In this document: positions 1 to 64,000 of the stretch, one piece after another
Numbering within the stretch: position 1 is the stretch's first letter
Layout of the letters: each line of letters begins with the position of its first letter
Assembly (NCBI RefSeq): GCF_009914755.1
Contig: NC_060933.1
Strand: one strand, 5' to 3'
Length of the DNA: 64,000 bases
Origin: the human T2T-CHM13v2.0 reference genome, Homo sapiens
Made by a program: the position numbers and the translations under genes
Notes under the pieces: model-generated
Told to the model about the DNA's origin: nothing
The model's input: the letters and a program-made list of their open reading frames with translations, nothing else
Databases searched by the model: none

Positions 1-147
1 TTCAACCTAGAATTCTATACCCAGACAAACTGTCAAGATAGAAGAAAGGTATTTTTTTAGACATGCACCCTCCCTCCCCACCTCTGTGAAGCTACTGGAT
101 GATGAATTCCAGCAAAATGAAGAAGTCAGTCAATAAGTAGAACTGAG

Positions 148-479
<332 letters not shown>

Positions 480-1559
480 TTAGTGATTGGAAAAAATATC
501 ACTAGATGTTTGACAGATCTTTGAAGTATTTGAGGGAAAATGGTGATAGGTATATAGAAGACTAAATGAAAACAAGGCAATATCTCTAGGATAAACAAAG
601 ATGTATAATAAAGGAAACATTCATAGTATATTATTGGCTAAGCAGTGAAGAATATTTATATCATCCTAATAATGTAAACACTAACTATTGATTTATCCCC
701 CAAATTGTGATTTTATTGTTTTGGGGGGTTATGGATGGTGATAGTATAATACTGCTGTCATAAGTTAATAGATAATGGATAAATCTAATGAATTCAGAAA
801 GAGCAAGATGATGTTACTAGCTAAAAATCTGAAGGAGGCTGTCTCTGCGGAAACATACAGGGGAAAGGGATTGCTGTTTTTTATTACCAGATTTTTACAA
901 GACTATTTTTAGCCTTTTTTACAAGACTTTTAGTACTGCTTGAGTTTTAACCATGTTATGTATATTACTTTGATTAAAAAGAAAAATTAATTTAAAAAAA
1001 TGAGCATACTAATACCATTAATTTTCTCCTTCTAGAGAAAAATGTTTAACAGTTAGGTTTAGACTTGTTAATTATAAAAATATAGTAGTCTTACTGTAAT
1101 GAGATTTTCTAGAAAGCGGATTTACTCTAAGGCAGTTCAGATTTGGTCCCCAGCTGAGAATTATAGCCTGGAAATACCAACAGAAAAATCAGTGTCATTT
1201 GAAGGACAGTCATCTGTGCAGCCTGTGCATGAAATCATGGGTCTGAATTAGGCCCCCATTCAAGATGCGGGGGTGTGGGGTTTGTGTTTTGCTGAAGCTG
1301 TGGTTGCAAATCTTTGCTTTAGGATGAAAGGTGGGGCTCTCTGTTACATTTGAACCTTAGTTGCTACTCCTACCTCACAGCTAGTGTTTCTTTCTCTTCA
1401 TAAAATAAATTGATTTCCTGGTCCCTTGGAAAACCTCCAGACTGCTTTCTGGAATCATTTTCATATAGCATGTTTGTTAATTTGAGCTCTTGACTGAGTC
1501 CCAGTGAGATGTAGGCAGGAACACAGACCTGATACAGAAATAGTCCTCTTTTGGAAATA

Positions 1560-1770
1560 ACAATAGCTACTGTTTATCGAGCACCTTCTGTGCTTTGGGC
1601 ACTCTCCCTACATGATTCCTAATCTTCATAATAACCCTGTGAGATAACTACTCTTATGACTACCTCCCATTTTTCAGATGAGAAAATTGAGGCTCTGAGA
1701 GGTGAAGTCGTTGCCCATGGCCCCACAGTGAGTGGCAGATCTGAGACTCAGCGCTAGCCTTTGTGACACA
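1560..1770 (-). mobile_element. MIR
   Basis: Core cccatttttcagatgagaaaattgaggctctgagaggtgaagt. Confidence 0.85.
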
Positions 1771-2441
1771 TAACTCGTGACCAGCAGGTAGTGCTACCCG
1801 ATTGAAAAAATGTGAGACTTAAAGGGATGCATGTGTCCCTATACAGTGGCAAAAACTGGTATGACAGAAGTGATGTTTTAAGCTATGTTATCCTTTAGTT
1901 GGACATACACTGGACCCACAGAGCTAGAGTACCTGGCAGGCTCTTGCTGGACAATGTTTGCTGAATCAGAGAAAGTGGGCTTTGTTGGCATTTGCATGTG
2001 AAATACTGTGCACATACCTCAAGATCTTTGCTGTTCCCCCCCTAAAGCTACTAGCTATGCTGGAAACAGTGAAGGGGTCAGCCAGACCTGGGGTCACCTT
2101 GTCCTGGGGTCCCAAGCCAGGCCTCCTGTCAGGTTCATCTGTCTCTGTTCCACCTGCACTCACACCCAGTCTTGCTGCTGAGAGATGGAGCATCCACATC
2201 CTGAATCCTGCCTCCTTCCCTTGACACACTTCTATGGTGGGTGCCTGCCCAACTTTTTCTTAATAGGACTAAATTCCAAATTAAAAAAAAAATTCAGTCT
2301 CTCTCCTCTAATCATCCAAGAAGAGTCCTCTTTTGGTAACTTGTTCTAGAACTATGCCTATCTTAAATTCAGAAATTGCTTTCAAATGAATTAAATTTTA
2401 GAAATATCCATTCCTGTTCGTCCTATTCCCAGTGAAAATAA

Positions 2442-2776
<335 letters not shown>

Positions 2777-2995
2777 CCAAACAGTGGATTTCCATCTTAC
2801 ATATGCATACAGATCATCTGGGAGCTTCAGATCCAGCCCATTACACATATTCTGATTCTAGACTAGAAACCAAGACTCCGCATTTTAAGCAAGCCCCACA
2901 TTATTCAAAATAGATTGTCCATGGATTATGCTTTTAGAAACATTGTTCAGATCCCATGCTTTAATGTTGGGGAGTTTATCCTTTCCTTCTAAATA

Positions 2996-3212
2996 TTTTT
3001 TTTTTTTTTTGAGATGGAGTCTCGCTCTGTTGCCCAGGCTGGAGTGTGGTGGTGCGATCACTGCTCACTGCATCCTCCACCTCCCAGGTTCAAGCAATTC
3101 TCTGCCTCAGCCTCCCGAGTAGCTGGGATTACAGATGCCCGCTACCACGCCCAGCTAATTTTTTTGTACTTTTAGTAGAGATGGGGTTTCACCATCTCAA
3201 AAAAAAAAAAAA
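2996..3212 (-). mobile_element. Truncated/chimeric Alu
   Basis: Antisense right arm and linker, then an abrupt switch to ccatctc(A)14. Confidence 0.9.
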
Positions 3213-4879
3213 TCTTAAATAGCTCTAGTTCCCTGAATTATTTTCTCCTAAGACATGTTTTCCCAACAGTTAATGTTACTTATTTCATCTTCTGATCTTA
3301 CTCATATTATCCACCTTTCACTTAAATTGGAAATTTTCTGCCATTTTACAAAGTTCAAGACTTTCCTACCTTCCTACCTCCTGGCTGTGTGAACTTGGAC
3401 AGAATACTTCCCCCTCTCCCTCCAGTCAGTTTTCTTACTTGTGAAATGGAATTAAACTATACAAAATCATTAGGTTACTGTGAGGCTTAAGAGTGCCTGG
3501 CACATATTACATGCACATTAAAAATGTATTTCTTCCCAAACTAATGCAACATAGCAAACAAGTTAGTTCACAGTCTTTAATTTCTTTCCTTTTCCCTTTC
3601 TTTTTAGCTAATAGCTTTTGGGTCTTAGGCTGATTAGAAGGAATCCTTCTTGGGGTGTTCTTCTGGTAAGAAGATTGAAGCTCTCCTTTATTTGCTTGTA
3701 ACAGAATGCTCTTCGTATCTTTCAAAAGCGTCAAAAGCTGGATATGGAAAGTATAGGCCAGGTTTGATACAGAAGTGTAGTTTGGCAGTTTTTTCAGTAT
3801 CCATTGCCACTAATTCAGTATTTTGTTAGATCTGTTGATGTATGGTTTTATAACTAAAATTAAAAAGATTTGGGTACAGTTTATAAGCATTATTCATTTT
3901 AAGAGGATTTAAGAGGATAAGATCATTTTAGACTCAAGAGCAGAATATTAGTAATAATAATTAGCTTAAAAAAATAAACATATACCAATATAAAGAACAG
4001 CACAAGGCAAGCAAATATCTGGGCCTATATTAACAGACGGTATTCAAGGATATGGCTAGAATTTCCAAAATGCCTAATAATGTGTAATTCTTGGCATTAA
4101 GCCGCCAATTTGAATATGGCCCTTTAATATGAAATGCTATATAATGACAGACTTTATTATAGTCTGATCCAAGGCCCCTGAACTTTCCAAAAGGGCAACA
4201 AAACAGACAGATACTGTATTTTTTCACTAGTTGGTACTGGTGGCACCCTTTTGAGTGTTATTTTTGGCATTACGTGTAGAGGTTGACAGATTCAAGACAA
4301 CACTAAACATGTTAGCAGTCACCACACGCAGGCTGTCCAGCAGAATGACAGCGCTTCCCAGATCCTAGAAAGCATCCAGAGTCACTGCACCCATCCCCTG
4401 GGGGCCCTGTAGTCCTGCATCTCCAGATGATGGGAGCTGCAAACTTCCCTGATGGTGCCCTCTTGGATGCTCATGAGGCCTGATCTGGTACCACGACTCT
4501 AGCAGTAGGTCCATTCAATGGCAGTAAAAATACATGTTGTATGTTGATCAGAATTTGGCAGGACACATGTGGAAAGTTAATGACATCCTGGCCGAGAACC
4601 CCTGTGATATACACTGGTTACATCCTGTCCAACTGGAGTTTTTATGTGCTGTTTTTGGCAGAGCCAAGTGAAGATCTTGTTACTTAGCCATTCCTGAGGT
4701 ACTGAAGATACCCGGGTTTTTGTCATTACAGGATAGGCTAGAAAGTAGCCAGGGTCTCATAACCAAGGCTTTCTCTGAAACATATAATGACAATGCTAGT
4801 TATTTGACCAAAGATATCCAATGCTTTAATCCACTTGGAATTTATTCTTGATGTGAAGGGTCAGCATCATCCACTGGTC

Positions 4880-5100
4880 GGGAGCCTGATCCTTGGAGCC
4901 AGGCAGACCTGGGTTGAGTCCATCTCCGCCTGTTTCCAGCTGTGGGCAAGGTGTCTGACTTCTCTGAGCATCTGTGGGGTTTGTTTGTTTTTAAACCTGA
5001 AGAATTGGGATAATCTGTTTCCTCACAGAATCATTACGCAGATGCAATACAGTTAATGAAGGTAACATGGCACATAGGAAGAGCACAATACACGTCAGCT
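4880..5100 (+). mobile_element. MIR
   Basis: ggagccaggcagacctgggttgagtcc...agctgtgggcaag...ctctgagcatc pattern. Confidence 0.75.
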
Positions 5101-6165
5101 CTTACTCTTCATGGCTAGAAGATGTGGACTAAACTTCCCCCTTTACAGTTTTGTGATTAACACCATTTATGAAAGAAATAAATGAAATAAATTCCTTTTC
5201 CTGTCATGAGGGGAACTTACCTGATTTTATTGAATTATTTGGTGCCATTGAGTTCCTTATTGTTTCCCTCTGACCTAGATTTCTGGGTGTGCGCCAGTAA
5301 CACGACTGTGATTGTTGCTGCTTTATAACATTGTCTGTGGTCAGTCCAAACAAGAGTTTAAAATAATTGAATGAAATGGATTTTAAACAATGGTCCCCCC
5401 ACCCTCACCCCGTGGCACTCGGCCAAAGGAAGAGGAAAAGTTCTCTGTTAAAGAAAATGAATCAGAGAAGAGGCCCAGACCGTGCCTCCGAAAATTCTCA
5501 TTGTAGGGACTAAGTCCTCTCACTCTGAACTCACACCCGTCTGTTCGCAGCCTGACCTCATATCCTGGTCTGGATGTGCGGCCTCACCGGGGTGTCGTGC
5601 GCACGTGTGGTTGTCCTGTGGGTGCCAGCTCTGACTTCCTCCCCAGACACCCACTGCCTCAGCCTTAATCACAGGACGCGCGTTGAGTAGAAATGAGACC
5701 AGTTAGTATTGGTAACTGCAGAGGAATATGCATTTTCACCAGCGTTCTCGGGTCAGAGGGTTTGCCTGGCACCGCGTACTGGGAAACTCGCCAAAAGCGG
5801 TGCAGGTTGGAGACGCCCCAGGCCGCGGTGGAGTTGCGCGCGGCTTCTAAAGTGGAGTGGAGCAGGCCTGCACCCTCCCCGCCGGGTCTGGGACGGCGCT
5901 TCCAGGCGGAGAAAGACCTCCGCGGGCCGCGCGCGGCCTTCCCCCTGCGAGGATCGCCATTGGCCCGGGTTGGCTTTGGAAAGCGGCGGTGGCTTTGGGC
6001 CGGGCTCGGCCTCGGGAACGCCAGGGGCCCCTGGGTGCGGACGGGCGCGGCCAGGAGGGGGTTAAGGCGCAGGCGGCGGCGGGGCGGGGGCGGGCCTGGC
6101 GGGCGCCCTCTCCGGGCCCTTTGTTAACAGGCGCGTCCCGGCCAGGCGGAGACGCGGCCGCGGCC

Positions 6166-6198
6166 ATGGGCGGGCGCGGGCGCGCGGGGCGGCGGTGA
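6166..6198 (+). CDS. Upstream ORF (MGGRGRAGRR*) in exon 1a 5'UTR
   Basis: GCGGCCATGG optimal Kozak context at 6166, TGA at 6196-6198. Translation is not proven and depends on the TSS lying upstream of 6166. Confidence 0.6.
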   Translation: MGGRGRAGRR

Positions 6199-6318
6199 GG
6201 GCGGCCTGGCGGGGCCGGGGGCGCCCGGGGGGGCGCGCGGGCCGAGCCGGGCCTGAGCCGGGCCCGCGGACCGAGCTGGGAGAGGGGCTCCGGCCCCCGA
6301 CGTCGCTGGCGCGGGAAA

Positions 6319-6397
6319 ATGTTGGAGATCTGCCTGAAGCTGGTGGGCTGCAAATCCAAGAAGGGGCTGTCCTCGTCCTCCAGCTGTTATCTGGAAG
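6319..6397 (+). CDS. ABL1: ABL1 exon 1a coding part ([26 protein letters not shown])
   Basis: ATG at 6319; donor AAG|GTAAGC after 6397; 79 nt, phase 1. Confidence 0.99.
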
Positions 6398-6506
6398 GTA
6401 AGCCCGGGCCGCACGGGTTGGGCTGAGTAGCCGCGCGCCCTCCCGCTGCTGCTGGGCCCTTCCTAGGCCTCGCCGCCCGCGCGCTCCCGCCTGCGCCCTC
6501 CCCGGG

Positions 6507-6655
6507 TCTTGTCTTTTTTTTCTTTCTTCCCTCTTCTCTTCTCTTCAGTTCTCTTATATTCTGTCTCTCTTTCTTTCTCTCTGTGTCTGTCTCTTTTCTC
6601 TTCTCTTGTCTCTCTCTTTTTCTCTTTCTCTCTCTCTGTCTCTTTCTCTTTCTCG
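6507..6655 (+). repeat. CT-rich polypyrimidine low-complexity tract
   Basis: About 150 nt almost entirely C/T with (TC)n runs. Confidence 0.95.
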
Positions 6656-6853
6656 CGATGGCCCCTAGGCGCCGCCGGCGGAGCGTGGCCCCCAGCCCCG
6701 GCACCAGCCCCGGTAGAGCCACGCCGGATGGTGACGGCGGCGTCCGGGGCCCCACAGTGCGGGCTCCCCCGAAAAAGTTTGAGAAAGCCAACTCGCCAGG
6801 CCTTAACATCCCTGGGATCCCACGTTGTGGAATTTCCACCGTTAATTGGGACT

Positions 6854-6943
6854 GTGTGTTAAAAAGATCGACCCGTGTTTGTGAAAACATGCGATTTCCA
6901 TTAAGCATCATGTACACAAGGAGCACCACTCTACCATTTATGG
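6854..6943 (+). pseudogene. Putative non-functional human counterpart of mouse c-abl type III 5' exon
   Basis: Reads KRSTR...IKHHVH/(frameshift)RSTTLPFM-G versus recalled mouse isoform III MSQRWTYTKCRVQRDPALPFM. The expected donor position 6944-6945 is AT. Confidence 0.65.
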
Positions 6944-7414
6944 ATACAGAATTTCAAGTGATCTTTCCATCTCCCCCACCCCCATCTTATCTACAGACCA
7001 CGAAGAGGTCTTAGGAATTCGCTCTCTTTTCAGGGGAGGGGAGCCCATTTAAGAAGGCGTTTCCAAGGAGTCCCCCAGAGTACTGGGGTGTCATGTTCGT
7101 TTCCTTAAGTGAAGCTCAGGGCCAGGAGGGCTTCACTTTTGCGTTCTTTCTACCTACTCTCCTTCTCTAATTACATCTGTTTTATTTTATTTTTCTTTCC
7201 TGTTGTAGTCTTTAGTTTTATAAATGGAAAAAAAGTAAATTAAGGGTTATGGGTCTTCACTTTCGTAGCTTCTAGGTGGGTATGAAATTGATCTGATTTG
7301 AGACTGGTGCTCCCAGACCATTGCCTTCAGCAGAAAGGCTATCTGTGCTTCAGAGATGGAGTGGCACTTGGACTTCTCTGTTGTTTTCAACTAAGAATAT
7401 AAGAGTAAAAATGT

Positions 7415-7750
<336 letters not shown>

Positions 7751-8904
7751 TCAAGTAGGATTTCTGCTAGAATGCCATGTTTTTCTTTTTAAAAAAGCAG
7801 GAGAAATAAACAGGCCTCATTTATTTTCTAACCTATTTTTCTTTCCTTAACCTCTGACTCTACCCTGAAGGCCTGCTTGGAGTCACATATGCAGATCGCA
7901 CTAGTGATGTGGGTGAAACCTGTTTGCCCTTCTTGCCACAGTTTGTGTACCTCACTCCTCTTCTGTCTCTGGGATTCCAGGGGGCTGAATGGCCCAGAGA
8001 AGGCTCATCTAGGTGGAGTGGGCTCACAGAGCCTAGCATTTGGAGGGTGGAGATTGTTTATTTGTCCCTAAAAGTTGATGTCTGAGCATTCCAAATCATC
8101 TTCAATTAATACATCGCTTATTTTTTCCAAGTTGCTCAAAATTCTGAGCACATTCTCATTTACATCTGTATCGAGTTAGTGTTAGGCATCATCATCTCCA
8201 CTTTGCAGATGGGTGCCTAAGGCGGGGATGAATGGACTTTTGTAAGTGCAGAGCTGGAGCAAAGTTTAGGTCACAGCTTTGCCAAGTCATTGTTTTGTTT
8301 TCCTGGGAGTAAACCGGAGATTTAGTATGGACCTGGCTGGTTTAATTATTGTTTTGGGAAAAAAATCTAAAACTCATTCCAACATGTCTTGAAATGAATT
8401 ATAATGTTGACTCTAAAGTCTCAAAAAAAAAAAAAAGTTCTAGTACAGCAGACTGCCTTGGGTTAAACCTTCTTCTAGGAAGGTGTCACTCTAGGAATTC
8501 TTTCTTACTGAGTTTTCTTCTTTTCGTTGTTATAGTTAATTAGAGAAAGTAAATGGAATTATCATTTTGTAGTTGGTAGACTTTAACAAGCCTCAGCGAT
8601 AGTCTTTTAAAGACTGGAAGTGCTATTTGTCTTTTGGGAAAAATAGTTCCTAACATCTGGATGAGTAATCCAGGCTTTCCACTTTCACTGACAGCCTAAA
8701 TCAGTCAATCAGTGTCGATCAGTCAGTCAGTGTTTATTGACGCCCACTCAGGGTCCCAGGCATTCCCTGTCAGGGAGAGAATTGAATGAGATCAAGTTTT
8801 TCATTGTTCTATCAAAGAAGCTTCCACCATAAATGTGGTTTGATGGTGCATGCTACCTGCTACTCAGCCTAGCTGTCAAAGCAACACTGGTAAACATAAA
8901 GATG

Positions 8905-9130
8905 GCTAGCAATTATTAAATGCTTACTATGTGCCAAATACTGTTTTATTACTCTATGTGATCTGATATAGTTATATTTCATGATAGCACTATGATTATT
9001 TCCATTTTATAGATGAGGAAACTGAGTCACCAAAAGGTTAGGTAACTTGTCTAGGGTCACAGAGCCAGTGAGTGGGGGTACTGGAATTTGAACTCATGCT
9101 ATCTGGCTTGGGAGAGCCCACTTTTAGCCA
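8905..9130 (-). mobile_element. MIR
   Basis: ccattttatagatgaggaaactgag...gtaacttgtctagggtcacagagccagtgagtgg. Confidence 0.9.
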
Positions 9131-9769
9131 CTGGATGCTCTACTGATGTCTCTTTTGGAATTCACTGTGATTTTCAAAATGGTATCTCCAGAAACTCCTC
9201 CAATTAATCCCTGAAATGTAAGGGTAGTCTCTTTTTCTTTTCTAGAAACCTGATCCTGGCAAAATGATTAGCTTTAACAGTAGGATTAATTTTTTTTAAA
9301 TGTATATAAAAATACTTGTATGTAAGAAATCCTAAAAGGGTATTTAGTGAAAAGTAATTCCCTCTCCTATTCATTTTCCCCACCTAGAGGCAATCACCCT
9401 GGAGTTTTATGTGTGTCCTTCTAGAAATACTGTGTGCACATATAAGCATTTATTATAACATGTGAATTTTGCTCTCCAGCTTTTTGTGAATATGCATGTT
9501 TATAGCAGTATCTATTCACCAGGACCGCATTTAGCTTTGCAATATTCGGTCTACTTTGAACACTGAATTTTCTGATTATTTCTTTCCCCTGGAGACGTCA
9601 AAGAAAACATGAACACTAGCCTTTTGAATTCAGGGTTTTCTTTTCATTTTATTTTCATTTGTTCATGTGTTTGTATTTACATACATTGTGCCTGAATATT
9701 GTACATGTATGTGACAGTTGTGTACTGTAGAATCAAAAACTAATGTCTGTGAACTGAACTCTTCTTGAA

Positions 9770-10100
9770 CTTTTTGTTGTTGTTGTTATTGTTGCTTTTG
9801 GAGATAGGGTCTTGCTCTGTCACCCAGGCTGGACTGCAGTGGCACAATCACAGCTCACTGCAGCCTTGAGCTCCTGGTCTCAAGCAACCCTCCCACCTCA
9901 GCCTCCCAAGTAGCTGGGGCTGCAGGCATATGCTACCTGACTAATTAAAATTTTTTTTTTTTTTTTGTAGAGACAGGGTCTCACTATTTTTACTAGTTTG
10001 CCCGGGCCAAGCCAGTGTTGAACTACTGGCCTCAAGTGATCCTCCCACCTTGGCCTCCCCAAAGTGCATCCCTACAGGCATGAGCCACTGCACTCAGCCT
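9770..10100 (-). mobile_element. Alu (AluJ-like)
   Basis: Diverged antisense Alu with (GTT)n tail. Confidence 0.9.
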
Positions 10101-11506
10101 GAACTTTCGAAATTTATTTTAAGGGCCCACTTTTAAATGCTTCTTTTCAGCAGCTAACTTTCCAGCGGATGCTTCATGTGGTGCCAGCCATACAGATACG
10201 CTTTTAGAACTTGAGCTTTGGAGAAGCTTATGCTTGCTTTCTGCTCTCTCCTGAGGTCATCAGATACTTCCCTTGTTCAGTAACAAAGAAAGTGAGACTC
10301 TTTCTGTTACCTAATAAAAGGCCAGTCTGTCCATTTCATTTTGGGTGCTATTAACATTGTTGACCATTTACAATGTCACAGGCCCTGGCACTGAGCACAT
10401 CATGTGCAGCCTCACTTAATTTTCACACCAGTGCCCTGAGGTTTCTAGAAAAGAGGAAGGGCCCCAGTTTAGGTGGCAGTACTTTTCAATTTGGAGGCAG
10501 GAGATCCCAGTTTTCCTCTGACCTCTCTGAGCTTCCGTGTTTTTACCTCTAAGACAGAGAGACCAATCTCTGTTCAGCCACCTTAGAGGATTGTTTTGAG
10601 GGTCTATAAGATGATTGAGGGAAAGCTCTGAAACTGGTAAGAGTTAAATGTATGTTTGTGTTATGTTGATACGAGATTCCTCTGAGATGCTCTTTAGTCC
10701 AGGCAGGTTTATGGCTCACACAGCGTTCCTAGGGTCTCATTCTTCTGCACAGGCAGGCAGCTCCCGAGCCAGCCAGTCTGGACCCAAATGCCACCTGTGC
10801 TCTTGGCTGGTCTTGCGCATTCACCGAGGCTCACTGTACCTTGGTGTTCCCATTTCTAAAATAAGGCCTGTAGTAATCCCTACCTCACTGAGTTGTTGAG
10901 AGACTTCATGTAAATTGTTTAGCAGGGAGCCTGGCACAGAACAAGAGCCTAGCAGAAAAGTAAGCTGTTGTTACTTTAAGCAAATATTTAGCAGCCTAAA
11001 ATGGTGGCTTTACCAGTTTCTGTAATGGTTGAAGTGATGACAGAATTCAGCCAATCCCACCCATAGTTTTTCTTGCTAATAAAGCAGTTTGTTTCTAAGT
11101 GTGTTTTGATGCGTATAATTAATACTTCCTGTCCTTGATTTTTGGCTGAAAAATGTCTTCTCTTCCTCGCACCCTCTGTTATTCCCGTAGTGAATATTTT
11201 CATTGTGGAAGAGAAATTCCCATTGGCTCATGGTTGGCATTTTATTTCTCCTGTCCAGAGACAATATTTCCACAGCCTCAAACGTGAAAACTGAAAATCT
11301 GGTGCCACTTACCACCTTGTAAAATCAAGTCATTGTAATTGTGCCAGTATAATCATTGATCTGAAATAAAAGCAGAAAATAAATCAATGGGTAGCTTTCT
11401 TAAATACATAAGAACTAAAGATCAAATGGGATATTGGAAGACTTTAACTTTTCCTCCATAATGGTGGATCTTAATTAAACACACAGAAGAACAATTTATA
11501 AAATAA

Positions 11507-11749
<243 letters not shown>

Positions 11750-11898
11750 TAACAATTATCAGCTTATAGTCAGTCTTGTTTTCTTACATAATAAAGTTAC
11801 AGTTTCAAAGCCATTAGGAAGAATAGCTTGCTAATTATAATTACTTAGTTTTGATAGTGTAACTTTGTCCTCAGATGGGTAGAATCGTTACTCTGGAA

Positions 11899-12383
<485 letters not shown>

Positions 12384-12402
12384 CTCTAGAAATTGGTTTT
12401 CA

Positions 12403-12746
<344 letters not shown>

Positions 12747-12769
12747 TTATATTGCGTGTGTTGAGTACT

Positions 12770-13090
12770 GGTGATAGGGAAGACAGAGAGAAATAGGTGG
12801 GAAGGAGATAGAGAGAGAGAGAGGGAGGGAGGAAGGGGAGACATAAGGGGGAAATCTATAGAGACAGAGACTGAGAGACAAATACAAAAAGGTTGAGACA
12901 GGAAAGGGAAAAAAAAACAAGCTGGGAGGGAAGGAAGACTGAGAGAAGGGAGACAAAGAGGAATAGGATGGCCAGTGGGGCTGGGGTGGGTGGGTACAGA
13001 GAGAGAATGAGTGAGAGCAAGAGAAGCGCAGGAGACAGATGATGGACAGGCAGCTGATGTATGGATGGGTAGCTGGAGAGAGAGGCCATC
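12770..13090 (+). repeat. GA-rich polypurine low-complexity tract
   Basis: (GA)n/GGAA-rich, strongly strand-asymmetric. Confidence 0.9.
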
Positions 13091-14999
13091 AGTAACTTCA
13101 CATCTCTCTGTTTCCATTTCCTGCCCTCAAATGCCTTCATAATAGAGTCTACGTAATAAGGTTATAGGGATTCAGTGCAGATGAAGTGCTGGCACTTGAT
13201 ACGGGATCAGTAAGTATTAGCTATTATTCTATCACATTAAGTTGCATAAACTTTAACCTCATTACTCTTAAATTCTCTATAGAAACCTAGTCTTTATCTG
13301 TCTTACAAGCCCTCAAATTTAGCTAATAGCGTTGTTCATTGAATACCTTAAAATTGTATTTAAAGACAGGCCGTGAATACAATTAGGCATTGCTTTTTGA
13401 AGCCAAAATACCATGAGGGTGGGGAGGGTCATGTTCATTTACCCAGATCAGCAATAAAAATACTAATGGCTAACAAGGCTTTCTGGGGAAATTGCCTGTC
13501 ATTGGGTAGCCCAGTGCCTCTGGTGTCAGCTGACCCCGGAGTCCATGAAGACATGTTAAAAGAAGAGGAAATGTGAATGCTTTCAAACCAGCCATGGCTG
13601 GCAGCAGAAGGGGAGGCCTTTCAGTCTGTTGCAAATGGCCTGTGACAATAAAAATGCCTTTGTGGGTATTAGCAGGCTGACTGTGGACAGTCTGGATCTG
13701 CGGCCACTGCAGGGATTCCTGGAACCTGTTGGGAAGGTGTCCGGCGAGCTCACTGTGGTGTCTGTTAGGAATCTGGAGCAAATCCTATTTCTTTTGAAAG
13801 CACAGAGAACTGTGTTTTTACATTATACCTTTAGGATTTTGGCCATGGTTTATATTTCAGTCAAAACAAATCATTATGTTCCCTAGGCTTTTATATAGGT
13901 TTTCCTGGTCAGGTTGCATTTGTTTTTCAACTTTACTATCTGTCATTATTGCTGCTCTTATTACAGGTTAACAGATTATTAAACTGCACTTTTCAGTACC
14001 TTGTAGCTAAAGACAGACAAGTGCAGGGTGTTCCACATCTGAGTTCACCCAGCAGTGCTGTGTTGTTGCGTTGCACTGAGCAGGCACAGAAGGCTCTGAG
14101 ATATGAGAGACTTGGTCTCTACCCCAGAGGAGTTTACATTGTTGTGGTGGCAGAAGAGAAGGCGTGGCATAAGAGAAGACGCGGTTGTTCTGTAGTGAGC
14201 ATCCCAGTGTCAGGTGCCACAGTTGGCATCCATGCAGAAATTCTCTGCATGCAGGATTCATTGAGCCCTCCCGACAGCCCAACTAGGTTGATGCCATGCC
14301 GTTGTTGCCCTGTTGTGCAGTTGAGAAACTGAGGCTCAGAAACAAATGTCTTCAAGACATGCTGGTGCTGAGGTTTGAACAAGGCCTGTCCACCCAGAGC
14401 CCATGCTTTTTGTACTGCTGGGGACATGTGAACAGATTGCTTACTGGGTGATAGATGCAGGGTGGTGATAGAGACAGACACCAGGTACCCAAATGGGTTA
14501 AAGGAGAAGCATCCTGTTGTGGGCGAGGTGATGGGGAGGAGGAAGGACCGGTTAGAGAAGGTTTATGGGAGATGGGGAGGCCAGGAAGAGCAGAAGAGGC
14601 TGGGGAACGAACTCTAGGGAGAGTAAATGGCACTTGTCACAGTGCAGTCAGGAGAGGCAAGCAACAGGAGGCCTGGGGGATCTGAAAGGAGTTTGGAGAG
14701 GCTGGAATGGAAAGCAGGAGTAGAGGGCCAGATGCTCCCAGTCTCAACCCTGAAGAGCCTGGCATGCCTGCTTCAGGAGCTCAGACTTTTACTATAGTGG
14801 TGGAAGGAATAACAACCCCAGCCATTTTTTGAGGGCCTGTGCATGCCTAGGCCCTCAAAAACATGTCCCATGTTAGCTGCAAACTGCCAGCTACCCTGCA
14901 AAGCACATCATGATCCCAGCATTGCCCCCGATGACACTGCCAGTAAGTGGTAGCTGACCATTGGGAGACAGGGCCACCTCCCAAGCCCATGCTCTCTTC

Positions 15000-15360
15000 T
15001 GCCTCTCGGCTGGCAGCCATCTCTAAGGGATTTGAAGCAAGAGAGTGACCTGGTCAGGTCTGCATTTGAGAAAGATGGCCCTGATAGTAGGGAGTGGAGG
15101 TGGAATGGCCAAAGGGGGACCCAGCCAAGGGCGTGGTAGAGCATGGAAAGGACAGAAGTGATGAGAGATTGAGGAGGAAAAGTGCCAAGATGCAGGGTGG
15201 GAACTGACAGAGGATGACTTCCAGCCTCAGTCCTGATATGGGCGTCAATGGCAGGTGTTCAGAATGGCCTTGAAGATAGTGGCATCTCTATTTATGAGTG
15301 TCTTTGTACTCCATTTCCAGTAATTGGAGACTTTTTCACCGTAGATTCTTGGAAGGTGAC
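15000..15360 (-). mobile_element. L2 fragment
   Basis: agccat...ggatttgaagcaagagagtgacctggtcaggtctgcatttgagaaagat pattern typical of L2. Confidence 0.65.
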
Positions 15361-15429
15361 ACAATTTTTTTTTTTCCTTTTTGGTTGAGGGAGGGGGACA
15401 GGGACTGTGTATCTTCAGAAAGGTTAATA

Positions 15430-15697
<268 letters not shown>

Positions 15698-16160
15698 CTA
15701 GTTTCTACCAGAGACAGTCACAGGCACTGTACTTCTACTCTGGTTTGTTACCTGTGTTCTTAAAAAAATTAAATGCTACATTTTAGTAAGAGGTTAGTGA
15801 AATAAAATTTTAATTTTTCCCATCAGAGGACATGGAGCCCTTGAATTCTATCCCAGACTCCCAGGGTCTTCCAGGTTAACAAGTCCTGCACTAAGGAATT
15901 GGCTCAGTAAAACCTCAGCATTCTCACAGGAAGAGCCTAAAAAGGAGACTGGGATAAATTAGTGAGAGGTCCAAATTATGCAATTTTCTTTTAAAATAAA
16001 TGCAGTTTTATTACTTTCCACTTGTAGCCATTATAGGCAGTAGATTAAATGAGTTTCTAGAGAAACCTCCTTTAAAAATAAAGTTATTTAATTAGTCCAA
16101 GGTTTAAATATTTCCCCTGGAATCTTTTACATGACAATGTCTTAGCCAGACAATTTTTAA

Positions 16161-16490
<330 letters not shown>

Positions 16491-16686
16491 TGACGGTTGT
16501 GATCATTGTTCGCACCACTACTTTGAAATGACATAGTTGCCACTGGACCTTGTTATTTAATGTGCGAATAAAGAGACAGTTATTTAAGGCATTAATAAGA
16601 GCTATATTACAAGTTTTTAAAAGTCTTTTGAGGACTGTTTCAAAAAGTCTTTTGAGGACTGTTCTCCTTTGCAATCCTCTGTAAAT

Positions 16687-16744
16687 GCACCATTGCATTC
16701 CAACCCGGGCAACAAGAGCAAAACTCTATCTAAAAAAAAAAAAA
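16687..16744 (+). mobile_element. Alu 3'-end fragment
   Basis: gcaccattgcattccaacccgggcaacaagagcaaaactctatct(A)n. Confidence 0.85.
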
Positions 16745-16949
16745 TTCATCCACAGGACAGCGCTGGCCTTCCGTTAGACTTTTGCTGTTGAGTCTGTAAG
16801 TTTTCAGCAGCTGTGTTTCTCCAAGGAGCGGGGCTACTGCTGGTTCTTTACGTCTTTCCCCCACTGCCCTGCCCCTCCCTGCACCCTAGCAGCTGACACA
16901 GTGTTTTGGGATTTGAAGATAACACAAAGGCTGTGTTCAGTTAAACGTA

Positions 16950-16953
<4 letters not shown>

Positions 16954-16981
<28 letters not shown>

Positions 16982-16997
16982 CTTGTGTGTGTGTGTG
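16954..16997 (+). repeat. Interrupted (TG)n microsatellite
   Basis: About (TG)14 CT (TG)7. Confidence 0.97.
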
Positions 16998-18444
16998 TTT
17001 TAATAATTTTAACTTCTCTGGGTGAAGGTGTAAATTACAAAATAAAGGACCATGTAGAAATAGATAAAATGACTTTCATCAAGCTCAAAATGTGGGAAAT
17101 AATACTTTTCCTCTAAGCTCATATTTTGAAAAGTTGTTTGAGACTGTTATAAAATAACTTGAGAATAGTCTGAGCATGATCTCATCCGCTGGAACGGAGT
17201 ATGAAATAAAACACGAAGCCTCTTTTTAGAAGGATCTGTTTTATAGATTTTTAAATTACAGAGATTCCTTGAACTGGAGGATAATAGCGAAGGACCCACA
17301 AAGGAAATATGAATAAAGCAGCACAAGTTTAAATAATTGAATGTGAGCAAAATTAAAGGGAACGTTTGTCACGTCTGACATGCTCCATCCTCCTGTCCCC
17401 CCCACACTGAACCGTCTCCAAGAACCTTCCGGAGAGCCCACAGTGTGAACAGTAATGAATGCTCCATAGCTGGCCGCCTTGCACTCTAGTGGGAACTATG
17501 ATGTTGGGCACAAGTGCCAGCAGGAAGGTGGGAAGCTTCCCGGGGATGTTTTTCCTGGAGGTCAAGTCCCCCCTTGGGCTGTGAAGTAGCCGGTACTGGG
17601 GTTCATGGGCATTTCCCTTCCCTGACTGTTCGCCAGCGTCTGGCACAGCACCAGCAGCCCCTGGAAGTCTAGGCCAGATATGCCATGTCCGAGAATCTTT
17701 TGTAAACATTTTTCATCAGTGACTCACAGCTTTGAGAAAGGATTATTTTTATATAAAACGATCTTTCAATTTTACTTTAAAGACCCAAACCATTTTCTTA
17801 GAATACTGTCTAAACAAGTTAATCATGCACAGATCCAGTGAATTCTGTGGCCTGGTTCTTATAAAATTTCCAAATAATTTTATACTGTCATAGACAGAGC
17901 CAGAGCTTTTTAGAGGTTTGAGGCATTTTTTAGATGTATTACTGTTCTCGGTGCTCAACTAGCTAATTAGTGATTTTTTCTGAGTTTAGTTGGTGAGTGG
18001 AAACCTTTTTGTTAACATTATGACAAAATAACAATATGGTTTTAAGTGGAGTGAGAGGCACTTTTGAAGATCCAGATCTTAGATCCAGATCTTAAATCTG
18101 TTTAAAGTATGACTCAGAAAGGAGGCTGCAGAAAATGTTCACTAAAAAAATTTAAGAATAATAGCAGATGCTAAAATTTATTTCCCAAGACAATAGCCAA
18201 AAAGATCTGCTGGAAGAACAGAAGAAGGGAACTAGTTGGGGCATCTTTTTTTTTTGAATGAAGCCTTCAGCCTTCTTTAGGGGAATCTTGCTTCCTGACA
18301 GAGGGACCGGTGGAAAGTTTGTGTCTTAAGCAAGAAAGATTTAAGTACATTCTGCAACTTTGGCCTTGTAAGCTGTGATCATTTTTAAGGTTGACGAGCA
18401 TAGTTCACTATGAAATGAAGCAAGTAACTTGGCATTTATACATT

Positions 18445-18509
18445 GTGAGTCAATTTTGACATCAGCCTGGATTGGGAATTGACTGGAAGGTTTTGGTGTT
18501 GGACTGTGG
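18445..18509 (+). pseudogene. Putative non-functional human counterpart of mouse c-abl type II 5' exon
   Basis: Reads NFDISLDWEL/(frameshift)WKVLVLD/V-G versus recalled mouse isoform II MISFDLLSDELHLKLLVLDV. The start is GTG and the expected donor position 18510-18511 is CT. Confidence 0.65.
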
Positions 18510-19070
18510 CTACACTTCAGTGTCTCGGTCCAGAGGCATGCATGAGCAATACTTCCCTTTGGGCTTTAGCCATTAATTTGTGGAATAGAGCAAGAACTGG
18601 AGAGGAAAGTCGAGAGACTGCCTTGGATCGCCTGACGTCCTGTTGAATCAAAAAGCAGTGGGAGGCCCTTTCCTTCCTAACAAAGGCCTCATCCTCTTGC
18701 ATAACATTCCCAGCATCTGTCGACATGTTCGGGACCATCCCACTTTAACCCACACTTCAAGTGGATGGCCACCTCTGGGCGGGGATCTGCATTCTGCTTA
18801 TTCCAGGTGTTTTCCAGGCCACTTCCCCGATTATGTAACTTTGATCAAATCCAGATGCGGCAGAATGTTTGATAGAAGAGGTCAAATGGCATTTGAGAAG
18901 AAAAGCATTTCTGTATTCATGACTTTGGTTTAATTTCCTGTGTGGGCCTGGTCTGCCAAAGTTGTATGCTCATGGCCACGAGGTTGACGCACCAGAGGGA
19001 GGCACTCAAGTGCCTTTTCAGGACAGCCTGAAGGAAGCCTCCCTCCCCAGCATGCTTTTTCATGTTAAAT

Positions 19071-19408
19071 TATCAATTATGTAAGTTTAGGGCCAGGCGC
19101 GGTGGCTCCTGCCTGTAATCCCAGCACTTTGGGAGGCTGAGGTGAGTAGATCACTTGAGACCAGGAGTTCAAGACCAGCCTGGCCAACATGGCAAAACCC
19201 CGTCTCTACTGAAAATGAAAAAAAAAAAAAAAAAAAAAACTTAGCCAGGCGCAGTGGCTCACATCTGTAATCCCAGCTACTCAGGAGGCTGAGGCAGGAG
19301 AATCACGTGAACCTGGGAGCTGGAGGTTGCAGTGAGCCTAGATCGCACCACTGCACTTCAGCCTGGGCGATGGAGTGAGACTCCAACTCAAAAAAAAAAA
19401 AAAAAAAA
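19071..19408 (+). mobile_element. Alu with expanded A linker
   Basis: Full-length; linker contains an A run of about 22. Confidence 0.95.
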
Positions 19409-19447
19409 TTTCAATTGGCTTCTATTAAAGCTTTTTTATGTTTGTCA

Positions 19448-19878
<431 letters not shown>

Positions 19879-20393
19879 TCACAGTTTGGTGAAATTCCTC
19901 CTCGTCTTCTATTTTTTCATAGTTGGGACCATGCCTATATACTGGAATGTAATATAAACACTTAATATATTATTGCGAGTATATTCTCAAACTTAAATAT
20001 TTTTTCCAAAAATATTTTGAGTGGCTTTTAAAATATATCCTATTTTATGCATGCAGCATAAACTAACTTATCCTGTGTTGATAGATATTTTGTACTTGCC
20101 CTTTTCTGTGCTGTTGTTTAAAATTAGTGTATAGAAATAATTGTGTTGATCACTTAGGATAAATTCCTAGAGGTAAATCAGATATTAAATTCTTTATAGA
20201 CTTCTGGTTCATATTCCAGTTGCCCTCAATTTATACACCTACTACTAGCATTGTATGAGAGTGCCCGTTTCTCTGAAATCTTACCCACACTGGCTGTCAG
20301 CGTCAAAAAGATGTATCTGCAGATTTGGCAAGGAATTTGCATTTCAGTGATTATTATCAAGCGTTCACACACTTTCCATGTTTAATGGTAATT

Positions 20394-20688
20394 TTTTTTG
20401 TTTTTTTTTGAGACGATGTCTCACTCTGTTGCCCAGGCAGAGTGCAGTGCCGCGACCTTGGCTCACTGCAACCTCTGCCTCCCAGGTTCAGGTGATTCTC
20501 CTGCCTCAACTCCTTAGCAGCTTGGATTACAGGCATGCGCCACCATGCCCGGCTAATTTGTGTATTTTTAGTAGAGACGGGGTTTCACCATATTGGCCAG
20601 GTTAGTCTCAAACTCCTGACCTCAAGTGATTGCCCGCCTTGGCCTCCCGAAGTGGTGGGATTACAGGTGTGAGCCACCGCACCTGGCC
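20394..20688 (-). mobile_element. Alu
   Basis: TSD tttaatg(g/a)taat. Confidence 0.95.
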
Positions 20689-20837
20689 TTTAATGATAAT
20701 GTAAATTTTTTGTGAATTGTTTATTCGTGGCTTTGCCCCATTTTTTCCATAGTGGAGGGATTTTTCTTTTTCTTGTTGGTATGTAAAGTCCTTGTGTGTC
20801 AAGAATGCTCTGCCTCACAGTTTTTCTAATATAATGA

Positions 20838-21750
<913 letters not shown>

Positions 21751-21764
21751 GGGGTGGGGATCAC

Positions 21765-22065
<301 letters not shown>

Positions 22066-22631
22066 TAATAGTGATGGCGCTAGGTGTACTTTTAGAGCCA
22101 ATGTAAATAGTCGAGAAAGGGGGCCAAACATATGACTAAGCTTCTTCTACACTCTAGGAGATGTCAGTATTGCAAGATCCTGTTCCTTGAAATTATCTTT
22201 GCCCCCCGCCATTCAGAAAAATTACCAAATATTGTAATAATGTAATTTAGGACTTACCCTTTCAGAGAAACAGTTCCTGAAGGTTGACTTCAGTTAGTAG
22301 TACAGAAGCGAGACTTGAAGCTCTTCATGGTTTATGTTCTGTTGGTTTATCCCAAAGAGATGTTTTAGAGCACATTCATTTCTGAAAGTTCTCGGTCATG
22401 TTTCCGGAAGTTTGATCAGGTGGGTTCTTTTTCTTTTTTTAAAAGATAATTTTTTTTTTAAAGATAATTCAGAATCAGTCCCACCCCTGAGATGGTATTA
22501 TTACCCAGGAAAGAATGCGTGAGGATCCTCTAAATCCATAGAGAAGGAAAACTAAAACAATTTTGTTACCATTTGTTTGGCTCAAGCATCTGGTAGATCC
22601 TTCAGTTCTTTTCAAATTAGAATTTTCCTCT

Positions 22632-22950
22632 CTTTTTCTTTTTTTTTTTTTTTTTTGAGATGGAGTCTTACTCCATTTCCCAGGCTGGAGTACAGTGGCA
22701 CAATCTCGGCTCACTGCAGCCTCACCTCCCGGGTTCAGGCAATTCTCCGGCCTCAGTCTCCTGAGTAGCTGGGATTACAGGTACCCGCCACTAATTTTCA
22801 TATTTTTGCCTGGCTAATTTTTGTGTTTTTAGTAGAGATGGGGTTTTGCCATGTTGGCCAGGCTGGTCTCGAACTCCTGACCTCAGGTGATCTGCCCACC
22901 TCAGCCTCCCAAAATGCTGGGATTACAGGGGTGAGCCTCCACGCCGGGCC
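22632..22950 (-). mobile_element. Alu
   Basis: Antisense Alu, TSD tctcttttt. Confidence 0.95.
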
Positions 22951-23050
22951 TCTCTTTTTAAGATAATAAAAATTACTAAACATCATAATGACATGATTTG
23001 GGATTACTCTTTCAGAGAAACAGTTCCTAAAGGTTTACTTCAGTTAGTGA

Positions 23051-23380
23051 TTTTTATTTTTATTATTTATTTATTTTTTGAGATGGAGTCTCACTCTGTC
23101 TGCCAGGCTAGAGTGCAGAGACGAGATCTCAGCTCACTGCAACCTCCGCCTCCCAGACTCAAGCGATTCTCCTACCTCAGCCTCCTGAGTAGCTGGGACT
23201 AGTAGCTGGAACTACAGGCGCCCGCCACCATGCCCGGCTAGTTTTTTCTATTTTAGTAGTGACGGGGTTTCACCGTGTTGCCCAGGTTGGTTTTGAACTC
23301 CTGAGCTCAGGCTCAGGCAATCTGCCTGCCTCAGCCTCCCAATGTTCTAGGGTTACAGGCATGAGCTACTGTGCCTGGCC
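23051..23380 (-). mobile_element. Alu
   Basis: 16-bp TSD cagttagtgattttta at 23041 and 23381. Confidence 0.95.
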
Positions 23381-23932
23381 CAGTTAGTGATTTTTAAATT
23401 GTAGTTCCTTAAATGAGTATTTTGGATTTCACTCCACAATGTTCTTCAACTGTAAGATCTACTTGAGGTTATTTGATTTGCTGGTTTGCAAGAACTCGTC
23501 TACACGTTGTCTTTATCACAAAGAAATTCTGGAGCGTTTGAGCCCTGTTCAAAAAAAAAAGGCAAGAAGAAACTTCAGGAACAAATAACCTATTTGACCC
23601 TGTAATGAATAATATTCACACATTTTCTAATTTAAGAGCTGTTGATTGATTTCCAACTTTTAGAATCTGTTTCAGACAAAACATGGAAGTTTAGTAACAG
23701 TTTTTTCTATTCTGTAATAATAATTGCCACAAGGTTAAAAAAAAAAATTTACAGAAGAACATATTTGAGGGTGGTCGTGGGGGCAAGAAAGCTGGAAGGA
23801 CGGGTGGGGTGTGTTAATAGCCTTGTCTTGTGAAGTAAGTCCTCAGAGACGCTGTCCTAGTTGGAAGAACAGGCAGTGAAGGTGTGCGTCTGTTACGGAG
23901 AATAGGACTCCAGTGATCTAGCTGGTACTTAG

Positions 23933-24587
<655 letters not shown>

Positions 24588-24936
24588 AAAGCAAGAAATT
24601 TTCATTGCATATTTTAAGCAAAGGCAAATGCATATGTGGATAGACTGTTTTAATTTGACTAAAGTCATATTGAATCCATGAATTTTAGAAGCTCAAACTA
24701 TTGGGGAACAATAATTACCACCTTGGAGTGAAAATACTTAATTTCCACAAGATTTAGTAAAGGAAGAGTTTTTTAAAAACCACCTTAATGATAATAGTAT
24801 GTACAGATGTTAAGAAATGAAATAGGAATGTGTAATGTTGGAAACACAAATATTTTTGCTTCTGAGAATAAAACTAATTTTTTCTCCCAATTTTCTCTTC
24901 CTTTTTCTTTTTTCTGTTCCCCCCTTTCTCTTCCAG

Positions 24937-25110
24937 AAGCCCTTCAGCGGCCAGTAGCATCTGACTTTGAGCCTCAGGGTCTGAGTGAAGCCGCTCGTTG
25001 GAACTCCAAGGAAAACCTTCTCGCTGGACCCAGTGAAAATGACCCCAACCTTTTCGTTGCACTGTATGATTTTGTGGCCAGTGGAGATAACACTCTAAGC
25101 ATAACTAAAG
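24937..25110 (+). CDS. ABL1: ABL1 exon 2 (a2; N-cap and start of SH3)
   Basis: Long polypyrimidine tract, ccag|AAGCCCTTCAGCGG; [14 protein letters not shown]...[17 protein letters not shown]; donor AAG|GTAAAA; 174 nt. Confidence 0.99.
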
Positions 25111-25615
25111 GTAAAAGGGTTGTGGGCAGCTAGTGGTGGTTGCAGGAGATAGAAATCTGGGAATTGCGGTTTGACCTACCACCCTTTGCTCGTTAAAGGA
25201 GCAGCTTTGAAATCTGGACTGCAGGGATATCCAAAACAACAACTGCATGTTTCTAAGGGAGTCGACTCTCCTTAGAGGAGTTCTTGTACAATAGCCCTGG
25301 GCAAAAACAGAACTTGCCCTATTTTTTATACTGAAAAGGACAGCTGGACAAAATACTGAACGCAATTTTTCCCCTAAGAAAAAGCATTATTTCCCTAAAA
25401 TGTCTTATATTAGGAACAGAGCACTTGAATAAACATAATTGATTTATAAAAACTGAGGCTATACACTTACCTATCTGTTCAGTACAAACAGGAAGCTTCA
25501 AATGTAAACGTGAATTCTCATACACTTATAAATGCATATCTTTATGTGGACTTGTTAAAATGAAATTGGTATTTAGGAATTTGGAGATTTTTAGTAGTTA
25601 CACAAGAATCAATGA

Positions 25616-26107
<492 letters not shown>

Positions 26108-26750
26108 TAGCCTTATGAAGACCCTTTATTGAGGATCCGTTCTGTGATATTACAAGTTCCTGGGACTGGTATGATTCTCTTATTGTCTTGCTAGAGTTTT
26201 GTTGTTAGCAAGTTACTTAAAATAGGAGGAATATCTGTTGGGTTTTGGACACATTTTTTACAATAAGATTCTTCCTTTAAAAAAAATATTTTATAATGAT
26301 AGAAATCATCCCCAACGAGAAAAATTCAAATAATAGATAACCTTTCTTAGAGCGAAAGACCACTTTACTATCCCCTCCCCCACAGACGCCTGGCACGTGG
26401 GCTTCTTCCTGCGGATGAACACATTCATGGAGAGGTGTGTGGACATACGTGCATACACGCATGCAGTTTTCAGTGAAAACCGGGATCAAACCCACAGCTT
26501 ACCAAACCCAAAGTGTGGTGTTGTAAGGGAGGTGGCCTATATGATTTTGTGGTCTTCATATAAATAATCCTTAAGAGTCCATAAAGAGAAGGGAGGAGTT
26601 AACATTGACTGAGGTATTGCTATAATACCTGCATCTTTGCATTAAAGAAAGGGAGGCATAAAGAGATCTTGCCCGATGTCAACCTAGTGAGTCACTGATG
26701 GAATAGGCTTGGATCCCACAGTTTATTCTACTGCACCAGGCTGTAGTTGA

Positions 26751-27394
<644 letters not shown>

Positions 27395-27399
27395 TATAT

Positions 27400-28600
27400 T
27401 TTTTAAATAGTATGTAATGCATGCATATGGTTAAAAAAAATCAAAAGAACAAAATGAATTACAGTAAAAAGTAATCGTCTCCTAATTCACTTTTCCTGCC
27501 CAGAGGCAAGCACTGGTACTAGTTCCTTCTAGAGTTACCTGGACACAGATGGATGGTATATAGATGTTTATGTGGATGTTTATATTCAAAAAGGCACGCA
27601 AATGATACATGCACGCGAATGCATCATGCTTCTCCCGTGTGATAATACACCTTCGAGATTGTTTTATGGCAACAGGTTTAGAGCTGCCTCATTCTTACCA
27701 GTGACTGTGTACCGTGGATGGACTGTCACTTATTTCAGTAGTCCCCTGCTGGTTGACTTTTAGGTTGTTTCCAATCTTTAGTTATTGTAAATAATGCTGA
27801 TATGAGGTGGCTTTCAAACCTTTTCAAAAATCTGGTTCTGCTGTAAGAAAAACTCATTTTACACCACCACCCAGCCCTCACAATATAACAAAAGTTTCAT
27901 GAAGTCTTACCTACCCTTACTGTATGTAACGCACTCTGATAGTTTGTATTTCATTCTGTTCTATTTCATTTTTTAAAAATTCTGGTTGTAATCCACTAAA
28001 TTTATTTCATAGACTGACTAGTGGCCCATGGCCTGGTTTGAAAATGCGTTGCACGTGCTTCTTTATGTGGGTGTAAGTGTGTGCAGATAAGTTGCCAGAA
28101 CTGACTGAAGGTTATGTGCATCACCAGGTCACCCTCTATAGAAATTGTACAAATTTGTTCTCCCACAAACAATCCATGAAAGGGCTTGTTTCCCCTTAAC
28201 CCACACCAACAGTTTATTATTAGACATGTAAAAACACCTTTGTCACTCTGACTGGTAAAGAATGGCATCTCATTATGTTGAATATCCATGTGGCATATTT
28301 TGGGTCATCTTTATGCCATTTAGTAAATTCATCTTTTTCCTACATGTTAGAAATATACCAAGTGTATATGTGTATCTAGGCCTGTTGACCTCTCTGTTCT
28401 CTTCCATTGGTCTGTCTATCCGTATGCCAGTACCAAACTTGTAATTGCTATGGCTTCATACCATGTTGTGGTATCTGATAGGCTAGTCCCCACTTACCTT
28501 TTTAACTTTTTTTTTTTTTGGCTGTCTTCACACATTCACTTGTACCATATGAACATACATATACTTCCTTTTTAATGTTCTTATTTTTCTTCACATCCCA
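27400..28600 (-). mobile_element. Old L1 (L1M) 3' fragments
   Basis: ggttgtttccaatcttta...aatgctg and ggtctgtctatccgtatgccagtacca motifs typical of antisense L1M. Confidence 0.7.
27806..28051 (+). mobile_element. hAT-Charlie MITE (Charlie18a-like) nested in L1
   Basis: gtggctttcaaacctttt...aacaaaagtttcatgaa...cccttact...gcactctgata...gtttgaaaatgcgttg. Confidence 0.7.
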
Positions 28601-30534
28601 AAGTCTTCTGGCTGAAATCCTATTGCCCATATCTGATGCTTTCCACCACTGCAGAATTCTTTAGTACCAACACTGCAGTGTGCGTGACGGACAAAAGAGC
28701 CTGTTATCCCTGTGTGACTAGACGTGGGCCTGTCAGCTTGCTTTTTGGGTTATTGTTCTTATCCCAGAGGTGGAGCTGCGTTCTTCCATTCTGAGGGACG
28801 TACTTCAGGACATTGGGCCCTTTGAAAGAGCCTTCAGACCACAAGGGTACCTTTCTAGTGAATCAGAACACCAGGGTGCACCGCCCATGGGGGGTGATTT
28901 TCTGGAGCAGACAGCTTGCTTCCCATGTGTGCTATTTATCCAAGGCAAGTCATGCTGCACCGAGATAGTCACTTGAGGTTTGCACCGAACAGGATAATGG
29001 TTTCTTTTCCCTAGAGCTGTTTAATCAGCAACCTTGGAACAGATGCAGGCAGGCATGATCTAGTGTGACAGCTCATTAGCTAGGGGTTGATCTAAAATAC
29101 TGTTCAAATGGGCAAGGAAAGGCCTGCGTATGGGATATGTGATTTGCAGAATTTGAGATTCATCCAAAGAGGGAGAATCTGCCTAAGATGCCTCTGTCTA
29201 AAAGCTAGTATGTGCCAGGTGGGTTTGTTTCATTCCAGGTAGAGCACAGGGAGCTTATGTGACCAGGCAGTGTCCACCATTGGGCAACACATCACACTTC
29301 CCTTGGCGTCTTGCCTCCTCCCTCCCCGTCTGGCACAGACTCTCCCATCAGCCGTTTGGGCACCTGGGGACTTCTGAGCCCACAGCGTCATCCAGCAGAC
29401 CGTCTGCGGAGGTTCCTTCCTGTGAGGGCCGCACTCGAGGGGGTGTATTGGGTGGGATCGTATCACTGGAATGAGTGAACATCGTTAGAGGGAGCTCCCA
29501 CAGCTATGCGTGTGACCGTGTGGCTCGCCGCTGAAAAATGCTGCTCACATAGCAGAACTTCGATGCAATCCTTTTTGGATTTCTAAGGGGAAATTTTAAG
29601 ACCGATAGGAGGAATAGGCTGGGGTTGAATAAGTTTGGTTCTTATTTTTAAATTAGCTCATCTTTAGAAAACAACTGAATTTAGAAGATTCTTCTGTAAG
29701 GCCCCAAAGGATTTCTTTCTGCCTCCCCGCTCTTGGCTCTTATTTGTGTCTCTCCTCGTGTTCTGAGCTTTTCAGCAGCCCTTGTGGGTCATCAGCCGAG
29801 GACCATCAGCTCGGGGCCCAGAGCTGGGGACTGGGAGTTATGAGCTGGACTCTTGAAGGGGCCAATACTAAACCGAGCCGTTGCCATTTCCTAGGAGCCT
29901 TGACAGGCTCAAACATCTCTGGGTACCCGGGGATTTGACTGTCATTGTTCTGATCCTTTCCCAAAGTTGTAACCCTCTGTTGACATAGCGGAATTGAAGA
30001 TTGATTTTTCTTCACCACCTTCTGCCTAAAGTTCTTAGTTCTGAATGTGTCCACACCTCATTGACTTCTATGAGATGCCCCTGTCACGTTCCTCGATTCC
30101 TTCTAGTCCTTAATAGAGTCTTTCCTTTTCTTGAAAGAAATTTGCCCAGTTGACATTTATTTTCATCGTCTGCTGAAGTGACAGATCCAAGGCCCTAAGC
30201 TTCAGCAGAGTTGCAGGAAGGGACCATTTACACAGCCTCTTAGATGTTTAAGGTTTACCCGCCCTGACAGTGGCTCAGCAGGCGTAGGCCTCCTGGTGAA
30301 AAGCCGAGCACATGGCTAACCTGCTCTGGTGGAGGGGCTTTGGACCGTTCTTGTGTACTGCGAGGCTTGCCTTCCTGCTGGTGTGTGAGCAGCTCTCGGG
30401 GGAACTTGCTTCCTGGCTGAGCAACCTGTAAACAGTATGTCTGAGGTGGGACTCCCGGGCCCAAAGCAGCCAAAGGTTGCACAAGTCTAAGCTCCGTTAG
30501 GCCTGTCAGTGTGGCTGTCAAAAGAAACGCTGTT

Positions 30535-30850
<316 letters not shown>

Positions 30851-33069
30851 AAAATGCTGTTTCTAAGCGTTTCTTTGACAAGTCCCATCCTTCAGGTTCA
30901 TGCATGATTAGGGAGAGGCAGCAGCCCTGACTGAGCACCTGAGTGTTCATGGAACCAGGTGCATAGCGTAATGACATGCCATTCATGACACTACTTTCTT
31001 CCCTGAACATGCCATGAATTCCTGATGATTACACAGTTCCCCAACAAGTGCTGCTCAAAACCTGGAACTAATCAGAAGGAAGCACCAGCCTTGACTGTTA
31101 GTGGGACACGGGGAAGATGGCTGTGAACCAAATATGCGGTGCCTTTGGGGGAGAATGGTTTTAGTATTTAGTAAGTGTCAGTATGTAAGTTTTATGTTGA
31201 AAAATGAACTAAGTCACAACAAGGTCTATAAATTTAATTATTGAAAAGGATAAAGTTGGGCCATTCAGTGAAACCTCCTGTAACTGAAGTCTCTAACACA
31301 GTAGCCAATGGGGGAATCAAATGAGCCCAAGAAGAAATTCTGCGTAAACTAGGACTTAGGGGAGCCCTTAGCATTCCACTTTGGAGTGAAGGAACCCGAT
31401 CCGCCAGTTGGGGAACGCTCCTTTGAGGCCCATGTGCTTCCTGCTCCGACGGGAGAGAGGGATAATGAGACTTGCTCCCAGGTGCCCTGCCCTGGAGCCC
31501 AGCAGGCCACACGGGCTCTTTGACTCTGTACTGTGCCAGTGATTTCCAAGATGGGAGTGGTGCTCTGATTGCAGGAATGTCTTCTTGGAATGGCTTTTCT
31601 CACTTCTCTAGAGTCCTTGGTAGGGAGCACATCATCAGCTGAGCTAACGTGAGAACAGGGGTTGGAGCACTTGCCACCGGCAGTGAAGTAATCGGACAGC
31701 TGACAGTCTTTTCCAGAGGGTCGGGGATTGGGAGCTGACCCCAGGTCCCGCTCCGTTTTCTTTGTGTGCAGCACTTGTGTTGGTGACCAGCAGTGAAGAG
31801 AGTGCGTGGACGTCACCGTGTGGTTATGAAGCTAACGGCAGCCCTCAGCGGTGCCGACTTCCGCTCCCCGACACATTCCTGTGTGCACGTTCGTGGGTCT
31901 GAGCGTGACTCATGGTGTGTGTCCCTAGAGCAGTTCACTCAGAGGCTTCTCTTCCGTGCTCTCAAGAATAAAAGCAGGGCCGCCACATCCTGATAAGTCT
32001 TGCCATTCAGCGGTCCTGTCTTGCAGAGGGATAAGCCAGTGTCCCCAGGCCACAGTCCTTACACCTTGAGCAAGTTCCCCAGAGTGAAGCAATCTTTCTA
32101 GACAAGTTTTGCGTTTCTCAGAATTTTATTTTAGTGATATTGTTACCAAAAGATTGTAACCCCAAAATGTGTGCCTTTGGCTTGCCTGTTTTAGGAATTC
32201 ACTTGTGTTATCTCCCCAAGCAAAACAAAAGAAAGAGAAACCTTCCTGTTGACGAATCCTTTTTACCTTCTTGAGAGTTGTCAATGGGACTAACTTGTAT
32301 ATTTCTTTGCTACCTTCTTTTAAAAACATTTTTCTTATTTACTATTACAGACGTATAGTAATGGTGCCTGACATAACCCACAGCCAAAGGCCTTGGCCTT
32401 GCTGTGTGTATTTCAGGCTTTTTCTTCCCTTTTCTTTTTTTTTAAGTAATAAGATATTACAGTTATAGCTGAAGCCTGATCCTGTTCCCTTTTCTCCCTC
32501 TCGTCCCAAGCATCACCACTGTCCCAAATCTGCTCCTTCTTCCCACATCTTTGCAGTTTGGGCAAGTCTTCTGAATGCCTAGTCATGATTTTAAGTCTTC
32601 TTTCCACCTTCAGTGATGGTTGGCTACCCTGAGCAAGCCAGTAGATTCAGTTATGTGCCTGGAGTCCAGATGTTTTATGTGGATTTTTCATGTGGAATTG
32701 TTTTTGGTAAGGAAGTATTCCCTTGCCACACCAATGAAAAGAGAAGAAAACAGGTAGCTGGCACCCACTGCATTGTTGCTTTCTGCCAGCCTGCTCCTTC
32801 TCCTTCCTCTCCAGCTCTGTTGTGTCCAGATGCAAACTCTACATGCAGGGTTTGACCCTAGGTCCTCACCTGCTGTAGCTCTCACACGGGGACCGAATGC
32901 TCTTGTGTCGTAAATCCTTCCTTTTGCTTCCTCGTGTTGGATGTGTTTAGTGGTTTTCATCTTCTGGTCACTATTTCATTCTAGGTTTATCCCCTTTAAA
33001 TTATAAATTAAATGAATTCTTCGCTTTTCCTACCAGCAACTACCCACCAAGTTCTACCATGTGTTAATT

Positions 33070-33420
33070 TAATCAACAGTTATTTATTGAGTACTTATTA
33101 CATGTTGATTTCCTGTTCTCAACATTGGAATGAAGACAGCTTAGGGTTCTGCTTTCATGAAGCTTGCATGCTCTTAGGTGGAGACAGACAGTAATTAAGC
33201 AGATAAACAGGAAATTATGAGCTAGTAGTGGGTCCATTGCTGAGAAGTAAGACAGGTGGTAGGATGACCCGTGCCGTGTGATGACTTTAGATTGGGTGGT
33301 TGGGGAAGACTTCACGGACCTTAAAACTGGCCTTGGAACGGGAAGCGAGAACTGGGCACGGAAGATGAGGGAGTGGGAGATTTCAGGCAGAGGGAGCAGC
33401 AGCAGGTACAGAGGCCCTGA
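33070..33420 (-). mobile_element. L2 3' end
   Basis: tcaacagttatttattgagtacttatta...catgaagcttgcatgct...ggagacagaca pattern. Confidence 0.8.
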
Positions 33421-33455
33421 GGCCTTTTATTGTGTCTTTTTGCTTGAGCGAGTAA

Positions 33456-33965
<510 letters not shown>

Positions 33966-35117
33966 TAGGCGATGCATCTGCCTGGAAGTCTACCTCCTGC
34001 CTGCTGTCCGAGGGCTTCATTGGCGCCACGGAATTGACTTTTCCGTCTTATATCATTCCTGTGTCTTTGTAGGAGTGGAATCATTCTCATAGTCCGAGTG
34101 TGTTTCCACATATGGTGAGAGCTGACAAGCATGGAGGGGTTTTGGTGTAAAAAGATTAGTCATTTGGAGAGGTTTTCTCATTTTATGGCAAGGTTCTTTT
34201 AAAGCCGTGGATTTCCATGCTGTTCGTGCGGCATGGAGATCACTTCCTACCGAGAGTTAAGGAGGAAAAAAAGATCTCTGAGTTTTGAAAGAAGATTTAA
34301 CCAAAATGCATTTGACTCTTCTGTGGATTTTTGTTGGCTGATTTGGAAGGCAGGTGCCCTGGGCATCCCCAGTGGGTTCCAATTCTGCAGCTGCCCAGAC
34401 TCCTGCAGGCAGAGGTGGAAGTGTCCCCGCTAGAAAGGCATCCAGGAAACTCGCTTTTGACCAACTCAGATACAGTCTGGTCTTTCTTGTTAACTGGGAC
34501 TTTACCCTCTCCACTAATGAATAGTGTTTGTAGTTTCCAGGCAGGTTTTTTTCTTCTTTTGAAGTTCTTTGAAACCCTTAGGACGCCAAGGGAAGGAAGT
34601 TTTCATTTTCAGCCCTTTGCATTCTTCAAAATGTGATCCAGGCTTTTCCCTGTGGCGAGGGTGTCCCCTAGTGTTGACTTACATTATTTCCACTTGTTTT
34701 AAATGAACTTTGATTACCTTGACCTGTGCACAGAAATCAAGAGAGGCAGCCCCTTTTTAGAGCTGTTAGAAAAGAACTGAAACATCCACCTCTGGGAAAA
34801 ATAGAGTTTAGTTTGTGCATGTGTCTCAGAAGTCAGGTGCACACATTGAGACTGGTGCAGCCACATGCCTGCCTTTTAGGGACTCCTTGACTGACCTGAT
34901 GCCTTCACCCAAAGGCATAGTGAAATGGGAAGTATGATTTCTGACTGGTATGAAGTGGCTGCTTTAGAGAAAAGATCACATTCTTTAGTCCTAGAAACCA
35001 AAGGTGGCTTCCTGATGCTCTTATTCAGCACGTGCCTGTCTTTGAGGCAGGACTGGCACTGGGGTGGGGGCATGGTTTGGGGTTACCTTAAGGACCCTGG
35101 ATATTTCTCAGATAGGA

Positions 35118-35418
35118 CTTTTTCTTTTCTTTTTTTGAGACGGAGTCTTACTCTGTTGCCTAGGCTGGAGTGCAGTGGCATGATCTCAGCTCACTGCAAC
35201 CTCCGCCTCCCCAAATTGGCGATTCTCCTTCCTCAGCCTCACGAGTAGCTGGGATTACAGGCACCCGCCACCACACCCAGCTAATTTTTGTATTTTTAGT
35301 AGAGATGGGGTTTCGCTGTGTTGGCCTGGCTGGTCTCAAACTCCTGACCTCAAGTGATCTGCCTACCTCAGCCTCCCAGAGTGCTGGGATTATAGGCATG
35401 AGCCACCACACCCGGCCC
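35118..35418 (-). mobile_element. Alu
   Basis: TSD ggactttt. Confidence 0.95.
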
Positions 35419-36337
35419 TGGACTTTTTCTTAATTGAATAAATATTTATCAAGTTCTTCACTTCTATTTGACGGTTCCTGGGCTCAACACTGGATTAGAA
35501 AATGAATGGGACAGAGTTCTTCATCTGAGACATAGGGTGGTCCAGGTAGTAGGAGGAAGAAGGATTGCAGCGCAGCAGTCCTCGGGACACCACCAGGGGG
35601 TGAACGAAGGAGGGACGGGGGAGCTGTGCAGGTGCCCCAGCTCCTTGGGTTGCACAGGGTTGAAGACCAGACCCAAGAAATGGGGCCTTGACCAGCTCAG
35701 CAAACTGAGAATGGCCTAGATTTCAGCACACTTTCACCAGGATTTGTCAAATGAAGGAAGATTCCAAGCGCAAAATACCCTAGATTTCAACCAGTAAAAG
35801 CTTGTCTGAAAACTTCCAAGATCGGGTTGTACAACTTGACATTTGAGGAAACGCTACTTCAGTAGATGGTGCTGTGGCATTGTTTTCTGAACAACTGAAG
35901 GAGGAGACTCCAGAGAAGGGTACCTGCTGGAGACCTGTGTGGTTTGTGGGGTGGGTTTCTTATATCACTGAATCTAAAGTGGGTGCCTTTCAGAATGTGC
36001 TTTACTAATAATGTGTTACTCTGCTTTTAATTATACTTCTAATAATTTTTCCCAAGAGCCTAATTAACTTACGATCTCACAGTTGGTAAAGAATTACAGG
36101 ATGTCATTGCGTGGATTTCTGTGGGCAGTCACCCGGAGTGGTATCTAATTAGGGAAAAGGCAGTATGTCCCTTTCTGGAAGTGTGTTAACTGAAAATACG
36201 GTACTAAGCAACTGCTAAATAAATTAGCCCTCCTTCCTCCTGGCCGTGCGCAGAAACATCCCTGCAGTATGTTGCCTATTTGTCAAATAAGATTAGTGTA
36301 AATATGGGGCATTTACCTTTGCTATAGAAGCTGAAAT

Positions 36338-36641
<304 letters not shown>

Positions 36642-36781
36642 GCTGAAATCCTTGAGTGGATTCTAAATCATGGCAGTGGCTAACATTCAGCTTCATCGTG
36701 CCCTTGCTGTGTGCCTGGCAGAGACCTCTGTGCTTACTACATGTCGCATCTCATTGAATCCTCACAACCTTAAGATCCTTC

Positions 36782-37016
36782 CAGGTTGAGCATCCCGGAC
36801 CCTAAAATCCCAAATCCTAAATGCTCCCAAATCCAAAACTTTTTGAGCACCGGCATGCAGCTCAGAGGAAATGCATACTGGAACATTTCAGATTTTGGAT
36901 TTTCTAATTTGGAGTGCTCATCTGGTAATATAGTGTGGATATTCCCCAATCTGCAAAGATCTGAGCTCCGAAACACTTGTAGCCCCAAGCCTTTCAGTTA
37001 AGGGACATTCACCCTG
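36782..37016. mobile_element. Tigger4a/MER46A (Zombi) MITE inserted in a MIR
   Basis: TIRs caggttgagcatccc...gggacattcaccctg followed by TA; internal inverted repeats. Confidence 0.88.
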
Positions 37017-37717
37017 TATCAACATTTTAATGCTGAGAAAATGGAAGAGAGAGAGGTTAAGTGACTGACCTGGCATCACACAGCCAGGAGTGGCAGCATC
37101 AGGATTTGAACTGGGGCACTCAGCTCCAAAGCTCAGCTCTTCTTTTTTAAAATTGAACCCAGATTCTTATTTCTCAAATACCATAAAATATTTACATAAG
37201 CCACAGTTATGCCTTTTAAAAAAAAATCACCTTTTCCCCCCACTCTCCCATTTACTTCCTTTGCAGTTTGTGGCTACGATCTACCTTCCTCTTCAAAACC
37301 CTTGAAAAATCCTTGCAGCCTTGCCCAAGCGTCCTTCCCTCAGCCGATTTTTGGGCCTCAGTTTCCTCCCATCCAGCCTGTTTCCTATCGCTGGCTTCTC
37401 CAAGGGCAGAGCCAGAGTCCTCTTTTGCCAGCAGGGGGAGCAAGGGCCTACTTTTAACCGCAACTCCATAGTGAACAAGTCAAGCAACCTTGGGTCATTC
37501 ATATACCTTCCAGGCAGAAGGAAGACAGAAGAGAACAGGAAAAAAGCAGGACACTAGGCTGACCCCTGCAGATGGGAAGCTGGAATTACAGCAAAGGCTC
37601 ATTGATTGGGAACTGCACCCTTGAATTTTGATAGTATTGGGCAGGACATAGTCTTGCTATCTGTGTTAAAGGGAGGACGTGCTTAAGAAAACCAACAGTC
37701 AAGTACAAGAAGCTCTA

Positions 37718-37848
37718 ATTTTTTTTGAGGTGGGGGAACGGGGTCTCACTGTGTTGCCCAGCTGGCCTCAAACTCCTGGCTCAAGCAGTCCTCCCACCTC
37801 AGCCTCCTGAGTAGCAGGGATCACAGGCTTGTGCCACTGTGCCCAGCT
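37718..37848 (-). mobile_element. Alu monomer (FLAM-like)
   Basis: Single monomer. Confidence 0.85.
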
Positions 37849-38698
37849 AAGAGGCTGCAATTTTTTAATGAACTGTATTCAGAGTTTGTACATCAGTGTC
37901 TTTTTTTTCTATGAATCAGTTCTCTAAGTAATAGAATTTGGAAAAGACCGCTGGTGATCTAGCTGTGGCATTTAGATTGACTCATGAGCTAACTGACAAA
38001 TTTACTACTTAAACAGTGGAAAATAATGTGCAGGATATATTTTTTTGAATAGGTTGTCCCACCCTCGAGTTCTGTGTCTTTCCTGAGTCCGCATATGTGA
38101 ACCTTGTTTTAACCAGGTGACAGCATCCCATAGGCACGGATCTCTGTCTTCTGTTGTCCACATCATGTGTCTTGGCAGTTGTTCCTTATTGATATACATA
38201 AGGTTGTCTTGTTTTTGTATGGATATATTTTAACATGTACCAGTGTTCAGTGGGCCTTTCTCTTATTTCCAATATTTTGCTGTTCTAAACAGCAGCACAG
38301 TGATTCCCCTCATTTGCATGTATGTGAAACTATCCTGGTGGGTCCGCTTCCAGAAACTACTGGATCAGGGACCATGTGCATTTATGGCCTTGACCATACT
38401 GCCAGAGTACCTTCCAAGGAGTTTGTGTCATCAATTTGCACTCCCCAGTGGTGTTGAGAGAGTGCCTGTTTCCTCCACCCAGCACAGTGTGTTTCGGTTT
38501 TATTTCTCCCAGGAAATGGGTGTTAGTTGGGGAGCTCCAGAAAGAAGCCGAGAAGAAGGGCAGTCGTACCCTTGGCAGTTGTACGCAGTGGCTCTCTGGC
38601 CGCACAAGGAGGGCTCGGAGCCTGCTGTTGCCAGGTTGCACTTGCTCTTGCAAGACAGGCATTCCTTGCAGTGGGTTCTCCTCTGGCCAGGGAGATGA

Positions 38699-39130
<432 letters not shown>

Positions 39131-39339
39131 GTCTCTTCAGTGTATTTAGCTGTGTTGATCCTGATTCATCTGATGGGTGAAGGAATATTGGAAATAAGGA
39201 TAATCCCTGTGGTGTTTCACTGTGCCTGTAACCTCTCTCACCTAGCATTTGGTTAACCAGAAACAGATGTGGAAACTGATCTATCTGTAGATAATGGCCC
39301 TGCTCAGGGAGGGGGTCCCTGCTGAGAGCGAGACATTGA

Positions 39340-39741
<402 letters not shown>

Positions 39742-39758
39742 TAGAAAATACCTATGAG

Positions 39759-40140
<382 letters not shown>

Positions 40141-40684
40141 CTACAAGCTATCTGTTCGGTCTACTCAGGAATAGAGATAAACTGCCTTAATAGTAATAAA
40201 AGCAAGCACCGCTGAGTGAGTGCTGGCCTCATGCCAGGAACTGCTCTTGGCACTCTGTGCACAAGGGAGATACTGACATTCTTTCTGTTGTGCAGATGAG
40301 AAAACAGGCTCAGAGAAGGTGAGTAACTTACCATGGTCACACAGCAGCAGAGCTAGGTCAGTATAATCCACAAGTCATTCTCTTAACCGCTCCGCCGTAC
40401 CGCCCAGAATGTTCATCTGCATCTGGGCCAGCCTCGTCAGTCCGTGCAAAGAGGCCAGTTGACCCATCTCCCTCCCTAACAAGCACAGAAGAGACCAGGC
40501 TGAAAATTCATAGCTTTCACTCAAAGTGTTTCCTTCACCTCATTCATCTGAGTTAGCTTTATTTTACTATATAAAGAGAATTTTCTTCAGCAAAATGATA
40601 GGAATTTTTTTAATGAAAGTAAAGGAATGTCACAGAATTGCGTCAGGGATATTTCCAGTTTAACACAACTACAAACGTAGGCTG

Positions 40685-40986
<302 letters not shown>

Positions 40987-42968
40987 GCTGTTGTTAATAG
41001 TTAAAATTATAAATTGGACAAGGTCTGATTCCAGCAGGGGGAGACAAATTCACATTGATTTTTCTATAAGAAAAGGAATTATTTGTACTTTCCTCCCTTG
41101 TGTGTTTGTGTGTATGTAAGAGAGACAGATGAGAAGAGGGCTGCCTTTGAGAGCCATGTTCCTTTTGCATGTACATACCTCTCAAGATTATTACATGGGT
41201 CTTTTAGAAGAGGGTCAGTAGCTATAAAAGCAAATGATATTTATGAAATGATTTCATTGTATGTGGTTTATTATGTAGTCTTCAAAACAGAAAAACCCCA
41301 CTTGCTTCGAAAGCTTCCTTTGAGAGCTACTTTTTAACCATATTGTTGATCAAGCAAGATTCTTAAAGCCCCAGTCCTATACGTGAGCAGCATTGAATCC
41401 CCGGATACTGGCAGGCGTTCACTGTCCAGCCTTTGACATTAGCATGTCACCCTGGTAAATCAGAGCACTCCATGCCAAAAAACAGCATGGTCTGCTGAGC
41501 ACATTAAGGAGCAGAGAGGGCTCAGAAGAATTAAACGGCCAATGGGGTGGTGACAGAGGTGAGCTCTTTCCCCCTCGGACAGCTTGGCATGGTGACTACC
41601 AATGAGGTTTAATTGACATTAAGAGCAGCTCACCATTTTTAAAGAGCGATAAATTGTTTCCAAGTTTCAGCCTCACGGAGCCCTGAGCTAAGAGATAATG
41701 GGCTGACACATAGCCTCATTGGTCACGCTTCACTTGTAAACAGGATTGGCCAAAGCAAGAAGGCTGTAAGTAAAGGTTGGCCCGTCCTCTGGAAGCCTCC
41801 CCCACAGCAGGGTGGGGAACTGGGGCAGCCATAGCAAGCAGGACCATCAGGACACGGTGTCTCCCAAACGGGCCGGAACATACAAGGTTCTACGTTTAAT
41901 AGAAAGTTGATCAAGCCTTCCTCTTTGGGGAGCCTAATTTTTAAGCCATTCACTCTCTGTTCCCCTGCAGTCTTTTCTCTCCAAACTCTGTTGAAACTTG
42001 GAGGCATCTCGCTTCCTCCTTTGGCCTTTGTAGCCAGGTTTTCGCAGCAAACAGACCATATCATTTAACACCCACCTGCTTCTTGTTCTGATAGTCAGTT
42101 CAGTAGACAGTAGCATTTTTTAAGTCAAAAAGAGGCTTAGTGATGTAGGCCAAGGTCAAGGCTCTGTGTCATGGGGCTCTCCCCAGGGCTCAGTGCCACG
42201 GCACTTCAGACTTGACCCCAGACTGAAAAGATGAGAGGACCTGTAGAAGTCACGGCCTGTCTGTCCCGGGCCCATGCTCCTATCTTTTTCTCCCCCTTGG
42301 CATTTAGATACCATGGACTTGTTAAAATGTGACATGTACTGATGATCCTTATGAATTTGTTGGTAGGGGAGCTGCTGGTGAGGATTATTTTAGACTGTGA
42401 GTAATTGACCTGACAGACAGTGATGACTGCTTCATTAAGAGCCCACGACCACGTGCCAGAATAGTTCAGCATCCTCTGTTGCTACTGTACTTTGAGACAT
42501 CGTTCTTCTTTGTGATGCAATACCTCTTTCTTGTCATGAGGGTCTCTTCCCTTAAATCAGGTACATTTCAGATTCTTCAGGTGATGTTTTTTAGGCTGAG
42601 TGTGTTAGCACCCCTTGGAAACCAGGTTCCCTGGGGAAAGTGTGTCACGTTTGTGGTGTTTGCCCGTATAGCTCTCCCACACCCCCACGAGCTCCAAGAG
42701 GTGGGGAAGCACATGTGGCCTGCCTAGCAGGCACCAGAAGCAGGTTGTCGGCACATGCAAGCCAGCTTTGCCCTGTTGCCTGGGGGAGAATTGAAAAGTT
42801 TGGCCCCAAAGGGGAAAATTCTTTCTGCCATCAAGTTGCTGGTCAGCTGTCATGGAACCTGTCTGCAGCAATGTGGCTGTCACAAAACGCAGCCCAGGAC
42901 GAGTATGCGCTGAAGCTCCATTTTGCATTAACTAGTCAAGTACTTACCCACTGAAAAGCACTTCCTGA

Positions 42969-43091
<123 letters not shown>

Positions 43092-43536
43092 TAAGCCCGG
43101 GGCTCTGAAGAGAGGGTCTCGCGCCGCACCCCCAGGGTGACACAGGCGCTGGGGAAGACGCACGGGCGGCTCACTGCACAAAACCTCGTTGGAATATTTG
43201 TGCTCTGCCGACGTTCAGCCGCGGGTAAAATGAGGCCTGTATGGGATGGGTGTGTGCGTGTGTGCACATATGCACATGTATGTATGAGAGGGAGAATGTG
43301 ATTATTTTAAGTGGATACCTAAAAGCAGTCAAATGCAAATCTGAAATTAGTTTCTGAAACTTGGGCATTTTCCAGAGTTTTCTCACTGAAGTGATTCTGT
43401 AAGTAGACACATAACCATCAGACCTAACCATTCAGGGGTAAACTGACGGTGGTGAAGGTCATTTGAGGTGGGGCCAGGTCTGCGTCTGAATTCTGTGGCA
43501 GCCTCTCCCTGCGTAAATTCAAGTTCACTGGCTTGA

Positions 43537-43911
<375 letters not shown>

Positions 43912-45723
43912 TAGGGGCCTGGCCAGGCAGCCTGCGCCATGGAGTCACAGGGCGTGGAGCCGGGCAGCCTTTTACAAAAAGCCCCAGCCTAGGAGGTCTC
44001 AGGGCGCAGCTTCTAACCTCAGTGCTGGCAACACATTGGACCTTGGAACAAAGGCAAACACTAGGCTCCTGGCAAAGCCAGCTTTGGGCATGCATCCAGG
44101 GCTAAATTCAGCCAGGCCTAGACTCTGGACCAGTGGAGCAGCTAATCCCCGGAGTAAGGAATATTTCATTTTTGAACCATTTTGGGCTAAGTGGAATATT
44201 AAATGAAGTTCATAAAAGGCGTCCTTCCTAATAATCACAGTCCCCTCTGAAAGAGAGTACTCATTGTTCCTCCGGGGCCAGCGCCCAGCAGTAATGGCCT
44301 CTTCCTGGGAGCCGCTGGCATTGCTTTTACGCAAACTCATGGGAACAACCAGTACATGGCTTTTGTTTTTTAGTGTGTGTGTCTTTTTTTCCTGCTTTCT
44401 CTTTATTATCTTTTCATTCTCCACTTAACTTGCTGTCCTCTGATTCAGGGATGTTTCCACAATTGTCAGAATTGTGTATGTGGAGGTCTAAATTAAGTGT
44501 CTTTGCTGTTTTAAACCCTGAAGTGTTTTGACCTTCAAATGTGCCACAATTATCTTGGTCTTCAAATTCTTTGCTGGTGGAAATGGCTTCCCAGCAAAGC
44601 GACGGCCTGTGCAGGACAGAGCCTGATGGGCTTTGCTGGCGTCTTTTATACGAGATGTTCTCCACACCACCACTGTGACCTTTCCTACCCAATTAGCTCA
44701 AGTATGAAACCTCTACATGAGATTTCATAGCAAGGAATAAGGGTAGCATGTGTGAAATGCTGGCGGCTCCTTGTAAGACAGATTTTCTATGCTCCATGAG
44801 AGCCTGATCCAGATACTCCTGGCTTTCAGGAAAGTGAATCCTCTGATGCTGCAAATTGAGATTGCTTGACTTCTGGTTTGCCTGGCACGGCCGGGTCCGT
44901 TCCTTCTTCATTCAAGCGAACTTAAAATGCTTTATCAAAATCCTCTTAGGCACAACTCTTCTGTATTTAATTTCACTCTTGTTGCTGACGATCAGGCTAT
45001 CTCACGCAGCCATCACCTCAAGCTGCTGCCCCCTCTCATTCCGCTCTTCCCGTTTGCCTTGTGATTTCATGGTTAATGTTCATGAACCAAAGATTAGACT
45101 CCTACCTCCCTGGGAGAATCAGGAAGTGAGAGGAAGCAGATTATACAGGAGAGAGTTTTTTAGGATACATTTGGGTACACCTCAGGAAGAAAGAGGGAAG
45201 TAGGAAACACAGTTTGGGTAAAGAATGCCATGGGCTTTGTTTTATTTTGTCCCATCAAGTCTGAATAGGACAAGTGGAGATGCACTCTGATAGAAGTTTC
45301 TTGCAATCAAGGACTGGGCTCAGTGTTTGTCTCCGTGCCTGGCATAGAGTAGCAATAACTGCACTTACTATTCTCGACACTTCAATCAAAGCACTTAGCA
45401 TATTAATTAATTACACTCACAGCAACCCTAAGAGGTAGGTGCCATTATTATCGTCTTCATTTTACGGATGAGGTAACTGAGTCCCAGGGTAATTAACTTG
45501 CTCCAGGTCATGAGGCCAGGGAGCCCGCTCCCAGCACCAGCCTCTCCCCATGTTGGGATCTCAGGGTGTGTTTGCTGAGAGGCTGGCACTGTGTTAATTG
45601 CCGTGGGCATTAATACAAACTTCCAGGGCATTGGACTCAATCTTTCCATTGTCAGCATTGCACCTTTGCTCAGCAGTGGTGGATTTGTGAAGTGGAAGGT
45701 TGGCCAGGAGCTCTCATGGGTGA

Positions 45724-46334
<611 letters not shown>

Positions 46335-46512
46335 TAACTGTGTATTTGGCCTGAGGTCCAAATATGGTGCACAGTGTATCTGCTGATCTGTTAAGTCTCC
46401 TCTATAAGCCCCCTCTCCATGTCTTTATTTCCCTTGCTGTTTATTGAAGAAACCATCCTTAGAGTTTCGTACGTTCTGGGTTTTGCTCATTGTCTCCCAT
46501 GGTGTGATTTAA

Positions 46513-46998
<486 letters not shown>

Positions 46999-47270
46999 CC
47001 AAAATGCTTGATTTGCTATCGTTTTTTTGTGGGGGTTTTTTTTTGAGTAATTTTTGGCAGTTACTGATATACAGTGCCTAGATCCAATAGTTTGCTAGGT
47101 ATTGCCAGGTAGGAATTCTCTAATTCTGTCATTCCTGTTAAGTTACTAGTGGAAACTTGTATGAGGAGAAACAGTTCCTCATCTGTGTGGTTACTCAGTG
47201 GTACAGTTCATGTAGGAAGAGCAGGGTCAATTCTTGCTTCTTTGTTTTTATTTACCAGTTTTTAAAATAA

Positions 47271-47876
<606 letters not shown>

Positions 47877-48465
47877 ACAAGTTAGTTTCTTAATACCCTT
47901 CAGTGGTGGCCAATTAGGTTTTTGCTGTCATTGGTGGTATTATGAACTCTCAGATTTATATATATCTGATGTGTTTCAGTCCACTGCGGTTATTTTCCCT
48001 GTTGATATTCAGATTGTCTCGTCTTTGGCCAGTGGGAACTTCACATTAGCTCCTAGTCATTTTGACATTAACTTTGTAGTTTTCCATGACGTCCGCGCCC
48101 TCAAATGACAAGCTATTGCAGGTTCATTCTGTGCCCCAGGCCTGAATCACCCATTTCTCTAAGGAATCTTATCCTTTAATGGGAAATGGAATTTTAAGGC
48201 AATAATCTCAGATTTCAAAACTTTCAAAGATTTCATAAGATTTTTATGAAATGTTTAGAGTTAGAAGGGGCTTTGGAGATAGTCTTGTGCACCCAGAAAG
48301 CAGTGGTGGCCGGTTAGGCACAGAGCTGGTTGGTCACAGAGCTAAGAGTTAACATGGCCAGCTGACTTCCGGCGCCAGGTTCCTTCTACCACATATCCCA
48401 GCAAGATGGTCACATTACCTAAAAGACCCCACAGGGTCTGAAACTCATCATCTGCCCTCCTCTAG

Positions 48466-49123
<658 letters not shown>

Positions 49124-49287
49124 TTGTCCTGGTCTTCTGATGATAAAGAGCCTGGTAAAATGTCAGAGCCTGGGCTGCTGCTGGGGCCATCCCTTCTGAG
49201 GTCTGCTGCAAAGGTAACTGATTTTAAATGTAGTGTAGTGAAATGCTACACATCTTGAACAGCCTTTCTCTTTCGGTTTTCTTTCAG

Positions 49288-49440
49288 CATTTGGAGTATT
49301 GCTTTGGGAAATTGCTACCTATGGCATGTCCCCTTACCCGGGAATTGACCTGTCCCAGGTGTATGAGCTGCTAGAGAAGGACTACCGCATGGAGCGCCCA
49401 GAAGGCTGCCCAGAGAAGGTCTATGAACTCATGCGAGCAT
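49288..49440 (+). CDS. ABL1: ABL1 exon 8 (kinase C-lobe)
   Basis: cag|CATTTGG; [16 protein letters not shown]...VYELMRA; donor CAT|GTAAGC; 153 nt. Confidence 0.99.
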
Positions 49441-49747
49441 GTAAGCCTTCCTCAGCCTGTTCTCACGAGTATATGTGGGCATTCCAGGAAATTCAACTGT
49501 GCAGGAGTGTGTACACAAAGTTGAAAGTTTTTCCATGAGCTCTCTCCATTCCAGTTCTTCAGATGCAGCTAATGTAGCCATTTGCTACCTATTGACCTTT
49601 ATTTACAGATAAATAGTATGTGCGTGACTTGTCTTTTAAAGGAAAAATGGTATTGATAGATACCAAACCTGGGTGTATTCCTAAATACAGATTCCTGGGC
49701 CCTGCTTTCACAGACATTCTGCTATAGTAGCTAAGCTCATGAGGTGA

Positions 49748-50080
<333 letters not shown>

Positions 50081-50590
50081 TGATTACATATGTGTTATCT
50101 GTACTATGCACACACAGGATGTTTTCATATATCTTATAAGGTATTTATATGGCCATTTCTTACACTGTTTTCCCACACATGTCTTTCCACGTCCATATAT
50201 TCAGATCTCTCCCTCTCCCTACCTCTTATTTATGTATAGCTGCCCAGTACTCCATTTCACTCATTCATCCGGTCCTCTTTTGATGTGCATTTGGTTGTTT
50301 TACACATTTGTTTGGTTTTTGCCCTTATAAACAAAGCAGAAACAAATATTCATGTACACGAATCTCTGGGCACTTTGGCTGGTATTTCTAAAAGTTGAAC
50401 TGTTGGTTCCAAGAACTGTGTGGGTTTTAAATTTTGATACATTTTACCAAACTGTTAAAAAAGGTTGTGCCATTGTATGCTCCAGTCAGACGCATATGGG
50501 AGTGACTGTTCCTGGTCCCCAGTACTAGGCTTTGTCAGTCTGTTTAGTCCTCATGTTAGTCTCATTTTCATGAGAATTTCTTTACTTCAG

Positions 50591-50625
50591 ACTTTGATAA
50601 CCGTGAAGAAAGAACAAGATAGAAG
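50591..50625 (+). other. ABL1: 35-nt cryptic poison exon in intron 8 (the '35INS' splice variant)
   Basis: tttacttcag|ACTTTGATAACCGTGAAGAAAGAACAAGATAGAAG|gtgagc is exactly 35 nt. Joined to exon 8 it reads YFDNREERTR* and truncates the kinase. Confidence 0.95.
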
Positions 50626-50915
50626 GTGAGCTGTTTGGCTTAGTAATTTTCTACACCTACTAGAGCGGGACTGGGAAAAATATATTTGTAAATGCAGTTC
50701 TTGCTGTCACTGTCTCTCTGGGGTTTTACAATCCATATTCCTGCCAGCATCTAACGTCTTTTCAAATTCTTAATGTCTATAACAGGACATGATGACATTC
50801 ATCGTTTTGACTTGTTGCAGCAAAAGATGGTTAGCAGGATTGGAATGTTGCTTTCATTCTAGACTTTTCCTTGAGAACTGCTAGCCCCGTATTGCTAGCC
50901 AGATCTCATGGATGA

Positions 50916-51221
<306 letters not shown>

Positions 51222-51372
51222 TAAGGGCTGTTTCTCCGGTATCCACGTGCCTTTTCTTTAGTTGTATGCAGATGAGCACTGTTACCTTACAAAGAAAGAG
51301 AACCACCACACCAAGCCAACACCAGTACTGATGGCTGCTGGATTTTTGTTTCTGTCCCTGTATGATTCTTAG

Positions 51373-51537
51373 AAGTGGAAAAGGAGCTGGGGAAACAAGG
51401 CGTCCGTGGGGCTGTGAGTACCTTGCTGCAGGCCCCAGAGCTGCCCACCAAGACGAGGACCTCCAGGAGAGCTGCAGAGCACAGAGACACCACTGACGTG
51501 CCTGAGATGCCTCACTCCAAGGGCCAGGGAGAGAGCG
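51373..51537 (+). CDS. ABL1: ABL1 exon 10 (alphaI' helix, PxxP adaptor site)
   Basis: tag|AAGTGGAA; EVEKELGK...APELPTK...GQGES; donor GCG|GTAAGT; 165 nt. Confidence 0.99.
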
Positions 51538-52203
51538 GTAAGTCCCCCGCTTCCCCCAACCCCACTGCTCTTCCCTTCCCTGCCAGAGGCTACATTCAGG
51601 CCATCATAGGCCAACGGGAAGCTGTGAATGGAGCCCGCACAGAAGGGCAGCCATGGCCTTTGTCAATGGTTCAGCTTCGGAAGGAGGAAGGTTCTCCTCT
51701 CCCCACCTGCCTCCTATCCCCTCCCTCTGAGAGTCCCCGAGGAGCATAGGCTCCAGCAGTGAGTTCAGTCCTGTAGGCAGAGGTGCTTCTGAAGCCCGCC
51801 AAGGAGCTAGCCCATCTCCCACCTATTACCCGCGGCATCTGTGGTTGCTGTCTCAGAGCAGATTCAACAATAGTAAGCACCAGGCTGCGTGACAAGCAGC
51901 TCACGGTGAAGGCACTGATGTGAGAAGCTCGCTGCAGCCAGGTGGAACCAGGACACGCACATGGACAGAACCCGTGTCCTGGTGGTCTCTGGGAAGAGCA
52001 TCTTTCTGGTGCCATTGCCTAGGCGAGCAAGGGAGTTGGGATCAGCTCAGGAGGGGGTCTCAAGACACTAGCAAAAATAATAATGGCCAACATTTATGTA
52101 GTGTGCCTACTACAGGCCAGGCTCTGTTCTATGTTCATGGTTGACCCCCAGAACCAGCAGTCCAGGTTCTGCTGCAGACCAGCTGAACAAAAGCATTGAG
52201 GGG

Positions 52204-52555
52204 TGTATTAGTCTGTTTTCATGCTGCTAATAAAGGTATACCCAAGACTGGGTAATTTATAAAGGAAAGAGGTTTCACCGACTCACAGTTCCACATGGCT
52301 GGGGAGGCCTCACAATCATGGCTGAAGGTGAATGAGGAGCAAGGTCACATCTTACTTGGCGGCAGGCAAGAGAGCTTGTGCAGGGGAAGTCCGCTTTATA
52401 AAACCATCAGATCTCGTGAGACTTATTCACTACCACGAGAATGTGGGAGAAACCTCCCCATGATTCATTGATCTCCACCTGACCCCACCGTTGACACGTG
52501 GGGCTTATTACAATTCAAGGTGAGATTTGGGTGGGGACTCAGCCAACCCATATTG
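52204..52555 (-). mobile_element. THE1B-like MaLR solo LTR
   Basis: tgtattagtctgttttcatgctgctaataaa...ggctggggaggcctcacaatcatgg...gagatttgggtggggactcagccaacccata. Confidence 0.93.
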
Positions 52556-53363
52556 GAGGTGGGGGGTAGGCCAAGCATCTGGGTTCACAGAGGATCCTGG
52601 GGATGGCAATGGTGGACTCCATTCTAATGGACTGCAGACTGGGTACATGTGAAGGGACTGGACAAAGCCCTACTTCTTGAAGATTTATGGTGGGATGTTT
52701 ACTGACAGCAGAATCTATAAACCTGAGTTTTATCACGTACTCTCATTAGTAAAAAAAAAACAAAAAAAAACAGAACATGCAGCCCATATATATGGTATAT
52801 AAAGTACGTATGTCCACTACTGTAGGAGTAGAGTGCGTATGTTATGTACCAAAACGCACATTTAAAAGGCTTGCATGCTAAATAAGTCCAAATTTGCAAT
52901 ACTTCCCGCCCCGCTGGGCCATCTCACTCACCTACTTGGAGGTTATGGCGTATAGACTCTCCAGAATCTTCCACCCTTCCTCCTCTTATCGGTTTTCCTG
53001 ATTTCAGGTGGCTGAGCAGTAGGGAGGAGAGGCCTCTGGGAACGCTGTGCTTATTAAGAACCCAGTGATCAGCAGTCATGTTCATTTACGCCCGTCAGTT
53101 TCATCTGAGGGGTATTTTGATAGTGATCTCTTGGTGAGCCGAGGGTGTCAATTAACTGCTCAGTGCTGAAACTGAGTGGTGCATAATTCATTGCAATTTC
53201 ACTCTCCTGGCCTCCTTCCACTAGATTAAAGTTTTGGGAGGGCTTTGGTGTTCCCTGATTCAGATGTCCCGCGTGCTGCCTTGGGTTCTGATAAATGCAT
53301 ACTGGTACCTCTGTTGAGTTACAGGTGCCAACAGAAAACCTCTTCTTGCAAGCTGACCTCTGA

Positions 53364-53706
<343 letters not shown>

Positions 53707-53767
53707 ACCAGAAAGATTTCTTATGAGCTATGATTCATATTTAAAGAGTGCCCATTAAAAAACTGTT

Positions 53768-53840
53768 GGCCGGGCGTGGTGGCTCACACCTGTAATCCCA
53801 GCACTTTAGGAGGCCGAGGTCAGCGAATCACAAGGTCAGG
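53768..53840 (+). mobile_element. Alu 5' fragment
   Basis: ggccgggcgtggtggctcacacc...aggtcagg, then unrelated sequence. Confidence 0.88.
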
Positions 53841-54088
53841 CTCCCGTGGCACAAGCTGGGGGCTGCCCCCACCCCATGCTCCCCAGAGGAGCACCCAAGC
53901 GTCTGGGCTCAGACAGGCCTGGATCTGATAACCGGCTCTGATGCCACCATCCCTGAGGCCAGGCAAGTCCCAGCCGGGCTACAGCACTGTTGTGAGAATG
54001 CAGATGAGGTTGTAAAGGTGAAGCACGTGTCACGCTTCTCTCAATAAAGCCATCATTGCTGTTAGGATTGTCATTAGGAAAGGCTTTG

Positions 54089-54464
<376 letters not shown>

Positions 54465-54663
54465 TTACTTGAAGGCAGCAGCCCCCCACCCACCCACATC
54501 ACTCTCTAGTGAGTATAAAAACGATGACAAGGCCAAGCAAAGGGTCAAAACCTGTGGCTCTCCTGCCAGCCAGCTAGCCGAGAGGCCTATGAGGAGCTCT
54601 GGGAATAAGGGGCTGTGTCCCACAGTGGGGAAGGGACAATGGGCCATTATGCACAGGAGATAA

Positions 54664-56556
<1,893 letters not shown>

Positions 56557-56716
56557 CAGCAGTCAGGGGTCAGGTGTCAGGCCCGTCGGAGCTGCCTGCA
56601 GCACATGCGGGCTCGCCCATACCCGTGACAGTGGCTGACAAGGGACTAGTGAGTCAGCACCTTGGCCCAGGAGCTCTGCGCCAGGCAGAGCTGAGGGCCC
56701 TGTGGAGTCCAGCTCT

Positions 56717-56724
56717 ACTACCTA
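56717..56724 (+). promoter_or_regulatory. miR-196 8mer seed match (ACTACCTA)
   Basis: Exact complement of miR-196 nt 2-8 (AGGUAGU) plus A1. Confidence 0.55.
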
Positions 56725-57195
56725 CGTTTGCACCGCCTGCCCTCCCGCACCTTCCTCCTCCCCGCTCCGTCTCTGTCCTCGAATTTTATCTGTGGAGTTC
56801 CTGCTCCGTGGACTGCAGTCGGCATGCCAGGACCCGCCAGCCCCGCTCCCACCTAGTGCCCCAGACTGAGCTCTCCAGGCCAGGTGGGAACGGCTGATGT
56901 GGACTGTCTTTTTCATTTTTTTCTCTCTGGAGCCCCTCCTCCCCCGGCTGGGCCTCCTTCTTCCACTTCTCCAAGAATGGAAGCCTGAACTGAGGCCTTG
57001 TGTGTCAGGCCCTCTGCCTGCACTCCCTGGCCTTGCCCGTCGTGTGCTGAAGACATGTTTCAAGAACCGCATTTCGGGAAGGGCATGCACGGGCATGCAC
57101 ACGGCTGGTCACTCTGCCCTCTGCTGCTGCCCGGGGTGGGGTGCACTCGCCATTTCCTCACGTGCAGGACAGCTCTTGATTTGGGTGGAAAACAG

Positions 57196-57202
57196 GGTGC
57201 TA
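57196..57202 (+). promoter_or_regulatory. miR-29 7mer-A1 seed match (GGTGCTA)
   Basis: Complement of miR-29 nt 2-7 plus A1. Confidence 0.4.
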
Positions 57203-57629
57203 AAGCCAACCAGCCTTTGGGTCCTGGGCAGGTGGGAGCTGAAAAGGATCGAGGCATGGGGCATGTCCTTTCCATCTGTCCACATCCCCAGAGCCCAGCT
57301 CTTGCTCTCTTGTGACGTGCACTGTGAATCCTGGCAAGAAAGCTTGAGTCTCAAGGGTGGCAGGTCACTGTCACTGCCGACATCCCTCCCCCAGCAGAAT
57401 GGAGGCAGGGGACAAGGGAGGCAGTGGCTAGTGGGGTGAACAGCTGGTGCCAAATAGCCCCAGACTGGGCCCAGGCAGGTCTGCAAGGGCCCAGAGTGAA
57501 CCGTCCTTTCACACATCTGGGTGCCCTGAAAGGGCCCTTCCCCTCCCCCACTCCTCTAAGACAAAGTAGATTCTTACAAGGCCCTTTCCTTTGGAACAAG
57601 ACAGCCTTCACTTTTCTGAGTTCTTGAAG

Positions 57630-57637
57630 CATTTCAA
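57630..57637 (+). promoter_or_regulatory. miR-203 8mer seed match (CATTTCAA)
   Basis: Complement of miR-203 nt 2-8 (UGAAAUG) plus A1; miR-203 is a known ABL1 regulator. Confidence 0.7.
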
Positions 57638-58524
57638 AGCCCTGCCTCTGTGTAGCCGCCCTGAGAGAGAATAGAGCTGCCACTGGGCACCTGCGCACAG
57701 GTGGGAGGAAAGGGCCTGGCCAGTCCTGGTCCTGGCTGCACTCTTGAACTGGGCGAATGTCTTATTTAATTACCGTGAGTGACATAGCCTCATGTTCTGT
57801 GGGGGTCATCAGGGAGGGTTAGGAAAACCACAAACGGAGCCCCTGAAAGCCTCACGTATTTCACAGAGCACGCCTGCCATCTTCTCCCCGAGGCTGCCCC
57901 AGGCCGGAGCCCAGATACGGGGGCTGTGACTCTGGGCAGGGACCCGGGGTCTCCTGGACCTTGACAGAGCAGCTAACTCCGAGAGCAGTGGGCAGGTGGC
58001 CGCCCCTGAGGCTTCACGCCGGGAGAAGCCACCTTCCCACCCCTTCATACCGCCTCGTGCCAGCAGCCTCGCACAGGCCCTAGCTTTACGCTCATCACCT
58101 AAACTTGTACTTTATTTTTCTGATAGAAATGGTTTCCTCTGGATCGTTTTATGCGGTTCTTACAGCACATCACCTCTTTGCCCCCGACGGCTGTGACGCA
58201 GCCGGAGGGAGGCACTAGTCACCGACAGCGGCCTTGAAGACAGAGCAAAGCGCCCACCCAGGTCCCCCGACTGCCTGTCTCCATGAGGTACTGGTCCCTT
58301 CCTTTTGTTAACGTGATGTGCCACTATATTTTACACGTATCTCTTGGTATGCATCTTTTATAGACGCTCTTTTCTAAGTGGCGTGTGCATAGCGTCCTGC
58401 CCTGCCCCCTCGGGGGCCTGTGGTGGCTCCCCCTCTGCTTCTCGGGGTCCAGTGCATTTTGTTTCTGTATATGATTCTCTGTGGTTTTTTTTGAATCCAA
58501 ATCTGTCCTCTGTAGTATTTTTTA

Positions 58525-58530
58525 AATAAA
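58525..58530 (+). terminator. ABL1: ABL1 polyadenylation signal AATAAA
   Basis: Canonical hexamer with upstream TGTA/U-rich elements, downstream GT-rich element (CCTGTTGTTCTG ~58582) and G-rich tract at 58601-58657. Confidence 0.92.
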
Positions 58531-58534
58531 TCAG

Positions 58535-58542
58535 TGTTTACA
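58535..58542 (+). promoter_or_regulatory. miR-30 8mer seed match (TGTTTACA)
   Basis: Complement of miR-30 nt 2-8 plus A1, 4 nt after the AATAAA. Confidence 0.6.
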
Positions 58543-59773
58543 TTAGAATTCTTGGCAGATTGCTTCGGCCTGTGATCCTGCCCTGTTGTTCTGAGCCTGT
58601 GCGGTGGCGGGGCCGGGATGTAGTGGGTTCTGGTTTCCCGACGGGGCTGGGGCCCGGCATCAGGTCTTACAGAGCAGAACGGTGGCAGGTTGCCCCCAGC
58701 TGCCCAGGGCCTCTGCGGCCTGGGTGCCCACAGCCATCTTTCAGGCACTTGCCCTGCTATGCTCGGACCCTTTCTGTACCCTTGGCGCTTACCTGCTGGC
58801 AGCCTGGCCCCACCGGCATCACTGGGAGTGGGCTGTGCCACCATACAAGCCACATCTGACTGGCGGTATCAGGCTGTCGCAGCGACGTGGAAGTGGGGTG
58901 AGGAGGTCACGTCCCGTGCTTCTTGCTGGCTGAGGGCAAATCCCTCCCCACGTGCGCCTGTTCTCTCTCCACCTTTCCGCCCTAAGCCCCCAGGTGCCCT
59001 TACTCACTCATGTTCCTTGAGCCAGGTGTCTTAGGTCTTTGTGTGGATGAGGAGGAGCGGAGGTGTGAGGTGTGCTGGGCCTTCAGGGCCTGGGAAGGCC
59101 ATCCCAGACTGAGCCCCACCGCCCTTTCCCAGCTCAGTCCCCACCGAGCTGACAGCTTGGAAAGGGGCGGTTGGGAAGTGAGTAGCACCCTCTGATAATG
59201 ATACTGATCAGGCCAGCAGGTTTGTCAGGGGTGCACATCCTGCTCAGCAGAGCATATGAAGATCACAGCTTGGTGAAGCTCCACTCGAGAGACCTGGAGC
59301 GAGACTGCTGTGCGGTGGGTGACAGGTGGAACTCCAGCCGGGCCGGGGCTGGTGGAGCCCACTGCGAGCAGTGCCAGGCACAAGATTCTCCCCCTCTCAT
59401 TTCACAGGGACAAAACCAGGCTGGGGCCCCCAATTTCCTTGCCGGTTGAACCATAGCTGGCCACCAGATCCACCAAGCCTGGGGCTTCTCTTGTCCTTTG
59501 AATGGCTGCTTCTCCCAGGTCTGAACGAAGACATAGGACAACTCTGGTGACAGCCACAGCTGGTGGCCGCTTCCTCGTGTCAGATGTGGACGGTCACCCC
59601 GCCCTCCCAGCGCTAAGCGCTGAGACTGCGTGTCCAGAGTCGGCTCCTGCACGTGAGGCCAATTGGTCACACTGGGCCAGTGTGGAGGAAGACGCCTCTC
59701 ATCTCCCAAATGGGGATCTTTCATGGGTGTCACCTGAGCTTATAGAGCTTAGTTTAGTCTAGCCATTCCAAGA

Positions 59774-59915
59774 CAGTGGTTTCTTAACCTTTTCTAGGTC
59801 ACAAAACCTCCTGAGAACCTAATGAAAACTGGATCCCAGCCCCAGAAAAATGCACCTGTGTGCACACACCCAGCAGTTTCCAGGTCATTTCAAGTCCTGC
59901 CTTCGAGGTCCATTG
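59774..59915 (+). mobile_element. hAT-Charlie fragment (Charlie4z-like)
   Basis: cagtggtttcttaaccttttctaggtcaca...gagaacctaatgaaa...ccccagaaaaatgcac. Confidence 0.6.
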
Positions 59916-59963
59916 TTATTATTTACAAAACACCAGCCTAAGGTATTGGACATTTTCTTAAAA

Positions 59964-60847
<884 letters not shown>

Positions 60848-63579
60848 AAGCCCACCACTTTTTTTAATGAGAGAGTTTTTGTTACTGTCCTCCTCTGACA
60901 GGTAAGGAAGCTGAGAGGCTCAGAGATGTCAAGCAGCTCGGCCAAGGTCACACAACATGTACCAGCTGGTGCCTACCACGGCAGTCTAATCAGTAGACAG
61001 TGCAGACAGCCCCAACAGGACCAGGAGAGAACTGTGCCCAGGGCCGGATTTCTCCCTCCACAGTGGAAGAGAAGCAGCCAAGTATTACAGCCAGCCCAGC
61101 TCCTTGGGCCGCAGAGATCATCTCAGGAGGCCTTTCTAAACGGAGTGCCCTGGGGAAGCAAACTCTAAACGTCCTCGTACGAGAAGACATTAGGTGAGAC
61201 CAGGCTGACCACAGTGTCCCTGTCAGCACTGCCCTCGTCCCTGGGGGTCACCTAATGTCTTGCTCCCCTGCCCCCACACTCCAGTTGATATCACTGCTGT
61301 AATCAGGGAAATCTCTGAGCTCTTTTTCTGGGAGGGCATTTCCGAGGGGCCAAGGAGCTGCGGATTGGAGGAGCACCAGCAGCACAGGGCATGCCCCTGC
61401 TCCCTACCCAGAAGCTGGAAAGTACCATGTCAGGTTTGGGGTCTTCAGTGAAATCTGTCAAGCAGCGTCTTTGGCACTGGGGCAAAGTTAGGATGAGGTG
61501 GCTTCCCTCTTGATTACTACAGCAGCTGTCTATGGCTGACTGTCCCCAGGAGCCTGTTTTGTTTGGGGTTTTTTCTTAAATATTTTTATTAGTATTTCAA
61601 ACATACAGGAAAAGACAAATGTTTTCCATTCATCTTGATAGCTAAATACCTTTAGATCTACACACCAAGATGAAGACCGCCTTGTGTCTTGGATAAATGT
61701 AACGAGCAGATGCTGGCAGCTCGCAGGTGCTCTGGGCTGGAGTAGTTAGAACTGCCGGGCCAGGTGGAGTGAGCCAGCACTGCTCAGGGGAGCTTCATCT
61801 CTCTGATTCCAAAATAAATGTTTTCTGGAGTCTCAACTTCACCCTCCTGGAGAGGGGTAATCTTATCTGTGGAGGAGAGAGCAAGGGCTGAGGGGGCGCT
61901 GGGGTGGCATGAGAGGCCCAAAGACCTTGACAGACACGGTGGGCTTGGCCGCGGGGCACCGGGTTAAAGAGGAGGCTTAGCCAAGCCCAGCGGGAGTTGA
62001 TTTGACAGCAGTGCCCTTAGCAGCTTGATTGTTCGGATTTTCAGGGCTACTGAGCTCAAGTGTACAAGCAAACTGGAAAGAATAGCTTTGTTGGGTTTTT
62101 TAAAGTGATAAAAGCATAATGACAGCATATCCACTGCTTTGAAGGCATCCCCCGCCCCCGTGTTCTTTATCTCAGGTTTTTCCATCAAGGTTAATCTAAT
62201 CCTGCTAAATTAACAACCAGCCAGTGCATCCCCAAAGAGCCTGTGGAATGTGCAGGGTGGCTCAGCCTCGGTGTTCTCTAAAGTACTGGCTGTGGGTGGC
62301 TCCTTGCTCACTTGCAGAAGTTGGCAAGTGACGAGTGGCCAGGGGACCGTGCGTCAGGGCGTCCCTCTGCCCTCAGCCTGCTGTGTTTCACCCGGTCTCT
62401 GGTGAGCACATCTCTGGCTGCTTTGCGTGAATGAGCCAAGGGAGGGATAGATCTAGCTTACTGCCTCCCCCTCCCTTAAGCCAAGCAGAATGGGGTGTGT
62501 GTGCACACCTGTGGTGAACGAATCTGTCCGTTCACCCTGTGCCAGGGCCGTCCTTACAGCAAGGACCCCGGGGATGTGTCCGTCCCCATCAGTGTCATGT
62601 TAGCAAGCAGTGACAACATCCCTTTGCAGGAGGCATCCTGAACCACTCTGTCCTCAGACAGTGGCAGAGCCCAAGAGAACAATGTGCCCCACCCCTCCAC
62701 CAGCCTCAGGAATCATTGTCTTGTCCCCATCACAGCAGCCCTAAGACTCAGGGCACATGCGCCAAGCCTGGGGGGCTAGTTTCTGTGTGGGAAGCGATGG
62801 GGAAGCGGTGAGGAGCTCCTGGAGAAGGTGGCAGCTTTCATACCGGGTGATGTTCTGACTCTGGTGTTCTCTCCCATCTCAGCACCCATTCTGCTCCCCA
62901 GTCAGGTTGGTTCTTTGTGGCTCAGATCTGTCACCCCTTAATGAAGTGGCTTTCTGGCTGCCAAGGATTGAGAGCTGCTACTGAGGAGTATAAGTCACTA
63001 ATAGCATGGAAAACACTGTGAAATACTCCAAGGTGCCAAGCTGGGCCCAGCCCAGTGTGGTTCTAAAAGGCTAATAAAAATCCACCAATTAATTGTGACA
63101 GCTCAATGGGAAATTATTCAATTGTGAACAGGGGCAAGCTGCAGCTCGAAAGGAGGAGGGGAGGGGTTGCCATAGTAACATCAATGTAAGTTCTCATCTC
63201 AGCAGCGGAAGCCAGCCCGGGAGTGAGCAGCATCCGACCGCCGCCTCTGACACGGGATGGGATGCAGGAGACACCAAAGGCGCGTTTGAAACAGATGCTT
63301 TGCCTGGCCCCGGGCCTGCAGCCACTCCCGGCTGAGCGTGGGCTCTCCCCGGGGCAGAGAAGTTGTTTTCCGAATGTTCCTTGCTCTTAGGAAACCTGGG
63401 AAGGAGCAGCCGAGTGGAAGTGAAAAGCACATGTGCTGTGTTCCTCCGCCCCTTTGACCGACTGCCGGTTACAGGGATCTAGAGGAGGGGTGTTTGGGTC
63501 CAGTCAACAGGAGCTCCATCTCCCGAAAGGCAAGGCACCCAGAACTCAGACTGTGGGGGAGGCCAGCATTCCAGTATGG

Positions 63580-64000
63580 TTTTGCAGTTGTCACAACTTT
63601 TATTTGAAAAGATACACACGACATATTCTGATTTTGAACATGTGAAATGCAACCTTGCTATAGCAAAAACGGATTCCTTCCCAACGCATCTCCCAGGAGA
63701 CTCCTGGCCGGGCTAACACTGGGCCGCGGAGAAGGGCTGCGGTCAGAGGGGCAGGCAAACCACAGCAGGGGCTTCTTGCCAGGGGGATCTTGTGCTCATG
63801 GCATGGAGAAGGGGATCGGGTTCTTTTTTCCCATTTTTAACTTTCAGAACCATCCTCTGTACCCAGTGGAATGCACTCATTTGCACTCTGATGTCAGCCG
63901 CAGTCGTGCCTATAGAGACTGTCACAACTTTGATTACCCAACTGTAAGCACTCAGCCCGCTGCCTCGCTCTGCTATTCACACTCATGGCCCAGCCACAGC
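63580..64000 (-). other. QRFP: Probable 3'UTR end of the convergent QRFP gene
   Basis: Minus-strand AATAAA (TTTATT at 63599-63604). QRFP is known to lie tail-to-tail a few kb downstream of ABL1. No QRFP coding sequence is inside the window, so the name rests on gene order. Confidence 0.55.

What the first reader, a model, noticed from the sequence alone, without database searches (positions are those of the whole stretch)
18445..18511. Human counterpart of the mouse-only c-abl type II first coding exon, also inactivated
From memory, mouse type II is MISFDLLSDELHLKLLVLDV. Human reads gtga(g)tc aat ttt gac atc agc ctg gat tgg gaa ttg -ac tgg aag gtt ttg gtg ttg gac (t) gtg g|ct, i.e. xxNFDISLDWEL.WKVLVLD.V then a phase-1 G. 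The ATG is GTG, there are three 1-nt indels, and the donor reads CT. Finding both missing mouse N-termini in the same intron, each ending at the correct phase, makes chance unlikely. It points to a lineage-variable cassette of alternative ABL N-caps.
Basis: partly seen in the sequence, partly recalled or inferred. Interest (0 to 1): 0.8.

Follow-up and report, generated by a model that had tools for sequence, protein, structure and literature searches.

The report
Possible relic of mouse c-abl exon
A 67-base stretch inside the first intron of human ABL1 looks like a rare mouse-only alternative ABL start exon, but in human it cannot code for anything, and whether the likeness is real could not be settled because no mouse sequence was available.

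Summary
The stretch is not a usable exon. It starts with GTG instead of ATG and has a stop after 4 codons. The peptide must be stitched from three frames, and the proposed donor reads CT.

One whole extra codon is needed besides the three 1-nt indels.

No tool held any mouse c-abl type II sequence, so the mouse peptide remains unconfirmed.

Against random 20-mers aligned to the intron with the same freedom, the result depends on the statistic:
- Raw identity and best-case base mismatch are not unusual for leucine-rich peptides (P about 0.1-0.3).
- An information-weighted score is rare (3 and 8 of 3000).

The likeness is therefore probably real if the recalled peptide is right. "Inactivated" and "cassette of N-caps" have no support: the direction of change is untested, and none of the 120 listed ABL1 proteins has such an N-terminus.

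The stretch is single-copy. It lies in a RefSeq-annotated enhancer and carries adjacent AP-1 and CRE-like motifs. Interest is low.

The parts
18445..18511 (+). It is intronic DNA of ABL1, 12.0 kb after exon 1a and 6.4 kb before exon 2. When stitched from three frames it resembles the recalled mouse type II N-terminus.
   Evidence: Searches give the letters and frames. One search shows it is single-copy in the human genome. Searches give the chance models.
18445..18447 (+). GTG at the place of the proposed start codon. It is also the first three bases of a GTGAGT hexamer (18445-18450) that looks like a splice donor.
   Evidence: In one search, ATT|GTGAGT scores 7 of 9 against MAG|GTRAGT, the same as typical real ABL1 donors. 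53 of 1055 GT sites in the intron score 7 or more.
18457..18459 (+). TGA stop, 4 codons after the GTG in its own frame.
   Evidence: VSQF*.
18473..18475 (+). Extra TGG codon with no partner in the 20-residue recalled peptide.
Evidence: Hand count on the letters.
18510..18511 (+). Place of the proposed splice donor. It reads CT.
   Evidence: In one search, TGG|CTACAC scores 3 of 9. The nearest GT (18506-18507) scores 5 of 9.
18446..18464 (+). TGAGTCA (AP-1 consensus) at 18446-18452, followed 4 bases later by TGACATCA (CRE/ATF-like) at 18457-18464. ATTGG (reverse CCAAT) lies at 18471-18475.
   Evidence: Searches give the positions. The window-wide counts are not above shuffles. The motif names are recalled. 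The pairing is a post hoc observation.
18320..18942 (.). RefSeq functional element 'enhancer', which contains the stretch. A 'silencer' element at 18534-18828 follows it.
   Evidence: The hub's annotation table given with the finding. No call of mine tested it.
24937..25110 (+). ABL1 exon 2, the acceptor that any alternative 5' exon would join. Its translation served as the query P0001.
   Evidence: The hub's table.

Best explanation
The 67 bases are ordinary single-copy DNA of the ABL1 intron between exon 1a and exon 2. They are probably the human orthologue of the DNA that mouse splices as its rare type II 5' exon.

In human the stretch is not an exon, and nothing shows that it ever was one. 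It has no ATG, a stop after four codons and no GT at the matching donor place, and the peptide-like reading spans three frames with one extra codon.

The likely history (inferred, not shown) is that the rodent lineage acquired the ATG, the open 20-codon frame and the donor in a piece of intron. That would be an exonisation yielding a minor mRNA, rather than primates losing an ancestral N-cap.

What the stretch does in human, if anything, is cis-regulatory. It sits inside a reporter-assay enhancer annotated by RefSeq and carries adjacent AP-1 and CRE-like sites.
For: - Letters and defects are shown directly.
- The stretch is single-copy in the human genome: 1 match, itself.
- Weighted match to the recalled peptide: 51.5 of 82.1 bits (hand sum with the weights). 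This was reached by 3 of 3000 and 8 of 3000 random leucine-rich 20-mers. It exceeds two real ABL 1b peptides that are not encoded in the window (46.4 and 45.8 bits).
- The method recovers exon 1a at 6319-6378 with the full score.
- No type II-like N-terminus appears among the 120 listed ABL1 proteins: 55 of 1b type, 39 of 1a type, 2 BCR fusions and 24 other. The 24 are 21 intron read-throughs, 1 truncated 1b and 2 unrelated models.
- None appears among the 84 short hits either.
- Enhancer annotation comes from the hub's table.
Against: - The mouse peptide is a recollection and no call confirmed it. If it was shaped by the human letters in view, the match means nothing.
- Two of three chance statistics are unremarkable for leucine-rich peptides: at least 12 identities in 36 of 150, and 9 or fewer best-case mismatches in 29% of 400. 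I chose the weighted statistic after seeing these.
- The random peptides only approximate the composition of the recalled peptide.
- Synteny with the mouse exon was not tested.
- The protein lists show only representatives of 90% clusters, and only 120 of 1451 hits, so minor isoforms are hidden. Their absence says little about direction of change.
- AP-1 and CRE-like motif counts in the window are not above shuffles: 8 against 10.9 expected, and 2 against 2.9.
Confidence: 0.45

Rival explanations
1. The likeness is chance or an artefact of recall. The stretch is simply intron (and part of an enhancer) with no special relation to the mouse type II exon. The resemblance arises from a leucine-rich peptide, three freely placed frameshifts, an extra codon and an unverified, possibly biased recollection.
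For: - Random peptides with 35% Leu reach at least 12 of 20 identities somewhere in this intron in 36 of 150 trials.
- They reach 9 or fewer best-case base mismatches in 29% of 400 trials.
- No tool or paper in reach could confirm the peptide.
Against: - The information-weighted score is reached by only 3 and 8 of 3000 random peptides.
- 9 of the 12 matches are in residues rarer than Leu, including a run of 6 matches in the last 7 places.
- A recollection invented from the human letters would more likely fit a single frame.
Confidence: 0.35
2. An ancestral mammalian ABL1 had a type II-like alternative N-terminal exon here. It has decayed in the human lineage through loss of the ATG, three frameshifts and loss of the donor, while mouse kept it.
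For: The same conditional match as above. The human stretch carries several separate defects, as a long-dead exon would.
Against: - Several defects in 67 bases is also what neutral intron divergence gives for a sequence that never coded.
- No type II-like N-terminus appears among the 120 listed ABL1 proteins from mammals, reptiles, amphibians and a coelacanth. This is weak evidence, because only cluster representatives are listed.
- From recall, not from a call: type II mRNA was described as a minor species in mouse.
- No outgroup sequence was examined.
Confidence: 0.2

Closest known systems
Mouse c-abl type II 5' exon (Ben-Neriah et al. 1986, Cell 44:577). I saw only the reference entry. Its content is recalled.
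   Same: By hand, 12 of 20 residues of the recalled N-terminus can be read here. The reading ends one base (G) before the place where the exon would join exon 2 in phase 1.
   Different: Human has GTG for ATG, a stop after 4 codons, three frameshifts, one extra codon and CT for the GT donor. No transcript is annotated here. Orthology and synteny are untested.
Human ABL1 exons 1a and 1b (mouse types I and IV)
   Same: They have the same role in principle: alternative 5' exons joined in phase 1 to exon 2 at 24937, each giving a different N-cap.
   Different: 1a and 1b are intact and conserved from coelacanth and amphibians to mammals (39 and 55 of the 120 listed proteins). The stretch at 18445 has none of the features of a coding exon.
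Lineage-specific exonisation of intronic DNA (species-specific minor alternative exons)
   Same: A short exon used at a low level in one lineage, whose orthologue elsewhere is plain intron lacking start, frame or splice site.
   Different: Such exons often derive from repeats. This stretch is single-copy and unmasked. The direction (gain or loss) is not established.
Intronic enhancer with AP-1 and CRE/ATF sites
   Same: It lies inside a RefSeq 'enhancer' element (hub table). TGAGTCA and TGACATCA are 4 bases apart.
   Different: I tested no binding, conservation or activity. The motif counts in the window are at chance level.

Membership tests
Alternative first coding exon of ABL1 (N-cap exon) | ATG start codon | tested here: not met
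   18445-18447 is GTG.
Alternative first coding exon of ABL1 (N-cap exon) | Open frame from the start to the donor, ending in phase 1 | tested here: not met
   There is a stop after 4 codons. The peptide-like reading needs three frames. The uncorrected length of 65 bases gives phase 2.
Alternative first coding exon of ABL1 (N-cap exon) | GT splice donor at the exon end | tested here: not met
   CT at 18510-18511, scoring 3 of 9 against the donor consensus. The real ABL1 donors score 6-8 of 9.
Alternative first coding exon of ABL1 (N-cap exon) | Transcripts joining it to exon 2 (24937) | not testable with these tools
   No junction or EST data are in reach. RefSeq lists no such exon (hub table).
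Orthologue of the mouse c-abl type II exon | Nucleotide alignment to the mouse cDNA or genome better than the flanking intron | not testable with these tools
   No mouse DNA or type II protein was obtainable. Only a hand comparison with a recalled peptide was possible.
Orthologue of the mouse c-abl type II exon | Syntenic position between the type I (1a) exon and exon 2 | not testable with these tools
   The primary papers on the mouse gene map are not held.
Orthologue of the mouse c-abl type II exon | Peptide-level likeness beyond chance | tested here: inconclusive
   P is about 0.1-0.3 by identity or best-case mismatch and about 0.001-0.003 by weighted score. All of these are conditional on the recalled peptide.
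Cis-regulatory element (enhancer) | Experimental enhancer call covering the stretch | not tested
   The hub's table lists a RefSeq enhancer at 18320-18942 and a silencer at 18534-18828. I did not see the underlying assay.
Cis-regulatory element (enhancer) | Transcription-factor site consensus sequences | tested here: inconclusive
   TGAGTCA lies at 18446 and TGACATCA at 18457. Window-wide counts are at chance level, and the close pairing was noticed post hoc.
Interspersed repeat | Multiple copies in the genome | tested here: not met
   18300-18700 matches only itself in the 3.1-Gb assembly. The tool warns that counts are lower bounds.

The most novel reading that the evidence does not exclude
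The ancestor of placental mammals had more than two ABL1 N-caps. The type II-like exon at this place, and a type III-like one elsewhere in the same intron, were working alternative exons that primates lost and rodents kept. The autoinhibitory N-cap of ABL1 would then be a lineage-variable module.
Probability: 0.1. Interest if true: 0.45.

Novelty: new member of a known kind. Interest (0 to 1): 0.2.

Why it matters
If the likeness is real, it shows where the rare mouse type II c-abl exon sits relative to the human gene, and that human cannot make that isoform. That is a small point for anyone carrying mouse ABL isoform results over to human.

It would not change the picture of ABL1 regulation, which rests on the conserved 1a and 1b caps. 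Any genome-browser alignment of mouse and human would settle the matter in minutes.

Tried and rejected
1. **Literature.** Seven word searches found no open paper that discusses mouse type II or III c-abl exons. One search found only two papers that cite Ben-Neriah 1986. I saw their reference lists only. Four papers asked for by id are not held: PMC367959, PMC365533, PMC299509 and PMC2954126. A search for a 14-base word of the window in full texts found 0 papers.

2. **Getting a type II N-terminus from protein databases.** I searched with the exon-2 peptide.
   - The 'longer' search gave 1451 hits, of which 120 were listed. The 'near' search gave 84 hits.
   - None had a type II-like N-terminus.
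   - Mouse isoforms are hidden inside the 90% clusters.

3. **The open frame over the stretch (18449-18643).** It has no homologue sharing words in the 5.8-billion-protein set.

4. **Mammalian ABL1 loci in viral contigs and genome contigs.** There were none. The only hit was a 268-base contaminant, L001.

5. **tblastn of the odd N-termini (P0024, P0085 and others) against the window.** There was no signal at the stretch. P0024 hits Alu-like places throughout the window. The weighted aligner also places them elsewhere, at null-level scores.

7. **Repeat origin** was rejected, because the stretch is single-copy.

8. An exact permutation test and a six-frame search of the human genome with it were therefore left out.

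Full report
**What is there.** The window is human chr9 (T2T) around ABL1. The finding lies in the intron between exon 1a (ends 6397) and exon 2 (starts 24937), 6.4 kb upstream of exon 2.

Translation of the three forward frames gives the following (stop-to-stop frames):
- The frame from 18449 gives VNFDISLDWEL, then runs on as TGRFW....
- The frame from 18445 gives VSQF*, then ...DWKVLVLD, then CGY.
- The final GTG plus G needs a third shift.

There is no ATG (GTG at 18445), a stop four codons after it, and CT at the proposed donor (18510-18511).

- The human reading has 21 codon places against the 20 residues of the peptide he recalled. A whole extra codon (TGG 18473-18475) is needed on top of the three single-base indels.
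- The 'correct phase' exists only after his corrections. The raw span 18445-18509 is 65 bases. What remains independent is that the next base is G.

**The missing comparison.** The decisive test is alignment with the real mouse type II cDNA, and it could not be run.
- No tool here holds mouse DNA.
- The primary papers are not held. A review asked for by id is not held either.
- Seven word searches of the library gave nothing on type II or III c-abl exons. One search found only two papers citing Ben-Neriah et al. 1986, of which I saw the reference lists only.
- A 14-base word of the stretch occurs in no held paper.

I tried to pull a type II-like N-terminus out of the protein database by searching with the exon-2 peptide (P0001).
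- The 'longer' search gave 1451 hits, of which 120 are listed. The 'near' search gave 84.
- Sorted by what precedes the exon-2 part, the 120 are 55 of 1b type, 39 of 1a type, 2 BCR fusions and 24 others.
- The 24 others are 21 gene-caller read-throughs of the intron just before exon 2, one truncated 1b, and two unrelated models (P0024 from a ground squirrel, P0085 from tuatara).
- The 84 short hits are genomic read-throughs or fragments, and one is of 1a type.
- None resembles the stretch.

This is weak evidence. Only representatives of 90% clusters are shown, so minor isoforms of mouse or rat would be hidden.

Three other routes also gave nothing. The open frame over the stretch has no word-sharing homologue. 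Scans for ABL1 loci in viral and prokaryote contig collections gave only a 268-base contaminant.

**Is the likeness more than chance?** I did not type the recalled peptide. I compared it with the letters by hand.

I then asked how well random 20-residue peptides can be fitted to the + strand of intron 6398-24936 with the same freedom (up to 3 single-base shifts, up to 1 codon gap, best place anywhere).

| Statistic | Leu 35% | Leu 35% + Asp 15% | Background composition |
|---|---|---|---|
| At least 12 identities | 36 of 150 (14 of 150 with next base G) | not run | 0 of 150 |
| At least 51.5 bits weighted score | 3 of 3000 (0 with G) | 8 of 3000 (4 with G) | maximum 51.2 in 400 |

In the weighted score each match counts as minus log2 of that residue's codon frequency in the intron.

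Controls behave as expected:
- The 1a peptide taken from stored protein P0019 is found at 6319-6378 with the full 80.4 bits.
- Two 1b peptides, whose exon lies outside the window, reach 46.4 and 45.8 bits.

The picture is mixed. The plain counts are unremarkable for a leucine-rich peptide. The weighted score, which is the better statistic but which I chose after the other two, puts the match near 1-3 in 1000.

All of this is conditional on a recollection that no call confirmed. The random peptides also only approximate its composition. I put the probability of real homology at about 0.65.

**What it is in human.**
- The stretch is single-copy: 18300-18700 matches only itself in the 3.1-Gb assembly. 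It is not in a masked repeat (hub table).
- It lies inside a RefSeq 'enhancer' element (18320-18942), and a 'silencer' element (18534-18828) follows it (hub table, not tested by me).
- The first 20 bases of the supposed exon hold TGAGTCA (18446-18452) and, four bases on, TGACATCA (18457-18464). By recalled consensus these are AP-1 and CRE/ATF-type sites. ATTGG follows at 18471-18475.
- Window-wide counts of both motifs are at shuffle level: 8 against 10.9, and 2 against 2.9. Only the close pairing stands out, and I noticed it post hoc.
- The 'start' GTG is also the head of a GTGAGT hexamer. With its flank it scores 7 of 9 against the donor consensus, like real ABL1 donors, though 53 of 1055 GT sites in the intron do as well.

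**How it most likely came about.** What is shown is that the human stretch cannot act as a coding first exon. The rest is inferred.

If the homology is real, mouse uses as a minor 5' exon a piece of intron whose human orthologue lacks start, frame and donor. No outgroup was examined, and five or more differences in 67 bases is also what neutral divergence of never-coding intron would give.

I lean towards gain in the rodent lineage for three reasons:
- The conserved caps 1a and 1b are found from coelacanth and amphibians to mammals in the lists.
- No type II-like cap appears in those lists.
- From recall only, the type II mRNA was described as minor.

My estimates are:
- about 0.45 for 'orthologous intron, rodent gain or never an exon in our lineage';
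- about 0.35 for 'chance or recall artefact'.

**Novelty and value.** Lineage-specific minor exons whose orthologues are plain intron are a known kind. A mouse-human genome alignment would display this one directly. The idea of a lineage-variable set of ABL N-caps is the boldest reading the data leave open, at a probability of about 0.1. Even if true it would be of moderate interest. Overall interest is low (0.2).

Noticed in passing
window 18446-18464, also 17720-17726 and 18110-18116: TGAGTCA lies at 18446 and TGACATCA four bases later at 18457. Three of the window's eight TGASTCA sites fall within 17720-18452, next to or inside the annotated enhancer. This could be an AP-1/ATF-responsive intronic element of ABL1.
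   Followed up: partly
window 18281-18450: An acceptor-like site (pyrimidine-rich tract ending in TTTAG before 18281) and a donor-like ATT|GTGAGT at 18444|18445 bracket a possible 164-base cryptic exon just upstream of the finding. No transcript evidence was available.
   Followed up: no
protein P0024, N-terminal 34 residues: A ground-squirrel ABL1 model has an alternative N-terminus that matches Alu/SINE-like translations all over the window. It is probably a repeat-derived first exon or a model artefact.
   Followed up: partly
L001 (268 bases, contig of a Streptococcus mitis assembly): This contig encodes an ABL-type exon 2. It is 90% identical to one place on human chr1 (G000:C1:178486231-178486467), which I take from recall to be the ABL2 locus. 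It is therefore vertebrate, non-human DNA contaminating a bacterial assembly.
   Followed up: yes
proteins P0002-P0014, P0122-P0205: More than 100 distinct short 'proteins' from metagenome sources are gene-caller read-throughs from the intron into ABL1 or ABL2 exon 2 of many vertebrates. This shows how much host DNA sits in metagenome protein sets.
   Followed up: no
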